IMG/VR virus record: IMGVR_UViG_3300025012_000028
Span: 62,001 to 126,000 of that record
Reading direction: 5' to 3' (one strand)
DNA: 64,000 nt
Positions 1-64,000 of this stretch are shown here, piece by piece; the stretch's first letter is position 1, and the number at the start of each line of letters is the position of its first letter. The notes beneath the pieces are model-generated. The model was given only the letters and a program-made list of their open reading frames with translations. It did not search any database and was not told the DNA's origin. Position numbers and translations under genes: made by a program.

Positions 1-866
1 CGTTCTGATTCATTGTCGATTAGCAATCTCAAATTCTCATACCAGTTTTCAAATAAGCCAGTCTCATTTTCCAAGATGGTGTGGACGTATGGGTAAACTC
101 TGTCTGAGATAGTAGCGATGGAGTGTAGAGAATATTCTAAGAACTTAATGTTGGATTTACTTTGGTTGAATAAATTATTTTGACAGGGGATCAAACCTAT
201 ATCCAATTTTAATTTATCTATTGTGTTGTGGTATTCATTCACTTCTGTCCAAGGTTGATTTGTGATTTTGATGTGGGACAAGCAATCTGGGATTTCACCA
301 TAAATTATAATCTCAACTTCTTCTTGAATTCTTTCCAGAGCAGTTATAAGTTCATTAGAGAAATCCCCATTGTGTGAACGACTTCCTACCCACCCAACTT
401 TTAGTTTTGTGTTGTGGTGTGGTGTTAGTGGTCTGGATTGAATATTGTTGGGTATTACTATGACACGTCTATTGAAATGATCGTGGATATATTGTGCCAG
501 TGGTTCGGTGGAACATATCACCCCATCTACCAATTCAATATTTGTTGACAGGATTTTTAATTTGTTCTCTGTACAGAACCTTTTTGCAGGATTATAATCT
601 GGAAGTTCAAAGAGATTATCATCCACGTCCACATAAACCTTTTTAATTCGTTTTCGGTTTCTCAACCAAGGGTATAACTTTTCGTGGTAAAAATCCGAGA
701 ATGGTCTTTGGATTATAAACAGATCGTAGTTTAAAAGCTGCAAATCAATTTCTTTGGGAGTTTTTAATATTGAGACGTTGTGGTTTTGAGAAAGGTAATT
801 GGATGGATAACTTACCCGATATAATCCACACCCTCCGGTATCGTCTGTCATAAAACAAATATTCAT
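1..866 (-). CDS. Glycosyltransferase, GT-B/GT4-like (runs off the window edge)
   Basis: Hand translation from ATG 866: MNICFMTDDTGGCGLYRV...YVDVDDNLF...KVGWVGSRSH...DIGLIP...FNQSKSNIKFLEY; absent from ORF track; late promoter at 904-911. Confidence 0.8.
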   Translation of the reverse strand, partial: MNICFMTDDTGGCGLYRVSYPSNYLSQNHNVSILKTPKEIDLQLLNYDLFIIQRPFSDFYHEKLYPWLRNRKRIKKVYVDVDDNLFELPDYNPAKRFCTENKLKILSTNIELVDGVICSTEPLAQYIHDHFNRRVIVIPNNIQSRPLTPHHNTKLKVGWVGSRSHNGDFSNELITALERIQEEVEIIIYGEIPDCLSHIKITNQPWTEVNEYHNTIDKLKLDIGLIPCQNNLFNQSKSNIKFLEYSLHSIATISDRVYPYVHTILENETGLFENWYENLRLLIDNESE

Positions 867-874
867 ATTTTCTC

Positions 875-911
875 TTGACTTTAATTTAAAATGGTGGTAA
901 TATTATTTATA
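875..911. promoter_or_regulatory. Sigma70 promoter (+) fused to T4 late promoter (-)
   Basis: TTGACT(875-880)-17 bp-TAATAT(898-903) with TG extension, directly followed by TATTTATA(904-911). Confidence 0.85.
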
Positions 912-924
912 CCAACAAGGAGGA

Positions 925-1140
925 GTGATTATGAAACGAGTTAAAGGACATACTGCATCATATACTCGCACTGGTGCCAACGATTCGTATCATATGGTAC
1001 GGTGTTCTTGTGGATGGCAACCCTCTCATTCGCGCAACACCAAAGAGGGAATTGTGGCAGCGTTCGATAACCACAAAGCCATCATAATTTCCGAAATGGA
1101 AAATATAACTGTGTTAGCAGTTTTTCAAAAATATTCTTAA
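925..1140 (+). CDS. Small early protein with CSC motif
   Basis: AGGAGG RBS; first gene after promoter; likely ATG at 931. Confidence 0.65.
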   Translation: MIMKRVKGHTASYTRTGANDSYHMVRCSCGWQPSHSRNTKEGIVAAFDNHKAIIISEMENITVLAVFQKYS

Positions 1141-1150
1141 GGAGGAAATT

Positions 1151-1318
1151 ATGAAAGAATCCATCTTCAAAGTCGGTGATGCTGTCAAATATTGTCCCAA
1201 AGATTCGATGTTGGTGTGGTATGGAACGGTGGTTTCCGTGGGTAAAAAATATATGAAAATAAAGTATAGTGATGAAACCATTGAAAAAGTTGCCATCAAT
1301 TTAGTAAATTTCGATTGA
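1151..1318 (+). CDS. Small SH3/KOW-like hypothetical protein (55 aa)
   Basis: GGAGG RBS; MKESIFKVGDAVKY...; hand translated. Confidence 0.65.
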   Translation: MKESIFKVGDAVKYCPKDSMLVWYGTVVSVGKKYMKIKYSDETIEKVAINLVNFD

Positions 1319-1342
1319 CTTTATTTTAAATCCTGATATAAT
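1315..1342 (+). promoter_or_regulatory. Sigma70 early promoter
   Basis: TTGACT-16 bp-TATAAT with TG extension. Confidence 0.75.
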
Positions 1343-1356
1343 CTTTCCATAAACCA

Positions 1357-1566
1357 ATGAGGGAGGAAGTTATGGAAGAGAAAATGGTCGAGGTTGAAAT
1401 GTCGTGTGGCTGTTTTTTTCAAGTTCCCGAATCCATTTCCGAGGATATGGGGGAAGTTGAAGGTTATCTTCTCGATGAAAAATATATCAACGTTCAACAA
1501 ATGGACGTATCGCGCTTCGATGCGGTCTGCTCCAAATGTCATAGAACCATAATGAAGGATATTTAA
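1357..1566 (+). CDS. Small Zn-binding hypothetical protein
   Basis: CGC and CSKC motifs; GGAGG RBS before MEEK. Confidence 0.6.
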   Translation: MREEVMEEKMVEVEMSCGCFFQVPESISEDMGEVEGYLLDEKYINVQQMDVSRFDAVCSKCHRTIMKDI

Positions 1567-1791
1567 ATGGAACTGGTTAAAGTGGTTGTTCACACCATCT
1601 TTGAACATGATGGTTTGACCTTCAGTGTAAGTGTGACTGCGGTTCAGAAACACAAAGAAATCATCGGGGTCTATGTTGATCGTGAAGGGAATCAGAATGA
1701 TCTGTACGCTAAATCAATCTATGGTAAACAAGTAATCGAAACGTTGGGGGCTTATACTAAAGAACATGGAATTTTAAGTAAGGAGAGATAA
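1567..1791 (+). CDS. Hypothetical protein
   Basis: AAGGA RBS; abuts neighbours. Confidence 0.6.
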   Translation: MELVKVVVHTIFEHDGLTFSVSVTAVQKHKEIIGVYVDREGNQNDLYAKSIYGKQVIETLGAYTKEHGILSKER

Positions 1792-2226
1792 ATGGAAAAT
1801 CTTGGGTGTAAAGTTAAACTAATACATTCTCGTTATGGGTTTCTTATGATTAGGAATGTCACAGAAATTCATTTCAACCATCATCACGTCAAAGAGCGGT
1901 TCCTGAAAAAGATCAGTCTTGCAATCGAATCTGATATCCACGCGACAGGCGGAACGTATGATATGGATGAAGTAATGGAATTCGAAACTGAATTGGAAAT
2001 CGAGAAAGCAGAGAAACCCGAAGAGTATTATACAGACGAAACCTTTACTAATTTGGTGGATGATGTTAAACCCACAATGGCTGTTCAATTTGAGAAACAT
2101 TATAATGTTAACCATCTGCTGTCATATATGATTGGAAACCAATCTAAATTTGATTGTGATAGTAATTATCTATATATAGAGTTCTCCGATGGTTCAATAT
2201 TCAGACGGCATTTAAAGGAGATATGA
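1792..2226 (+). CDS. Hypothetical protein
   Basis: AAGGAG RBS; operonic spacing. Confidence 0.65.
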   Translation: MENLGCKVKLIHSRYGFLMIRNVTEIHFNHHHVKERFLKKISLAIESDIHATGGTYDMDEVMEFETELEIEKAEKPEEYYTDETFTNLVDDVKPTMAVQFEKHYNVNHLLSYMIGNQSKFDCDSNYLYIEFSDGSIFRRHLKEI

Positions 2227-2636
2227 ATGAGTTTAGATAGAAGTTCTACCAAATGGAGCAAGATATTGTTGGGAATGTCGCAAACCAGTTCTCAATTGTA
2301 TTGATTTGATTCCAATATGTTCTGCCGAGAATGTCACGACAAAATGATTAAGAAAAGTCAAGAAGCTTTATCGGATTATTGGGAAGGTAAAGGAGATATA
2401 ACTTCAACGATTGTAAACAAATTGTCGCTGTGGATAGGGCAACCGGTGATCAGTATGTCATAGGCTCCAAAAAGATTATAGATGGGTATGGGGATGTTAA
2501 GACTGAGTTCATGAACTACACCTTCGAACTCTATGATTTAAGGATTGATTATTTTCTGAAAAAACCTTGTTTCAGAGTCGTAAGATGTAAAGAGACAATT
2601 GGCAACCAAGAAACTATGGATCTTATTTTCGAATAA
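2223..2636 (+). pseudogene. Frameshifted Zn-finger gene (three apparent single-base deletions) or sequence error
   Basis: AAGGAG RBS; CWEC and CREC halves lie in successive frames and join ORF 2430..2636 if one base is restored near 2235, 2306 and 2390. Confidence 0.55.
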
Positions 2637-2650
2637 AAAAGGAGTGAGTT

Positions 2651-3025
2651 ATGGAACAGAAAATGCCGAAGCTTGATAGGGATGGGTTTGCTTATTGGTT
2701 TATTCTTGCGGCTGTATCTAGGAAAGCCAAAAAAACATCTCCTGATGCACCTTATCCTAGCACAAAAGCCGTCATTGGGTGGGAAGACCTATCGTTTGAT
2801 AATTGTAACATTGAATTTAAAATTAATGGTGTCGATGTTGATTTCCTCGACATGATGGAAAGAATTGAGGAAAGTCATGATCATGCAATTAAAAGAGTTG
2901 CGGAAGATTTAGTTAAAGATAAACTCAAACAGATCGATGATGAATTTGAGGACATCAAAGATATGACTCTTCGGGCAATCAGAGAGAAGTTTGAAAATAA
3001 AGAAGAAAGTGATATACATGATTAA
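2651..3025 (+). CDS. Hypothetical protein
   Basis: AGGAG RBS; 124 aa. Confidence 0.65.
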   Translation: MEQKMPKLDRDGFAYWFILAAVSRKAKKTSPDAPYPSTKAVIGWEDLSFDNCNIEFKINGVDVDFLDMMERIEESHDHAIKRVAEDLVKDKLKQIDDEFEDIKDMTLRAIREKFENKEESDIHD

Positions 3026-3233
3026 ATTCATTTCTCTTGTGTTAAATATTATCATGGGAAGTATGGTGGTGGTTTTAGTCTCTATTCTCCTGATTAAACT
3101 TTATTTTTCTTTCATGTCTTTCATTTGTTTTAATTTTGGTCATAAGTGGAAACATGTTCAGGAGTATAAGGGTCTGTTTGTTTACTGTTCTCGGTGTGGT
3201 GAAGAGGGTCTTGATTTGGGTGAGACGAAATAA
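3018..3233 (+). CDS. Small membrane protein with C-x3-GHKW...CSRCG motif (DUF1660-like)
   Basis: Hydrophobic N-terminus plus Cys/His motif. Confidence 0.55.
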   Translation: MIKFISLVLNIIMGSMVVVLVSILLIKLYFSFMSFICFNFGHKWKHVQEYKGLFVYCSRCGEEGLDLGETK

Positions 3234-3267
3234 AAAACCCCACTAAATTTCTCTAGTGGGGTTTTTT
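3232..3267. terminator. Bidirectional intrinsic terminator
   Basis: AAAAAACCCCACTA...TAGTGGGGTTTTTT between convergent genes. Confidence 0.85.
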
Positions 3268-3284
3268 GGTTATGAACTTACCTC

Positions 3285-4895
3285 TTAAAAGAAGTAAGTA
3301 TCGTTGATGAAGCTGGAACCGGTGAAGTCACAGAGAACTTTTCTGTAATACTTCTCTGCGCCCCAAATGCTACCCATGATGGCGTCTCTCGACTGGAAAC
3401 CGATTACGTTGGCAAAGGTGTTAGGATCGGTTACTTTGATCATCTGAAGCGGGATGTATGGGCAGTACATGATACCAGAGTCGGTATTCGCGCTTCCTTT
3501 GTAGCCCACGATGAAGTAATCACTCCAAGAGAAGGTATCGAGATAGACACTAAATCTTCCATCCAGAGTACCAACTTTAGCAACACCAAACTGAGGCTCG
3601 ACATTACCGGGAACCTGAGAGTACATAAAGTTACTCAGAGTCTCAAGAGCGGTTACGACATTCAGAGAAGCCAGAATGAAGTTAGCGGGACCACGGCGAG
3701 TTGAGAGAGCAACCCTGTTTGCTTCGTTCACGATACGGGTGTACAGTGAGCGGAATTTCTCAAGTTCCCAACGACCATCAGCGGTCTGTGCAGTCTGACC
3801 AGTAAGATCAGAAGGTTTGCCCATGATCTGACCCGGAGTTCCGTAGAACCAAGAACCAGCGTTGGTTGCTACACCGTGGATGGTATCAACGATATCCCTA
3901 TCCAGTTCAGCAGAGATTTCGTACTCAAGAATGTTAATCAGTTCTGCTTCAGCATTCAGGCCGAACTGTGCTTTAAGATCCTGTGCCAGTTCCATTGAGT
4001 ATTCTGCTTTGTACTTACGAGTTTCAGCGGTGACACTGAATTTCTCAACAGAAACTTTCATAGACTTCATTGCGGAACGCTGCATATATTCGGCAGATGC
4101 AGTTGTCTGATAAGGAGCGTAAGCAGTTCCGAACAGCAGGTTGTAACCAGCTTCGTTGTTGAACAGACCACGGATGTTGGTATCCGTTCCAAGTTCTACA
4201 CCAGCGCCACCGAAGGAAACGACTGCACCAGTAGCGAGTGCGGTTTTAGCAGCAATCGAATCTTTACCGGCTTTAAGCTGAATCAGCATTTTGGTTACGT
4301 TCTGACCAGCATCATACTGTGCGAGAACCACGTTACCCCAATCGGCAGCAGCGCCAGAAGCAGCACCATCAGCATCAATGGTAAAGTTGTAAGTGTTGGT
4401 CGCATCGGTGATTGCAACGGCAGCAGCAGGAATCTGACCACTCACAACAACACCGATGGACTGGAAGGACTGATCAGGAAGTTGGGTGCGTGGATTCAGT
4501 TTGTTGGTGCTCAGATTACCGGGATAATCAGCGGTGTTGTAATTCTGAAGGTTGTTCTTAGCAGCGCCCTTAACACCAGTTTCGTACCCATTGCGGATTG
4601 CAAACACAAACCCGTTAGGAGAATTCATCGGCTGAACACCAACGAGGTCATTAGAAACAAGGTTGGGGAAAATCCTACGAACAGCAGGAACCAGAATCGG
4701 GGTATACTGAGTGAAGTCGTTCAGGGAAGTCGAACCATCTTCCATCAGGTAATTTTGCTGATTCTCAAGCAGACGTGCCAGCGGCTCTCTCATGTCATGG
4801 CGGATAGGTTTGATTTTACCTGCGACATTAATTTCAGGATTTTTATCTGCATCCAGAATCGGTTTCCACTCTTCGACTAAAAGTTTTTCGGACAT
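3285..4895 (-). CDS. gp23: Major capsid protein (gp23-like)
   Basis: LLENQ, DLVGVQPMNSPNG, AETRKYKAEYSMELAQDLKA, EISAELDRDI, YCPYIPL motifs. Confidence 0.97.
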   Translation of the reverse strand: MSEKLLVEEWKPILDADKNPEINVAGKIKPIRHDMREPLARLLENQQNYLMEDGSTSLNDFTQYTPILVPAVRRIFPNLVSNDLVGVQPMNSPNGFVFAIRNGYETGVKGAAKNNLQNYNTADYPGNLSTNKLNPRTQLPDQSFQSIGVVVSGQIPAAAVAITDATNTYNFTIDADGAASGAAADWGNVVLAQYDAGQNVTKMLIQLKAGKDSIAAKTALATGAVVSFGGAGVELGTDTNIRGLFNNEAGYNLLFGTAYAPYQTTASAEYMQRSAMKSMKVSVEKFSVTAETRKYKAEYSMELAQDLKAQFGLNAEAELINILEYEISAELDRDIVDTIHGVATNAGSWFYGTPGQIMGKPSDLTGQTAQTADGRWELEKFRSLYTRIVNEANRVALSTRRGPANFILASLNVVTALETLSNFMYSQVPGNVEPQFGVAKVGTLDGRFSVYLDTFSWSDYFIVGYKGSANTDSGIMYCPYIPLQMIKVTDPNTFANVIGFQSRDAIMGSIWGAEKYYRKVLCDFTGSSFINDTYFF

Positions 4896-4936
4896 TGTAT
4901 ACTTCTCCTTATTAAGTTTTGATGATTAGTTTCTTT

Positions 4937-4944
4937 TATTTATA
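4937..4944 (-). promoter_or_regulatory. T4-type late promoter
   Basis: TATAAATA upstream of gp23. Confidence 0.85.
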
Positions 4945-4959
4945 ATTCTCAAAAAGTTT

Positions 4960-5643
4960 TTACCACTTGAATTGTTTAACCTTGTCTTGTGTCTCAGCAA
5001 TCGGAGGAGTTTCTTTCTCTTCAATGATCACAATCTTCTCTTCTTTTTTGCTGAACGGTTTCTTCTCTTCAGTCAGAACAGTGGTGGAGAAAGCAGCAAC
5101 TTTCCTTTCGAACAGTTCATCAAACGGAAGCTTCTTGGCATACTCAACCAGTTTAGATTTCTGCATGTCAGTATCAAGTTTAGAACAAGCTTCAGTAACC
5201 AGAGCAGCTTTTTCACGCATCTTGATTTCTTTCTTTGCTTCAACGAGTTGGTTGGTAACTTTGTTCAGTTCAGCTTTAGCTTCAACCAGTGCTTCTTCAT
5301 CCGTGACTTTCTTTTCGTCCAGTTGAATATTAAAATCTTCAACGATCTGATTGAAAGCTTTGAGTACACGTTCAGCAGTTTTTACTTTTACAGACTCTTC
5401 GATTGTCTTAGCATTTTCTTTGGTGAATTCTTCAACAAAGAGGTTGATATAATCGTCAAGTTTGTTGGTAAGGGATTCTTGGAACTGTTCAGTATCGATT
5501 TTGTTCTTAGCTTCCAGTTCTTCTTCTTTTACCTTAACGGCTTCGTTAATAGCATTTTCAAAAAGAACCGCCATCTGAAGTTTTACATCTTCAGTAAGAA
5601 CATCGCTCTGAATGGATTCAAAAAGTTTATCGATGTCGTTCAT
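4960..5643 (-). CDS. gp22: Prohead core scaffold protein (gp22-like)
   Basis: Coiled-coil acidic protein between gp21 and gp23; AAGGAG RBS before ATG 5643; late promoters at 5673-5680 and 5706-5713. Confidence 0.85.
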   Translation of the reverse strand: MNDIDKLFESIQSDVLTEDVKLQMAVLFENAINEAVKVKEEELEAKNKIDTEQFQESLTNKLDDYINLFVEEFTKENAKTIEESVKVKTAERVLKAFNQIVEDFNIQLDEKKVTDEEALVEAKAELNKVTNQLVEAKKEIKMREKAALVTEACSKLDTDMQKSKLVEYAKKLPFDELFERKVAAFSTTVLTEEKKPFSKKEEKIVIIEEKETPPIAETQDKVKQFKW

Positions 5644-5719
5644 GTTTAATATCTCTCCTTTGTACTTTGTTTTATTTATAAAATTGAAAAACTTTTTTCT
5701 AATTCTATTTATAAAAGTG

Positions 5720-6406
5720 TTAAATGTGTTTTGTCTTAATTTTGTTGATGGTTTCATTGAACAGTTTCAGGAAAGCGCCTTGACGATCCTCTTTTGAGAA
5801 TTGGTGTTCTAAAACTACCTTATCAACTTCAGCAACAATGATGTCGCGTTCCCTTTCTGTGAGCAGACCATTTTCAAAAACCCACTCTTTATTTTCACAG
5901 ATATTATCCAACAGACAGGAAGGACCGGAATTGTCATGAACCAGATCATTTGTTTTCCAAAACCAATCACCCTGAACAATCGAGTTCTTGACTGTGCCGG
6001 TTCCCCTAGTGGATGTTCCGACCTTAACACCCTCATCCATCAGAGACTTGATCACTTTACCAAGAGGAGTATCCAGAACTAATGAACGACCATATGCAAT
6101 ATTACCATCCATCTTAAGTTCTTTGATAAGGTGACTGACTCTCTCATAAGTAATATCTACATTCTGAGGATGTCCACATTCACCAAGTAATCTGTTCTGA
6201 GGAATTTCTTTCAGGTTCAATCTTTGTACATTCTTTTCTACTACAACTCTAGGATAGGTACGACCATTCCCATTTTTAATTTCACTGTCGGCGTGAGGAC
6301 CATTGAGCCAATATTTTTTGATTGGTTTACCATCATTGGTACTTTCGGTGATGATTTTGTTTTCCACACTCTGAAAATCAATTTCTTCTATCAGAAGTTC
6401 TGCCAT
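5720..6406 (-). CDS. gp21: Prohead protease (gp21-like)
   Basis: NGNGRTYP, LGECGHP, VSH, DTPLG, GTSTRGTG motifs. Confidence 0.95.
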   Translation of the reverse strand: MAELLIEEIDFQSVENKIITESTNDGKPIKKYWLNGPHADSEIKNGNGRTYPRVVVEKNVQRLNLKEIPQNRLLGECGHPQNVDITYERVSHLIKELKMDGNIAYGRSLVLDTPLGKVIKSLMDEGVKVGTSTRGTGTVKNSIVQGDWFWKTNDLVHDNSGPSCLLDNICENKEWVFENGLLTERERDIIVAEVDKVVLEHQFSKEDRQGAFLKLFNETINKIKTKHI

Positions 6407-6436
6407 ATGTTATTCTCCATTAATAAGAATTTCTTT

Positions 6437-6497
6437 TATTTATATTCTGAAATTATTTATATTTTGGGTTGACTTAATTCTGAAATGGTGGTAATAT
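6437..6497. promoter_or_regulatory. Two late promoters (-) back-to-back with a sigma70 promoter (+)
   Basis: TATTTATA 6437-6444 and 6454-6461; TTGACT(6469)-17 bp-TAATAT(6492). Confidence 0.85.
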
Positions 6498-6532
6498 TAT
6501 TTTGTAAACCAAATCCACTCTAGGAGGAAGTT

Positions 6533-6691
6533 ATGGCAAAGAAACTTGTTTATTGGAAACAACTTGATAATGGTAAATTTGTGATCGTGGATAAAAATGG
6601 TAGACATCTAACCACCGAGCAGGGTTTTAAAAATACTGTTATTGAACTGGCTAAAGTAAATCATCGTTGGGAACTTAAAGGAGAACTTTGA
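6533..6691 (+). CDS. Small early hypothetical protein (52 aa)
   Basis: AGGAGG RBS; MAKKLVYWKQ...; hand translated. Confidence 0.6.
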   Translation: MAKKLVYWKQLDNGKFVIVDKNGRHLTTEQGFKNTVIELAKVNHRWELKGEL

Positions 6692-6692
6692 T

Positions 6693-7199
6693 ATGGAACT
6701 TTTAGAACATTATCCTTTTTGGGATTTGGTGGCACACACTCTCAAACCTGTAACCAAAACTCCTAAATTGCGCCATTATGGACATGCTTTATCTTTAAGG
6801 TGTAATACCAAGCAACAATTCACCAAATCCCTAAATCTCTTAAATAAATCTGGGGTATTTGAATGTGACACAATCAAAGACACATTTACAATTTACATAT
6901 CACAGAAAGCGTTTTCTCAAAGAAAAATTTTCAAGTTGCCGAAGTCGCTGGCGATGTTGGAACCATTACTTGAAACTATGGGTTACAGGTGGTCTAACCA
7001 TTACATCAACCCAAGCACTCCTAATGATTGTTGGGCAGTAATCAATACTTCATCAAACCATGCGGGACAGGTTGGAATGGATGAATATACTGCAATCGAT
7101 TGTGTAATACGTATGGCGATTACCAGATTGAATTCAAAACAGAAACAGACTGAAGCTTTGAAGACAACTCTGACAGAAGTTTTAGAAGCATTGAAATAA
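6693..7199 (+). CDS. Hypothetical protein
   Basis: AAGGAG RBS; 168 aa. Confidence 0.65.
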   Translation: MELLEHYPFWDLVAHTLKPVTKTPKLRHYGHALSLRCNTKQQFTKSLNLLNKSGVFECDTIKDTFTIYISQKAFSQRKIFKLPKSLAMLEPLLETMGYRWSNHYINPSTPNDCWAVINTSSNHAGQVGMDEYTAIDCVIRMAITRLNSKQKQTEALKTTLTEVLEALK

Positions 7200-7209
7200 G
7201 GAGAACCTT

Positions 7210-7380
7210 ATGAAATTTAAAATCCGTGGTGACTGGCAACCAGATTTTGTGGAGGTTGATCTTTTGGTTTACCTCGATGTCGCAAACTCGTTGGGCATAC
7301 CTATGAGAAAAGGCTCTCCTGAAAATTTTCAAAAGGCATGTGTGCTCGGATTGGTTGAATATGAAGATAAAGATTTTTGA
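7210..7380 (+). CDS. Small hypothetical protein (56 aa)
   Basis: AAGGAG RBS; hand translated. Confidence 0.55.
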   Translation: MKFKIRGDWQPDFVEVDLLVYLDVANSLGIPMRKGSPENFQKACVLGLVEYEDKDF

Positions 7381-7387
7381 AAAATCC

Positions 7388-7416
7388 TTGACTTTTAAAA
7401 TGAAGTCTGGTACTAT
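7388..7416 (+). promoter_or_regulatory. Sigma70 early promoter
   Basis: TTGACT-17 bp-TACTAT with TG extension. Confidence 0.75.
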
Positions 7417-7450
7417 TCATTTAGATTTTAAACCACACTAGGAGGAAGTT

Positions 7451-7702
7451 ATGATCGAAATCACCATTAACACCAAACAGCAATCTATACAGGTTCAATC
7501 TGCAATCGATGTCGCCACAATAGCACTAACGGATTATAATAAGTTTTCCGGCAAGGAAGAGGGAATTATCGAAACTGTTATGGGTTGGGCAGAGAAAAAT
7601 TTGGAAATGGCTAAAGCCGAACATCTGGACGTTTTCGAACGAGAGAAATATATCAACAAGGCAATTGCTTACGCAAACGTTCTGGAAATCTTAATTCAAT
7701 AG
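7451..7702 (+). CDS. Hypothetical protein
   Basis: AGGAGG RBS. Confidence 0.65.
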   Translation: MIEITINTKQQSIQVQSAIDVATIALTDYNKFSGKEEGIIETVMGWAEKNLEMAKAEHLDVFEREKYINKAIAYANVLEILIQ

Positions 7703-7713
7703 GAGGTCAAGCA

Positions 7714-8274
7714 ATGAAACTCATTGATATGATGAAACGAGTTGACCGTTCCAAAGGAAATTCAGTTGATGGTGACATTGATGATTTCTGTCGGGAACTC
7801 GGGATTGAAAATTATTTCGGGTGGGATCAGGCTTTTTCTGAGCGGGTTCAAGGATACTACCTGATTAAATGGTTCTGCACCGATTCGTGGGTGGGTGCGG
7901 TTGTTTACATCATGGATGATAAACCTGTCGCAATTTCTTACCAATCTGGAAGAAAGAGTGGTCGTGAATTTGAATTTGTCAGCAAAGAAGCTGTGGAGAA
8001 GGTGAGAGCATTTATCCTGTCTCTGATTGAACAGGAAGATCGTTATTCCCTTCTGAATCTGGAAGAAGAACTTGATGAATTCTACACTGTGGATTATACA
8101 TCACAACTTCTGGTGAATAATGGGTTTGTGGATGGAAAACCCTGTGTGGTAGAAACAAATGTTCTAAGAGGTTGGGAATATACAACTTGCAAAGAGGTTG
8201 GAGTGAAGTTTGAAGATGGAAGTACCAAGACAGTATCAATCAAAGACTTCAAAATTCCCTGTCACTTTATCTAA
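7714..8274 (+). CDS. Hypothetical phage protein (KWFCTDSWVG motif)
   Basis: AGGAGG RBS; 186 aa. Confidence 0.7.
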   Translation: MKLIDMMKRVDRSKGNSVDGDIDDFCRELGIENYFGWDQAFSERVQGYYLIKWFCTDSWVGAVVYIMDDKPVAISYQSGRKSGREFEFVSKEAVEKVRAFILSLIEQEDRYSLLNLEEELDEFYTVDYTSQLLVNNGFVDGKPCVVETNVLRGWEYTTCKEVGVKFEDGSTKTVSIKDFKIPCHFI

Positions 8275-8278
8275 TATC

Positions 8279-8315
8279 AAAAACCCTCTAGAGTTTATAA
8301 ACTCTAGAGGGTTTT
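8279..8315. terminator. Bidirectional intrinsic terminator
   Basis: AAAACCCTCTAGAGTTT/AAACTCTAGAGGGTTTT. Confidence 0.85.
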
Positions 8316-8477
8316 GTTTAAGCAGTTTTAAATTGTCGCATGACCAGCTTTTCTTTTTCCTTAACAATCTCTCCAATCCTTGTTTTAAGTTTGTCGGCCA
8401 CAACCAGACCAATATTTTGTTTAAAATCTACCGGTGTTTTTTCTGATGCATTGTTAATTGCTTTCCTGATAAGTTCC

Positions 8478-10124
8478 TTAGACATTAGTTTCTTCTCCTT
8501 TAAGATCTGTTGGTTTTTCTGAATCTATTGGTGTTTCTTTTTTGCTGAACGATCCCCCTCCCATTCCCATCGTTGGGGATGAAGAACCTCTACGAGACAC
8601 ATTATATTCGTCTCCAAAATCTGAATTCTCTACGTCCGAGTTAAATTCATCGTCCGATTTGGCAGCATTAGCAATTGCGTTTTCCTGATCAATGCGTTTC
8701 ATCTCTTCGTCGGTCAATCTTAAAATATTCTCTTGAACAAATACTTTTGAAAGGTATCCATTCCCAACCAACTGGTCGGCGTTGTTTGCTGTTGCAATTC
8801 TCATATCGAGAATTTGGTTGTTTTTAATTTCCGAATACTCATTGGAGTTTGCATAGGTGAATTTAATCTTTTCCTGAATCTGCATCCAATCTTCAAGGGA
8901 CATAACTTTTTTAGCAAGCAAATCTTTCTTGAGCAGATCAACAAAGAGATTATTGAAACGCCGTCTGAGTTTCAAAATGAATTTGAAGAATTTCAATTCA
9001 TCCTTTTCAATGTCTACCTGATTAGTTACGGTCATGCGCTGATCAGGAGCGCGTCTAGAGATAGGAACCTTGAGTGACCTATACACCTTATTAACCATAT
9101 AGTCAACGTCTTCAAAAGAGGTAAATCCGGGCGCTGTACCTGCTACATTTTCTACCCTTGGGCCAGAACCACTAGCATCCACCGGAAACCAAAAATCTTC
9201 AAGAACACTAATACTCCTGTTTTTGTTTTCTACTTGTCCAGTATCCAGATTATAAATCTTCTTCTGGCGATATTTATTGATCACCGATTGAAGATATTCT
9301 TCGGCTTTATACTTATTCAATCCCTTGGTCGGAATGTAGAAAGCTCTCTTCTCAGCAGATTTGGTAATCCTCGCAATTACCAAACTATCTTCCACCAAAC
9401 CCAATTGGTTGATAACCTTCATAGCAGAATTTAGATAAGAGATATGAAACTTTTTATCTATACTGGATATTCCAGAATTGATGTGGGTTATCTGTTCATC
9501 TGTATAAAACTTGGTATCATTCTTTATCGATTCACCATAGAAGTATCTCTTCTCTCCGGTGGGAGTAGTAGCTATGTTCATTCCGAAAGGTGTGAGTAAT
9601 ACAAGTTTCTTTATACCATCTCTGATCTTCGCATTATCAAAAACCGATTCAACATTCAACTGTCCATCTACATACCACTGTCTGAATAGATCATCGCCAC
9701 GTTCATTGAAATCCAACATATACAGAATCTTATTCCACGACTCTTGCATTTTTTCTTTGACTGGATCTGGAATCTCGATGTCAGATAGATTCAACTTAAC
9801 TGGTTCTTCGACTTCATCATAAACAATAGCTTCGTTGGCAACTTCATTCACAGCATATTCGACTTCTGGAAGATAAGATGCTTGACGCCATCTCATGATA
9901 CATTCCGTCTTGTTGGTACTTAAAGCTTGTTCTTGGCCGTAAGAGTTGAGAGAGTAGGAGTTGAATGGGTTGTACGAAATGTATGGTGATTCAACTTCCT
10001 TTTCCGTTGATGATTGGGAGCTATCGGGGATCACCATAATCTCTTGTTCAGCCCTTGAATAGAAGGGGAACTTTAGTGTCTCGGTTAAGAAATCCACAGA
10101 CCTTTGTTTAAGTTTATCAAACAT
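8478..10124 (-). CDS. gp20: Portal protein (gp20-like)
   Basis: FRQWYVDG, EDSLVIARI...EKRAFYI, LEDFWFP, LKVPISR motifs. Confidence 0.96.
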   Translation of the reverse strand: MFDKLKQRSVDFLTETLKFPFYSRAEQEIMVIPDSSQSSTEKEVESPYISYNPFNSYSLNSYGQEQALSTNKTECIMRWRQASYLPEVEYAVNEVANEAIVYDEVEEPVKLNLSDIEIPDPVKEKMQESWNKILYMLDFNERGDDLFRQWYVDGQLNVESVFDNAKIRDGIKKLVLLTPFGMNIATTPTGEKRYFYGESIKNDTKFYTDEQITHINSGISSIDKKFHISYLNSAMKVINQLGLVEDSLVIARITKSAEKRAFYIPTKGLNKYKAEEYLQSVINKYRQKKIYNLDTGQVENKNRSISVLEDFWFPVDASGSGPRVENVAGTAPGFTSFEDVDYMVNKVYRSLKVPISRRAPDQRMTVTNQVDIEKDELKFFKFILKLRRRFNNLFVDLLKKDLLAKKVMSLEDWMQIQEKIKFTYANSNEYSEIKNNQILDMRIATANNADQLVGNGYLSKVFVQENILRLTDEEMKRIDQENAIANAAKSDDEFNSDVENSDFGDEYNVSRRGSSSPTMGMGGGSFSKKETPIDSEKPTDLKGEETNV

Positions 10125-10154
10125 TTCATTTCCTTTAGGAATTAGGTTTTATTT

Positions 10155-10201
10155 TATTTATAAAAGAAAATGGTTGACTTTTAGATTCAGACTGATATAA
10201 T
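10155..10201. promoter_or_regulatory. Late promoter (-) back-to-back with sigma70 promoter (+)
   Basis: TATTTATA 10155-10162; TTGACT(10174)-16 bp-TATAAT(10196). Confidence 0.85.
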
Positions 10202-10233
10202 CAATTTATAAATTAAACTTACAGGAGGAAGCT

Positions 10234-10551
10234 ATGGTATCCAAAACTGAATTTTACAATAATTACATCAGCAGAATTGGTTTCAAATTAAATGGTGTTT
10301 ATGTTCCGAAGGGTACTATTGCGGATCTTATTCACATCTCCTGCGACAAACATAAAAAATGTAAATGCCCTCATATTTACCGTTTGCAGGGTCTTGTTAA
10401 GAAAGATATACACTCGGTGGGTAAACCATTTAGTGTGGATATCATCAACCAAGACGATGCTACAAATTATGGGTTTGATGCTTGTTATTCACTTGCAGAT
10501 TATCCAACCAGCTTTTCTTATTTTCATAATCCTACGGAGGATAGAATATGA
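10234..10551 (+). CDS. Hypothetical protein
   Basis: AGGAGG RBS. Confidence 0.6.
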   Translation: MVSKTEFYNNYISRIGFKLNGVYVPKGTIADLIHISCDKHKKCKCPHIYRLQGLVKKDIHSVGKPFSVDIINQDDATNYGFDACYSLADYPTSFSYFHNPTEDRI

Positions 10552-10757
10552 TTATGAATAGAGAAACATTCGAATCGATTCTTTCTTGTAATCACCACAT
10601 CCAAATCGATTGTCCGGTATGTGAATACACCTATGCTGGTGAGGATGATGCACAAACCACTTGCCATGTTTGTGGGAAACCTCTGGGTGAGGGGAAGATT
10701 ACACTACTCGAATTTGTGGATATGATCTTAACTAAAATTGGAGGAGAAAGGAAATGA
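10548..10757 (+). CDS. Small Zn-ribbon protein
   Basis: CPVC...CHVC. Confidence 0.6.
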   Translation: MIMNRETFESILSCNHHIQIDCPVCEYTYAGEDDAQTTCHVCGKPLGEGKITLLEFVDMILTKIGGERK

Positions 10758-10960
10758 CACATAAAGAAAACTGTCCGTGGAAAGAGGGTTTTAGTTTGCT
10801 GGTGACTGCAAATAATCCCGGTGGTGGGGATGAATATATCTCTATCACAGACGAAAGCATTTATTACAGATCCAATTACCACACAATCAACGATGATGAT
10901 CAATATATCAGCTTTGATTTTTGCCCTAAATGCGGGGCTTCTCTAACTCAGGAGGATTAA
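10754..10960 (+). CDS. Small Zn-binding protein
   Basis: C-terminal FCPKCG. Confidence 0.6.
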   Translation: MTHKENCPWKEGFSLLVTANNPGGGDEYISITDESIYYRSNYHTINDDDQYISFDFCPKCGASLTQED

Positions 10961-10967
10961 AAAGAAT

Positions 10968-11375
10968 ATGGATAATGAAGATTTTACAGTTGAGGAACTA
11001 GAGATAGCTTTAAAAATAGTTTCTTCAAAAGGAAATAGTTGTCTCCACTCTATATGTGATGGGCATTATAGACTTAAAAAATCTTTAGAATTTGATGTAG
11101 TGGTTGCGAAAGCTAAAGATTGCAAAATCCAGAAGAAAACAATCTGGGTTTTGGATCACTACGAAAATTCGTATGAAGGTACACAAGGTATCATTTGTTG
11201 GTGGTCTGAAAAGCCCACATATCAACAACTGTTTGATAAGCTTTTGTTCTTGAAAGCTTTAGATGAAGATCAGAAGGATATTTATAAAACGGCTGTTGTG
11301 ATCAGTCTTCTTGAAGGTATAGAGGTTAGATGCCACAACACAGATTATACTCTATGGGTAATGGAGGAAGGTTAA
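10968..11375 (+). CDS. Hypothetical protein
   Basis: AGGAGG RBS; converges on gp4. Confidence 0.6.
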   Translation: MDNEDFTVEELEIALKIVSSKGNSCLHSICDGHYRLKKSLEFDVVVAKAKDCKIQKKTIWVLDHYENSYEGTQGIICWWSEKPTYQQLFDKLLFLKALDEDQKDIYKTAVVISLLEGIEVRCHNTDYTLWVMEEG

Positions 11376-11848
11376 GTAAAGGGGAAATCTTTCTCGGTTA
11401 ATACACTGAAAAAAATCACCCTTCCTTTTTTCCTCTCGGATTCACACCACGCTTCTGCTGCTTTCCATTTCACTTGATTTTTGATAAAAGTGTTTACCCT
11501 TTCCTTGTATGCTTTATTCTGCCTCTTAGGAACCTTGGGGGGGAACCGCTCCGCTTCGGGCTTGATTTCTATTAAATGTTCTACTATCTTTCCTTCTTTG
11601 GTTCTTACGGACATTAATATATCAGGAAAGTATCGATGTACCTTACCGTCTACAGGATAGAAATAATTTATAAAAAAATCTTCTGAAGACCAATTCACCA
11701 CATCAGATCGTCTATCTAAGAACTTCATAATAAATTGAATTTCCCATCCTGAACGAGCCGTGATAACTTTATTCTCAGAAAGGTACTTCTGGGGATTCTT
11801 AAGATGCTTATACATGTCACCAATCTGCAAATAATTCCTAGCCACCAA
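11372..11848 (-). CDS. gp4: Head completion nuclease (gp4-like, TnsA-type)
   Basis: NPQKY, RSGWE, WSSE, HRYFPD, LIEIKP, NQVKWKAA motifs. Confidence 0.92.
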   Translation of the reverse strand: MVARNYLQIGDMYKHLKNPQKYLSENKVITARSGWEIQFIMKFLDRRSDVVNWSSEDFFINYFYPVDGKVHRYFPDILMSVRTKEGKIVEHLIEIKPEAERFPPKVPKRQNKAYKERVNTFIKNQVKWKAAEAWCESERKKGRVIFFSVLTEKDFPFT

Positions 11849-11918
11849 ACCCTCTCAGTTTCTATCCATTGTCCTATAATAAAAGGCAGTAGATGTCTAT
11901 GTCCTAACGGACAAGATT

Positions 11919-11947
11919 ATTTTAACTCCGAAATCCGTAATTGTCAA
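11919..11947 (-). promoter_or_regulatory. Sigma70-type promoter upstream of gp4
   Basis: TTGACA-17 bp-TAAAAT on minus strand. Confidence 0.55.
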
Positions 11948-11976
11948 ATAATTAATGATTATTTTTCTTTAATGTT

Positions 11977-12456
11977 TTAATTGTCAGCTTTTTCAATAAC
12001 ATAGTAATCATATTTCGTTCCGATGGTGAAAGATAAATTATTATCATCGGTGGAAGTGGTCATGAACTGAATATCCGAAACAGTTTCGATCCACATGTTG
12101 AAAAATGTAATTTTAAATGAAACGTTATTCTTGTTGGTTGTGATAAACAGAATGCCATCAAACATCGGTTCTTGACTCCGCAACACGTTATCAATGGGAT
12201 CATGTGCCAACGTGAGTGCTTCATAAACTTCCATATAACTTTTTAATTCTTCATCGAGGAGGATGGTGACAGCTAGATCGTTATAGGTTAAAGAATCTCC
12301 CGGTATTTTTCCTCTCATAGATTGGAAACCACTTTCAATAGTTCCAACAGTAAAACCGGGAATACTAGTTTCAACATTGAAGAATGTCAGTTCCCGCTGT
12401 TTGGGGAAGATCATTTTAAAGTTACAGACTTTAAGTAAAGATTGTTTACCTGCCAT
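11977..12456 (-). CDS. Tail tube-family protein, gp3-like tube terminator
   Basis: SIPG...IPGDSLTYNDL.V..LLDEELKSY.E pattern. Confidence 0.8.
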   Translation of the reverse strand: MAGKQSLLKVCNFKMIFPKQRELTFFNVETSIPGFTVGTIESGFQSMRGKIPGDSLTYNDLAVTILLDEELKSYMEVYEALTLAHDPIDNVLRSQEPMFDGILFITTNKNNVSFKITFFNMWIETVSDIQFMTTSTDDNNLSFTIGTKYDYYVIEKADN

Positions 12457-12465
12457 AATAAACCT

Positions 12466-12972
12466 CTATTCGATAATAAAACGTGTGAAAGAAAAGGTGA
12501 CTGTAAATTCTTCAACCTGATCTGCACTATCCATTGACAGTTCTATTTCAGAAATTTCTTTGGGGTGGGCATATAACAGAACATAAGTTTTTACGGTGTT
12601 GCCCAAATTATCTAACTGAGAAATATGAACGGTCGATTTATATAAGTCGTGGGGGGTTTGAATATTATCTTCACCCGAAATTATATTGAACCAAGTTTCA
12701 AATTTATCTCTAATACCAATTCCATTCTGATCGATTGTATTATAAAAATGGAATGTGATATCATTAAATTGGACATCAGTTAAGATTTTATATTTGTAAC
12801 CCTGCCAACAAAGTTCAACTTCTCCGAATGTCTTACCGGGGATAGCACTACCCTTACAGGTATAGAATTCTCTCTCATCAAAGAGTGTATTATCGATGGA
12901 AATTGAGAAGCGATTGCCTCTCAAGAATTTACCTATATTACTTTTAAAATCATCTAATCTAATAGAAATCAT
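12466..12972 (-). CDS. Tail tube protein paralog (gp19-like)
   Basis: RGNRF, CKGSAIPG, FETW, HPKEISEIELS..S.DQVEEFTVTF. Confidence 0.88.
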   Translation of the reverse strand: MISIRLDDFKSNIGKFLRGNRFSISIDNTLFDEREFYTCKGSAIPGKTFGEVELCWQGYKYKILTDVQFNDITFHFYNTIDQNGIGIRDKFETWFNIISGEDNIQTPHDLYKSTVHISQLDNLGNTVKTYVLLYAHPKEISEIELSMDSADQVEEFTVTFSFTRFIIE

Positions 12973-12990
12973 ATCGAACCCCTTTCAATT

Positions 12991-13028
12991 TATTTATATT
13001 TGACATTTATGGTGGGGTCTGGTATATT
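12991..13028. promoter_or_regulatory. Late promoter (-) back-to-back with sigma70 promoter (+)
   Basis: TATTTATA 12991-12998; TTGACA(13000)-17 bp-TATATT(13023). Confidence 0.85.
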
Positions 13029-13059
13029 ATATTTAAATTAAACCACCGAGGAGGAAGGT

Positions 13060-13284
13060 ATGGATTGGCATTATGAAGAAGGCCAGAGGGTAAAACAAGA
13101 AATAGATATTTATGACCCAAGTAGAGGTACGAAGAAAGGCACCATTATTGGTCGTTATTCAATACCCGAACATACAATTGGGTATGTGGTTTTGGGTCCA
13201 TATCCCGAACTTTATAAAGTTAGATTTGATGATGGGTCTGTCGAACAAGGGTTCTTCTGGTTTGGATTAACACCCATTAAATAA
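13060..13284 (+). CDS. Small SH3-like hypothetical protein
   Basis: GAGGAGG RBS; YKVRFDDG. Confidence 0.65.
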   Translation: MDWHYEEGQRVKQEIDIYDPSRGTKKGTIIGRYSIPEHTIGYVVLGPYPELYKVRFDDGSVEQGFFWFGLTPIK

Positions 13285-13296
13285 AAGGAGGAAGGT

Positions 13297-13440
13297 ATGG
13301 AATTCACGAAAGAAGAGTTGGAGTTGTTGAGGGGTGCGGTATTTCATACGATTTGTGACCTCAACCACCCACCGGAGAGAGAAAAGAAATTGGATGCCTT
13401 ATATGAGAAGCTGATGGAAAGTGTTTTGAAAACAGATTAA
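13297..13440 (+). CDS. Small hypothetical protein (47 aa)
   Basis: AGGAGG RBS; hand translated. Confidence 0.55.
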   Translation: MEFTKEELELLRGAVFHTICDLNHPPEREKKLDALYEKLMESVLKTD

Positions 13441-13476
13441 AAAGAACCCCGATGAAATCAATCATCGGGGTTCTTT
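13441..13476. terminator. Bidirectional intrinsic terminator
   Basis: AAAGAACCCCGATGA...TCATCGGGGTTCTTT. Confidence 0.85.
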
Positions 13477-13481
13477 GGTTT

Positions 13482-14006
13482 TTAAGCGACTTCCCAAGTA
13501 TCAATACAGAAATCAATACTCAGATCTTCTAATGTATCAGAAGAATCGTGGGAAAGTTCAATCGAGTTCATTTGTTTCGGCCACGCACCTAAACATTTCC
13601 AACCCTTAATAGTTTCCCCCACATTACCCAACTGTTGTACATTAATAGAGGCTTTATAAAAGTCAGGATCGGAGCGAACATTTTCTGTACCTTCCATCAT
13701 TGCAATACTTTCCATCCACACTTCAAAATATTCTTTGATCCTCATATCTTGATCCATATGACAAACCATCGTCACATCTGAGACTGTCATATCACCAGCA
13801 ATTTTGGCGGTCTGACCCATAAACGGAACAGAGATTTCACCAATTGAACGATCAGGAATCGGGAACGATTTAACAAGAAATGAAAAGGGTTGTTCAGCCC
13901 ACGAAGCATCCCCCTGTCTTCCGGTGATTGTTACCCAGAATCGGTTGGGTCTGCAACCCGATTTGAGTTGTGATTTAAAACTATCTAATTTAATATTATC
14001 AGCCAT
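13482..14006 (-). CDS. gp19: Tail tube protein (gp19-like)
   Basis: RPNRF, VPFMGQTAKIAGD, GAWP...IELS; follows sheath gene. Confidence 0.92.
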   Translation of the reverse strand: MADNIKLDSFKSQLKSGCRPNRFWVTITGRQGDASWAEQPFSFLVKSFPIPDRSIGEISVPFMGQTAKIAGDMTVSDVTMVCHMDQDMRIKEYFEVWMESIAMMEGTENVRSDPDFYKASINVQQLGNVGETIKGWKCLGAWPKQMNSIELSHDSSDTLEDLSIDFCIDTWEVA

Positions 14007-14046
14007 TCATATTCTCCTTTATGTTAACATCGACAAACTTTTCTTT

Positions 14047-14099
14047 TATTTATAATTCTAAAAAAGTTAATTGACTTGGGAGATATACCAATGTAGGAT
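14047..14099. promoter_or_regulatory. Late promoter (-) back-to-back with sigma70 promoter (+)
   Basis: TATTTATA 14047-14054; TTGACT(14071)-17 bp-TAGGAT(14094). Confidence 0.75.
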
Positions 14100-14121
14100 G
14101 GATGAAAATTGGGGGATATCT

Positions 14122-14298
14122 ATGGAAAGAAAAGAGTGGTTGGAAAGATGTGCTGCGAGGTTTGTTGAAAGAGCCGAAGTTTCCCAAGAATTTGCTGCGG
14201 AATGTGCTTTAGCAGCATATGAAGAAGGTGATGAAATTTATGAAGATTTTACACCGGAAGAAGCTGCTGATGAAGAAATGAGTTATTGGGGTGATTGA
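14122..14298 (+). CDS. Small acidic protein ending PEEAADEEMSYW
   Basis: GGGGG RBS; recurrent phage C-terminal motif. Confidence 0.6.
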   Translation: MERKEWLERCAARFVERAEVSQEFAAECALAAYEEGDEIYEDFTPEEAADEEMSYWGD

Positions 14299-14323
14299 AT
14301 ATAAAAACCAAGGAGGGAAGTAA

Positions 14324-14542
14324 TTGAAGAACATCGTGATAGCAACAGCGGCACTTTCCAAACGTATTTATGCAGGACGGCTAAACAAGAAGGGCAACGC
14401 TTTCACCGATGGCAAACAGGATGTAACCAGCGATGTACTCAAGGCCATCATCGACAAGATCGGGGTAGGAAATACTGAAGTGGTACACGTTGATGGCAAA
14501 CCCCAATTTCAAATTGAAGTGCGAGAGGCGGAAAATGAATAA
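14324..14542 (+). CDS. Small phage hypothetical protein
   Basis: AGGAGG RBS, TTG start; RIYAGR...KQDVT. Confidence 0.65.
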   Translation: MKNIVIATAALSKRIYAGRLNKKGNAFTDGKQDVTSDVLKAIIDKIGVGNTEVVHVDGKPQFQIEVREAENE

Positions 14543-14573
14543 AAGAGGGAGGCCAAATAGAACCTCCCTCTTT
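14541..14573. terminator. Bidirectional intrinsic terminator
   Basis: AAAGAGGGAGG...CCTCCCTCTTT. Confidence 0.8.
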
Positions 14574-14584
14574 ACTGAAATCTC

Positions 14585-14965
14585 TTAACGAGAGTTCGCT
14601 GCCTGTTGTAACTCGGGGTTCTTTTTGGGTCGCCCAACACCCCTTTTAATAGACGGAGGAGTTACGATGGGTGCGGATTGGGTCAGTTTTTTGGGCCGAC
14701 CAACGGGGCGCTTACCTTCCTGTGGAACAGTTTTGGCTTTGCGAGTGTCTGAGGTTTCCCCTATGCTTTCGATGATCGATGCGAATTTGAAACCCGCATT
14801 GATTTCGTCGGAAAGGGATTTGACAGTCACATCACCATTCTTATGATCCTCGATAACTTTGGTTAAAAGGTTTGCAACAGTTTTATCGTTGATGGACAGG
14901 CCGGAAGATGCTGCTGCATTTTTGATGTCCTGCATTGCAAGAAAAATCATGTCGTTGAGTTTCAT
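14585..14965 (-). CDS. Double AT-hook DNA-binding protein
   Basis: KRPVGRPKK and KRGVGRPKK; AGGAG RBS; own promoter TTGACA(15147)-16 bp-TATGAT(15125). Confidence 0.7.
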   Translation of the reverse strand: MKLNDMIFLAMQDIKNAAASSGLSINDKTVANLLTKVIEDHKNGDVTVKSLSDEINAGFKFASIIESIGETSDTRKAKTVPQEGKRPVGRPKKLTQSAPIVTPPSIKRGVGRPKKNPELQQAANSR

Positions 14966-15167
14966 TGTTGGTTCTCCTTTTAAAAGGTTGAAAGAATTGT
15001 GAAGAATAACCAGTATAGAAGACACTAATCATATTTCATAGTTGCACCCCTTTCGTGGTCCATTCCCATTTTTACCACTTGTCTAATTTTTCAATCATTT
15101 TATTTTCCAGATAGTTATGATCATACCAATATCAAAATTTATGTCAAGGAAAAAACGCCATATAACG

Positions 15168-15199
15168 AAAAAAGGCTAGGTCAAATGACCTAGCCTTTT
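15168..15199 (-). terminator. Intrinsic terminator after sheath gene
   Basis: AAAAGGCTAGGTCA/TGACCTAGCCTTTT. Confidence 0.85.
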
Positions 15200-15224
15200 G
15201 TAAGTACACGAAGATACTTGTTTT

Positions 15225-17948
15225 TTATGCCGCCTTTTTACCGACCGATTCGGTAAATGTTACAGAGTTCCCATAAATATTCATATTGAGTTGGATGTAT
15301 TCCGCAGTTTTGTTAGGGAGAATTCCGACATCCATAACCAAACCGTTGCGCTCAATAACCTCTGGGGTATTATTAGTACCATCACATGTAACGTCATATA
15401 ACACCACACCACGTCTAGCTTTGACCGTTCTCAAGAATGGTTCCACTATGCCCTCTAATCTGGCTCTGGTGAATGCATCATTGAAATCGAATATTGCAAA
15501 CTTAACAGCAGTTGCAACAGCCTTTTCAATTGTCAGCAGCAACCTACGGACGTTGGACCTATCAGTGGCAGAAGGTTTGTTGGTTGCGGTTTTATTACCG
15601 AATTTGATTGCAGCACCTTCACCATTAATGTTGATGATCGGGTTGATGGCGTTATCATGCAGATCATCTTTGTTGGTTTTGTTCGGGTTGAACGCAAGCT
15701 TGATGCAATTTTTAATCTTACCTCTATCCAGACCCGCAACAGCCCACCAATCATCATGGGTAACTCCGGTCTGAGCATAAAGACCAGCAATATCACCACC
15801 AACAGACATCCAACGATTGACATCATTAAATTTATCATACTGGTATTTCAAGTTGCCCTGAATTTCCGAGTATGTTCCAAACGTGGTGAACGCTTCAGCA
15901 GCAGAGCTACCATTATAAGCCGTCTTAGTACCGAAGAAGTTTAAGAAGTTTCCGGTAGCATCATTGGGAGATTTGCCCACCAGCAATTTAATGAAGTCAG
16001 AACCCGGTGCAACAATTGCAAAACAATCTTTACGATCTTCAGCAATGAGAGACATACCATTAATATCCAGTTCATGAGAAACCAAGAGGTTGATGTCAAA
16101 TGAATCAGCATCAGAAAAGGCACTCTGAGCATTCATGATATCCGCTTTGCTATATCCATTCGGATTGTAGAAAGCATTACCATTTTTAAACCCGATGGGG
16201 TAGACGTTACCATACACCACATTTTCCTGATTGGTTCCAGTACCCAAATCAGATTTAAATTCCACAATGGAAATGTTGGAGGTTTCTACTTTAGCTAACG
16301 TTTCGTCTTCAGTTACTTTGCAGTAAACGAATTTGGAGTTGTAGTAGAAAACTTCGTTAGCAAAGATGTTGTGGTTCTGATGATCCCTACCATCCGAATT
16401 ATAGGAAGCTAAAGTTTTATCTACAATTTCAAACTTATTCGAAGCATTTTTCTGAAGGGTAACAACCACAAACTGATCATCCACCCACACCGGCTCATAT
16501 TCGAACAGTTGGTTATAAGTTACTAATGATTCTTCAAACAGGTTCACATTCTGCTCTGTCTCCACATCAAACAAGGTAGTGGCAGTTTTCTTGATGATAG
16601 AATCGTCAAAAACGGTCGAATAAAGGTTGATACCACGGAGGATGGTAGGGTTGGTAGCAATGTCCTTAATTAGTGCGTTAGAAACGGAAATTTGGGCGTC
16701 ATTGGTAGTACCATCACCAAGCACACCGATTCCCCTATCCAAAGTGATTGTGTTGTTGATGGTATCAACAGCGATCACCTGAAAGGTTTCAACGTTGGTA
16801 GAATTACCTTCGTCTAATGGATTCATAGCATCGTGAACGTCTGTGGGGTCACTATAAGTTCCAGCGGTATTGAGCAACTTAACAAACCCACCAACAGGCA
16901 TGTTAAAACCATCTTCGACTTTGATGGTAGAAGTGCTGGTAGGAACAATGTAATCATTCCCATCAAAATAATCAGAAGACAGATTGAAGAAATAATAATC
17001 AGTGTTAGAATAGAGTTCACCGGCTACTAAACTGTAAGCTGCACTACCAGTCGATGTTCCAATCTTGGTGAAGGTCAGAACAGGATCAGCATCGGCTGAA
17101 ATATCAGTCACATAAAACAGAGCATCATCAATGTAGAAAATATTATTCAGAGAGATGTTAAATCTTTTAGTCGAGTCGAATACGGCAGTAAAGGAAGCAG
17201 CAGAGGTATCAACGTTTCCGGTAGTTTTCACCGACCCATAATATTTTGCGATGTCACCCCTAGTCAGGGAAGTATTTACAAGAATGTCGCCATTCGTGTA
17301 GGTCTGTTTAACAGTGACAACCTTATTGCCGTTGATTTTAAACTTAGAACCAACGACCAGAGTGCTACCGGAGTTCAGACGAATTTTGTTGGAAGCTAAA
17401 TTAGCACCACCAATTTCATTAGTGGTTGCGGCAGTAGTACCATCATAACTCACAACACCATTGAACTGGTTGGCGATTGGGTTGTTCCAAGTCGCAGAAC
17501 TAGAGCATACCGAAAAACCTACGTTCTGTTTAGAAGTGATGTAACGATTGAAGAACGAAAGTCTGTCAGTCGAATTCAGTGCAGAATCCTGTAAAGACAG
17601 TTCAGCGACATCGGGGTTGAACATATTATCAGCATCAGCAGCGACAAATGTAGAACCAGTAATCTTAACACCAGCGTTCTTGACAGTAGCGTTCATCGGA
17701 CGCACAAGGAAACCGGAAGAAGCATACTGTGAGAAGTTCCAGCAGTTGTACCAATCGATGTAGTTGTATGCTGTCGGTTTACCTAAGAGAGTAAGCAAAT
17801 CCCCTTCGGAAGTGAACGGAAGAATTTTATTGCAATATCCGGTATCTGCTCTAACAACAAAACCAGTCAATGCAGACGGAGGACTGATCACATATTGAGA
17901 ATAGTTATTCTCATTGACTGTGACACTAGGGATGCCAGTAAATTTCAT
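15225..17948 (-). CDS. gp18: Tail sheath protein (gp18-like), 907 aa
   Basis: RKDCFA, KYQYDKFNDVNRW...GDIAGL, AGLDRG, NVRRL, NNTPEVIERN. Confidence 0.96.
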   Translation of the reverse strand: MKFTGIPSVTVNENNYSQYVISPPSALTGFVVRADTGYCNKILPFTSEGDLLTLLGKPTAYNYIDWYNCWNFSQYASSGFLVRPMNATVKNAGVKITGSTFVAADADNMFNPDVAELSLQDSALNSTDRLSFFNRYITSKQNVGFSVCSSSATWNNPIANQFNGVVSYDGTTAATTNEIGGANLASNKIRLNSGSTLVVGSKFKINGNKVVTVKQTYTNGDILVNTSLTRGDIAKYYGSVKTTGNVDTSAASFTAVFDSTKRFNISLNNIFYIDDALFYVTDISADADPVLTFTKIGTSTGSAAYSLVAGELYSNTDYYFFNLSSDYFDGNDYIVPTSTSTIKVEDGFNMPVGGFVKLLNTAGTYSDPTDVHDAMNPLDEGNSTNVETFQVIAVDTINNTITLDRGIGVLGDGTTNDAQISVSNALIKDIATNPTILRGINLYSTVFDDSIIKKTATTLFDVETEQNVNLFEESLVTYNQLFEYEPVWVDDQFVVVTLQKNASNKFEIVDKTLASYNSDGRDHQNHNIFANEVFYYNSKFVYCKVTEDETLAKVETSNISIVEFKSDLGTGTNQENVVYGNVYPIGFKNGNAFYNPNGYSKADIMNAQSAFSDADSFDINLLVSHELDINGMSLIAEDRKDCFAIVAPGSDFIKLLVGKSPNDATGNFLNFFGTKTAYNGSSAAEAFTTFGTYSEIQGNLKYQYDKFNDVNRWMSVGGDIAGLYAQTGVTHDDWWAVAGLDRGKIKNCIKLAFNPNKTNKDDLHDNAINPIININGEGAAIKFGNKTATNKPSATDRSNVRRLLLTIEKAVATAVKFAIFDFNDAFTRARLEGIVEPFLRTVKARRGVVLYDVTCDGTNNTPEVIERNGLVMDVGILPNKTAEYIQLNMNIYGNSVTFTESVGKKAA

Positions 17949-17998
17949 TTGTGTTTCTCCTTATTTGTAAAATTTGTTAGTCTGGTGAATTTTTACTT

Positions 17999-18096
17999 TA
18001 TTTATAAAATTCATAATTATTTATGTTTTTTAATATGAGGGGTCGAGAAATATAAATAATTAATTACTTGACTTTCAGTGGAGAAGTGGGTAGAAT
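17999..18096. promoter_or_regulatory. Late promoter (-), late box (+) and sigma70 promoter (+)
   Basis: TATTTATA 17999-18006; TATAAATA 18051-18058; TTGACT(18068)-17 bp-TAGAAT(18091). Confidence 0.8.
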
Positions 18097-18125
18097 TGAT
18101 TAAACTAAACCAAAGGAGAAAGGTT

Positions 18126-18257
18126 ATGTTCAAACTCATATTTGAAAAGGATGGTCGTGCGATTTGGGTAAAACTAGTAAATAAAAACGGTGATGTGATG
18201 CAGTATGGTGTTGGTTCGACCAAAGAGAAAGCCTTAGCAGATTTTAATGTTCAATAA
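18126..18257 (+). CDS. Small early hypothetical protein (43 aa)
   Basis: AAGGAG RBS; hand translated. Confidence 0.55.
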   Translation: MFKLIFEKDGRAIWVKLVNKNGDVMQYGVGSTKEKALADFNVQ

Positions 18258-18268
18258 GGAGAGTAAGA

Positions 18269-18415
18269 ATGGATTTCCAAACCGCAATCGATCAGTGGCG
18301 CAAATGTGCTAATGACTCCACATTTCCACCAGCATTACAACGAACAGCACAGGCACTAGAAATTCAACGTGATACTGGTGTTGCTGTGTGTTCGTGTTGT
18401 CATAAGAGGGTGTGA
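18269..18415 (+). CDS. Small hypothetical protein (48 aa, CSCC)
   Basis: AAGGAG RBS; hand translated. Confidence 0.55.
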   Translation: MDFQTAIDQWRKCANDSTFPPALQRTAQALEIQRDTGVAVCSCCHKRV

Positions 18416-18433
18416 TGATACTGGTAGAAAAGT

Positions 18434-20083
18434 TTAATTAAACAACCAAGCCCATTCCGATGGGAGTGCAGTTGGTTGATCCATATAATCGCCCATCTCA
18501 GGAAGCACAACCAAAATTGTGGGTTCTTGTGACTCACTATCTTCTTGGGTTCTTTGAAGAATACCTTTAGCATAATCTAAATTGGCTTCATCAAATCCTT
18601 CGAAGTCTTTAACTTGCATGAAGAATATAGCACCAATAAGCGCCATAACAGCATCGTCTTTATATGTTTTATCTGCTTTATAAGAAGTACCAGATTTAAT
18701 AAAAGTTCCTATTTGTGAAATGGTATCAAAATCATTAATGATCAATCTTTGGTTTTCTATTAAGAGTTTTAAATTTGAACATCCAAGTTTTTTAGTTTTT
18801 CTTGAAGTTTTATATCCCGGTAAATTGCCCTTCTGATAAAAAATATTTTCATATTCAAATTCATCGACAATTTTATTTGCAATCTCAAGACCCGTTGAGT
18901 TTTGTTCTACAAATATATAACCAGTGTTATAAAACTTAGCAAATTCAACAACTGGTTCGGGAACCTCTAAATAGTTTATTCCCTCACGGATCAACATACA
19001 TCCAACCTGAACAAATGGAAATGTTGTGATATCCAAAATTTGAAGTGATATCGAATCGGATGTTGAATCTTCTTGCATCTCAGAAGAATCTAACCCCAAG
19101 GCATATGTATGTTTAGGTTTAGGTAGTTCATATAATTTAATATGTTTGTGATATCGTTCATGAACATTAAGATTGGTTGGAATTTTAATAGGTTCCTGAA
19201 ATGTGAGGTTAGCAATGTACTTACCACTAATTAAAGTTAGTGCAGACCCAAGGAAACTACAGTCTTGTTCCTGTGCAAAACTAAGTTCAGAAGTTTTGGC
19301 TATTTCATTAGTTTTCCAAGCTTCATCACGTCCCGGCACATCTTGCCAATAAACTCGGATTGGATTATAACCGTTTCGTTTTTGGATCGCCTCTGTCCAA
19401 ATTTTATACCAATGATTCAAACCTTTGGCAGTAGAGGAAAGAAATATTTTAGATTCTTTAAATGATGAAAGAGTTGGAAAGTTACTGTCATAAAATTCCC
19501 AAAATTTATCTTGGCTGATTAATCCAATTTCATCCATGTAAAGAATGTTAATGGATTCGGAACGAAGACCAGAAGCAGATGTTGTATCTGCAATGATGGA
19601 ACACCCATTCTCTAATTCAATATATCCAGCATTCCACACTTTAATACCCTGTTGAAGAAAATGGGGCAGGTATTCGTATGCTCTTTTTATATCCTTCAGA
19701 ATTTTTCTAGCTACCCTACCTTTGTTGGCGAGAATAGCCGCTTGTTTTTGATCTGAGAATAAAATGAACCAGAGAATATATAATTGGACAGATGTGGTCT
19801 TGCCACATTGACGTGGTGCGAGTAAGCAGTTGTACCTAAACTCATGAAAATCATCAAGAATTTTATTCTGATAATCTCGCAGTTTAACAATTTGCATTCC
19901 CTTTTCAGTGAGAACACGACAATATTTTTCAATGAAGTATCTATAATCTTCACTACATTTCTTATATTCTAAAATATGTTCTTTAGTCCAAGGGAGAGCG
20001 CAGTTAATTGGTTTTAACTTAACGTTCCGCTCAAAATGAATCTTTTTCCCATTAATATCTACATCAAAATCTTTTAAATACAT
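18434..20083 (-). CDS. gp17: Terminase large subunit (gp17-like)
   Basis: LRDYQ, APRQCGKTT Walker A, ILANK, LYMDE Walker B, DDAVMAL; no intein seen. Confidence 0.97.
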   Translation of the reverse strand: MYLKDFDVDINGKKIHFERNVKLKPINCALPWTKEHILEYKKCSEDYRYFIEKYCRVLTEKGMQIVKLRDYQNKILDDFHEFRYNCLLAPRQCGKTTSVQLYILWFILFSDQKQAAILANKGRVARKILKDIKRAYEYLPHFLQQGIKVWNAGYIELENGCSIIADTTSASGLRSESINILYMDEIGLISQDKFWEFYDSNFPTLSSFKESKIFLSSTAKGLNHWYKIWTEAIQKRNGYNPIRVYWQDVPGRDEAWKTNEIAKTSELSFAQEQDCSFLGSALTLISGKYIANLTFQEPIKIPTNLNVHERYHKHIKLYELPKPKHTYALGLDSSEMQEDSTSDSISLQILDITTFPFVQVGCMLIREGINYLEVPEPVVEFAKFYNTGYIFVEQNSTGLEIANKIVDEFEYENIFYQKGNLPGYKTSRKTKKLGCSNLKLLIENQRLIINDFDTISQIGTFIKSGTSYKADKTYKDDAVMALIGAIFFMQVKDFEGFDEANLDYAKGILQRTQEDSESQEPTILVVLPEMGDYMDQPTALPSEWAWLFN

Positions 20084-20111
20084 AAAACCTCAATTAATTA
20101 TTTTCTAATGT

Positions 20112-20150
20112 TATTTATATCTTGACAACCAAACTAAAATCCTATATACT
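20112..20150. promoter_or_regulatory. Late promoter (-) back-to-back with sigma70 promoter (+)
   Basis: TATTTATA 20112-20119; TTGACA(20122)-17 bp-TATACT(20145). Confidence 0.85.
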
Positions 20151-20182
20151 CACCATATAGAAAATAAACCAAGGGGTCAGTT

Positions 20183-20424
20183 ATGAAAATTTATGTGATG
20201 GGTCCTGAAGTATCGTTGGAAGAACTTCAGGAAGATGTAATTGCTGCACGCCAAAAGGGTTATAGTGGAAATTCGCTTTCACTCCCGAAACTGTTCAAGC
20301 ACTTATCGACAAGCTAAATGGGATGGAATTGCTTCTCAAAGATGCAATCGATTTGGTCGAATATCGTGAAGGTGTTGGTTTTGGATATGATGAGATTTCT
20401 GAAAAATATAATAATTTCAAATAA
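20183..20424 (+). pseudogene. Frameshifted small early gene (one apparent base deletion near 20268) or sequence error
   Basis: MKIYVMG...GYSG joins FAFTPETVQALIDK...NNFK* in the -1 frame; 242 nt +1 = 81 codons ending at the next RBS. Confidence 0.55.
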
Positions 20425-20436
20425 GGAGAAACTAAA

Positions 20437-20646
20437 ATGGCATTTTCGAAAAGGGAATTTGGGTATGTGACAGTATGGACCGAAGATGTAGGTTCATTTG
20501 GAGTAGATAAACCTACTGTCGAAATTTCTTGGTCAAGTGTGGGGAGTGTATCTATTATGGGTGCCATTGAGTTTGCTGAAGACATGACCAAGGCAATTAG
20601 ATTCGCAGCATCAGAATCTAACAGACTTGGGATTGGGGTTAAATGA
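20437..20646 (+). CDS. Hypothetical protein
   Basis: AAGGAG RBS. Confidence 0.6.
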   Translation: MAFSKREFGYVTVWTEDVGSFGVDKPTVEISWSSVGSVSIMGAIEFAEDMTKAIRFAASESNRLGIGVK

Positions 20647-20735
20647 TATGAAACTCGAAATTGGAAATATGTATCTAACAGACTTGGGATTGGGGTTAAA
20701 TGATATGAAACTCGAAATTGGAAATATGTATCTAA
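20616..20735. repeat. Perfect 57-bp tandem duplication with ATCTAA microhomology
   Basis: 20616-20672 = 20673-20729; ATCTAA recurs at 20730. Confidence 0.95.
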
Positions 20736-20872
20736 GTGAAAATGATGATGTGGTGGAAATAATTGGTTTCCATGCAGTCGATGATTTATATGAGGGTGAT
20801 GATGGGCATTTCTATGAAGAAGATGGGATAGGGTTCACTTCACCATACGACCTGATTGGGGAGATAGACTAA
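20648..20872 (+). CDS. Small acidic protein with duplicated N-terminus
   Basis: MKLEIGNMYL occurs twice. Confidence 0.6.
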   Translation: MKLEIGNMYLTDLGLGLNDMKLEIGNMYLSENDDVVEIIGFHAVDDLYEGDDGHFYEEDGIGFTSPYDLIGEID

Positions 20873-20883
20873 TCTATCTCCCC
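20858..20883. terminator. Hairpin between convergent genes
   Basis: GGGGAGATAGA-CTAA-TCTATCTCCCC; lacks a clear U tract. Confidence 0.55.
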
Positions 20884-20934
20884 TCATGACCAATAAAATT
20901 GGCTAAGTCTTTGACCATTTGTTTTTGAATGGAT

Positions 20935-21855
20935 CTATCTATCTATTTCAATATCATCTACAGTATCTACCCATTTACCAAAGTTTACAGTTTTGTTTGT
21001 ATAGTTGAGTTTGGTCAAACCATCCTCAATCATATCTTTTCGCCACGGATCAGTGCTAATGATAAAGATTTCTTTGATGGTAAATTTATCAATAAGAACC
21101 TCATTATACGATTCATTTTGTTGGTGTTTGAATTTCCGCGATATTTCTTTAATTTCTTCTTTATTGTCAATTAAGAACTGCTTACAAAAAATATAAAACT
21201 CATGTTGGATTTTATAAAAGAATGCGCTTATTAATCTGGACGTTTGATTATTTTCTTTTTTCAGTTCTTTTAATAATTTATAATTTTCCCACGGACTTTT
21301 ATAATTGCTTATTGAAGAAGATTTTAGACCCCCATGTTCGGAAACTTTAATATACTGAAGGGTTGGGTTGTCGTTTATAAATTGCTTAAACAAATTTTCT
21401 ATTAAAATACTTTTTGGATAATGATAATTAACATTCAGACCATTAAATAAAAAATGTACTCCTCTGGTTCCTTTTTCATCTGGAACCGAATAAATATCAT
21501 CATCACCAGCAACTACAAGTTCCCCACTTAATTTACATAAAACATCATAAGCCCTCACATCTTCTTTATAATTTCCTGAAAATGTTTGACCGATAATATT
21601 AGCAGGGTGGCTCAATGACGTAAAAGAACTGACACTTTTCCTAGTATGCTGAATCGCTTTTAAATTTCTAAGACCGTTGATTGTCGTTCCATGAAAGCTT
21701 TCTATTTCCATTTCCCCCAATATTTTTTTGGTTGTTGTGGGCGGAAGATAAAAATATCCGTCTTGTCTAACGATATGTTCAAGATAAGTTTTCTTCCACG
21801 AAATATCCCAAGGATCGATTGGTGCTTCAGTCAGGTATTGTTTGAAAGAAATCAT
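20935..21855 (-). CDS. Putative capsid-internal ADP-ribosyltransferase-like protein
   Basis: Leader MISFKQYLTE|A; FHGT...SVSSFT...YNEVL. Confidence 0.6.
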   Translation of the reverse strand: MISFKQYLTEAPIDPWDISWKKTYLEHIVRQDGYFYLPPTTTKKILGEMEIESFHGTTINGLRNLKAIQHTRKSVSSFTSLSHPANIIGQTFSGNYKEDVRAYDVLCKLSGELVVAGDDDIYSVPDEKGTRGVHFLFNGLNVNYHYPKSILIENLFKQFINDNPTLQYIKVSEHGGLKSSSISNYKSPWENYKLLKELKKENNQTSRLISAFFYKIQHEFYIFCKQFLIDNKEEIKEISRKFKHQQNESYNEVLIDKFTIKEIFIISTDPWRKDMIEDGLTKLNYTNKTVNFGKWVDTVDDIEIDR

Positions 21856-21857
21856 AT

Positions 21858-22760
21858 TTACCACTGTTCCTTTTCTGGTATATGACTTATAAACTCTATA
21901 AGATCAGGTAAAATTATTTCTTTTAATTGATATCGATCGTAGTCGTGTTGATCCATAATTTGAAACCATTTATCTTTATTAACAAATTTAAGCTGGCCTA
22001 GTTTTGTTATTACTTCCGTGATATGATCGACACGTTCTTTTTGTGGGCATATCAACATCACTTCTTTTATGGTGAAGTTGCTAATGAGATATTCATTATA
22101 AAAAATATGTTTCTGTTCTTCCGCATAATGTGTGTTGAAAATTTCTTCACGGTTTTCGTTTAAAAATTCGTCTAACATTTTATGATAGAGTTGAATGATT
22201 TTTAATTTATATCTCTTAACTGCATTTACACTGATACTGCTATTCAATTCCTCTTCGATGCGGTAGCTACTGGTGGCAGGTTCACCCATTATTTCTCGGA
22301 ATGTTTCCAAACACATATTAGTAACTTCACTTCTGAAATCTGTGAATAAAGATAAATTAGCTATACCCGCCCCTCTCATTCCTTTATGATCCGGAATTGA
22401 TCCTATATCACTATTCCCCGGAAAAATTAATGTGCCTTGAAGTTTAGCGACAACATCCATTCCACTATGTTCATCTTTATAATCGCCCGAAAAGGTTCTA
22501 AAAAGACTAGCCGGACTTTCAATCTTGGTGAATGAAGAAACGGTTTTTCTGGTGTGTTGGATTGCCCTCAGTTTATACAAACCGTCTATGGTAGTTGAGT
22601 GAAATGATGTGACCACTTTTCCAATTAGGTGTTTCTTAACGAGACTAGGTGGAAGATAAATTTGGGTTCTATCAAGAATTATCCTCCACGCATCTCTTTT
22701 CCAAGAAATATCCCAAGGATCGATTGGTGCTTCTGTCAAAAATGATTTAAAAGTGATCAT
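21858..22760 (-). CDS. Paralog of the preceding ART-like protein
   Basis: MITFKSFLTE|APIDPWDISWK; FHST...TVSSFT...YNEYL. Confidence 0.6.
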   Translation of the reverse strand: MITFKSFLTEAPIDPWDISWKRDAWRIILDRTQIYLPPSLVKKHLIGKVVTSFHSTTIDGLYKLRAIQHTRKTVSSFTKIESPASLFRTFSGDYKDEHSGMDVVAKLQGTLIFPGNSDIGSIPDHKGMRGAGIANLSLFTDFRSEVTNMCLETFREIMGEPATSSYRIEEELNSSISVNAVKRYKLKIIQLYHKMLDEFLNENREEIFNTHYAEEQKHIFYNEYLISNFTIKEVMLICPQKERVDHITEVITKLGQLKFVNKDKWFQIMDQHDYDRYQLKEIILPDLIEFISHIPEKEQW

Positions 22761-22768
22761 AAATTCTC

Positions 22769-24124
22769 TTATTTAAAATTAGGGATTGATATGTTGGCAA
22801 AGTTTTTCAATTCGGTTGTACCATAATCAATCAACATCATCTTAAAGAAGTCAGAATTGCTTTCGTTATCGGAATGCCAGATATTATCTTTGTTTATATT
22901 ACCGACATCCTGTGGATGTCTTGTCATGGCGTAGCGGTCAAGGTAAAGAACGTTCTCTTTCAGATTCGTGTCAGTCACTTGATGGATGGATGTGTTGTAG
23001 GGTGAATAAACCACACCAGTATCACCGTCACCATCATTATCACCCTGATATCCCACTAAGATGAAGTATTCCCCCACATCAGAAAACAAATCGCTGTAGA
23101 GGGGATATGTGCCAACCGTACCTACTTTATAGGGGTTCTGTTCATCCGAGTATGCTTTAGTCACCACAGCATTTGTCTGAAGGAATGCACAAGTAACCGG
23201 ATCAGCAAGAACAAAAATTGTCCTGTTACGTTTGGTGTCACGAACAATTTGCTCACCAGCTAAGAAAATGTTAACCACAAGATCATCAGTGACATCTTTT
23301 AATCCACCACCACCAACAGCAATTGAAGACTTCAAATCAATTTTGGTTGGGGGCAGAACAACATATGATGCGATAAATTTAAGATAAGAAATAAATTCCT
23401 TATCAATCTCCTGTCTGATTTCGTTGGCAATCGATTCGGAAACTAAATCAATTCCCTTTTCCTTATAAACTGCTAACCAATCCTGAAGTTGTTCCTGAGA
23501 CAGTTTGGATTTCAGTTTCCTAGATTTGGCTTTAATATCAACAGTTCTAGTTTCAAAACCAATGAACCTGACTTGGGTATTATCATCATTAGAATAGCCC
23601 ACAAAATTACCATCGGCATCTGTAGTACCAGAGTAACCATGAAACAATTTTTTGATAGCTGCTCTGTTAAATGTTGCATATGAGGCGGTGAATGTGGCAG
23701 AATTGAAAGTATCGTCTTTGACTGGAACACCCTCACCGGAAGTTCTGGCAACCAACAGTTTCTTACCTTCAATAAATCTAATGGTAAATTCAGATGAATC
23801 GGAATCGGCAGTCAATACATCATCGACACTCATACTGCTCACATCTTCTTCCACTACAATTAGGAAGGATGAATCAGGATGAGTATTGGTTTCTGCACTT
23901 GAACCCGAACCAGAATAAGTAGAAAAGAGACTAGCAATTTTACCGACCGGTCCTTTCAGTGGTTGAACATCTGCGACTTGACTGATTAAAGAGTCCAGAT
24001 ATATCTTTTTGAGTAGAGGTAAAATCAGTTGAGCAAAAACGGATGAATCGGCAGAAGATGATAATGCAGATTCTTTAAGAAAATTTTGCTCCAATTGCTC
24101 TAACATCATTTCTATTTTTCTCAT
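22769..24124 (-). CDS. Capsid protein paralog (gp24 vertex/gp23-like)
   Basis: VADVQPLKGPVG, KSRKLK, EIRQEIDKE, VYSPY; late promoter 24153-24160. Confidence 0.85.
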   Translation of the reverse strand: MRKIEMMLEQLEQNFLKESALSSSADSSVFAQLILPLLKKIYLDSLISQVADVQPLKGPVGKIASLFSTYSGSGSSAETNTHPDSSFLIVVEEDVSSMSVDDVLTADSDSSEFTIRFIEGKKLLVARTSGEGVPVKDDTFNSATFTASYATFNRAAIKKLFHGYSGTTDADGNFVGYSNDDNTQVRFIGFETRTVDIKAKSRKLKSKLSQEQLQDWLAVYKEKGIDLVSESIANEIRQEIDKEFISYLKFIASYVVLPPTKIDLKSSIAVGGGGLKDVTDDLVVNIFLAGEQIVRDTKRNRTIFVLADPVTCAFLQTNAVVTKAYSDEQNPYKVGTVGTYPLYSDLFSDVGEYFILVGYQGDNDGDGDTGVVYSPYNTSIHQVTDTNLKENVLYLDRYAMTRHPQDVGNINKDNIWHSDNESNSDFFKMMLIDYGTTELKNFANISIPNFK

Positions 24125-24164
24125 GTATGATATCCTTATATAAGTTTTATTTTATTTATAAAAA

Positions 24165-26570
24165 CTAAATAGAGCGAACCGGAATACACCAGTTGGCGTT
24201 GAACTTTACTGACCTTGCATCAACCTCTCCATTTTTAAAACTGAAAACAAACCTAACCCGATTAAAATCACCATTTTTTAGTTCAGGATCATCACACCAA
24301 CAAAACATATCTAAGTTTAAGTTCCTGAGTTTATTTTTATGTTGATATAACATCTGACATTCTTTCACCGATGGTAATCTCCAATCAGTAAAACCACCGG
24401 CGTTAAAATTGAAACAGAAATTGTCTGCCTCTTCGAATGTATAATATTCATTTCTATATTCGTAGAAGTTGGCAAGTGTCATAATGTTTTCGATTGTCAC
24501 TACGGAATTTTCATCCTTACCTTCCAACGCATTGTTATTCTTTTCAATCACGTCTGTCACCAACATCAGTGGTGGTTTACTGTCTTCTTCGAAGAATATA
24601 ATTTCTTTCCTTGCCATTTGTTGTTTTGTGATTGCTTCTTTAAACAAACCCATCAGTTCCAAAAATTGGTCTGATGTCTCAAAAATTCTTCTGAAATAAC
24701 TCATCAGAACATCCCACATAGGATAGAATAACACATTCTTTGTAACTCTGTCCGAGAATTTCAATTCATCTAATACCATATAAATGTGGTTTTCCATATC
24801 AACGGGACGTTTCAATTCGGCCTCGTATAATTTAAAAAAGTGTTCCGTCACTATCGGCAAGATTTTTACCTGTGGATAAGATACTAAAGTTCCGATGGGA
24901 GATGGAAGTTTATTTAAATCTTTCACACCAAGAAGATATTGGTTCAATACTTTAGTCAGTTTTTTCCCTTCGGGAGAATCTGGTTGCATATTGACAAATA
25001 TTTTGTAAAATTCGTTGGGATCTTTAGTAATGAGTTCTGGTCCGATCTTATTATAATCTATTTTAGAAATTTTGGAATCATTATTATCCTGATAAATTTG
25101 TTTCGTGTTCAGACAGTAGATACCTTCCTTCTTGCCCTGTTTAGAATCCAACCATTGCTGAACAGTCTCTCTAAATCCTTCTATATGTCTTCCATAAACT
25201 GATTCAGAAACATAAAGGAATGTATCGTCGGGATTATCCTCATTGTAATATGGGATAATGAGGTAACGAGCAATTGGATCTTTTAGTGGATCTTTACTTG
25301 TTGGATTTTTTTGTAGACCATATTCTTCGTATAGTTTTGGATACTCTTTTTTAATATCAATTAATGGAAAAATAGATAAAAATTCGTCCTTAAAATAAGA
25401 TTTCCAATTTAATGTAATTTTTGTTTTAGCATCTTGGAGTCCTAATATTTCAAAAAATAAATTTTCTTTCATTGAATCACTAATTTTTCCTACTTCATTT
25501 ATTTTTTTATTGATTACATAAGCAACCAAACACCCCTCATTAATCTCGGTTGGTAGATAATGGCGGTTACTCCCATCTTCCAGATTCTTACAACTGTGCC
25601 ATTCTTTATCATACGATTGCCCTAATATATCATATGGGTGTCGGCTAATTACTACTTCATATTTGTCCGTGTTATCATCTGCGACTTTACCCCTGAAACG
25701 TTCATTGAATTTTTGAAGTAAATCAGATTCACCTTTAGACTGTAATAGTTTCCCGATGCGCATCTGTCTAGAAGAATTAGTAGCCTGAGCTAGACCAGCT
25801 TTCCAATCTACTATCTTATAATCAAATTCACTTAGCTTATCATCAATCTCAACATAAAGATCAGAACTTAAATCCTTATTAATCGGAAGGAACTTGCGCC
25901 ACTTACCATCGAACCATTCTTTATACCGATGTTTATAATCCTCAGAAATACTTTTCCACCATGTTCTACCATAGATGTCTTCATTTGCACCATCTATCAC
26001 TTTTCTATTTGAACCTTTCTTAATCGGCATGTGCATCGCATTACGGTAAGTAGAAAGTTTTATGGCTTCTAACATCAATTTATCACCAATACGATCAACT
26101 AATGGTATATTCCTTTCATCACACCACTCTTTAATTACTTTTGCGTCTTGGTGAATATGTATATGATCTATATTTGGTTTAAACATAATTTCTACAATAT
26201 AATCACTCAGGTTTTCGATACTGGTAGATAAAATTCGTTCTTCCATTTCATCAATTCTATCTTGAGCAGATTTAAACCCAAAATATTTAAAATCATGAAA
26301 AGGTACTATCTTATATTTGTGAGAAAGTTTATTACCATCCAGAGCAATTCTAATATCGGATGGTACACCAGTCCCATGAACTCTTCGATGAAAGTTTTTA
26401 TCTCTGGTTACGGATATTGATGCACCACTTAACACAGAATTATATGATAATAAATCAATTGATTTTAAACTATTATCTTCCAAAATTGATTTACCATTTA
26501 AAATGGTGGTAAAATGGTAAACAATTCCAACCTGTTTCGCTTCGTTGATATAATTTTTAAATGGGATCAT
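24165..26570 (-). CDS. Multidomain putative internal head protein: ART-like, central SRHPYD domain, C-terminal DUF1566/Lcl-like
   Basis: MIPFKNYINE|A; YHFT...SVTR...EMEERI; GGFTDWRLPS..E...PVR. Confidence 0.65.
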   Translation of the reverse strand: MIPFKNYINEAKQVGIVYHFTTILNGKSILEDNSLKSIDLLSYNSVLSGASISVTRDKNFHRRVHGTGVPSDIRIALDGNKLSHKYKIVPFHDFKYFGFKSAQDRIDEMEERILSTSIENLSDYIVEIMFKPNIDHIHIHQDAKVIKEWCDERNIPLVDRIGDKLMLEAIKLSTYRNAMHMPIKKGSNRKVIDGANEDIYGRTWWKSISEDYKHRYKEWFDGKWRKFLPINKDLSSDLYVEIDDKLSEFDYKIVDWKAGLAQATNSSRQMRIGKLLQSKGESDLLQKFNERFRGKVADDNTDKYEVVISRHPYDILGQSYDKEWHSCKNLEDGSNRHYLPTEINEGCLVAYVINKKINEVGKISDSMKENLFFEILGLQDAKTKITLNWKSYFKDEFLSIFPLIDIKKEYPKLYEEYGLQKNPTSKDPLKDPIARYLIIPYYNEDNPDDTFLYVSESVYGRHIEGFRETVQQWLDSKQGKKEGIYCLNTKQIYQDNNDSKISKIDYNKIGPELITKDPNEFYKIFVNMQPDSPEGKKLTKVLNQYLLGVKDLNKLPSPIGTLVSYPQVKILPIVTEHFFKLYEAELKRPVDMENHIYMVLDELKFSDRVTKNVLFYPMWDVLMSYFRRIFETSDQFLELMGLFKEAITKQQMARKEIIFFEEDSKPPLMLVTDVIEKNNNALEGKDENSVVTIENIMTLANFYEYRNEYYTFEEADNFCFNFNAGGFTDWRLPSVKECQMLYQHKNKLRNLNLDMFCWCDDPELKNGDFNRVRFVFSFKNGEVDARSVKFNANWCIPVRSI

Positions 26571-26578
26571 GATTTACC

Positions 26579-26615
26579 TTGACATTAAATTAGAGTTGTG
26601 GTAATATTATTTATA
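26579..26615. promoter_or_regulatory. Sigma70 promoter (+) fused to late promoter (-)
   Basis: TTGACA(26579)-17 bp-TAATAT(26602) then TATTTATA(26608-26615). Confidence 0.85.
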
Positions 26616-26638
26616 TTAATTTTTTAGGAGGAAGGGGA

Positions 26639-26911
26639 ATGAAATTTCAAGATATGTCACATGAAGAATTTTTGTTTTTCTTGAAGTGTGTGGTGGATAA
26701 CACCCACCAACCCATGAAAACTACTACCAATCTAACATTTCAGAAAGTATATGAAATGATGATTGGTAGCAGAGAATTCATGAGTATTAAATATTTCAGT
26801 GATACAGCAATAAAAGAAGTTTTGAGAAATAATTGTTTAGCAATGTGTTATATAGAGGCAAGAAAACGTTATCAAAAATTCTTTAATGTCAAGACTCTGG
26901 AATACTACTAA
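26639..26911 (+). CDS. Single-gene early island, hypothetical protein
   Basis: AGGAGG RBS. Confidence 0.6.
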   Translation: MKFQDMSHEEFLFFLKCVVDNTHQPMKTTTNLTFQKVYEMMIGSREFMSIKYFSDTAIKEVLRNNCLAMCYIEARKRYQKFFNVKTLEYY

Positions 26912-27443
26912 CATCAACTATCTTTCCATTGCCCTGACCTTGGATAATACTCAACAGATCGGCTGTCGATCCTGAAAAAACATTGATGGTCTGGTTCAAA
27001 TCTCCATTTACATTAGGGACATCTTTGGGTGTCCCTTTTGGTGCTGGTTGTTGTCTTGATTTCTCGATTGCTGCTATATCTTTATAACTTGAAAGCAACA
27101 ATTGAATGTTACTTCCTAAAGCAGTTTGTAATTGAGCCAGTGCCATAAGGTGACTTGGTTTCAGATCGTCCAATTCTACCACACTCACACCATCCAAAAT
27201 CCTATTTCCGGCGTTGACAACCTTCATGATGTTCTGTCTGACTATCTGAAAATCCATTTTAAGTTGATTTAAATCTAAAATAGATTCGTTGGGTTTATAT
27301 TCCACCAACTCTCCACCTGTTTCATAAGGAGCGGGAAGAAGATCGTCCGTGGAAAAATCGTCCACCAGTTCTGAAAGGTCTTCAACCAGAGTTTGAGCAA
27401 GAGAAAACTTCTCTTCTAGTCTTTGTAATTTTTCGTTTTTCAT
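26889..27443 (-). CDS. gp16: Terminase small subunit (gp16-like)
   Basis: DFQIVRQNI...G..IL and C-terminal FSGSTADLL; synteny between gp15 and gp17. Confidence 0.8.
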   Translation of the reverse strand: MKNEKLQRLEEKFSLAQTLVEDLSELVDDFSTDDLLPAPYETGGELVEYKPNESILDLNQLKMDFQIVRQNIMKVVNAGNRILDGVSVVELDDLKPSHLMALAQLQTALGSNIQLLLSSYKDIAAIEKSRQQPAPKGTPKDVPNVNGDLNQTINVFSGSTADLLSIIQGQGNGKIVDVSSIPES

Positions 27444-27502
27444 TTAACCGTCCTTAAGGTGGTGAGGCAGAGCGCCAGAATCAGGTTATAAAATAGTTTC
27501 AT
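27440..27502 (-). pseudogene. Truncated signal-peptide gene remnant (MKLFYNLILALCLTTLRTVK*)
   Basis: GAAGGA RBS; stop overlaps gp16 ATG. Confidence 0.5.
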
Positions 27503-27511
27503 TTTTTCCTT

Positions 27512-29194
27512 CTAACGAATGAAACATTTAAATTTAGCACGGTGGGCAGTGCTGGTTGGGGGGGCCGAACCTCCATAAATCTCAGGAGGAATCTGATTTC
27601 CCAAAGACTCCCAAATATAGGAGGTTAGCGTAACGGGGTTTATACCATCGAGCCGTTTTGCAGTAGCCGAAGCAAAACCCCTAGTTGGTGCTGGCATTGC
27701 ATCCCCACCAATAACTGTATCTGCTGCCGCCATTTGAGCTTTTACCCATTCTTCTAAAGGCCAAGGCCATAAATTCCCTTGTGGCGTATTCCAATCAGTA
27801 CTGCCATATTCTGTTCCATCAATGCCTAATTTCTGTAAAATATTAGCTCCTACCTGCCCGCCATTTCCAGCCGTAGCAAGAGGAGAACCTGTTTCAATTC
27901 TAACCGGATAAAGTAAACCGTTTGTAAATGGATTTGTTGTTATTTTTGTCCCGGCATAGGTTCCAAGACTGGTGTTATAGTAATTTAAATTATTCCCTGT
28001 AAAATTCGGAGCTGAAAATTGAGCAACGGCTGTTCCGGTATCTACAATAATAGAATCATTTATAGATTGTTGTGGACTCCCCCCGCTATAATAACCCCAT
28101 CCACATCCGTCTGCACCGCATAAATCGGTACTTAGATTTACAAAAGTTGTCCCATTAGTCTGATAGGTGAAATTATCTGGCCGGATATGTGCCATTGTGA
28201 CTCGGTTAGAACTAGTGCCGGAATACAAAACACCACCCCCGATATTAATCCCTGCTACGTCAATAAGATTTATCCCAGTCGCCCCGTTATGCTGGCTAAA
28301 GACCAAGGACTTTCCGTCATTAATAGCAAGACTTCCTTGAATAGTAAACTCTTGATTATCTTCATTATTTTCTTCAGAAAAAGCAGCTTGAATAGCAGAA
28401 CCAGTTACCCAGTAGTTAGGATCTCCGTCTATAACAATGCTATTTAAAAGCGCAACTCCGTGGTGATGATAGATAACAAATCCGCCTATAGGATCATTAT
28501 ACCCGGCGTCTACATAATCTTGCCTAGCAATACATCTTCTGCATACAGAATGGGTATTTTTGCCCGTATAAGAATCATCGAACCATACCATGTTAAATCG
28601 GCCTTTTCCATTAATAATAAAATCCTCAAAAATTGTATAATCCGTTTCATCTACAGAAATACCAGGATTATTCCCGTCCTTATCTCCCTGTACTGCGCAT
28701 TGTTTGAAATACCAATGAGTCGGCCCCCATATATTTTGCGTTTGTTTAAACCAAAGACCCTCAAATTTTACGTAACTGGAAGAAACTTTGCTACCTTGCC
28801 AAATGCCAGTTTCAGTGGCACTCCCCGGAGTACCAAAGATTACTTTTAACGGTTGTGCGCAAGCAACTCCATTCTGACAAGGAATATTACGAGCTTTGAC
28901 TATTGTATACTTTGCGTCTCCTTCTCCTGTCCCAGGGCCGTTAGGCGGTTTATCTGTAGTTTGTATTACATCCGTAGCTTTGTTATAAATCCCATCATCA
29001 ATTGTAAGCACATCCCCGCTGGACATAGCACTCATAGCAGCCTGAAGGTTGTTATAACAATTAGCATTTGTCCAATTGCCAGCAATAGATTTGCCGCTAG
29101 TTTTTGTCCCTGTTGTGGACATATAAACATCGGCCGCAAAAGTTGTAGTCGGGAGTAATAACCAAACAAAGAAGAGAGCAGTTATTCTATCCAT
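27512..29194 (-). CDS. Signal-peptide beta-helix (pectate lyase-like) protein
   Basis: MDRITALFFVWLLLPTTTFA|AD; LQAAMSAMSSGDVLTIDDGIY cap motif. Confidence 0.65.
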   Translation of the reverse strand: MDRITALFFVWLLLPTTTFAADVYMSTTGTKTSGKSIAGNWTNANCYNNLQAAMSAMSSGDVLTIDDGIYNKATDVIQTTDKPPNGPGTGEGDAKYTIVKARNIPCQNGVACAQPLKVIFGTPGSATETGIWQGSKVSSSYVKFEGLWFKQTQNIWGPTHWYFKQCAVQGDKDGNNPGISVDETDYTIFEDFIINGKGRFNMVWFDDSYTGKNTHSVCRRCIARQDYVDAGYNDPIGGFVIYHHHGVALLNSIVIDGDPNYWVTGSAIQAAFSEENNEDNQEFTIQGSLAINDGKSLVFSQHNGATGINLIDVAGINIGGGVLYSGTSSNRVTMAHIRPDNFTYQTNGTTFVNLSTDLCGADGCGWGYYSGGSPQQSINDSIIVDTGTAVAQFSAPNFTGNNLNYYNTSLGTYAGTKITTNPFTNGLLYPVRIETGSPLATAGNGGQVGANILQKLGIDGTEYGSTDWNTPQGNLWPWPLEEWVKAQMAAADTVIGGDAMPAPTRGFASATAKRLDGINPVTLTSYIWESLGNQIPPEIYGGSAPPTSTAHRAKFKCFIR

Positions 29195-31205
29195 AATCTA
29201 ACCCCAGTAGTTAACGGAGAGTTGCTTTGAAGAGTCAAAGTGGTCGGGGGAAAAGAAGCAAAAGCACTATCTGCAAAAACCCCTAATGCTGAACCGCTAT
29301 GAGATTCAGTAGCCCAAGTAGCACTGCATTCGACCATTACATGATAAGTAGTTCCGGAAGTAACGCCGTAGTTACTAATAGTAACATCATTCCAGCCTAC
29401 TGTAGAGGTAAAAGCATTACCAGTAGAAAGCCTGGTAGAATCAGAAGTAGCTCCGTCATAAAGTGCAATTTCACAAGATGCAGAGTTTGTTACCATGTTA
29501 ACAGATAGTTTAGTAACATTCCCTGTTGCTCCTGCTACGATTGGAGAACCGGCAGTATGGGTAGCCCCCCAAGAATCGTTGGTGGTAAAACTACTAGAAG
29601 TCATAGCCGTGGGATAGTACCAAGCCCCACTAGCCGCTAAAGTTGTAGAGGTAAATGTATCGCTTACTCCACCAATAGTTATAACAGTATTTGTAGCCGT
29701 TGAATTACTGCTACTAGATGTATGTTGTGCTCTTACAGTATCTCCATTGGAAACTGAACCACTGCTAGTTACAAAACTGCCACTGCTGTTTATATCATAA
29801 GCCCCCCACTAACTGTTATTGTTGCAGGACTATTTACCCCTGCAACAGCTATACCTGTAGAGGTTATAAGAGTAGACAAAGCCACGTTCGTTTGATCTGT
29901 AAAGTTAAAAGCATCCGGAGTAGTATCTGTAGGTTCTTCAGGTTCCGAAGGGGTTTCAACCCAAATAGGATCTTGATTAGCCGTTACATAGTGGATACTA
30001 TTTAATGTCGTGATTTTTGCTACTGTTCCGGCAAGGAGTTTAATTCTAGTAGCGGTGTAGTTTTCAAAAGGAGTGGTGGATTTCATCACAGTAAAACCAC
30101 CACTAGTAGCAGCTACTAGGGCAATAGAATAATTTCCAAAAACACTAACTGTGCTTATTCCTTCTGTGTAGTCCTCAAAAGTTTGAGTAGAGGAAGAAGC
30201 CGGAATAAAAGCAAATCCGGATCGAATGAAAGCATCGGTGAAAGGAGTCGGAACTAAACCAGAGTTACTCACAAGAAGATTTATTTGATCCTGGATACTT
30301 GATGTTACTCCATTCAAATATCCAGCCTCAGTAGCACTAACGTTAGGGGGCCAGTCGGAGAGTTCAGAGAGAGAGGAAGCACCACCAGCACTAGAAGAAC
30401 CAATACGTCTACAATTGTTATCAGTCTCACAATAATTAATTGTGGTCATATTGTGAAAAATAACACCTTTAGATCTGGGTCCAGTATAAGGAACATTTCC
30501 ATTAGAAAAATCGCCCATATGTTCACCATTGGGAGTATTTGTTATAAACCCCTTACTAACTATTTCATTATCTTTGAGTGCAGAAGTCATGCGATCAAAA
30601 GCTATATTACCCGTTCCATCTGCTCCTGCTGGACCCTGTTCACCTTGAATTCCTTGTAAACCCTGTTCACCGGTATCACCTTTTAAACCTTGAATTCCTT
30701 GTAAACCCTGTTCACCTTGAATTCCTTGTAAACCCTGTTCACCTTGAATTCCTTGTAAACCCTGTTCACCGGTATCACCTTTTAAACCTTGAATTCCTTG
30801 TAAACCCTGTTCACCTTGAATTCCGGTTGCGCCAGCATTTCCGGTATCCCCCTTATCACCTTTAGGAATTCTAACATCGAAAATTGCTGCTGTCGGTGTA
30901 CCAACATTAGTAAACTGAGCATCACTACCCGCCGCACCAGTTGTCACACTTCCAACAGCGATTGTTGGTGTGGTTCCCGTTTGACCTTGATAATTATTCT
31001 GTATATAAGATAAAATTTGATTCATATTTATAGTATATGCTACACCCTTTCCATCCAATGAATTGTCTGAAGGTCTACCCATTGGCACTTTGTCGGTAGA
31101 TCTAAGTGGACCCACTACGAGTGGTGTATGGGAAATATCAGCAGCAAAAGCACCAATTGTTATTAACAAAAAGAAACTAACTATCACCCAACCTTCTTTT
31201 TTCAT
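29182..31205 (-). CDS. Signal-peptide collagen-repeat fibre/adhesin, split by a -1 frameshift at a G6 tract (29802-29807)
   Basis: GxQ collagen repeats; EAGYLNGVTSSIQ; DTTPDAF domain continues in the -1 frame into ORF 29182..29604. Confidence 0.75.
30633..30824 (-). repeat. Collagen-coding tandem repeats
   Basis: Repeated units encoding GEQGLQGIQ and GLKGDT. Confidence 0.9.
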
Positions 31206-32075
31206 TTAACCCTCCGTTATAGAACTGTCATCGTCGTATGTTGCAACATTCCCATCATCGTATGTAACAAAGATGTCAGAAGAATTACCAACCAGATTAT
31301 TAATAATATTTTCAATAACCGGAATGTCCTCTTTGGGAGTATCGGGATAATCAGACGGCAATGGTGTTTTTGCTGTTGCTGTATATTTTTCCCAAAGAGT
31401 ATTAGTATAATCCTTGCAATTAACTTCAACAGTTTCGATTCGTTTGCCAGTTTTTTTCTGAAGATGGTAGTTGGCTCTTATTGTAAAATAATATGAAGTA
31501 GTAAAAAACCTTTCATCGGTTTCAGTAAGTTCAGTAGGCCAATCAAAACTAATAGTATTAAGGCCAATCGGAACCGATTCTGATTCACCAAACAAGTTTA
31601 AATCTAAAGATAGTGTGGGGGAGAAATAAGGAATCAAAGTCTCCATTAACTGTAAAGTATCGTCCAATGACTTTGTGATGATTGAAACTTCCATTTCCAA
31701 GTTGTATGGGACCGGAGCTATAGTATAATCATTCCCCGCCTCAATTCGGTTGAGCTTATTCATGTGCCTATCGGTATCATATAAAATGCCGGTTAGACTC
31801 ACACCAATTCTAGGAACAATGCGTTGCATTTCTACTGGTGCCTGTGAATCTTCGGGTGGAAAGGTTTTCCTAGCAGAAGATGAATTAACAATAGTATAAT
31901 ATTTGTCATGAACACCAAATTGAATTGGAACCTGTAATACTTTTCGGGTCGCGTAAGTTTGAGCGTCGGTGTCCCATGAAAGCTTTTCCAAACGGATATG
32001 ATCGTCCAAAAATTTGAGAAATCCAACAATGATTTTTTTAGTTATAAATTGGTGTGTTATTGCCAAGGGATTCAC
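31206..32075 (-). CDS. gp15: Tail sheath stabiliser/terminator (gp15-like)
   Basis: VPIQFG, PRIGV, YD.DR, PVPYNL, E.LIPYFSP. Confidence 0.92.
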   Translation of the reverse strand: MNPLAITHQFITKKIIVGFLKFLDDHIRLEKLSWDTDAQTYATRKVLQVPIQFGVHDKYYTIVNSSSARKTFPPEDSQAPVEMQRIVPRIGVSLTGILYDTDRHMNKLNRIEAGNDYTIAPVPYNLEMEVSIITKSLDDTLQLMETLIPYFSPTLSLDLNLFGESESVPIGLNTISFDWPTELTETDERFFTTSYYFTIRANYHLQKKTGKRIETVEVNCKDYTNTLWEKYTATAKTPLPSDYPDTPKEDIPVIENIINNLVGNSSDIFVTYDDGNVATYDDDSSITEG

Positions 32076-32092
32076 TCCACATATTTTTCTTT

Positions 32093-32138
32093 TATTTATG
32101 ATAATTTTGTTGACTTTAAAAGAGAATGGTGGTAAGAT
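32093..32138. promoter_or_regulatory. Variant late promoter (-) back-to-back with sigma70 promoter (+)
   Basis: CATAAATA (minus, 32093-32100); TTGACT(32110)-17 bp-TAAGAT(32133). Confidence 0.75.
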
Positions 32139-32180
32139 ATTTTAAATTCGAACCAAATAACTAATTAAGAAGGAGTATAA

Positions 32181-32357
32181 ATGATCCAGAAAACTCAGCG
32201 CAGGTATAAGAGACAGGTCAACTCTTATAAACCAAACCACAAAAAGAGCAAAACTTCATCACTCAACCATTGGGAAGTTGTGATACGAGAAACGTGGTGG
32301 TTGCTGGGTATCATTCCTATTTACAGCAGAGACACCATCATCACATCTACCATGTAA
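32181..32357 (+). CDS. Single-gene early island, basic protein with WWLLGIIPIY (58 aa)
   Basis: AAGGAG RBS; hand translated. Confidence 0.6.
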   Translation: MIQKTQRRYKRQVNSYKPNHKKSKTSSLNHWEVVIRETWWLLGIIPIYSRDTIITSTM

Positions 32358-32397
32358 TAAGAAAAGGCTTAGAGTTTCCTCTAAGCCTTTTCTTATT
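32356..32397. terminator. Bidirectional intrinsic terminator
   Basis: AATAAGAAAAGGCTTAGAG...CTCTAAGCCTTTTCTTATT. Confidence 0.85.
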
Positions 32398-33128
32398 TAA
32401 AATAAAGCATCTTCTTCGGTATCATCCACCACCGATTCTGCTTCTGTGGAAATTGGATCGTTGTATGCTGTTTTCTCCTGAGTCTCCACATCATAAATCT
32501 GTTGGTTGATGGTTTTAATTAACTCTAATGCTTGTAATTCGGATGGCATTGAAACATCTGTTGATACTTCGGAATGGTCGTACATATAAACCTTACATTT
32601 TAATTGATAAGCATTCCTATTCCCAAAGATATATCCCAAAGCAACTTCATCTTCCACATGACTCACTTCAAATAGCTTCTTGCTGTTCACATGATACACC
32701 AAATCCCCCTGTTTAGGATAGAAGGGTAGATAGGGTTGGGTTTCATTGGTGGACGGATCAGGATTCGTTTTCGCTTGCGAGAAGGTTATCTTTGGGCATG
32801 TGAATGTTTCTTCATCTGTGGTTCCCAAACCCAACTTAGAATATATATCCGCATTCTGCCAACCACCATTATTATTCAAGTTGTCTGCTTGTAAAAACAT
32901 TCTGGTTGCGGTCTGAAGCTTAGATGTAAGATATTCCCCAAAGATTGGTTCTGCTTCACCAAGATCTCTCTCAATATAGAATACTTCTACACCATGAAGA
33001 CAATTTGATTCATTCCATATATTCGAATACAAATTGGCTTCTCCTAACTCATTTACATTGAAGTTTCTGGTAAATCTAAATTGACCATCGTTGGGGTTAT
33101 TGAAAAATTGGGGTATTTTAGGATTCAT
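32397..33128 (-). CDS. gp14: Neck protein (gp14-like)
   Basis: GVEVFYI.R...IFGE, SKLG, PKQGDLVY, LFEVSHVE. Confidence 0.92.
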   Translation of the reverse strand: MNPKIPQFFNNPNDGQFRFTRNFNVNELGEANLYSNIWNESNCLHGVEVFYIERDLGEAEPIFGEYLTSKLQTATRMFLQADNLNNNGGWQNADIYSKLGLGTTDEETFTCPKITFSQAKTNPDPSTNETQPYLPFYPKQGDLVYHVNSKKLFEVSHVEDEVALGYIFGNRNAYQLKCKVYMYDHSEVSTDVSMPSELQALELIKTINQQIYDVETQEKTAYNDPISTEAESVVDDTEEDALF

Positions 33129-34221
33129 TAATTACCTCCGCAATCAAACTTGTCGAGGTATAAACCATCAATTTAAAATTGAATCCTAAATCCCTCACCC
33201 TTTTAAATTTAGCTTTATTTTTTTCAATATCACAGGAATAAGTATAATTGGATTTCACTTCTATTATTAAATTTTCCGATGGTATGTAAATGTCGGGGTA
33301 ATATCTATGATGTTTTTGATCTAATATATACCAAAAAGAGGGCATATCCTTTCTTGATGTAATTATATCTTCTTCATTATATTTCAATAATAATTCATCT
33401 AAAGCTTTATTTTCATACCCTTGTATTTTGATAATTGTACCTGACGGAAGTACATATTCTTTCCATCGGTGTGATTGTGTTTTTGCATGAATTTCGGGAA
33501 TTTGCATGGTATATTCGACACCATATAATTTCATCATAGTATGTCTATTGATACACCCCTGTGGTTTTGTTTTTTGTAAATTGCTTATATATGATCTATA
33601 TTCTGTGGTCTTGAAAAAACAATCGACACCATAACGATCCATACATGTTTTTCTTTTTCGATCTACCATTCCTTCTATTTGAGAATTAAAAAAAACACCA
33701 TGATTTTTAAATGTAGTTAGTTGACACTTTTTAATATTATTAACAGAACCATATTTTTTAAGTTTTTTATCTGAACTTTCTTTTATAAAAACATCATTCT
33801 GTAAGTTCCATTTTCCACCATGATTTTTTAAATTAGAGTCTTCCTTTTTATTCTTGACTATCATATTATTTGCCGAACATCCATAAGAACAATAAGTCGA
33901 ATACCCGTTCTTATAATCAAAAAAGTGTTTTTTATTATGTTGATTACACGTTGGACAAATTGGATAATCATAAATATCGTTCATAAACCAAAACATTTTT
34001 TCATTGAAAGTAGATGAATCGGGTAATTTTTCTCTACCTATCAACATCATTTGATAAAATTTATCGGGCAAGGTTCTTGAAATATTGCTATTTATTCTTC
34101 CATCATCATTTATCATATAGGTTCTAAATAGAGACCTAAGATCATTTTGTGTTTCAATCAAAGACAATTTATCGACAAATTCTTTCCACTTTTTTCTTTT
34201 TTCTGTTCTTAATAAATCCAT
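33118..34221 (-). mobile_element. Free-standing PD-(D/E)XK endonuclease between gp13 and gp14
   Basis: CPTC...YCSYGC, T...KYG repeats, C-terminal RYYPDIYIP...IIEVKS. Confidence 0.8.
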
Positions 34222-34222
34222 C

Positions 34223-35026
34223 TCAACCCACCAAGAATGATACAGGAATTTCCATCGTTTCTCTTAATTCTGTTTCTAGTTTTTCCATACTTTCTTTAGC
34301 TTCAGCCAGAATAGTAGGAACATCCAAAACAACCCCACCGGGAAGTGTGCTACCAGCATATTTCATTAAATTTGTCGCCCATTGATATTTTGCTTTAGCT
34401 ACCGAATAACCTCTTACCCAACCTTCTGAGTAAATATTCGATGATTCGTTTCCCGATTCATCGTAGGTGGGAACGTTCCTCAGATAAGTGTGAACCAACG
34501 CTGTGCTGCTTATTGTCGGTGGTTCGAAAAGTGTTAATGTTCTGGAAATTGAATTGAACTCATAAGAAACCTTTTTACCAAATATAACATCGATGGTACT
34601 TAACATATTATTGACCAATTCATATGTGAGCAAATCAATTTTTCCACCACGATACAAGTCACTGGCGACAAATTGGTTCATGGAAAACATATTGGAAGGT
34701 ACACCACCAATAATCCCCCCATCGACACCCATCATATGAACACCCAAGATTGCAAATGTCTCATAAGGTAATTTATAACTTTGTGTTCCCGCAACAATTT
34801 CTAATGGAACATACCGCTCAACCATACCATCATAAGCATATCTCATGAATAATTCTAAAGCATCATCGATAGCATCATTCAGGTTATCATCCGTCAATTC
34901 CAGATTGACGGCTTCTCCACCCAATTTCCTCCAAATGTATCGCTTCAAATCTGCCTTGGTTTTAATATATGGGGAATAACCAGACAACGACGGTGGAATT
35001 ATAATTGGCGAACCTGTAACTGGCAT
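34223..35026 (-). CDS. gp13: Neck protein (gp13-like)
   Basis: LKRYIWRKLG...LELT, KYQWATNLMKY...LPGGV.L. Confidence 0.94.
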   Translation of the reverse strand: MPVTGSPIIIPPSLSGYSPYIKTKADLKRYIWRKLGGEAVNLELTDDNLNDAIDDALELFMRYAYDGMVERYVPLEIVAGTQSYKLPYETFAILGVHMMGVDGGIIGGVPSNMFSMNQFVASDLYRGGKIDLLTYELVNNMLSTIDVIFGKKVSYEFNSISRTLTLFEPPTISSTALVHTYLRNVPTYDESGNESSNIYSEGWVRGYSVAKAKYQWATNLMKYAGSTLPGGVVLDVPTILAEAKESMEKLETELRETMEIPVSFLVG

Positions 35027-35027
35027 G

Positions 35028-35342
35028 TTAGATTCCTTTATTTTCGTTGATGATTTTATTTACTTCTGCCAGTTCTTCATTCAATTTGGCGGTCTTATCT
35101 TTTAAATTGGTATAATGGTTTATGATCGTTATGGCGTCAGATTTGTAGCTAGATGAATCTTTAGAAACAACACCAGCAACACCGGCAGATATCAGACCAA
35201 TAGTAATAGCAATGGATTCTTGATTGATTGGAGTTGTTCCGGTATACATTCCATAACCCATTAGAGCAGCAGCACCCAAGGCACCAATGCCACTAGTCGT
35301 TGATTTGGGATCTCTAAAAAAATTCTTTAAATCTATTTTCAT
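35028..35342 (-). CDS. Putative holin (two TM segments)
   Basis: PKSTTSG + two hydrophobic helices + SKD; lysis context. Confidence 0.65.
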   Translation of the reverse strand: MKIDLKNFFRDPKSTTSGIGALGAAALMGYGMYTGTTPINQESIAITIGLISAGVAGVVSKDSSSYKSDAITIINHYTNLKDKTAKLNEELAEVNKIINENKGI

Positions 35343-35353
35343 AAATCTCTCCT

Positions 35354-35971
35354 TTAAATTTCATAAATTCTTTTTTTATAAACCGCAATTCCGTGATCTT
35401 TACTATTTACAATTTCTCCATCATGATCACACAAAACTCTATCATCAGATTTGTGGATAAATAAAATTTTAAGTAACATAGGAACAGGATCGTCATCACA
35501 TACAATGCGAGTGTGATTTACATTGGGTGAAGAACCGAATCTAAAATGGACTTTGGGACATCCAAATGTTATTGTGGGCACTTTAAAATATTCCGCAAAC
35601 AAAAGAGCTAATGCACCACCCAACGAATGACCAGTGATGTATAATGGTATATGTTCCTGTCCCTTAATCAAATCGACAACATCAGCAAATAAATCTTCTT
35701 CTGCCTCACCGAAACCTTTATGAATCAAATAACCACATTTAGATTTAGAAGGAAAAATGTTAATATCCGTTAAAACATTTTGAAAATTGGCCGTGCCTCT
35801 GAATACCAAAAAGTTTTTATTGTCCTTTTTAATTAAACCAAACCTTTTATGATGTTTATTAATAAAATTTGGATTTGTATCATCATAACTTAATTCACAC
35901 AATTCGACACATATTTTCCATAGATTATGTTCTTCATCAGACAATACCCACGGTTGACAATTATCGCTCAT
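35354..35971 (-). CDS. Lipase class 3
   Basis: VFRGT, HKGF, TGHSLGGALA, TFGCP, DPVP, terminal His. Confidence 0.92.
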   Translation of the reverse strand: MSDNCQPWVLSDEEHNLWKICVELCELSYDDTNPNFINKHHKRFGLIKKDNKNFLVFRGTANFQNVLTDINIFPSKSKCGYLIHKGFGEAEEDLFADVVDLIKGQEHIPLYITGHSLGGALALLFAEYFKVPTITFGCPKVHFRFGSSPNVNHTRIVCDDDPVPMLLKILFIHKSDDRVLCDHDGEIVNSKDHGIAVYKKRIYEI

Positions 35972-36553
35972 TCAATCCACCTTCTTCGACATTACCGCAA
36001 CCAGATTATTATATCTACGTTTGCAATCGGACGGATGTTCTTTGCCATATTTCGTTTGTGTCAATTTGAAATTGAGAACATCCTTTGCTGTTATGGGCCT
36101 ATTTAATTTTTTATAGTATGCAGCAGAACCTTCGCCCTGACTACCATATTGATTGACATAATCTGCTTCAGCCAAGAGTGCAGCATCGTCGGCCACTTTA
36201 ATTCCATATTTGGCATTAAAATTTTTGGCTTTATCTACACAATATGCCAATTGTTTTTCATCGTAGATTGCAATGATGTCTGCTTTTGCTGCTAATCTAG
36301 GACTGAATTGTTTGACGTCTTCAATAGTTTGATTTACAATTCCTTTTATTTCAGTAGGAGTGAATCCACAATCAGAAAGACAACGTAATGCCGCATCATT
36401 ATTTTTCGTATCAAACTGACATACACCAAAAGACCAACCAGATTTTCCCGATCTAATACCATCTGGATCACTGAACCTATAAATGAATTTTGTGTTACTG
36501 TCTAGTTCGTTTGCAAAAATGATTTTTCTGAATAAAGAATAAATTGTTTCCAT
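35972..36553 (-). CDS. Putative endolysin (lysozyme-like)
   Basis: NE...SGWSFGVCQFD...DYVNQYG...RR; next to lipase and holin. Confidence 0.65.
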   Translation of the reverse strand: METIYSLFRKIIFANELDSNTKFIYRFSDPDGIRSGKSGWSFGVCQFDTKNNDAALRCLSDCGFTPTEIKGIVNQTIEDVKQFSPRLAAKADIIAIYDEKQLAYCVDKAKNFNAKYGIKVADDAALLAEADYVNQYGSQGEGSAAYYKKLNRPITAKDVLNFKLTQTKYGKEHPSDCKRRYNNLVAVMSKKVD

Positions 36554-36566
36554 TGTTTGTACCTCT

Positions 36567-37610
36567 TTAAGTTGTAATTTCTTTTGATGAAATTGTATAT
36601 TCACCTTGTTTGTAAAATTCAACAACATATATCATTCCACTATCAAGATAAATCGGTGAACTCCATCTACCATCTGATCTAGTAGATGATGAACCTTTTA
36701 TGAAAGTTTTAGATTTTTTATTTAACACATAATCTTCTTTTAAATAGACCACAATAGAAGCATTATCAATTCCACTTCCAGTTTCATCAACATACCGCAA
36801 ATTATCTTGAGTTGGAAAATCGTGGCTTATAGGTACACTTCCATCTACAAAGACACCCAAGTTTTCTAAAATGGTGGTGGTTGTTTGATTTAATTGTTGT
36901 GTTGTTGCCAACGGTGTTAAATCTAAATTTATTGTTGCGTTTGCGTCAACTTTATTGTCGGTAAAATTTAATAGATTAGTTTTGTTTTTAATTGTGGCAA
37001 TTGAAGTATTGTCCGGTGCGACATAATCATTTGTGGATAATTTAGTATTGATGATGGCCAGTAAAGCATTTAAACCAAAAGATGTACTTCTAATATCATT
37101 TTTTATAGATATGATATCTGCATTGTTTGGTGCATCGTATGATGCACTTGATAATCTAGTATTGATTGCTGTTAGTAGTGAATCAAGACCATACGATGCA
37201 TCTTGGAGAGTCGATAATATTACACTTATGTTATTGTTATCTGGTGCGTTAACCATATTGGTTGCTATACCAGAAAAGTTAGATTTATCTGTCAATGATC
37301 TAGAAGTATACAACCACATTTCTTCTGGAATATTGTTGAGAGTAGATTGTCTAGCAATATTACCATCAGACAAAGTTATCGTTCCAGTGGTGTAAATGTT
37401 CACATCTGTTGTTAAATGAATGCGAAACAAAGTATCTTCTGTCACGTTTGGATTATCAATCAAATAACACCCATTACCCAATTCCTGTAAAGTAGACCCA
37501 CTGGTCGATACAACAGACCCATCGGAGAATTTGTTAGAGTAATCCCACTCAAAATCATCAATAATTTTACCAATAATTGAAGGTGCAAACTCTATTAAAC
37601 ATTTAGCCAT
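36567..37610 (-). CDS. Putative virion structural protein with internal APDN repeats
   Basis: Three ~37-aa repeats; late promoter 37646-37653. Confidence 0.55.
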   Translation of the reverse strand: MAKCLIEFAPSIIGKIIDDFEWDYSNKFSDGSVVSTSGSTLQELGNGCYLIDNPNVTEDTLFRIHLTTDVNIYTTGTITLSDGNIARQSTLNNIPEEMWLYTSRSLTDKSNFSGIATNMVNAPDNNNISVILSTLQDASYGLDSLLTAINTRLSSASYDAPNNADIISIKNDIRSTSFGLNALLAIINTKLSTNDYVAPDNTSIATIKNKTNLLNFTDNKVDANATINLDLTPLATTQQLNQTTTTILENLGVFVDGSVPISHDFPTQDNLRYVDETGSGIDNASIVVYLKEDYVLNKKSKTFIKGSSSTRSDGRWSSPIYLDSGMIYVVEFYKQGEYTISSKEITT

Positions 37611-37661
37611 TTTAAAACCCCAAGGACGAATTGATTAATTTGTTTTATTTATAATAATTTA

Positions 37662-37697
37662 CCCCACACCCCTCCAAAATTCAGAGGGGCGTGGGGG
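37662..37697 (-). terminator. GC-rich hairpin after GC-rich gene block
   Basis: CCCCACACCCCTC...GAGGGGCGTGGGG. Confidence 0.6.
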
Positions 37698-37703
37698 TAG
37701 GGG

Positions 37704-38201
37704 TTATGCCGCTGCACCCGCCGTGAACTTGATCGGGTTAACGAGAGTGGGGATGGTGAAGTTGCCAACTCCGGTCCCTGCCGGGGATTTCATCACGTCG
37801 AACTTGCCGAGGCCGAGGACCGGGGAAGTGGAGAGGGTGCCAGTAGCCCGCACGATGGCGTAGGCGTCGGCATTCCATTCTTGGTTGTCCAGGGAGATGG
37901 GGGCGAAGTCAACAGCCTTGCCTCTGGTGATAGCGGCGATGTTTGCACCGGTAAGAGTAATGCCAGTTCCCTTGGTGTACCCGCCAGCGGTAGCGATTTC
38001 GCAAGCGGTCAGATCGTCCCAGAAGTCCGTACCGGCGGCGGTGAGGGTTGCGGCCCCCAGGGAAAGGTTGAGCAGGACCAGCTTGTAGCGCCCTGCTGCG
38101 GCGATGCCTGCGGCGGCGAACTGCCCCTCCACAAATTCATCCACACACTTGTCGGTCATGATTGCTTGTCCTGCTGCGAGTTCTGCGATGGTAGATGCCA
38201 T
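37704..38201 (-). CDS. Putative virion appendage protein, GC-rich
   Basis: YKLVLL...EIATAGGYT...GNFTI pattern; AAGGAG RBS. Confidence 0.6.
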   Translation of the reverse strand: MASTIAELAAGQAIMTDKCVDEFVEGQFAAAGIAAAGRYKLVLLNLSLGAATLTAAGTDFWDDLTACEIATAGGYTKGTGITLTGANIAAITRGKAVDFAPISLDNQEWNADAYAIVRATGTLSTSPVLGLGKFDVMKSPAGTGVGNFTIPTLVNPIKFTAGAAA

Positions 38202-38205
38202 GTTG

Positions 38206-39723
38206 TTATTCTCCTTTTACTTTTAGCCCTGTTTGAGAGCCTTTGATATACATTTTGTAAGTTAATCCGTTCGGGCCTTTGATGGCCGCAAACGGTGCGA
38301 TTGTATTTGTTGCTACGGAAGTAATGGGAGATAAGCCCCCTTCTGCTGAAGCTGTACCTAAGCTTGCTGTGGTGTAACCGCCATGATGAGCAGTTAAGGA
38401 GGTATTTATTCCCTCAGCTAAAGCCTCCCCCAGTGTGGCTGTCACGTAGCAGGCGAAACCAGCAACCAAGGGGCTTGCTCTACCCTCCGCGTTAGAACTG
38501 TAGACTTCAGCGGTGATAAACCGTGAATAGTCGGCAGTTATAGGCGTGCATTGACCTTGTGCCTTGCTTTCAGATAGTGAAGCGGTAGCGTATCGTGTGT
38601 GTTCAGCAGCTATTGGAGTCAATTGTCCATTAGCTTGAACAGAAGATAATGACGCAGATGTGTATCTAGTAAACGTCGCCCCTAAAGAAGTTACTGAGCC
38701 TACCGCAGTAATTGGAGATAACGTAGCTGGAGCGACAAATAGTGGGGATATAGCAGAGGCAATAGCTGCGTGTTCTGCTGCCAAGGGGTGTAAGTGTCCG
38801 TTAATTAGTGAATCCCAACTGGTGGCGTCTATCCATACAAGGCCATTGGACTGAGCTAGCGATTGGATATTTGCCGCTTGTGTTAAGAACATCGGAATAG
38901 GCATGGGTCCAATGCAATATATCATTGCGTTCGGCCACTTAGCCTTGATTGTGTTTATAAATGTCTGGTAGGTGGAGGCAAAAAGAGACGTGCTTGCGTC
39001 GTAGTCGTTTACTCCAACCTCAATGACAACCCAATCAAACACAGGATCATCGTCGGCAACTACGCCCGACATCTTGTATCCGAAGTTATTGGGAAGGATA
39101 GGCATTAATCGGGGTCCGCCAACCCCTTGATTGTGAGGATACCACTGCGTCATGCCCATGCCACCGAACGCCCAGGTGTGGTATTCCATATTATGATTAC
39201 GGCTAACTTGCCAACCGTATGTTTCGCGAGAACCTTTCTTGAGATTGCTTAAATCACCTGCGGCAATCGATTGCTCGCCCTCTATAATAGAATCCCCGAT
39301 CCACAACGCTTTGCCACTCCACTGCCTGTTCCACTGTAGCAAAAGGCCGCCATCATCAACCAAGATTCCCTTTAACTGTGCTCCGAGATGAGCGGACCAT
39401 GCATTGTAATAATATGGAATATTAAATACGATTTCAATGGTATGCTCATTTGCGGATAGACCACTTACGAGGACGACCGGAGTTTCTGTGATTTCACCGG
39501 TCCTGACAAAACTCCCACCATCTACTGAGTATTCAAAGATCATACTCCCACCACCGTTGGTATCTTCAATAGGGTTAAAAGACAACCCTACGGTGGAGGT
39601 ATTCGAAACCTTGAAGTATATACTGTTTCCACTAGAAAAACAGATATGTACCAACTCTGAATTGAGTAGTTCAGTATGCCAGCGACCTGTAAATTTAACT
39701 GTCGATAAATCAGTGTTAATCAT
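38206..39723 (-). CDS. SGNH/GDSL esterase (CE2-like) with C-terminal Ser/Ala stalk repeats
   Basis: FTGRW N-domain; WIGDS, GVND, HLHP blocks. Confidence 0.85.
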   Translation of the reverse strand: MINTDLSTVKFTGRWHTELLNSELVHICFSSGNSIYFKVSNTSTVGLSFNPIEDTNGGGSMIFEYSVDGGSFVRTGEITETPVVLVSGLSANEHTIEIVFNIPYYYNAWSAHLGAQLKGILVDDGGLLLQWNRQWSGKALWIGDSIIEGEQSIAAGDLSNLKKGSRETYGWQVSRNHNMEYHTWAFGGMGMTQWYPHNQGVGGPRLMPILPNNFGYKMSGVVADDDPVFDWVVIEVGVNDYDASTSLFASTYQTFINTIKAKWPNAMIYCIGPMPIPMFLTQAANIQSLAQSNGLVWIDATSWDSLINGHLHPLAAEHAAIASAISPLFVAPATLSPITAVGSVTSLGATFTRYTSASLSSVQANGQLTPIAAEHTRYATASLSESKAQGQCTPITADYSRFITAEVYSSNAEGRASPLVAGFACYVTATLGEALAEGINTSLTAHHGGYTTASLGTASAEGGLSPITSVATNTIAPFAAIKGPNGLTYKMYIKGSQTGLKVKGE

Positions 39724-39745
39724 ATTATGTACACCCCATTGAGCA

Positions 39746-41611
39746 CTACCTGAATCCTAACCATGTTAACTGGCTGTGTCCTCCAGTGTAGACTCGAACA
39801 TCCTCTTCAAGCTCCTCGTCGTACTCCAGTACACTCGGACGTTCCCCGAAGTAGATTTCGATATTGTTGAACGTCTGAGTTATTGGAGAAACCCAGGAGT
39901 AAACGCTGTTATCATAAAGATCGGTTAGGCTAACGTATAATTTTCCATCAGATTTAAATTCAAAAACTCCGGTATAGAGCCCATTTGACCTCAGGGAAGC
40001 CCCGCCTAGCGTGGGGACAAGGTTAGAGAAGAAGGCGCCCGGTCCGTAGAACATCTGAGCGCCATTGTTTGCTTTGTTTATTGCTAATCCTATTCTCTGT
40101 AGGTAGGAACTAGCCGCCGACCCAGCCGTGTTCGTATTCATTCCTATGAAAATCTCGCTAGACGTATCAGAACCAAGGGTAATTTCGAACTCAAGTCTTC
40201 GAGTGACTAACGCAGGATCTATCGCTGAAATGCCCTTCCACACAAACCTATAACCATCCCCATATAAAGTATCTGCATACCAAGACCCGTCAGCTATAAG
40301 ATGGTCAGCACTTTTACCCCAGCTATTAGTTGTGAAATCATCACACGTTTCATAGATAATATACGTTAAGCTCTCATAGGAAGCCACAAGTGGTATGACG
40401 GAGCCGCTTGCATTAGCTGATCCGAGAGACGCCGTAATGTACTTGACGGTCGAAGCCGATAGTCCGTTTACGTTACCAACGGCAGACCCGCCTGAAACAG
40501 CCCCCGAGATATACCTTGCAACAACCGAGGATAGTACATCAGAAGTACCCAAACAAGTTCCGCCCGATATGGACGCTGTTGCGTGCTGGGCGAATGCAGC
40601 CGATATCGACTCCAAAGTACCCGAAGCTTCCACCGAACCCAAAGCCCCGGTCAGGTATCGAGCATACTCACCTACAACGGGTTGAACAAAGCCTGATCCT
40701 TCCGCCGACCCTAGCTCTGCTACCACATTAACCACACTGCTTCCCGTAGCTTCCGCAATTAAGGAGTCAACAGAACCTAGCGCCGAAATGGAGGTTATGT
40801 CCGCAACGGAATACTTGGCATACTCGGAAACTAACGGGGAAGCGGCCCCTTCTCCTATGACCTCGCCAACCCCTGCCGTGATGTACTTAGTGAATGAGGC
40901 CGTTATTGGGTCAGACGAACCGTGCGCCGAAATATTCCCTAGAGACGCCGTTACGTTGGTAACCCCTTCTTCAGAGTAAGATGCCAGCAATACTTCAGAG
41001 GAACCACTCCCCTCAGCCGAACCAAGAGAAGCTGTTACATATCGACTGAAAAGGGTGACTATTGGAGTGCAGGAGGCTTCGCCATCGACGCTTGCGATAT
41101 CGCCGGATGAGAACTTGATACTATTCGCAACAAGAGGCGTTACACTACTAGACGCTTCAAATGCGGTAAGGCTACCTTGAATATAGCGAGTGTAAGAAGC
41201 AGCAAGGGATGAAGAACTCCCCATCCCCTCAGCAGAAGAAAGACTGGCAATTACGTATCGCGCTATTGATGCCAGTAATACAGACGCCGAACCAGAAGCA
41301 GTAATAGATGAAATGGAAGCTGTGACACCTTCAACCGTACCGGAAGAGGTATCAATCCAAGCCCAATACCCTACACTACCCCCAGCAAGCCACGCTGCAT
41401 ATGAATCTTTCAGTTCAGGTTCTACAGATCCAATGTAAACCCCACCGTTGTTCCAAAAGTTAGCAGGAGTATTAGAAGGAATATCTACAAACTCAGGCCC
41501 ACTATTGTCTGTTTTCCATCCCAATATTTTATTTGGGACACCAGAAGAAATTAATGGCGCAATATCAATCAATTCCCCAAAAGATTTTGGTGTCCAAGGT
41601 TTACTAGGCAT
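39746..41611 (-). CDS. Repeat-rich fibre/stalk protein with C-terminal beta domain
   Basis: ~23-aa repeats (ASL.S..G.G....L.A...RY) shared with the esterase. Confidence 0.6.
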   Translation of the reverse strand: MPSKPWTPKSFGELIDIAPLISSGVPNKILGWKTDNSGPEFVDIPSNTPANFWNNGGVYIGSVEPELKDSYAAWLAGGSVGYWAWIDTSSGTVEGVTASISSITASGSASVLLASIARYVIASLSSAEGMGSSSSLAASYTRYIQGSLTAFEASSSVTPLVANSIKFSSGDIASVDGEASCTPIVTLFSRYVTASLGSAEGSGSSEVLLASYSEEGVTNVTASLGNISAHGSSDPITASFTKYITAGVGEVIGEGAASPLVSEYAKYSVADITSISALGSVDSLIAEATGSSVVNVVAELGSAEGSGFVQPVVGEYARYLTGALGSVEASGTLESISAAFAQHATASISGGTCLGTSDVLSSVVARYISGAVSGGSAVGNVNGLSASTVKYITASLGSANASGSVIPLVASYESLTYIIYETCDDFTTNSWGKSADHLIADGSWYADTLYGDGYRFVWKGISAIDPALVTRRLEFEITLGSDTSSEIFIGMNTNTAGSAASSYLQRIGLAINKANNGAQMFYGPGAFFSNLVPTLGGASLRSNGLYTGVFEFKSDGKLYVSLTDLYDNSVYSWVSPITQTFNNIEIYFGERPSVLEYDEELEEDVRVYTGGHSQLTWLGFR

Positions 41612-41681
41612 TGATGCTCCTAAAACATAAGAAGTAATAGACCTTTACAATCTATTACTTCTATTTATGATCTATCTTTTA

Positions 41682-42101
41682 TTAATTTTTCTTCGGTCTT
41701 CCTCTACCACCCTTTTGTTTTTCGGGCGCTTCATCTCCTACAGGCAGAGATTCAGATTCGGTGGTAGGAGTCTCAACTTCAGATTCTTCATCTTGAACGG
41801 GTTCCAAAACCTTTTCATCTTGTGTCGGAACTTCTTCTTCCTCGATAGTTTCGACTTCTTCCTGAGAAGGAATTTCTTCTTGAATGGGGTTTTCAACTTC
41901 TTGGACAGGTGTATCAGGAACTTCTTCTGGATCAGCAATTTTCAAGAACAGTTTAGGAAACAGTTTGACTAATTCATCAATTACTGGAAGTTGTTCTTTG
42001 GTCAAGATCTGCCCACCCACGAATGAATAATTTCCTAATTTACACGAAAGTGAAACATCTGATCTGTTGGTACTGTTAGAATCCACAACGTACTTTGTCA
42101 T
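41682..42101 (-). CDS. Acidic protein with C-terminal AT-hook
   Basis: Glu-rich tract; GRGRPKK. Confidence 0.65.
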   Translation of the reverse strand: MTKYVVDSNSTNRSDVSLSCKLGNYSFVGGQILTKEQLPVIDELVKLFPKLFLKIADPEEVPDTPVQEVENPIQEEIPSQEEVETIEEEEVPTQDEKVLEPVQDEESEVETPTTESESLPVGDEAPEKQKGGRGRPKKN

Positions 42102-42113
42102 TAGTTCTTTCTC

Positions 42114-42344
42114 CTATCGATTTTTGAGTAATAGACTATCGCTACCATATTTAACTACTATCTGTGAGTGTCGTTGGTTGTTGACCACAACATTTTGAAG
42201 CTCCCTAGTTTCTTCGTGGCGCTGCCACTGTCTGAAGTCGTTTGTCTGATAACCCATTTTAAAAGCAGAATACGCTTCGGGGGTTTCCAATTTGAAAGTG
42301 GTCACATTATTTGATGGATCATAAGTTACTTTTTCGTCCGACAT
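42114..42344 (-). CDS. Hypothetical late protein
   Basis: AAGGAG RBS. Confidence 0.6.
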   Translation of the reverse strand: MSDEKVTYDPSNNVTTFKLETPEAYSAFKMGYQTNDFRQWQRHEETRELQNVVVNNQRHSQIVVKYGSDSLLLKNR

Positions 42345-42538
42345 TTCTTTCTCCTTAGTTTCAATCTTCGTTGTACTTTAGTTTTATTTATATTTAGAAT
42401 TGGTGTGAACTGTGAAACGTCTCCCAAAGAAGTAGAACCTTCCATATCTTCATAGATGTTTTGTGAGGATGTTTCTTCTAAAAAAGAAACATCGATATCT
42501 TCTTTCAGTAAACCAAGTGCATTTAATAGTTTATTCAT
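42326..42538 (-). CDS. Small putative head protein
   Basis: LLKE, FLEE, IYE motifs; basic tail. Confidence 0.5.
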   Translation of the reverse strand: MNKLLNALGLLKEDIDVSFLEETSSQNIYEDMEGSTSLGDVSQFTPILNINKTKVQRRLKLRRKKCRTKK

Positions 42539-43340
42539 AATGTTTAAACCCCATAACCCACCCAAGATTTAAATAGGATTGTAATTCGTGGGGATGTACT
42601 ACTTTAATTTTTTTGGAACTGTCGTTATGTATATATTTACGTCCCTTACGTGATTCCGACATCTGCACAGATCTTTTTTGTCTATATTCTTCGTCTTGCC
42701 ACAACCGAATATTCGTTTCACTGACCGATTTACTTTTTCTAACTCTATATTCTTCATTCTCCCATAATAATTTGTTTGCGTTGGATATTGTCTGTTTAAA
42801 TTTTGGGTCTTCGTGGAGTTTTTTCATGTTATTAGATTGAATTGGTTTCATCTTATTTTTAAATTCTTCATTTGACCACATATTAATCATATGCGTCGAA
42901 CTTTTTTCTTTCATTTGAAGTTTGAATAATGGGTTCGTCCACAGTAGACTAATAGATTTAGTCATGTTATTAGATTGGATTGGTTTCATCTTATTTTTAA
43001 ATTCTTCATTTGACCACAATTTTTGTAATGCTTTTCGTGTTACTTCTAATGTAATATGATCAAAACCACCCTCACCTCCCAATTTTATATTATAACAATT
43101 CGGATCGTTGGTTTCTTTGTTTGTGACCAACTCTTTTTCTTTATCTACCATTTGTTGTTTATTTTTCAATTCAAATAATATTTCTTTTTTAAAATTTTCC
43201 CTGCCGTGTTTTTTAATAGCTCTTTTTAGTAACAGACCCGATCCAAGATACCCATCATCTTTGTTGGGAGTTTGGTGCATTCCAATGTAATAATTATTAT
43301 TTATTATGTTTGTGGTTTTATATATAATATAATATTTCAT
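42531..43340 (-). mobile_element. GIY-YIG (Seg-like) homing endonuclease
   Basis: IIYKTTN...YYIGMH...YLGSG...F.KEIL...YNI..GG; 57-bp internal repeat 42824-42880/42962-43018. Confidence 0.92.
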
Positions 43341-43832
43341 CTAATATCCTCTTTTAATAAAAATATCCAACACACCTTTAACAGTATCTTTTATTTTAAT
43401 AGCGTTTGTTTCCAAATCCAAATGTTGTTCGAAGATAATATTTTTCTTTTCTATGGTAGATATAATTTCATAAAGGAGTTGTTGTTCTCTGATATCAAGT
43501 TCTGACAACTCTTCTTTATATTTTTCTAAGTTTTGATTGAACACCGGAACATAATTTTCTTTCATCAGGTATGCTAATGAGAAGAGGTAAGCAAGTTTAT
43601 TGTCACCAAGGAACTTGGACATTACTCTTTTGAGTTGCCAGCAAAAACGATCTAGAATGTCCCATGAAGCACGTTCTTTTGATGTGCGAGGTCTACGTAA
43701 CCTTTTACCGTCTGTGGACGATATGATACCCAATTTTGCGCTAGGCCACTTATCCCAAGGACGCATGACACGTTTCAAAATCATCCAGACAACCAATGTC
43801 GAGGAAAGTTTTTCGGTTATTAAATAACTCAT
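43341..43832 (-). CDS. Conserved T4-like hypothetical protein
   Basis: PW.KW..AKLGII...GK.L...KE...LKR pattern recalled from T4-like phages. Confidence 0.65.
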   Translation of the reverse strand: MSYLITEKLSSTLVVWMILKRVMRPWDKWPSAKLGIISSTDGKRLRRPRTSKERASWDILDRFCWQLKRVMSKFLGDNKLAYLFSLAYLMKENYVPVFNQNLEKYKEELSELDIREQQLLYEIISTIEKKNIIFEQHLDLETNAIKIKDTVKGVLDIFIKRGY

Positions 43833-44113
43833 TTGACCTTCTTAATAATGAAAGAAATTTTCTCTCTTATATCTTCTTCGATGTAATATAAAATAAACTG
43901 TTCCGCTTCTTTTAAATCCAGATGATTACTCAACCCAAGAAGGATATTGTAAATTTCTAGTACATATATTTCTTTTCCAGTTCTGGTATATTTCAAATAT
44001 GTATTGTTGATCTTCCTTATACTTTTTATATCCAACTCTAACAGTTGAGTGGACATAAAAACATTATACATATTTGCTAATGCCGCTTCATTATTCACAT
44101 TAATTCCTTGCAC
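43829..44113 (-). CDS. Conserved T4-like hypothetical protein
   Basis: Late promoter 44125-44132; KY.RTG...N pattern. Confidence 0.6.
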   Translation of the reverse strand: MQGINVNNEAALANMYNVFMSTQLLELDIKSIRKINNTYLKYTRTGKEIYVLEIYNILLGLSNHLDLKEAEQFILYYIEEDIREKISFIIKKVK

Positions 44114-44137
44114 TATTTTAATTCTATTTATAATAAG

Positions 44138-44168
44138 AAAGGCACCTGAAAAAGATCAAGTGCCTTTT
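44138..44168 (-). terminator. Intrinsic terminator
   Basis: AAAGGCAC...GTGCCTTTT. Confidence 0.7.
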
Positions 44169-44190
44169 GGTTCATCAAATATGTTGGTTG

Positions 44191-45207
44191 TTAAACCACA
44201 TCTTCTCTAGGAAGGACATTCTCTGTTCTAATAATCTTATGAAGTGCATTTGCAATCATAGGATTATTATCGGCCAGTTCTGCAAGCTTACGCAGGAAGA
44301 TGAGAACACCTTGTTTCTGTAAACGAGTAAGTTCAGTCAGTTCAAATGTCTGAAGCAGTTGCATAAAAACAGGAGACATAATTTTTGTTGGTTCGATATC
44401 CAGAAGCATTTTATAATTGAATCTCTGTGCTTTCGCCTCAGTCAGTCTTTTCAGAAATTCACTATATGTTTCTTTGGATTCTCTGAATTCATCCATACAC
44501 TCTTCACCTTCACACTCTTCTTCGGGTGTGGAGAAAAGTCTATTGACATATTTCCTTAAGGCACTACGAAGCAGGGGATCTTCCTCAGTTGCTTGAAGCA
44601 GATTTTTAACAGCAGATGCCATCATTTCAATCGCTTTGGTAGGAAGACGTTTAACATCTTCGGGGTTCAGACCAAGTAATTCGGCTTCAAGGTCAAACAT
44701 GATAGGAGATTTTGGGTGTGCTTTTTTAGCAACTTCAGCAGTAGAAGCATTAATGTCCCTACGTTTGCCCTGTCTCTTTTCCAGAATCGTTTTAGTATAA
44801 AGATCTTGTAAGGATTTTGCTTCGGTCACTGGTTTCTCCTCTCCTTCTATTTTAGTTTCGACCGGCTTTTCTTCTTCAACGGGTTTCTGTTCAGCAGGAA
44901 GAGTTTCTGGTTTTGGGTTGGTGTTGGTAATATCTTTCAGTTCGGGATACTTGGTAAAAAGTTCTTCTTCAGTATTAACCGGATTGGCTTTATCGAAAGC
45001 TTCGACATCTTTGGATGCTGGTTGAAAAAGATACTTAGCTTTGGATTCTGTATCCTGAATTAAAAACAGATCACCTTTAGCTTTGGTAGCATCAAAGGAT
45101 TCTTTTTTGATGAACACGGGCCAGCCAGTAGACTTCCCATATTTCTGAGCATCTTCAAAAGTTTCAAGAGACACAGCTTTACAATTACCATATTGTTTAA
45201 TTTCCAT
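44191..45207 (-). CDS. Putative internal head polyprotein
   Basis: Internal VTE|A, ILE|K, YSEFLKRLTE|A; two similar helical modules. Confidence 0.55.
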   Translation of the reverse strand: MEIKQYGNCKAVSLETFEDAQKYGKSTGWPVFIKKESFDATKAKGDLFLIQDTESKAKYLFQPASKDVEAFDKANPVNTEEELFTKYPELKDITNTNPKPETLPAEQKPVEEEKPVETKIEGEEKPVTEAKSLQDLYTKTILEKRQGKRRDINASTAEVAKKAHPKSPIMFDLEAELLGLNPEDVKRLPTKAIEMMASAVKNLLQATEEDPLLRSALRKYVNRLFSTPEEECEGEECMDEFRESKETYSEFLKRLTEAKAQRFNYKMLLDIEPTKIMSPVFMQLLQTFELTELTRLQKQGVLIFLRKLAELADNNPMIANALHKIIRTENVLPREDVV

Positions 45208-45209
45208 AA

Positions 45210-45668
45210 TTACAGATCCTCATCTTTTTCTTCGGGTGGAGTTCTGAACTGATCGTCTGCGCCCCTCAATTCTTCTTCGGTGCTCGGTGGTGCATTCTCA
45301 TCGACTTCATCGGTAGAAGTGGGTTCACCTTTTTTGGAAAGGATATACTCATACTTCAGACCTTTCTTGAACTTATCAAAGTCTTCATAAGCTTTGGTGA
45401 TTGCGTCAACCAACTTATCAATTGCTTTGATGATTGATTTATCAGCGGTAGTAAGTTCAAACTTCTCAAGGTTGCGAAGTTTTTCTTTAATACCTTCTGA
45501 ATCAATTTCGGTTTTGATGGTTGAAGCAAAATCCGTCATGACTGCTTCAACATCAGCATGAATAGAATTGTTAGCTTTAACCGCTTCATCCAATTGACTC
45601 TTCTTCTTGTTAAACATCTCTTGGTAGAGTTTGTTCATCGTTAAGTTTTCTTCTCTAAACAGTGCCAT
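45210..45668 (-). CDS. Putative internal head protein
   Basis: LDE|A; charged; late operon. Confidence 0.55.
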   Translation of the reverse strand: MALFREENLTMNKLYQEMFNKKKSQLDEAVKANNSIHADVEAVMTDFASTIKTEIDSEGIKEKLRNLEKFELTTADKSIIKAIDKLVDAITKAYEDFDKFKKGLKYEYILSKKGEPTSTDEVDENAPPSTEEELRGADDQFRTPPEEKDEDL

Positions 45669-45679
45669 ATGGTATTCTC

Positions 45680-45868
45680 CTATATGAAAGTAATGATTCC
45701 TGATTTGGGGTCGTAATGTCTGCCTCTATGATCTTTTTTAAATTTGAGTGATTTACATTTTTCTTTAACTTCTTTGTCGGTAAGATTCTTTCCAATATCA
45801 AAGGATTCAGAATCATCGGCATTAACTTTTTCTTGTAGGAGATTAAGAGTTTTTATAAAATTATTCAT
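45680..45868 (-). CDS. Small putative internal head protein
   Basis: MNNFIKTLNLLQE leader; follows late promoter. Confidence 0.55.
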   Translation of the reverse strand: MNNFIKTLNLLQEKVNADDSESFDIGKNLTDKEVKEKCKSLKFKKDHRGRHYDPKSGIITFI

Positions 45869-45886
45869 TAGTGAATCCTTTGAGTT

Positions 45887-45943
45887 TATTTATGATTATT
45901 TATAAAATAATTTCTTGACTTCTGGTGTGGGTTCTGGTAAGAT
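45887..45943. promoter_or_regulatory. Late promoter (-) back-to-back with sigma70 promoter (+)
   Basis: TATTTATA 45897-45904; TTGACT(45915)-17 bp-TAAGAT(45938). Confidence 0.85.
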
Positions 45944-45969
45944 AAATTTATAAAACATTTGGGGGAATT

Positions 45970-46290
45970 ATGAGACAAGGAAAAGTTGGGGATAGATTTT
46001 ATGAAGGTGAAGTGGTGTTAACTATAACCGGAAAAGAAACTACTCCGTTTCCTAAACTGACGCTCGATTCTAACCGCAAGACAATCAATACACTCAAAAG
46101 AGTTGATAAATGGTTGTTGGAAAATACTCAGAAAGAAGCACACTCACGAAACGATGAATTTAATAGCACAACATTTGATAGAATGAACTCCACCAAACTT
46201 AGTATGTCGGATAAAGACACTCTCGAATATTATCTGTTTGGTGAAGATCAACCAGTAGTTCTGAAACCTTTTCTCAAATCACTTTTTTAA
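45970..46290 (+). CDS. Early hypothetical protein
   Basis: GGGGG RBS; first gene of island. Confidence 0.65.
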   Translation: MRQGKVGDRFYEGEVVLTITGKETTPFPKLTLDSNRKTINTLKRVDKWLLENTQKEAHSRNDEFNSTTFDRMNSTKLSMSDKDTLEYYLFGEDQPVVLKPFLKSLF

Positions 46291-46314
46291 TAAAAATATA
46301 ATATAGGAGGAAAT

Positions 46315-46449
46315 ATGTTTCGAATTGTTTGTTTCAACGGAACCACCGACGAAATTTGGGGAAATTCAATTTCCGAAGCAGTGGAACGGTTTGTTAAAAA
46401 ACACAAACTTCATGAAGTTGATATTGAATCTATAGTGAGGGTAATTTAA
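46315..46449 (+). CDS. Small hypothetical protein (44 aa)
   Basis: AGGAGG RBS; hand translated. Confidence 0.5.
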   Translation: MFRIVCFNGTTDEIWGNSISEAVERFVKKHKLHEVDIESIVRVI

Positions 46450-46450
46450 T

Positions 46451-46690
46451 ATGACCACCAACCAAATGATTAACGAAATTCGAAACACGGTAGGATATAT
46501 GGAATCTGAAAATAAAAAAGAATTTATTAAAGGTGCCAAGATGGGATATGATATATGTAGTAATGCGGCATGGAAAATGATTGGTGACACACAAAAACAT
46601 GCTGAGTCGCTTGCAGAACTGTTGTCAAACCGTGAAGAAGATCTTCAGACTCTAGCCAACATTATCCAGAAATATACTTCTAATGATTGA
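46451..46690 (+). CDS. Hypothetical protein
   Basis: Operonic. Confidence 0.55.
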   Translation: MTTNQMINEIRNTVGYMESENKKEFIKGAKMGYDICSNAAWKMIGDTQKHAESLAELLSNREEDLQTLANIIQKYTSND

Positions 46691-46699
46691 GGAGAATAT

Positions 46700-46879
46700 A
46701 TGAACATACCAAAACATCGACACGAAGATGTTATTGCTGTTCTGTGGCAACTTTTAACAGAAGTGGAAGGATCAGTTAAGGAAACTGATGCAGTTGGAAA
46801 AGCGATGGTGGTTAGCGGTTATAACCTCATGAACGATCTGGGTGTAACGGATGCTAGACCTCGTTGGGAATCAAAATAA
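46700..46879 (+). CDS. Small hypothetical protein (59 aa)
   Basis: GAGGAG RBS; hand translated. Confidence 0.55.
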   Translation: MNIPKHRHEDVIAVLWQLLTEVEGSVKETDAVGKAMVVSGYNLMNDLGVTDARPRWESK

Positions 46880-46899
46880 CTACTGGTTAAGGAGAATTT

Positions 46900-47181
46900 A
46901 TGAACGAAAATTATAATGAGTTTTATCAGAGAAAGAAACTACCCAAAGGTCTGTGTCGTAAGATGTGGACAGACTATCCTTTTGTGAATTATCTCAACGG
47001 TGCTCTAGTTACAGTTCTCAATTACGATGGGAATAAGTATTGTGATGTGCAGCTTCCTGATGGTACTTTTGCAGATGTGAAACGGGGATACCTACATCGC
47101 ACCATCAAGGATCTGAATGTTTGGCGCAAAAGAATGTTGGGTGACTATTACAGGCGAACAAAACAGAGGATGTATCTATGA
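46900..47181 (+). CDS. Hypothetical protein (WTDYPF...YDGNKYC...KRGY)
   Basis: AAGGAG RBS. Confidence 0.65.
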   Translation: MNENYNEFYQRKKLPKGLCRKMWTDYPFVNYLNGALVTVLNYDGNKYCDVQLPDGTFADVKRGYLHRTIKDLNVWRKRMLGDYYRRTKQRMYL

Positions 47182-47546
47182 ATACTTTTCAGGGTGATAA
47201 TTATCGATTTGATATAACTGCTACCGGTGACGATCTACTTAGAATAGCTATACAGGTAGCTTTCATGAAAGAAAATGAGGTTGTTGATATTAAAGAAGTA
47301 AACAACACTTTAGTTCTTTATTGGTCAACGGAAAAAGCAAATCCTTTCATGACTCTTGATTTTGAAGCAACATTCAAAGTCGTTAAAGAGTGGTTGGATA
47401 AACAAACACAATATCCCAATGAACCCAATCACGATGGAGACAACAAAAAGGGATTTAGGGTTTATAATGAAGCGTGGGGTGAAGTGAAAAACGATTGGAG
47501 AGCATTTTGTGGTATTGAACCAGTGCGGATGATGTATGGTAAATAA
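47178..47546 (+). CDS. Hypothetical phage protein (DGDNKKGFRV...MYGK)
   Basis: GAGGA RBS; overlap with previous gene. Confidence 0.65.
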   Translation: MNTFQGDNYRFDITATGDDLLRIAIQVAFMKENEVVDIKEVNNTLVLYWSTEKANPFMTLDFEATFKVVKEWLDKQTQYPNEPNHDGDNKKGFRVYNEAWGEVKNDWRAFCGIEPVRMMYGK

Positions 47547-47549
47547 AAG

Positions 47550-47582
47550 AAAACCCTCTAAGATTTCTCTTAGAGGGGTTTT
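47550..47582. terminator. Bidirectional intrinsic terminator
   Basis: AAAACCCTCTAAGA...TCTTAGAGGGGTTTT. Confidence 0.85.
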
Positions 47583-47601
47583 CTATATTAAAAATCCTTT
47601 T

Positions 47602-47707
47602 TATAAATAAAAGAAACGGATAAGTTCAGTTGTTGACGCAACCGAACAACAGGAAGGGGAAACCCGCTGTCTCCGTTCACTTCTATTTATATAAGGGGAA
47701 TCTGATG
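47602..47707. ncRNA. Structured endonuclease leader, copy 1 (putative cis-RNA)
   Basis: Near-identical to 52331-52436; folds as three-way junction; late boxes at both ends. Confidence 0.6.
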
Positions 47708-48802
47708 AACAAACCAGAAGTTGTTGAAGTCAAAGCCTACCATATTGTCTACCTCACCACAAATCCTTTTAACAATAAAATCTATGTTGGTAAACATTCA
47801 ACCAACAATCTTAACGATGGGTATAAAGGTTCTGGTAAATATTTAAATAAAGCTTTTAAGAAATATGGAAAGAAACATTTTAAATTCCAAATTCTTCATT
47901 ACTGTCTTACTTTGATGGATGCTTATGAAGTTGAGGGGTGGATTGTAGATCAAGCTTTTATTGATAGACCAGATACTTACAATGTGGTCGTTGGTGGAAG
48001 AATGACCCCAGATTGGACAGGAAAGAAACGATCTGAAGAATGTATAGCTAAACATAAAATGTATAGAGCAACAGAAGAAACAAAGAAATTAATCAGTATT
48101 GCAAATACTGGAAAAATTAAAACTCCAGAACAACTTGAATTAATGAGAACATTATCGACTGGAAGGAAAGATTCGGAAGAGACAAAACAGAAAAAGAGGT
48201 TGGCAAACTTAGGAAGGAAACATACCGAAGAAGCATTAAGAAAAATGAGAGGAAGGAAATTAACAAAAGAACACATTAATAAATTAACCGGAAGAAAACG
48301 TACAGAAGAGACATTATTAAAATTAAAATGTAGAGTTGTAAAACCAGAATCAATTTTACAAGGAGTTCAGACTAGAAGTAATTATTTCCCAAAACTTTTA
48401 TTAATTTCTCCTACTGGTGAAACTCATATAATACAATATTCCCTTCAAACTTTCTGTAGAACGCACAATCTTTCTTATACGACCATTTTTACAAATTTAA
48501 ATAAAGGACCAATTAAGTTTTATTACAATAGTAAAAGTGAAAAATATATCAATTCAATTGGGTGGGAACTAAGAGACGATTCATTTTCACAATCAAATAT
48601 AAAATTACCAAAAGAATATTTGATCATATCCCCAGATGGAAAAGAACATAAATGTAATTATATTTCTTCATTTTGTCGGCAACATAATCTATCCAACCAT
48701 ATTTTATCGAGACATATAGACAAGGGAATTATATCATGTAGAAACGGGAAATCTAAAGAGTATATGAACAATAAAGGTTGGGAGATACGAAGTATAAAAT
48801 AA
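47705..48802 (+). mobile_element. GIY-YIG homing endonuclease with NUMOD3-like repeats
   Basis: IVYLTTN...IYVGKH...YKGSG; repeated G(R/K)K.(S/T)EE; start at MNKP after AAGGGG RBS. Confidence 0.92.
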
Positions 48803-48832
48803 GCAGTTCTATATTTTAGAACTGCTTATTTT
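48796..48832. terminator. Bidirectional intrinsic terminator
   Basis: AAAATAAGCAGTTCTA...TAGAACTGCTTATTTT. Confidence 0.85.
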
Positions 48833-49098
48833 TAGTGTTTTTTGAATCTAACGCCCCGTCTTTGTACAATTTTATGAAGCTTGCCATCAGCGCCATAACT
48901 GAAACCCTTACGTCTTGGCTTGTTCTTAATTTTCATTTTATATTTTTTAGAGCGTCTCTTCAGTTTGGATTTATTTTTCATTCTATAACGCTTTGCTAAT
49001 AATTTCTTTTTTTGTGTGAGATGGCGCACCTTTATTATTTTCTCTTCTATCACTTCATCACATAAAACTTCATTTAGAATACTTTCTAATATACTCAT
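48832..49098 (-). CDS. Lys/Arg-rich putative prohead core protein (gp68-like character)
   Basis: MSILESILNE leader; highly basic body. Confidence 0.55.
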   Translation of the reverse strand: MSILESILNEVLCDEVIEEKIIKVRHLTQKKKLLAKRYRMKNKSKLKRRSKKYKMKIKNKPRRKGFSYGADGKLHKIVQRRGVRFKKH

Positions 49099-49592
49099 TT
49101 CGAAAATGCTCCACCCGCCTCTTCTGGAAGTTTGTCTTCTTCGAATGCAGTTTCATCTTCTTTGGTAGGGGGTTCCTCGTAATATTCTTCATCCGGTTCT
49201 TCCCCAATTTCTGTTTCGATTTCGAAGTAATCGGAAAGAATTTTAATAATCTCCAAGCAGGTAGCATCATCAAACTTATCCGCATACTTGGCAAGAATCT
49301 CAGTAGAAATATCCACACTTTCATCTTCATCGGCAACCTCACCATCAACCAATGCTTCATTTTCCATGATATCCAGAATATTGAAACAGATGTCGCGCAA
49401 CTGTGATTGTGGGGTATCTTCATCTTCTACAACCGTTTCTTCCGGTTCCTCAGTAGGTTCGGTGGGTTCTTCAATAACCTCTTCCTCTTTAGGTTCTTCA
49501 GTAGGAGCGGGTTCTTCTTCAGACGAAAATGCACCTTTCTTTTCTTCGGTTTCCTCAACTGCCTCTTTTAAAATACTATCAAATATATTCAT
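49095..49592 (-). CDS. Highly acidic putative prohead core protein
   Basis: MNIFDSILKE|A; Glu/Asp-rich. Confidence 0.55.
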   Translation of the reverse strand: MNIFDSILKEAVEETEEKKGAFSSEEEPAPTEEPKEEEVIEEPTEPTEEPEETVVEDEDTPQSQLRDICFNILDIMENEALVDGEVADEDESVDISTEILAKYADKFDDATCLEIIKILSDYFEIETEIGEEPDEEYYEEPPTKEDETAFEEDKLPEEAGGAFSK

Positions 49593-49595
49593 TGA

Positions 49596-50162
49596 TCAAT
49601 CCTTTTTAGTTAAAGTATAATTATAGCGCCCATTGTCGCCTTTTACATAAGCCCATTCGATCATAGAGAATTTTTTTAACTCATTATAAACTCTCTTCTG
49701 AATCGAATCAAATTGATTTATAGCTTTATTTATATCTGATTTATTTCTAACCTTTGTACCCAGAACTTCATAACTCCCATAGTTCAATTCATTTTTAGTG
49801 TCGTTGGATATCAAAGCTTCCGGTTTGATATTATCATCTCCATCAACCAATATACTAGAAATGTGGTTGTTGATTTTATAATTCACCTTGGCTTTAGCCA
49901 GCGCAGCAGCAACCTCATTTATTTCAGATTGGGAAACACCAACAAAAGAAAGTGTGATTTTTATACTTCCTCGCAACGAAATTGACTTGTAGGAGTAACC
50001 ATGTCTAGAAGGTTCCACATATCCATCCGACGACTTTTTCTCCTTATAAGAGGCAAGAGAGGACTTCCTGAGAACAGATCGGATTGCCTTTATCAAATCC
50101 TCTTCCGTGTCAAACGATTTCTCGTTGAGTGCTTCCGATAGAATTTTATTTAAAATTTTCAT
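49596..50162 (-). CDS. Putative internal head protein
   Basis: MKILNKILSE|ALNE leader. Confidence 0.55.
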   Translation of the reverse strand: MKILNKILSEALNEKSFDTEEDLIKAIRSVLRKSSLASYKEKKSSDGYVEPSRHGYSYKSISLRGSIKITLSFVGVSQSEINEVAAALAKAKVNYKINNHISSILVDGDDNIKPEALISNDTKNELNYGSYEVLGTKVRNKSDINKAINQFDSIQKRVYNELKKFSMIEWAYVKGDNGRYNYTLTKKD

Positions 50163-50170
50163 GATGATCC

Positions 50171-52303
50171 TTATGACAAGTAGCAACTAAAATTAAAAGT
50201 TTCCGTTCCTTCGATCTTTGAGAAATAAAGTATAATTACACTATTCATGATCGTTCTTCCATCCGTGGTTATGATATCCAAATCCACATCACCATTATCG
50301 GAAGGGAGAACATAATTCTCATTGGCTAGAGATAAATCATATTTATTTAGAATGTTTTTAATTTCATCCAACGGCAACTGAGGAAGTGGTTGAGCTATGA
50401 TTTGTTTCAGTTCCTCGTTGGCATTGACTCTATCAAATGAAAGAAGTCTAGCAGTTTTCTTTTCGGGACGCTCGACCAGATTGTTTGAATCCAATTCGGG
50501 TTCTGGTTCCTCTTCTGGAATTAATTCTTCGGGTTCCACATCAACAGGTTCTTCTAATGATTCATCTTCCATTGGTGGTTCTTCACTGAAAGCACCTTCT
50601 AACATTATATTAAAAACATTAACATTTGATATTTCTTTACTATTTTCAATAAGATTTATATTTTTCCAAGCTTTGAAATTATCCCATTCTGGAAGAATAC
50701 CAGCACATATCATAGCAAGTTTATTTCCATATGCTCTTGCTTGATCTGAATAATCAAATGCAGTATTGGAAGTATATATAATTAATTGTGAATCTTTCCA
50801 CACTTTACAATCATACATCCCCCCGTCAACTTTAAAAACAGATACTTTAAATCCTTTGGGACATTTTACTTTTATATCTTGTTTATGGTCTTCTGTCTCA
50901 CATAAAGCACCTTCCAAAAGTTTCCCAAATAAATTCTTACTCTCAAATTTAAATTTGAGTTGTTCTGATTCATTATCTTTCATGTAGGTCAAAGAATCAG
51001 GAAGAGGATGAACAAATTTAAAATCGTGTGGGAAAGATTCTAAAAAGAATTCAATGTATGCAAACAAATCTGAATTATCTTCTTTAAAAGCTTCTAAATC
51101 TTCTTTAGTCCAATTGGAAAAAGCAGTATGATAGTCTTCGGTGTGTTGAAAAGATTGTTCATCTGGTTCTGAATCCGATTCCATCTCAATCCAATACATC
51201 CATTTGTCCTGCAATTGATCATAAAAATCATACACCGATTCCTTGGCTTCTTTTTCATGCCAAGCTTTATCTTCATCTTCAGTCGGCCACCAAGGATCTA
51301 AAAACATATCAACAAAACTTGGCATTCTATCGTCGGCCCAATTATCGTGGTGGTGGTATTTATGATTACGGGTGAAACTATATTTAAAAATATCAAACCC
51401 TTCTTTAATCACGCGATCCCAATGATTGATTTGCCATTCTTCTTCAATATTATAATCCTCATATTCATCCTCATCTCTGGGACGATTCAGATAATCATCT
51501 TCATTCTCCCAATTCTCATCCAACATTCTATGTGCTGCTGCTTCTTCATCAAAGATAAACTTTAGCGGAGTTCTTTCTTTTATCTTTCCATAATTTTTGG
51601 TGAAGTTAGGCAAATCTTCGATGATACTATATGGTTTGTTGTCGCTGCGATCATTATAATCCCTACTTTCTTGGATTTCGCCATTCTTAATATAAATCTG
51701 GTATTTTTCGAATGGATCATCCACATTGATGAACTGAAGAAGATCACCACTTCTGCTATATGCTCTCCAATGTGAATCGGTGTTTAGATATGCAGTACAC
51801 CAGTTTGCTTGCGGATTGGTCTTATATTGAGCACCTTTAATATTCCCTTCTTGTGTTAGGGTTTCAATACAAATCCATTCATCGGTAACATCAATGACTG
51901 TGATATCATCTGGCATATTGAAGATATCTTTTTCTTTTTTCTTCTTCTGCCTGTTGGATTCAGTTTCTTCTAATGTATCAACATAAGCAAAGAACTCTCT
52001 CCAAGTTTTGAATGAAGTGAAAGAGACACCTTTAGATAGGCGATGGAATTTTTCAAGATCATCTTTGATAGTTTCATGTTCAGCGACATGATGAAGGTCT
52101 AATTCTTTATCTCTCTTTATGAGATTGATAATACCTTCAAGATATTTACCACGCTGACCATTCTTTGAGGTAGGGTCTTGTGCTGCTAGATCATTGAATA
52201 CATCGAGAGGGATAAGTTTATGATCGACATATGAATCATAAAATTTTTGTAATGAAATCTCGATTAAAAATTGTTCTTCTAATATTTTGTGTAAAATTGA
52301 CAT
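50171..52303 (-). CDS. Large putative internal head polyprotein with WCT domain
   Basis: MSILHKILEEQFLIE; DPT....GKY; NWCTA; internal LLE|G, LIE|N, MLE|G; late promoter 52327-52334. Confidence 0.6.
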   Translation of the reverse strand: MSILHKILEEQFLIEISLQKFYDSYVDHKLIPLDVFNDLAAQDPTSKNGQRGKYLEGIINLIKRDKELDLHHVAEHETIKDDLEKFHRLSKGVSFTSFKTWREFFAYVDTLEETESNRQKKKKEKDIFNMPDDITVIDVTDEWICIETLTQEGNIKGAQYKTNPQANWCTAYLNTDSHWRAYSRSGDLLQFINVDDPFEKYQIYIKNGEIQESRDYNDRSDNKPYSIIEDLPNFTKNYGKIKERTPLKFIFDEEAAAHRMLDENWENEDDYLNRPRDEDEYEDYNIEEEWQINHWDRVIKEGFDIFKYSFTRNHKYHHHDNWADDRMPSFVDMFLDPWWPTEDEDKAWHEKEAKESVYDFYDQLQDKWMYWIEMESDSEPDEQSFQHTEDYHTAFSNWTKEDLEAFKEDNSDLFAYIEFFLESFPHDFKFVHPLPDSLTYMKDNESEQLKFKFESKNLFGKLLEGALCETEDHKQDIKVKCPKGFKVSVFKVDGGMYDCKVWKDSQLIIYTSNTAFDYSDQARAYGNKLAMICAGILPEWDNFKAWKNINLIENSKEISNVNVFNIMLEGAFSEEPPMEDESLEEPVDVEPEELIPEEEPEPELDSNNLVERPEKKTARLLSFDRVNANEELKQIIAQPLPQLPLDEIKNILNKYDLSLANENYVLPSDNGDVDLDIITTDGRTIMNSVIILYFSKIEGTETFNFSCYLS

Positions 52304-52330
52304 ATTTTACCTCTATTATTTTTCTTTATT

Positions 52331-52436
52331 TATAAATAAAAGAAACGGATAAGTTCATTGCCTCGGAAACAATGAACAACAGGAAGGGGAAACCCGCTGT
52401 CTCCGTTCACTTCTATTTATACAAGGGGAAGTCATG
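52331..52436. ncRNA. Structured endonuclease leader, copy 2 (putative cis-RNA)
   Basis: Near-identical to 47602-47707 except the P2 hairpin interior and bases around the RBS. Confidence 0.6.
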
Positions 52437-53504
52437 TCAAAACAAAAACTCACAAATGAAATTGTAGATTTTAGATTGAAAAATAGGAATATAATTAGGC
52501 TTGATGATTATATTAATGCCAGAACTAAAATTAGATTCCAATGTACCATTGACGGTTATATTTGGAATGCAAAATCTGATAGCATATTTCAGGGAAACGG
52601 ATGCCCCGAATGTGCGGGTCTAGCCAAGCTAAACAACAAAATTATAGATGATCGATTAATTAAAAGAAATATTCTTAGAAAGGGAGAATATATAAATAAC
52701 AAAACCATAATTCCATTTCAATGTTTGATTGATGATTATATATGGGATGCTAGTCCAGATTACATTCTTAATGGTAATGGGCGTTGTCCAAAGTGTTCGG
52801 GTAATATTCCAGTAACTAATGATTCTTTGGATGTAAAATTAGAAGGAAGAAATATAAAAAGACTTGGAGATGTAAATGGTCTGACGACTAAAATTTCATT
52901 TCAGTGTTTGATTGATAATCACATTTGGGATACATTACCATCCATTATTTTAGCAGGACATGGATGTTTGGTGTGTTCGGGCAAAAAACCAATTTCAAAC
53001 GAACTTATAGATTTGAGATTAGAAGGAAGAAATATAAGAAGACTTGATGATGTTATTAATGACATCACAAAAATACAGTTTCAATGTACCACAAAAACTT
53101 GTAATCATATTTGGTTCACTACCCCTAATAAAATTACAAGTGGTGCTGGATGCCCGATGTGTAAGAAGAAAAATGAGAAAAGAATTTTAGAATATCTTAT
53201 CGAAAAATATGAGCATGAAAATATAGAACCACAATTTTATATTTTTGCTAATGATAGAAAATATTATATCGATTTTGAAATTAATGGAATTTTAATTGAG
53301 TATCATGGCAAACAGCATTACGAGCCAGTGCGCTTTGGTGGACGTAGTGAAGAGAAAACAAAAGAAGCATTCATCAAACAAGTTAAACGCGACTACGAAG
53401 TTAGAGAATATTGTAGAGAGCACAATATAAGACTGATTGAAATCCCATATTGGCTCTCCCACAAAGAACAATATAAGTTATTGGAAGAATTATTTATAAT
53501 TTAA
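52434..53504 (+). mobile_element. Endonuclease with four Zn-ribbon repeats and C-terminal PD-(D/E)XK/Vsr-like domain (Hef-like)
   Basis: 4x FQC...W.......G..CxxC; IDF...IEYHGKQHY...D...LIEIPY. Confidence 0.85.
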
Positions 53505-53528
53505 TAATCTCACTCATCCACATAAACT

Positions 53529-53702
53529 TTAAACCTCACACCAATCCACATAATTGGTCGAACCATCCACCTTAATACCGGTAAGTTTCTCAACCTCATT
53601 GGCTAGATAATATTCACCCGGAACTTCAATCACCAATATAGGCGATAACATTATCTTTGTGTGTTTCACGCAAACACATACGAGATAGGTTTTGATCATC
53701 AT
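53529..53702 (-). CDS. Small hypothetical protein (57 aa)
   Basis: AGGAGG RBS; hand translated. Confidence 0.5.
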   Translation of the reverse strand: MMIKTYLVCVCVKHTKIMLSPILVIEVPGEYYLANEVEKLTGIKVDGSTNYVDWCEV

Positions 53703-53710
53703 AAACCTCC

Positions 53711-53896
53711 TTAGCGGATTATCCTACCATTCTTGGTGATAAGGAAAGATCTGTCGTTGGGAAATCTTACTGAAATATTTTTCTCATTACATCCCATAGG
53801 TGCGGGAATGTGAACAATTTTCACGGTTTCAATCTCAATTTTGAAGTTTTTAGCCAACCCCGCAATCACTCGTTCTTGGCTCTTTGTAATATTCAT
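53711..53896 (-). CDS. Small early hypothetical protein
   Basis: AGGAGG RBS; promoter TTGACT(53956)-17 bp-TATATT(53933). Confidence 0.6.
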   Translation of the reverse strand: MNITKSQERVIAGLAKNFKIEIETVKIVHIPAPMGCNEKNISVRFPNDRSFLITKNGRIIR

Positions 53897-53965
53897 AACT
53901 AAATCCTCCTTGGTTGGAATATAAAATAATATACCACCGAGGAGGATTAAAGTCAAGAGTTTAAT

Positions 53966-56479
53966 TTAAAAGAATTCGGATAGGTCAACTCTGGTTTCCG
54001 TATCATACCCGATGGTAGAGAAAATCTTTTCTAACGGTGCCATGAAAGTTTTCTGGAACATAACCGGATAATCTATTTCAAATTTAGGTAGCAACTCTTT
54101 GGGCATTTTCTCTAGACACCCAACAATATCACTTTGAATATAGTTCGGTTTCTTGATATAAGCGAACTTAATCTTATCACCATTTTCAATAACCGGATAC
54201 TTCTTTTCCAATTTAAAATCTTTCAGTGCCTTATTGTAGATCAGTGCAGCACGGACCTGAATGGGAATTCCTTTACCCCCCAATGTATGAAGAACAGTTG
54301 ATGTTGTACCAGTTTGTTTATCTCTTCTGTTCCCATAAAGGTTGATACCCCTTGGCATACCAACTTCTTCGAAAGACATCTTATAAAACTCTTTCCTGAA
54401 CTGTTCGATAAAATCAATCAGGATTTTGTTGTCGCCGGTCTGGAAAATTAGATTTAATGTTTCCCTGATCTTTTCCCTGACAACATAAGGTGTGGAAGTT
54501 CTAACAACCTCAATCCCTTTGATTTTCATCTTGGGTTTATCCAGATACCATTTACCATCACAGTAAATCTGACTCATGCAGTATTTTTTCTTCTCGACAA
54601 AGATAACTGCATTACTCAGTCCCTCAAATTCCATTTCCAGACTGAAAGCAAACATGTTGAGGTTTTTATTAAGTTTATCAAAGAAGGTGTTGATGGTTGG
54701 TTCAATCACCTTGTCGTGATATTTAATTAAGAATTTAGCAACTGTCTCTTTGTCCGGTTCCTTTTCACCAAAACGTTTTGTCACGATACCATTAAGATTT
54801 ATGAAAATGGAATCTGTATCCTGATAATCCCATTCAATATCCTGAACATGTTTCATGAGATAAGTTGCAGCACCCCTAGCACACAACTGTCCTTGCCAAG
54901 TAATAGCTGTTGCAATACGGATATCATAATACCTGAAGTGGTGGGACGCCATTGCACCATAGATACTGTTCAGGAAGATCTTCAGGGTGTACTGAAGGTT
55001 GTCCAGAACACTCATCATGGCTTTATCAATGTTGGGATCTTTCATTAGCTTCTTGGTGGCAATACGGCGCTGGAACAACCTACTAACAATCTTCGGAATG
55101 AATCCCTGTTTCTTCTTTGAGAAGAAATGACCATTGGAAGTATAAGTGACATTATGCTTTCTTAATACTTCCGAAATCTGTTCCAGAGAATCTATATCCA
55201 GACACTTCACAACTCCGGTATAAGTTTCTCTAATTTGTTTCAGTTCATCATTTACTTCAGATTCAGACAGAACTGTTTCGGGTGACATATTTGAACCGCA
55301 GATCTGGTTAGGATAGCTGGAAATGATATCATCAACCGATACCCATTTCCTAAAACCTCTTATAGGTTCTTTGACATACCCACCTTCAAAATCCTCTTTA
55401 TGAGATGTTTTGTTGGGAGGACAGAGAATATTTTCCTTGAGCAATTCACAGTAAATAAGCGAATCCCAAGGTTTGGTTGTACCAAAAATATTCTGAGGTT
55501 CACACTTCGCCATGTAAAAGTACATAATGGCGTTGTCGATATACTTTAATTTTTCATCCAGAAGATAGATAAGCTGACAGTCACGAATGTTATATTCCAT
55601 AAACAACTGAAAGTTTTTGTTGTACAAACCTTCTAGAGTATCATATTCTTCTTTATAAGAAGTTTTTTCTTCTCCCAATTCAAATTGAGAAATGAAGTTA
55701 AGGGAATAAGATTCGCGCAAATCTTTGGTGAATTTTTTATATAGAGTCTGGTAATCCCAAGATATGATACCTTCAATGCGGTAAACAGTTTGCATCTTCT
55801 TGTTTACCATCTTTTCGGAACGGACAATTTTCTTTATTGGAGAAAGTTTATTTGCTTCATCTTCCCCCAGAATCTTTTTAATTCGGTTGTAGGTATACCC
55901 AACATCATAACCATCAATGTTCCATCCGGTTATAATATCGATATCCTGTCTGACAAAGAAATCAACAATACTTCTTAATAAATGTGTCTCGTCTTTACAT
56001 TTGAAGTATCTAATATTATCGGCAAAGGGAGTGAAACCTTCCGCATAGGCGAACACATAAAATATGTTAGTATTCATATTTTGGAATGTGATAGAGCGGA
56101 TTGGTTCGGGGGTTTCTTCGGTATCCAAGCTGAACGCTTCTATATCAAAATCATAAATGTTAAATTTAGATTTTCTTACTTCAATTTCATCTGGGTAATT
56201 TTCTCCAATGAACGCAATGGGATATTGAATGTCACCATAGATATCCAACAAGCCACTGTTCTCTTTCTTCCACTTGCTTGCTTCAGACATGTTGGGGAAC
56301 TGAAGTACCTTTAAATTGTTCCCTGCTAGGTCTTTCCAGCCAGTTTCTTCTTTGACCATATACCCAAGGGTGGGTTCATAGTTTGTTGCCTCAAAATGGC
56401 GGGTTCCGTCCGGTGAAATGTATTTGTGGTAGATTTTGTTTTGGTGGTAATAGGCATTGATCAAACTGTTTCCCGACAT
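53966..56479 (-). CDS. gp43: Family B DNA polymerase (gp43-like)
   Basis: FDIE, GWN...YD, YNIRD exo motifs; DIISSYP, KIFLNSIYG, YQDTDS, KKKY, KGIE..R.STP. Confidence 0.97.
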   Translation of the reverse strand: MSGNSLINAYYHQNKIYHKYISPDGTRHFEATNYEPTLGYMVKEETGWKDLAGNNLKVLQFPNMSEASKWKKENSGLLDIYGDIQYPIAFIGENYPDEIEVRKSKFNIYDFDIEAFSLDTEETPEPIRSITFQNMNTNIFYVFAYAEGFTPFADNIRYFKCKDETHLLRSIVDFFVRQDIDIITGWNIDGYDVGYTYNRIKKILGEDEANKLSPIKKIVRSEKMVNKKMQTVYRIEGIISWDYQTLYKKFTKDLRESYSLNFISQFELGEEKTSYKEEYDTLEGLYNKNFQLFMEYNIRDCQLIYLLDEKLKYIDNAIMYFYMAKCEPQNIFGTTKPWDSLIYCELLKENILCPPNKTSHKEDFEGGYVKEPIRGFRKWVSVDDIISSYPNQICGSNMSPETVLSESEVNDELKQIRETYTGVVKCLDIDSLEQISEVLRKHNVTYTSNGHFFSKKKQGFIPKIVSRLFQRRIATKKLMKDPNIDKAMMSVLDNLQYTLKIFLNSIYGAMASHHFRYYDIRIATAITWQGQLCARGAATYLMKHVQDIEWDYQDTDSIFINLNGIVTKRFGEKEPDKETVAKFLIKYHDKVIEPTINTFFDKLNKNLNMFAFSLEMEFEGLSNAVIFVEKKKYCMSQIYCDGKWYLDKPKMKIKGIEVVRTSTPYVVREKIRETLNLIFQTGDNKILIDFIEQFRKEFYKMSFEEVGMPRGINLYGNRRDKQTGTTSTVLHTLGGKGIPIQVRAALIYNKALKDFKLEKKYPVIENGDKIKFAYIKKPNYIQSDIVGCLEKMPKELLPKFEIDYPVMFQKTFMAPLEKIFSTIGYDTETRVDLSEFF

Positions 56480-56488
56480 TAACGCTCC

Positions 56489-56674
56489 TTATCTTTCGTA
56501 CCAGCTTTGAATTCTCACAGCACTTATATTTACACGGCGATCATCGAAGTCTTTTCCATCCCATTCTAGGTTATTTTCCATAGCGTTAACCCAACAATAA
56601 AAATCATAATCTTCATCTTCTGGTATGATATACCAATGACCATCATTGTCCGAAATAATTCTTTGTGATTTCAA
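56489..56674 (-). CDS. Small hypothetical protein (DNDGHWY)
   Basis: AAGGAG RBS; TTG start. Confidence 0.6.
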   Translation of the reverse strand: MKSQRIISDNDGHWYIIPEDEDYDFYCWVNAMENNLEWDGKDFDDRRVNISAVRIQSWYER

Positions 56675-56692
56675 AAAATATTCTCCTTAAAT

Positions 56693-56725
56693 AAAAAATG
56701 GCTACTCGATTTCAGTAGCCATTTT
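56693..56725 (-). terminator. Intrinsic terminator
   Basis: AAAATGGCTACT...AGTAGCCATTTT. Confidence 0.75.
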
Positions 56726-56749
56726 CTCATGGTTATTCAGTTTTGTCTA

Positions 56750-56941
56750 TTATTTTTCTCGGAGGGTTTCCTTGAAAGAGTCGATCAGTTTCCTGCGACT
56801 ATCAGATACATTTTCTATTATCTCCCAACAAAGTGGACACAACCAAAGCCTATAACGGGCCAACCACAAAACTGTGCTTTCTTTCTCACATTCATCACAA
56901 ATACATGCATGTGGGCGACTTAAATTGCGTGGTGTACGCAT
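56750..56941 (-). CDS. Small Zn-finger protein
   Basis: CDEC...CPLC. Confidence 0.6.
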   Translation of the reverse strand: MRTPRNLSRPHACICDECEKESTVLWLARYRLWLCPLCWEIIENVSDSRRKLIDSFKETLREK

Positions 56942-56952
56942 AAATTATCCTT

Positions 56953-57393
56953 TTATTTCCTGAGTTCCATCACCCGTTTTTCCAACCACGAAACATATGA
57001 TTCACCGGCTACTCGACTGGTGGTATATTCTTCATACAGTTCATTTTTAGTTTCCGAGTCGATTGAGAAGTAATGAATAACTTCATCATTCCAATCAAAC
57101 CAGACATCTTCCTTTTTATTTTTGGGATAACAATTTGTTTCGTACACCTTCAGGCAAGGCTCACCATTTTTATCGTAGTAGTTTGGCTGATAGAACTCCA
57201 TGTTGTAATCTTCATATTTAGAAAAGTCACACGTCAAACAGATACAATCATGGTCAGTGTGGTTTTTATTGAGAGAAATGGTTGCTCGACAACCTTCATC
57301 GAACATTGTTTCCAGATTTTCAATCCTCTTTTTGAACGTCACTTCAAAGGTGTTGCATTTATCAAAATCCTTCAGTAGCTCTCTGAAATTCAT
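56953..57393 (-). CDS. Early hypothetical protein
   Basis: AGGAGG RBS; promoter TTGACA(57456)-16 bp-TATTAT(57434). Confidence 0.65.
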   Translation of the reverse strand: MNFRELLKDFDKCNTFEVTFKKRIENLETMFDEGCRATISLNKNHTDHDCICLTCDFSKYEDYNMEFYQPNYYDKNGEPCLKVYETNCYPKNKKEDVWFDWNDEVIHYFSIDSETKNELYEEYTTSRVAGESYVSWLEKRVMELRK

Positions 57394-57457
57394 AAATCCT
57401 CCTTGAGAAATTAATTTAAGATAGAAACATAATACCAGTTTAAATTAATTTGTCAAT

Positions 57458-57483
57458 AAAAAAGACACCTTCGGGTGTCTTTT
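57458..57483 (-). terminator. Intrinsic terminator
   Basis: AAAGACACC-TTCG-GGTGTCTTT. Confidence 0.85.
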
Positions 57484-57485
57484 CT

Positions 57486-57779
57486 TTAAACCCTTATCGT
57501 GTAGGTTTCTTGCCGTCCGGTAATTCCGTCTATACGGATTTCTTCCAACCCTTCCGCAACAAATCGGGTAGGTTCGATGCGTTTCCACAACATCACTTTT
57601 CCTCGCCATTCGAATCCTAAATTTGTTCCACCAATTTCATCATTCATATTTTTGATGATAATTGCATCGAATTTAAGGTAAGTGCGCCCACCTTCAAATT
57701 CAACCGGATCTTCTAATGGAGAAACACCTTCAAACTTTTTACCAGACAAAAATGCTAATGCCCTTTCAGACAACGACAT
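57486..57779 (-). CDS. Hypothetical protein
   Basis: Abuts dsbA stop. Confidence 0.55.
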   Translation of the reverse strand: MSLSERALAFLSGKKFEGVSPLEDPVEFEGGRTYLKFDAIIIKNMNDEIGGTNLGFEWRGKVMLWKRIEPTRFVAEGLEEIRIDGITGRQETYTIRV

Positions 57780-57780
57780 C

Positions 57781-58035
57781 TCAGACACATTTCTCTCCTG
57801 TGAGCACGTCAACAAGCTGATCGGTTTCGTTAATCTCTTCCAGAAACTTGGTCCGATCCTTCTGCCACTTGAAATACTGCTTCAGTGCATCGTTCAGGGG
57901 CTTTTTCTTGATGTCATGTTCTTTGCAGAATTCATCTTTCACATCCTTGATGTCGGCCATGATATCTTTGCGCTTATCATCAAGTTCCTTAATACAAGTT
58001 GCGAGTGCTACGATCTGTTCCTGAGTGTAATCCAA
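57781..58035 (-). CDS. dsbA: dsDNA-binding protein (T4 DsbA/GapR-like)
   Basis: IKE....K.I..DIKDVKD...E..I..K.LN pattern; 84 aa. Confidence 0.7.
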   Translation of the reverse strand: MDYTQEQIVALATCIKELDDKRKDIMADIKDVKDEFCKEHDIKKKPLNDALKQYFKWQKDRTKFLEEINETDQLVDVLTGEKCV

Positions 58036-58036
58036 T

Positions 58037-58567
58037 TTACTTCTCCTTCGTGAATTTAGATTTGTTTGCGGTCATGGCATCGTAAAGCCCTACCAGATTG
58101 TAATTGGAATTGCGTTTCTGAACCTTGGCAACCCAATAGGAAATGTTGTCACAATTAGTTTTGTCCCGTTCCAGTTCCTCTTTTCTCAGTTGAATCTTTT
58201 TCTCTTTGAGAGCTTCACCATCACGAAGAATATTTTCCCCTTTGTGATGGTTGTAATATTTTATCCCTTTTTCCATAGTGTAAAACGATACAGTTACAGG
58301 AAGGTTAAACCCTTTGTAGTACCGGTGGCAACGCTCATAGAAAATTGCATATTGATTATAGAGACTTTGAGGAATCAGAATGGTACGCACACCACTTGCT
58401 CTACCTTCAGCAATTATCATCGCTTTATTCTTGGTTGCAACATCTTCATCATCACAAAGGGAAAACCCAATAAGAATATTGTTATCAACACCAACAATAT
58501 TTGCTACCAGATACCCCTTGAATTCACCGTCCCTGATAATCCTTTGCCGCAGCTTGTTTTCGTTCAT
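58037..58567 (-). CDS. Hypothetical protein
   Basis: AAGGAG RBS; IGFSLC...D...K.KA..IA..R. Confidence 0.65.
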   Translation of the reverse strand: MNENKLRQRIIRDGEFKGYLVANIVGVDNNILIGFSLCDDEDVATKNKAMIIAEGRASGVRTILIPQSLYNQYAIFYERCHRYYKGFNLPVTVSFYTMEKGIKYYNHHKGENILRDGEALKEKKIQLRKEELERDKTNCDNISYWVAKVQKRNSNYNLVGLYDAMTANKSKFTKEK

Positions 58568-58645
58568 TGCTAATCTCCTTTTTGGTTGTAGGTTTCATAA
58601 AATTCTTTCGCTCGTAATTCATTATGCCGCTTGACTTTATAAAAG

Positions 58646-58948
58646 TCAAATATTATTTTCCACCATTGCAGCTTTGATGTATTCGATATAATCATTTTCG
58701 AATTGGTCGTGGGTCCAGTTCTGACATTCTTCCAACCCTCTGAGATAATTTCTAACCTGCATCCCTTCACGAAAATGAACAGGGTGTGGAATAAAAGATA
58801 TGCCACCTTTTAAATGTAAATTACATTTCACCTTCATGACTGGATCGACATCACCCTTATACAGTTTAGCGAGAGTACGGAAGAAATGTCTTCCCTCTTT
58901 ACCTAACCATTTATGGAGTTTGGAAACTATAATTGGATCTAACTTCAT
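58646..58948 (-). CDS. Hypothetical protein (PHPVHFREGMQVRN)
   Basis: ATGA overlap with upstream small ORF. Confidence 0.65.
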   Translation of the reverse strand: MKLDPIIVSKLHKWLGKEGRHFFRTLAKLYKGDVDPVMKVKCNLHLKGGISFIPHPVHFREGMQVRNYLRGLEECQNWTHDQFENDYIEYIKAAMVENNI

Positions 58949-59154
58949 AATGGAAATGTCCTAACTGAACTATATTGATGATATCCATCATGCATAAGTA
59001 TTGTTTTCTTTTGGATCAATTCATGTCTGGAAATATACATATTAGAATTAGAAATACACATGACCACAAACAAACATATTGCTCCCAAAAAAAAAGAATA
59101 TAACATTATCAATCATATAATCTCCTTTAATTTATAATTCTTTATTTGGTGGGT

Positions 59155-59331
59155 TCATGCTAATTGTTCTCCCAACAACATTGCCAGAACACGATGAACA
59201 CTTTGTTGGCCGTAACCTTTGGCGCATTGATTACACCAGTTCTGCAAAGCAACCTTTTCTTCTTCGGTTTCGATGGTCAGATGTAGATGAATTGGTTGGA
59301 ACTCAATTGGTTTTATAATTACACATCTCAT
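59155..59331 (-). CDS. Small hypothetical protein, possibly leaderless (58 aa)
   Basis: TTGACA(59366)-17 bp-TAAAGT(59343); ATG at predicted +1. Confidence 0.5.
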   Translation of the reverse strand: MRCVIIKPIEFQPIHLHLTIETEEEKVALQNWCNQCAKGYGQQSVHRVLAMLLGEQLA

Positions 59332-59372
59332 AATTTAACTTTACCTTCCTTTGAATTATTTGTCAATTAATT

Positions 59373-60083
59373 CTATTCTCCTTGTTCCACAACACCATTA
59401 ATATATTCCAACCACCACGGACTCATGAGATTGAAATCATAATTTGGTCGAATAGTTTCACCATCTTTTATAAAGAGAGTGCCATTCTTGAATTGTGGTT
59501 CTAGATCATTCCAGTTCTTTCCTTTTTGGAAACACAAATCGTGTAGATCGGGCGTTTTCTTCCCATGCAATTCTTTATGTGAATAAAGAGATTGTGCGAG
59601 CATCTGAATGGAGTTTCTAAGCCAATCCTGATATCTCCACCGGAAATAATTGATAACTTCCTCTTTGGGGATATTAAAACAACGAGAATCGAAATGTGCT
59701 GGCTGATAGAAACCTTTCATATTTCCATATGATATTGTAAAATTTACACTAGCCATCGATGCACTGATGGAACAAATCTTTTGAATATTATAATCAAAAT
59801 AAGCATCCGTATTCAGTTTATCGTAATCGGTAAGAAGCAAACTAATTTCGTCTGATTGAACATAACCCATCTTACATCCTTGGATATTTTCCACCAGATA
59901 TTTACAGGTTTCTTCCATTGATTTGATTATTTTCACATCGAACGGTTTCTGACAACCCTTAGTGAATGTGTGAAACGCCTTACCATCCAATCGAATAATA
60001 ACGGGAGTTCTGCGTGTAAGATGAAACCTAGAACGGTTTTCATAGTTTCCTTTCATGCGATCACCCAACGAATCATTTTTCAT
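59373..60083 (-). CDS. tRNA(His) guanylyltransferase Thg1-like
   Basis: RLDGKAFH, YVQSDEIS, QK..S..AS, FDSR, WR..D..RNS. Confidence 0.95.
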   Translation of the reverse strand: MKNDSLGDRMKGNYENRSRFHLTRRTPVIIRLDGKAFHTFTKGCQKPFDVKIIKSMEETCKYLVENIQGCKMGYVQSDEISLLLTDYDKLNTDAYFDYNIQKICSISASMASVNFTISYGNMKGFYQPAHFDSRCFNIPKEEVINYFRWRYQDWLRNSIQMLAQSLYSHKELHGKKTPDLHDLCFQKGKNWNDLEPQFKNGTLFIKDGETIRPNYDFNLMSPWWLEYINGVVEQGE

Positions 60084-60309
60084 TTATTCACTCCTTTTAA
60101 GTGGGCATCCTGAAGCAACCTTAATATGTGCTATCTTAGGGTAAGACCCGTCTTTATTGATCCTACCCATACCATTGTTTTTGCGTCTGATTTCTCCTTT
60201 AACATAAAATTTGTCCTATACCCACACCGAAAAAGAATGCTGCACCAATAAGAAAAAGGTTTGCCCAAGGGAAAGGAATTGGTTCATACTCATCTATCTG
60301 GTATGGCAT

Positions 60310-60765
60310 TTATATCTCCCCTCTCTTCATTCGTTCCCTGAGTTTCATCAACCTGCTACAGAATTCTTTTCTTGTCAGAACTGTTTCCCTTTCCTTGTCC
60401 CTACCAATAGAATGGGTCAGAACCGCATTTCCTGTCGCCAACAATGCCCTTCTAAAGCTATCGTTGGTAGCAAGAGCATCATAGAGCCTATCAAGCAATT
60501 CTTGGTATTCCTTGGACTCTCTGAGGTATCCCTTACCCTTCCAGAAAAGAATCTGCCGATCCTGCCAGTTGAGAAATTTCCCTCTCTTCTTTGCGGCATA
60601 ACCGACAAGTTTGCACATTTCAATTTGAACTTCGTGGTTCTTTTGTTTGAACGCCTGAAGCGGTCCTTCAGCAGAGTTGCACTTAACACCATCAAAAATG
60701 AATTCGTGGGGCGCGAAATTACTTAATGCACTTGCAGGATAACCACATTTAGATCCAATGTCCAT
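60310..60765 (-). CDS. NADAR-family protein (T4 gp30.3-like)
   Basis: ALSNFA...DG.....EG.LQ..K, LFWKG, FRRALLAT...L.HS, TVLT..EF. Confidence 0.88.
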   Translation of the reverse strand: MDIGSKCGYPASALSNFAPHEFIFDGVKCNSAEGPLQAFKQKNHEVQIEMCKLVGYAAKKRGKFLNWQDRQILFWKGKGYLRESKEYQELLDRLYDALATNDSFRRALLATGNAVLTHSIGRDKERETVLTRKEFCSRLMKLRERMKRGEI

Positions 60766-61108
60766 TTATTTTTCCTTTAACAATTCTTCTCTCTAATAAT
60801 CCTGAGTTCAGTAATACAATCCGAAAGATCATGAGAAATGTTTGTTAGTTCTGGTATTTCTTTACTAATAAATTTCTCCATATTTGAAAGAGTTTTGATT
60901 ACTGAATTCAAATTTAAGATATCTTTTTCATTTAACATTATGAATTCCTTTCCCTAAGAAGCCGCAAACGAGTAATGTTGTTATTAAGATCCGTTATTTC
61001 TCTTTGAGAGTTAGAATAAAATAAGTTCAATCTGGATTTGATTTCTTCCAGATTTGCGATTACCGAGTTCAGACATCTAATTTCATCTTCGCTCAACATA
61101 TGTTCTCC

Positions 61109-61327
61109 TTAATATAAAAGATCGTTGAGTATTTCTTCATCATGTTGTGCTGGTGCAAGTTTCAACGAAACACTTTTACCATACACCTTACATGACCTAA
61201 AACCATCCTTCTCATAAATTTTCACATAGCCAGCAGAAGTTATATTACCCATTCTCTTAAAATCAGAATGGTTTTGGATATCGAAAAAGAGAATGGGCCT
61301 GTCGAAATCTATCATGACATATTTCAT
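61109..61327 (-). CDS. Hypothetical protein (SAG....GKSVSL)
   Basis: GGAGG upstream; ATGA overlap. Confidence 0.6.
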   Translation of the reverse strand: MKYVMIDFDRPILFFDIQNHSDFKRMGNITSAGYVKIYEKDGFRSCKVYGKSVSLKLAPAQHDEEILNDLLY

Positions 61328-61578
61328 TTCGTGTGGCATGAACAACCTCCAAACATTTTATTGAAACGTTCTTCCACAACATCAGGGTGTTCATCACTCC
61401 AATCGACAATTGACTTGGAACTGAACCAACACGTTTTCTCACCACGAATGGAAATTTTAAAGTCCATTGGGCAACCCTCCACTTTTACATACTTAATTTG
61501 AAAATACTCATCAGGATTCAAACAAGTTTTTGGATGATCGACACTGACCCATTTATTTAAGAAACAGTTATCTTCCAT
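61324..61578 (-). CDS. Hypothetical protein
   Basis: GAGG RBS. Confidence 0.55.
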   Translation of the reverse strand: MEDNCFLNKWVSVDHPKTCLNPDEYFQIKYVKVEGCPMDFKISIRGEKTCWFSSKSIVDWSDEHPDVVEERFNKMFGGCSCHTK

Positions 61579-61787
61579 TACCGTTTCCTCTCTGCTCTTA
61601 GAGTGCCACATTTCGGGCAAACAAGAATATGAACACCTTGAGGAGTATCCCACGAATTCTGGGGAAACAGATGGAAAGCGTCCATCACCCGATGGAATTC
61701 TTCATCACCCTTGAGAAGTCCATATGCTCCATCTTCCCCAATACCCCTTTCATATTCGTAACCACAAACACATTTGGCGTTGATCAT
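61578..61787 (-). CDS. Small Zn-ribbon protein
   Basis: CVCG...CPKCGT; GGAGG RBS. Confidence 0.6.
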   Translation of the reverse strand: MINAKCVCGYEYERGIGEDGAYGLLKGDEEFHRVMDAFHLFPQNSWDTPQGVHILVCPKCGTLRAERKR

Positions 61788-61804
61788 AATTAAACCTCCT
61801 CAGT

Positions 61805-61996
61805 TTAAGATTGAAAACCAGCGATCTTTAAAATGTAATATCCAATTGCTTCCGCTTCAGTATTACCATAAGAACCCATAATATCTGTTTCGCTGGTGTG
61901 GTAACAATAATACATCCCACTTTGTGGTTCCACTGTCAAATTCAATTTCGCGTTTAGTAATGTCACCGACAAAGCATCTTTGTTCTTACTTACCAT
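61805..61996 (-). CDS. Small early hypothetical protein
   Basis: AGGAGG RBS; promoter TTGACT(62050)-16 bp-TATAAT(62028). Confidence 0.6.
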   Translation of the reverse strand: MVSKNKDALSVTLLNAKLNLTVEPQSGMYYCYHTSETDIMGSYGNTEAEAIGYYILKIAGFQS

Positions 61997-62086
61997 TTAA
62001 AACCTCCTTGTCATTTTTAGAAATTATAACAGGATTAATTTAAAAGTCAAGAACATATAGGTATGGTAGATTGCCGTATAAACCAG

Positions 62087-62134
62087 AAACTAAGAAGAGG
62101 ATCAGAACTAAATCCAATCCTCTTCTTAGTTTTT
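62087..62134 (-). terminator. Intrinsic terminator
   Basis: AAACTAAGAAGAGGAT...ATCCTCTTCTTAGTTT. Confidence 0.8.
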
Positions 62135-62135
62135 C

Positions 62136-63080
62136 TTAAAGTTTACCACCCGCCAGTTTAGTAGCTATTTCCAGAGCCTTTTGGTTGGTATTAACATCAG
62201 CACCGAACCAGAGAGAATGGAGACGATTATCTTTGGTTCGCCCCTTATCCCAAGTGAGATATTCGGTGATGGCGTTGTATGCGTTCCATGCTGTTCCAGC
62301 ACCCAATTCATGACCTTTACCAGTTTCATAAAAGAGTTCGATTTTCTCTATAGTGGAAGACCGCAGTTCTTTTACTTCACCTTCTTCCTCTTTACCCAGA
62401 ACGGCAGTGACATACTTTTCCAAATCTTTTTTAAGGATGGATTTGGAAGCGAGAAATTTATATTGTTCCATTGTTGCAATGAAATCCCTGTTTGCCAGAT
62501 CCATTACTTCGCGGACCTTTTCCAGTGTGAGTGCTGCACTTTTGGTATGCTTCATTCTGAGAAGCTTACTGGAACTGGAATTGTGAGCAGCAGACAGAGT
62601 GTTCCAACAAACGACTCGTTGTGGAGTAAAACCAGAACGAATAGAAAGAGTGCCGTCATGTGAATGAGAAAGAAGGATGCGCGATTCTACTTCATCACCC
62701 TTAACCACTTCACCCTTAATCGCGGTTTTGGCTTGAACCCAGATCACCCTACCTTCTTTAAGAGAACCAGCAGTTTCAAATTCAGCAGAACGAGATTCGA
62801 TGAATGGTGCAAACCATTGAAATGCTTCATTGTTTTGGAGTATATGGTATCTGTCACCCACGACACCGAAGATTTTGCCGTCCGATTCCCTGCGCGACAC
62901 CTTGGCTTTGGGGATCAGAGTTCCATCGGAAAGATATGCATCTTCAAGAGATACCTTCCAATCCAGACCAGCAACCTTCATCATCTCCGAAGGAGAGATG
63001 AAACCATTCTGAATTTTAGTTCCAAGACCGTGCCAAGGGGTTCCACCAACGTAACCAATGGTTTCGATTTCTGCGCTCAT
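62136..63080 (-). CDS. DUF932 family phage/plasmid protein
   Basis: PWHGLG, AGLDWKV, QN.EAF, ETAGSL, SHDG, RVVCWNT, TAWNAYNA; promoter TTGACT(63151)-17 bp-TATAGT(63128). Confidence 0.93.
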   Translation of the reverse strand: MSAEIETIGYVGGTPWHGLGTKIQNGFISPSEMMKVAGLDWKVSLEDAYLSDGTLIPKAKVSRRESDGKIFGVVGDRYHILQNNEAFQWFAPFIESRSAEFETAGSLKEGRVIWVQAKTAIKGEVVKGDEVESRILLSHSHDGTLSIRSGFTPQRVVCWNTLSAAHNSSSSKLLRMKHTKSAALTLEKVREVMDLANRDFIATMEQYKFLASKSILKKDLEKYVTAVLGKEEEGEVKELRSSTIEKIELFYETGKGHELGAGTAWNAYNAITEYLTWDKGRTKDNRLHSLWFGADVNTNQKALEIATKLAGGKL

Positions 63081-63157
63081 GTCTATCTCCTTTTACTTGG
63101 TGTGTGATTAACTTATGAATAGACTATACCACCAATCTTATTTAAAGTCAAGAGTTT

Positions 63158-63421
63158 TTATTTTAAATTTACTTTCCCCCATACATATTTCGGTTTGACG
63201 ATCTTGTTGTTCCGATCTACCAACTCCCCACGGATATATTCTGCCGTAATCCCATCTTTCTCAAGGAGAATCCTAGTTGGTAGTTCCTCACCATTCGGAT
63301 CACCATCGACTCTCAACAATTCAAATTCAACTCCACCTAAAATAAGTTTACTTATTGGGTTATCTCCTATCCTCGATAAGTTTCCTTTCATCCAGACCAT
63401 CAAAACAACTCGGATCACCAA
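63158..63421 (-). CDS. Hypothetical protein (start uncertain)
   Basis: Fills gap downstream of 63360..63599. Confidence 0.4.
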   Translation of the reverse strand: MVIRVVLMVWMKGNLSRIGDNPISKLILGGVEFELLRVDGDPNGEELPTRILLEKDGITAEYIRGELVDRNNKIVKPKYVWGKVNLK

Positions 63422-63599
63422 ACCTACGTGCAGAGGCTTCTATCTGGTAAGCACATTCTTCACAATACCACTTGTTGGTAGCTTTGTTATAGAAGTGCGC
63501 TGAGTTAGGTTCTTGACAAGCGGTTCTGTTGCAGTTCTCACCTTGCTTCCCTTTGCCCTCAGAAATTCCAATCCAGTTGCCATGTCTATCACGGCTCAT
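63360..63599 (-). CDS. Small Zn-binding protein
   Basis: CNRTACQ...WYCEECA; AAGGAG RBS. Confidence 0.65.
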   Translation of the reverse strand: MSRDRHGNWIGISEGKGKQGENCNRTACQEPNSAHFYNKATNKWYCEECAYQIEASARRFGDPSCFDGLDERKLIEDRR

Positions 63600-63611
63600 T
63601 TAGTTATCTCC

Positions 63612-63833
63612 TTATAATGGTTTCACTAGCCATTCAATGAAAGCTTTGACTTTTGGAATCTGTTTTGTTTTTATACAGAACTCATTAACACCCCACACGA
63701 TCAATATTACCATACCCCAAATTATAGTACCGAGAAATAAAACAAAATAACAAATAATTCTGAGACGGTTGATTTTTGTTAAATCACCTTCCAATCCCTC
63801 ACACTCATTAAAAAGATAGAAAGAGATACCCAC
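63612..63833 (-). CDS. Small membrane protein
   Basis: Hydrophobic segment; start probably slightly upstream. Confidence 0.5.
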   Translation of the reverse strand: MGISFYLFNECEGLEGDLTKINRLRIICYFVLFLGTIIWGMVILIVWGVNEFCIKTKQIPKVKAFIEWLVKPL

Positions 63834-64000
63834 ACCACCATAATTCCAAATTCAGTTTCAGACATTTATTCCCTCGTTAATCATCATACCAACCATCATC
63901 ATAGAAGTCAGGAACCAGTGCGGCCCAATTCCTATGACACTGCTGGTAATATTCATTATCCCTCAAATCCGATTCGGAGATGAATTTACGATCAAGAACA

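What the first reader, a model, noticed from the sequence alone, without database searches (positions are those of the whole stretch)
47595..52436. Conserved ~100-nt structured element upstream of two unrelated endonucleases
Seen: 47602-47707 and 52331-52436 both read TATAAATAAAAGAAACGGATAAGTTC-[variable]-GAACAACAGGAAGGGGAAACCCGCTGTCTCCGTTCACTTCTATTTATA(T/C)AAGGGGAA...ATG. One precedes a GIY-YIG/NUMOD3 nuclease and the other a Zn-ribbon PD-(D/E)XK nuclease with no protein similarity. The element folds into a three-way junction: P1 AACGGA/TCCGTT; P2 GTTC/GAAC extended by GTTG/CAAC in copy 1 and ATTG/CAAT in copy 2, with different loops; P3 ACAG/CTGT with a GAA/G internal loop and a GGG-GAAA-CCC hairpin. 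Apart from bases around the RBS, only the P2 interior changes and pairing is kept, which suggests selection on structure. Inference: a portable expression/mobility cassette or nuclease-associated RNA that swaps nuclease cargo. It could be an autoregulatory leader, an RNP partner with a nuclease-specific P2 loop, or a recombination handle. I do not recognise it as a named RNA family.
Basis: partly seen in the sequence, partly recalled or inferred. Interest (0 to 1): 0.85.

Follow-up and report, generated by a model that had tools for sequence, protein, structure and literature searches.

The report
Structured leader for phage selfish nucleases
A roughly 100-base cassette (late promoter, three-armed RNA fold, inverted promoter copy, ribosome-binding site) sits in front of selfish DNA-cutting enzyme genes in uncultured T4-like phages, and it probably keeps those enzymes expressed late and at low level.

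Summary
Window 47600-47700 and 52329-52430 are about 98-100% identical except inside one stem, and they precede two unrelated homing-endonuclease genes.

The element is a real RNA family. I found 26 distinct members on 24 uncultured phage contigs. Each lies directly upstream of a mobile nuclease gene: GIY-YIG, DUF4379-type, HNH-type, a Cys/His family, and one TnpB.

The layout is: T4-type late-promoter box (NATAAATA), then a three-way junction with conserved unpaired UAA / AAC / YUGUC, then an inverted copy of the box, then the Shine-Dalgarno (SD) sequence. Covariation supports all three helices. Rfam has no match. Ordinary late genes in the window have short, unstructured leaders.

It is a new variant of the known T4 scheme in which a late promoter sits inside an RNA structure that limits endonuclease translation. 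My best mechanistic reading (about 45%) is that the opposite strand yields an RNA whose exposed loop pairs with the SD, as IS10 RNA-OUT does. No transcript data exist for these phages.

The parts
47554..47577 (.). Hairpin that reads as an intrinsic terminator on both strands. It ends the upstream + strand gene and would also end a minus-strand RNA leaving copy 1.
   Evidence: (I4)
47602..47609 (+). Copy 1: T4-type late-promoter box TATAAATA, which is the 5' arm of the outer stem.
47615..47677 (+). Copy 1 three-way junction: P1 47615-47620 / 47672-47677; UAA 47621-47623; P2 47624-47647; P3 47649-47670.
47654..47661 (+). Copy 1: AAGGGGAA in P3, an exact copy of the gene's SD.
47684..47691 (-). 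Copy 1: inverted box. It reads TATTTATA on + and TATAAATA on -, is the 3' arm of the outer stem, and is a candidate late promoter for an opposite-strand RNA.
47693..47700 (+). Copy 1: Shine-Dalgarno sequence AAGGGGAA, 4 nt before the ATG.
47705..48802 (+). Homing endonuclease gene of GIY-YIG type (NUMOD3, phrog_314), 365 aa, followed by a terminator at 48796-48832.
52327..52334 (-). Separate late-promoter box with an 18-nt leader for the 710-aa minus-strand gene (50171-52303). It overlaps the + box of copy 2.
52331..52338 (+). Copy 2: late-promoter box TATAAATA.
52344..52407 (+). Copy 2 three-way junction: P1 52344-52349 / 52402-52407; UAA 52350-52352; P2 52353-52377; P3 52379-52400.
52384..52391 (+). 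Copy 2: AAGGGGAA in P3, a copy of the SD.
52414..52421 (-). Copy 2: inverted box, TATAAATA on the minus strand. A transcript from it would be a 105-nt structured leader running into the 710-aa gene.
52423..52430 (+). Copy 2: Shine-Dalgarno sequence AAGGGGAA.
52434..53504 (+). DUF4379 (treble-clef zinc finger repeats) / CapR / phrog_559 endonuclease gene, 356 aa.

Best explanation
The element is a portable late-expression governor for selfish nuclease genes of T4-like phages, and it probably works on both DNA strands.

Shown by computation:
- A late-promoter box (NATAAATA) is followed at a fixed distance by a covarying three-way junction with conserved junction bases.
- Then comes the inverted copy of the box, and then the Shine-Dalgarno sequence (SD) of a mobile nuclease gene.
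- The tip of P3 carries a copy of that gene's own SD, flanking bases included.
- Ordinary late genes in the window lack such a leader.

Inferred:
1. Late transcription from the + box starts at the first base of P1, so the nuclease mRNA begins with the junction. Longer read-through RNAs also contain the box, which pairs with the inverted box and, in many members, lets upstream bases cover the SD. This is the T4 I-TevI / segB logic.
2. The inverted box is itself a late promoter facing the other way. It gives an opposite-strand RNA that folds into the mirror-image junction. Its P3' loop is complementary to the SD of the nuclease mRNA and is exposed.
3. That RNA pairs with the SD (and with the leader) and holds translation of the nuclease down, in the way IS10 RNA-OUT limits transposase.

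Because short patches of identity are enough for recombination in T4-type phages, the cassette can also move between nuclease genes. That would explain the near-identity of the two copies in the window.
For: Family and structure:
- A covariance model (R2) trained only on the diverged members c3 and c4 finds the two window copies at 40 bits, E about 3e-7.
- A scan using only non-helical features, plus model R3, gives 26 distinct members.
- On 13 members, 87% of cells are paired against 34-44% when partners are slid. 24 of 34 pairs change on both sides (P1 6/6, P2 9/10, P3 7/8), and RNAalifold returns the same fold.

Specificity:
- All 26 members precede nuclease genes of at least five classes.
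- 15 other late genes in the window have leaders of 13-45 nt with dG 0 to -2.9, against 90 nt and -22 / -24 kcal/mol for the two nuclease genes.

Promoter:
- TATAAATA occurs 28 times against 5.7 expected, just upstream of genes.
- The phage has a gp43-type polymerase.
- NATAAATA is the late-promoter consensus in distant T4-like phages (PMC2984593).

Read-through repression:
- P(unpaired) of the SD is 0.29 in read-through RNA against 0.46 in late-start RNA, p = 5e-4.
- The 5' flank is complementary to the cognate SD more than to other members' SDs, p about 0.016.

Opposite-strand RNA:
- The P3 apex shares on average 7.5 nt with its own SD region against 4.6 nt with other members' SD regions. 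0 of 20000 permutations reach the observed sum (further cases). Identity of two purine-rich segments is most simply explained by a shared complementary partner, and the only one encoded in the element is the other strand.
- A strand-neutral helix count gives 35 A.C (which are G.U on the other strand) against 9 G.U; counting only positions flanked by Watson-Crick pairs gives 13 against 3.
- The opposite strand folds more stably in 13 of 15 members, and its z-score is better in all 15 (-3.27 against -2.35 on average).
- The anti-SD has P(unpaired) 0.72 against 0.35 for that RNA as a whole, p = 6e-7.
- The minus-strand box is a perfect TATAAATA in L201 and L202, where the plus box is not and the extra base is not needed for pairing.

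Precedent: CfrI, an antisense RNA overlapping a homing endonuclease gene in the T4-like phage S-PM2 (PMC2984593).
Against: - There is no transcript evidence for either strand. All the phages are uncultured, and their closest cultured relatives lack the element.
- A promoter-like box on the opposite strand follows automatically from pairing with the + box, so it is not independent evidence.
- In about half of the members an opposite-strand transcript would run into a neighbouring gene rather than form a discrete small RNA. Only c1 and L207 have a terminator next to the box.
- Base composition and non-independent members (c1, c2 and L196 share their outer stem and P1; L207's are nearly the same) inflate the strand asymmetry. 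c3 favours the sense strand.
- The opposite-strand RNA is fully complementary to the leader anyway, so an extra anti-SD loop is not strictly required.
- Most members were found with a pattern that demanded the boxes, TAA(G), (C)TGTC and their spacing. Conservation of those features is therefore partly by ascertainment. The exceptions are c1-c4, L206b, L209b and L228b, which did not depend on the pattern and still show them.
- The alignments used for pair counts were fitted to the model.
Confidence: 0.45

Rival explanations
1. Sense-strand-only leader. The junction matters only as the 5' end of the nuclease mRNA.

On read-through transcripts, the box / inverted-box stem (extended by upstream bases) hinders ribosome access, as with T4 I-TevI, segB and mobE. 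On late transcripts, the junction begins at +1 and acts as a 5' stem-loop that protects the mRNA from 5'-end-dependent decay. The exposed SD copy would act as a standby or decoy ribosome site, like STAB-SD.
For: - The box is the 5' arm of the outer stem, and P1 begins at the predicted start.
- The SD is less accessible in read-through RNA than in late-start RNA.
- The 5' flank shows cognate complementarity to the SD.
- Simpler relatives have a plain hairpin with the box in the 5' arm and the SD in or next to the 3' arm (L035, L115).
- c3 and c4 have G.U pairs on the sense strand.
- The scheme is known in T4 (PMC2988022).
Against: - It does not explain why the P3 apex matches the flanks of each gene's own SD, not just a generic GGAG core.
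- It does not explain the excess of A.C over G.U in the helices.
- A stabiliser would raise expression, which is odd for genes that T4-type phages usually keep low, and ordinary late genes do without one.
- The conserved stem stops 1-3 nt short of the SD, and late-start RNAs still have only moderate SD access (0.46).
Confidence: 0.3
2. Bidirectional late-promoter and insulator cassette that doubles as a recombination handle, as PeSLs do.

A nuclease gene that lands between resident genes carries promoters facing both ways, so that neighbours stay expressed. The repeated cassette is a site of homologous exchange that shuffles nuclease genes. The RNA fold would be secondary.
For: - Boxes are present on both strands in all members.
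- In about half of the members the upstream neighbour is on the opposite strand and would be served by the inverted box.
- c1 and c2 share 29-nt and 57-nt identical or near-identical blocks 4.7 kb apart.
- Leaders look mosaic: c1, c2, L196 and L207 share the outer stem and P1 but differ in P2 and P3.
- The PeSL precedent exists (PMC2839356, PMC4122927).
- T4 endonuclease genes are known to embed promoters for their neighbours (PMC2988022).
Against: - A promoter pair needs no 65-nt junction. The heavy compensatory change in three helices and the conserved junction bases show selection on RNA structure.
- The 710-aa neighbour of copy 2 has its own box with an 18-nt leader.
- The SD copy is unexplained.
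- PeSLs have sigma-70-type early promoters and a terminator stem-loop, which are not found here.
Confidence: 0.12
3. The RNA is bound by a protein: the nuclease itself (autoregulation or an RNP, with P2 as a nuclease-specific address) or a common phage or host factor that recognises the conserved junction.
For: - The conserved unpaired UAA / AAC / YUGUC at the junction look like a recognition surface.
- P2 varies between otherwise identical leaders.
- I-TevI is a known autorepressor at its own late promoter (PMC2988022).
Against: - The same leader subtype serves unrelated enzymes, and five nuclease classes share the junction. Recognition by each nuclease is therefore unlikely.
- Leaders persist in front of truncated genes (L209a 26 aa, L225 45 aa, L199 with a lost start codon).
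Confidence: 0.08
4. A new self-cleaving or otherwise catalytic RNA that processes the 5' end of the nuclease mRNA.
For: - It is a small three-way junction with conserved junction bases.
- By analogy, the lariat-capping ribozyme lies upstream of a homing endonuclease ORF in twin-ribozyme introns (my own knowledge, not tested here).
Against: - No similarity to any Rfam ribozyme, even at E<=1.
- The junction strands are very short (3, 2-3 and 4-5 nt).
- No conserved tertiary contacts are evident.
Confidence: 0.03

Closest known systems
T4-type control of homing endonuclease genes by a late promoter embedded in an RBS-blocking RNA structure (I-TevI, I-TevII, I-TevIII, segB, Aeh1 mobE; PMC2988022)
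   Same: A late-promoter box lies directly upstream of a homing endonuclease gene and forms part of an RNA structure that only longer, earlier transcripts can complete. The SD is less accessible in those transcripts. The phage belongs to the T4 superfamily.
   Different: - The known cases are simple hairpins that contain the RBS.
- Here the conserved stem ends 1-3 nt before the SD.
- A conserved, covarying 65-nt three-way junction fills the loop.
- The 3' arm is an exact inverted promoter box.
- P3 carries a copy of the SD.
- The same module recurs across five nuclease classes and many phages.
seg43(25) leader of Aeromonas phage 25 (described in PMC2988022)
   Same: A very stable predicted RNA structure lies immediately upstream of the RBS of a free-standing GIY-YIG endonuclease gene and does not include the RBS.
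   Different: It is described as a single hairpin in one phage. No junction, inverted box or SD copy is reported. I did not retrieve its sequence, so this comparison rests on the review's description only.
IS10/Tn10 RNA-OUT / RNA-IN antisense control of transposase (my own knowledge)
   Same: - Face-to-face promoters inside a mobile element.
- A small, stably folded opposite-strand RNA.
- An exposed loop complementary to the ribosome-binding region of the element's own nuclease or transposase mRNA.
- The function is to hold a selfish enzyme down.
   Different: - In IS10 the complementarity comes from physical overlap with the RBS. Here the overlap stops short of the SD, and complementarity comes from a duplicated SD inside P3.
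- The promoters here are phage late boxes.
- The opposite-strand RNA here is only inferred.
CfrI antisense RNA of cyanophage S-PM2 (PMC2984593, citing Millard et al. 2010)
   Same: An experimentally detected antisense RNA in a T4-like phage that overlaps a homing endonuclease gene and is co-expressed with it.
   Different: CfrI is about 225 nt and overlaps the endonuclease coding region and psbA, not a 5' leader. No shared sequence or structure was found, and none of the element sequences I used as blastn queries matched a cultured phage.
PeSL mobile regulatory cassettes of T4-type phages (PMC2839356, PMC4122927)
   Same: Short composite regulatory motifs that are repeated within a genome, lie next to accessory genes, and can serve as sites of homologous exchange. 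Copies 1 and 2 are direct repeats 4.7 kb apart.
   Different: PeSLs combine a sigma-70-like early promoter with a terminator stem-loop that lies upstream of it. Here the promoter is a late box, the structure lies downstream of it, and no sigma-70-like promoter is present. Recombination at these cassettes is inferred, not shown.
5'-terminal stem-loop and STAB-SD mRNA stabilisers (ompA leader, B. thuringiensis cryIIIA; my own knowledge)
   Same: A structure beginning at the first transcribed base, and an SD-like sequence in the leader that is not followed by a start codon.
   Different: Those elements raise the expression of highly expressed genes and do not copy the flanks of the true SD. Here the element is confined to selfish nuclease genes.

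Membership tests
T4-type late-promoter / RBS-blocking RNA structure upstream of homing endonuclease genes | T4-type late promoter box (TATAAATA / NATAAATA) directly upstream of the endonuclease gene | tested here: met
   The box is present in all 26 members. The motif is enriched (28 against 5.7) and sits 13-45 nt upstream of other genes in the window. The consensus is taken from PMC2984593.
T4-type late-promoter / RBS-blocking RNA structure upstream of homing endonuclease genes | An RNA structure on longer transcripts sequesters the RBS | tested here: inconclusive
   The conserved outer stem ends 1-3 nt before the SD. Upstream bases extend it over the SD in c1, c2, L198, L202, L207 and L209 but not in all members. 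SD P(unpaired) is 0.29 against 0.46, and flank complementarity has p about 0.016.
T4-type late-promoter / RBS-blocking RNA structure upstream of homing endonuclease genes | The late promoter lies inside the structure, so late transcripts cannot form it | tested here: met
   The box is the 5' arm of the outer stem, and the predicted start (about 6 nt after the box) falls at the first base of P1. The start position is inferred from T4, not mapped.
T4-type late-promoter / RBS-blocking RNA structure upstream of homing endonuclease genes | Mapped late transcript and delayed translation | not testable with these tools
   The phages are uncultured and no expression data are available.
PeSL (promoter-early stem-loop) cassettes | Strong sigma-70-like early promoter | tested here: not met
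   No sigma-70-type match lies in or next to either copy.
PeSL (promoter-early stem-loop) cassettes | Terminator stem-loop as part of the repeated motif | tested here: not met
   The repeat runs from the box to the SD only. The terminator upstream of copy 1 (47554-47577) is not part of the repeat and is absent at copy 2.
PeSL (promoter-early stem-loop) cassettes | Repeated copies act as recombination points that shuffle genes | tested here: inconclusive
   There are two near-identical copies in front of unrelated genes, and leaders look mosaic. No empty-site or recombinant genomes were found.
Cis-encoded antisense control of a mobile-element enzyme (IS10 RNA-OUT type) | Face-to-face promoters giving overlapping transcripts | tested here: inconclusive
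   Late-promoter boxes face each other about 75-80 bp apart in every member, but the second box follows from pairing with the first. Transcription cannot be tested here.
Cis-encoded antisense control of a mobile-element enzyme (IS10 RNA-OUT type) | Stably folded antisense RNA with an exposed loop complementary to the ribosome-binding region of the target | tested here: met
   This holds for the predicted RNA only. The opposite strand has mean z = -3.27. The anti-SD is 5-10 nt long (own-SD identity: 0 of 20000 permutations) and has P(unpaired) 0.72 against 0.35.
Any Rfam 15 family (I believe these include HEARO, the IS605-orfB RNAs, C4 antisense RNA, the self-cleaving ribozymes and the riboswitches) | A score at or above the family's gathering threshold | tested here: not met
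   No match in the whole window at gathering thresholds, and none at E<=1 on three loci holding members.
5' stabiliser / STAB-SD | SD-like sequence in the leader without a start codon, near a structured 5' end | tested here: met
   The SD copy is in the P3 apex, and no consistent start codon follows it (reading of the sequences).
5' stabiliser / STAB-SD | Increases mRNA half-life | not testable with these tools
   This needs expression experiments.

The most novel reading that the evidence does not exclude
The cassette is a two-strand RNA device carried by selfish nucleases. Two facing late promoters transcribe the same three-way junction in both directions. The opposite-strand RNA is a dedicated riboregulator whose loop is kept complementary to the nuclease's Shine-Dalgarno sequence by a duplicated SD inside P3.

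This would be a general, exchangeable governor used by GIY-YIG, HNH, Vsr-like and TnpB nucleases in a large uncultured branch of T4-like phages. It would be the first antisense control system defined for phage homing endonucleases.
Probability: 0.4. Interest if true: 0.8.

Novelty: new variant of a known kind. Interest (0 to 1): 0.65.

Why it matters
Homing endonucleases and TnpB-type nucleases are the commonest selfish genes in large phages. How they are kept from harming the phage is known in only a few T4 cases.

This finding defines a new, well-supported RNA family:
- 26 members, with covariation in three helices and conserved junction bases.
- Specific to such genes and shared by at least five nuclease classes.
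- It has an unusual feature, a copy of the gene's own ribosome-binding site displayed on a hairpin tip. That makes a concrete, testable prediction of opposite-strand RNA control.

It also shows that promoter-leader cassettes, not only genes, are exchanged among selfish elements in phages. The family could be added to RNA databases and used as a marker for mobile nuclease genes in viral metagenomes.

Tried and rejected
- **Rfam and tRNA scans.** Rfam at gathering thresholds on the whole window and at E<=1 on member loci found nothing. There are no tRNA or tmRNA genes.
- **blastn against cultured phages.** Copy 1, L216 and L207 gave no match.
- **A third copy in the window.** The only extra model hit (32355-32418, minus strand, 17 bits) is a plain terminator hairpin.
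- **Close relatives of the two nucleases in IMG/VR.** None besides the source contig. About 620 kb of loci encoding distant relatives held only c3, c4 and two simple-hairpin versions, L035 and L115.
- **Bacterial and archaeal genomes.** All 15 pattern matches failed the model, as did the matches on giant-virus MAG contigs.
- **Cultured relatives of the GIY-YIG enzyme** (ValKK3, pf16, Matisse). They have short plain leaders.
- **P3's 3' strand pairing with the SD as an alternative fold.** Only 3-6 bp in some members, and not general (reading).
- **A leader peptide started by the SD copy.** No consistent start codon follows it.
- **A 9-mer shared by copy 1's P2 and its coding region** (AGTTGTTGA, p about 0.013 before correction). 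It is not seen in other members, so I treat it as chance.
- **The junction plus the U-rich inverted box as an intrinsic terminator.** The 3-6 nt spacers are not consistently U-rich.
- **A longer ORF from TTG 47630 that would make the element coding.** Rejected because homologues start at the catalytic motif, and because of the covariation.
- **MAFFT alignments.** They put P2 and P3 out of register. One model-guided alignment (A9) was contaminated by reverse-strand hits and was replaced by A10.

Full report
**1. The observation**

The repeat runs from three bases before TATAAATA to the end of the Shine-Dalgarno sequence (SD). 47600-47628 equals 52329-52357 exactly, and 47644-47700 equals 52374-52430 at 98%. 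Only the inside of P2 differs. A 28-nt core occurs twice in the window against none expected.

They also form an outer stem that pairs the leading TATAAATAAAAG with CTTCTATTTATA just before the SD. Read in structural register, P2 differs by two double substitutions, and an A.C mismatch becomes A-U.

The genes that follow are a NUMOD3 / phrog_314 homing endonuclease of GIY-YIG type (47705-48802) and a DUF4379 / CapR / phrog_559 endonuclease (52434-53504). Rfam has no match, and there are no tRNA genes.

**2. The genome**

The window is positions 62001-126000 of IMGVR_UViG_3300025012_000028, a 214,553-bp contig. The same phage appears in groundwater assemblies. It has a gp43-type DNA polymerase that is at most 35.5% identical to those of cultured T4-like phages.

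TATAAATA, the T4 late-promoter box, occurs 28 times against 5.7 expected. It sits 13-45 nt upstream of 15 other genes, whose predicted leaders are unstructured (dG 0 to -2.9 kcal/mol). The two nuclease genes are the exceptions, with 90-nt leaders of -22 and -24 kcal/mol. So the element starts with a late promoter, and the structured leader is not a general property of late mRNAs. Distant T4-like phages use the relaxed consensus NATAAATA (PMC2984593).

**3. A family, not a pair**

A paralogue of the second nuclease lies on the same contig outside the window (P0028, 48% identical). A 44% homologue lies on another contig (L037). Both are preceded by the same layout with entirely different helix sequences.

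A covariance model built only from those two recovers the window copies at 40 bits, E about 3e-7, in a 423-kb search. A scan of IMG/VR that used only the non-helical features (box, TAAG, TGTC, inverted box) returned new members and no false positives. Relaxed patterns and a 13-member model added more. In all there are 26 distinct sequences on 24 contigs, with up to four copies in one 213-kb contig.

Matches in bacterial and archaeal genomes and on giant-virus contigs failed the model. The members tried by blastn match no cultured phage. The closest cultured relatives of the GIY-YIG enzyme have short plain leaders.

**4. Structure**

On 13 members, 87% of cells form standard pairs, against 34-44% when partners are slid by 1-3 columns. 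24 of 34 pairs change on both sides (P1 6/6, P2 9/10, P3 7/8). The covariation score is 0.50 against 0.16 in shuffles. RNAalifold independently gives the same outer stem and junction.

The unpaired junction bases are conserved: UAA after P1, AAC after P2, YUGUC before the return strand of P1. They are present even in the three members that were not found through a pattern (L206b, L209b, L228b).

Caveats: the alignment was fitted to the model. The boxes and two junction motifs were required by the search patterns. The helices and the SD copy were not.

**5. Association**

Every member lies directly in front of a mobile-element nuclease gene:

| Class | Members |
|---|---|
| GIY-YIG / NUMOD3 | 13 |
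| DUF4379 type | 6 |
| phrog_655 HNH type | 2 |
| Cys/His-rich family with weak endonuclease hits | 3 |
| Cys/His-rich family, annotation uncertain | included above |
| TnpB (OrfB_IS605 plus Cas12f1-like TNB domain) | 1 |

One further member, L211, is also a GIY-YIG enzyme by PHROGs and is counted among the 13. Three genes are degraded (a lost start codon, and ORFs truncated at 26 and 45 aa) while their leaders are intact.

**6.

(a) The 3' arm of the outer stem is the inverted promoter box. The opposite strand therefore also carries NATAAATA, facing the first box about 75-80 bp away. It is a perfect TATAAATA in 9 of 15 members. These include two where the plus-strand box is imperfect and the extra base is not needed for pairing.

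(b) The 5' side and tip of P3 repeat the gene's own SD, flanking bases included. The mean shared substring is 7.5 nt with a member's own SD region and 4.6 nt with other members' SD regions. None of 20000 permutations reaches the observed sum. The later members behave the same way, sharing up to a 10-mer. Leaders that share the outer stem and P1 (c1/c2, L196, L207) have different P3 tips, each tracking its own SD.

(c) Simpler relatives exist. L115 has the box and inverted box separated by an 8-nt loop just before the SD. L035 has a 20-bp hairpin with the box in the 5' arm and the SD in the 3' arm. These link the family to the classical T4 arrangement.

**7. Which strand?**

The helices pair on both strands, but the exceptions are lopsided.
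- A strand-neutral count over the outer stem, P1 and P2 finds 35 A.C positions (G.U on the opposite strand) against 9 G.U. Counting only positions flanked by Watson-Crick pairs gives 13 against 3.
- The opposite strand folds more stably in 13 of 15 members, and it has the better shuffle z-score in all 15 (-3.27 against -2.35).
- In that RNA the complement of the SD is displayed in the P3' loop, with P(unpaired) 0.72 against 0.35 overall.

Against this: c3 favours the sense strand, some members are not independent, and composition may contribute.

On the sense strand, the SD is less accessible in read-through RNAs than in RNAs starting at the predicted late start (0.29 against 0.46, p = 5e-4). 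The bases upstream of the box are modestly but specifically complementary to the cognate SD (p about 0.016).

**8. How it most likely works**

The general logic is the known one for T4 endonuclease genes. A late promoter sits inside an RNA structure, so earlier, longer transcripts are poorly translated and late ones are translated (PMC2988022). What is new is the conserved junction, the inverted box and the SD copy.

The identity between P3 and the SD is hard to explain on the sense strand alone, because generic ribosome binding does not require matching flanks. It follows naturally if an opposite-strand RNA is made from the inverted box and uses its P3' loop to pair with the SD and limit translation. 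IS10 RNA-OUT does this for transposase. An antisense RNA overlapping a homing endonuclease gene has been detected in the T4-like phage S-PM2 (PMC2984593).

I rate this dual-strand model at about 0.45 and a sense-only leader at about 0.3. A bidirectional promoter and recombination cassette of the PeSL kind gets about 0.12, a protein-binding RNA about 0.08, and a ribozyme about 0.03.

All statements about transcription are inferred. Nothing here shows that either RNA exists.

**9. The two window copies**

The protein relatives of copy 2 (c3 on the same contig, c4 elsewhere) carry a different leader subtype. Copy 2's own leader is nearly identical to that of the unrelated GIY-YIG gene 4.7 kb away. 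The same subtype precedes GIY-YIG genes on other contigs (L196, L207).

The simplest reading is that copy 2 acquired its leader by recombination with a copy 1-type cassette, with a patch of difference in P2. It resembles what PeSLs do, although the defining PeSL features (a sigma-70-type promoter and a terminator stem-loop within the motif) are absent (PMC2839356, PMC4122927).

**10. Verdict**

The element is real, conserved and specific. It is a new RNA family, and it is a new variant of a known kind of control. The SD copy and the strand asymmetry make the opposite-strand RNA hypothesis worth testing.

Noticed in passing
L228:5091-6284 (IMGVR_UViG_3300037067_017464): A TnpB-type gene (OrfB_IS605 plus Cas12f1-like TNB domain, 365 aa) in a phage contig is driven by the same leader as the homing endonucleases. 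A GIY-YIG gene with its own leader lies divergently about 1.1 kb away.
   Followed up: partly
L209:6880-6957, L225:3339-3473, L199 near 2830: Three members keep an intact leader in front of a degraded nuclease gene: ORFs of 26 aa and 45 aa, and an ATG changed to ATT when compared with the L206 allele.
   Followed up: partly
L026:3815-3852 (same contig as the window, outside it): The minus-strand gene next to c3 has its own hairpin (TTCCTCCTAGA...TCTAGGAGGAA) that would pair its GGAGGAA ribosome-binding site. RBS-covering hairpins may be common in this phage.
   Followed up: no
window 59373-60083 (-): The 236-aa ORF carries a Thg1 (tRNA-His guanylyltransferase-like) Pfam hit in the gene table of the matching ENA contig (L023). 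That is an unusual gene for a phage.
   Followed up: no
window 52440-53091: The DUF4379-type nuclease gene contains three diverged tandem copies of a repeat spaced about 180 nt apart (62-82% identity). They correspond to repeated treble-clef zinc-finger modules.
   Followed up: no
L023:5990-6003 compared with window 52421-52436: A natural allele of copy 2 in a groundwater assembly lacks 2 nt between the inverted box and the SD and has ATGCCA instead of ATGTCA. The junction itself is unchanged.
   Followed up: no
L228:3894-3992 compared with L214:4126-4224: These two alleles differ by one base in P3. The change turns an A-U pair into A.C on the nuclease-sense strand, which is G.U on the opposite strand. 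That is in line with the family-wide asymmetry.
   Followed up: partly
window 49596-50162 (-): This 188-aa ORF has a borderline YscJ/FliF Pfam hit (24.3 bits against a cut-off of 24.4). Together with the 710-aa, 165-aa and 88-aa neighbours, none of which has any family match, it lies between the two nuclease cassettes.
   Followed up: no
P2 loops of many members (for example L026:3927-3932, L037:1417-1422, window 52361-52369): Many P2 loops contain a CGG-purine-rich motif (CGGGAA, GUCGGA, CCUCGGAAA, ACGGCAA), although the P2 stems vary freely.
   Followed up: no
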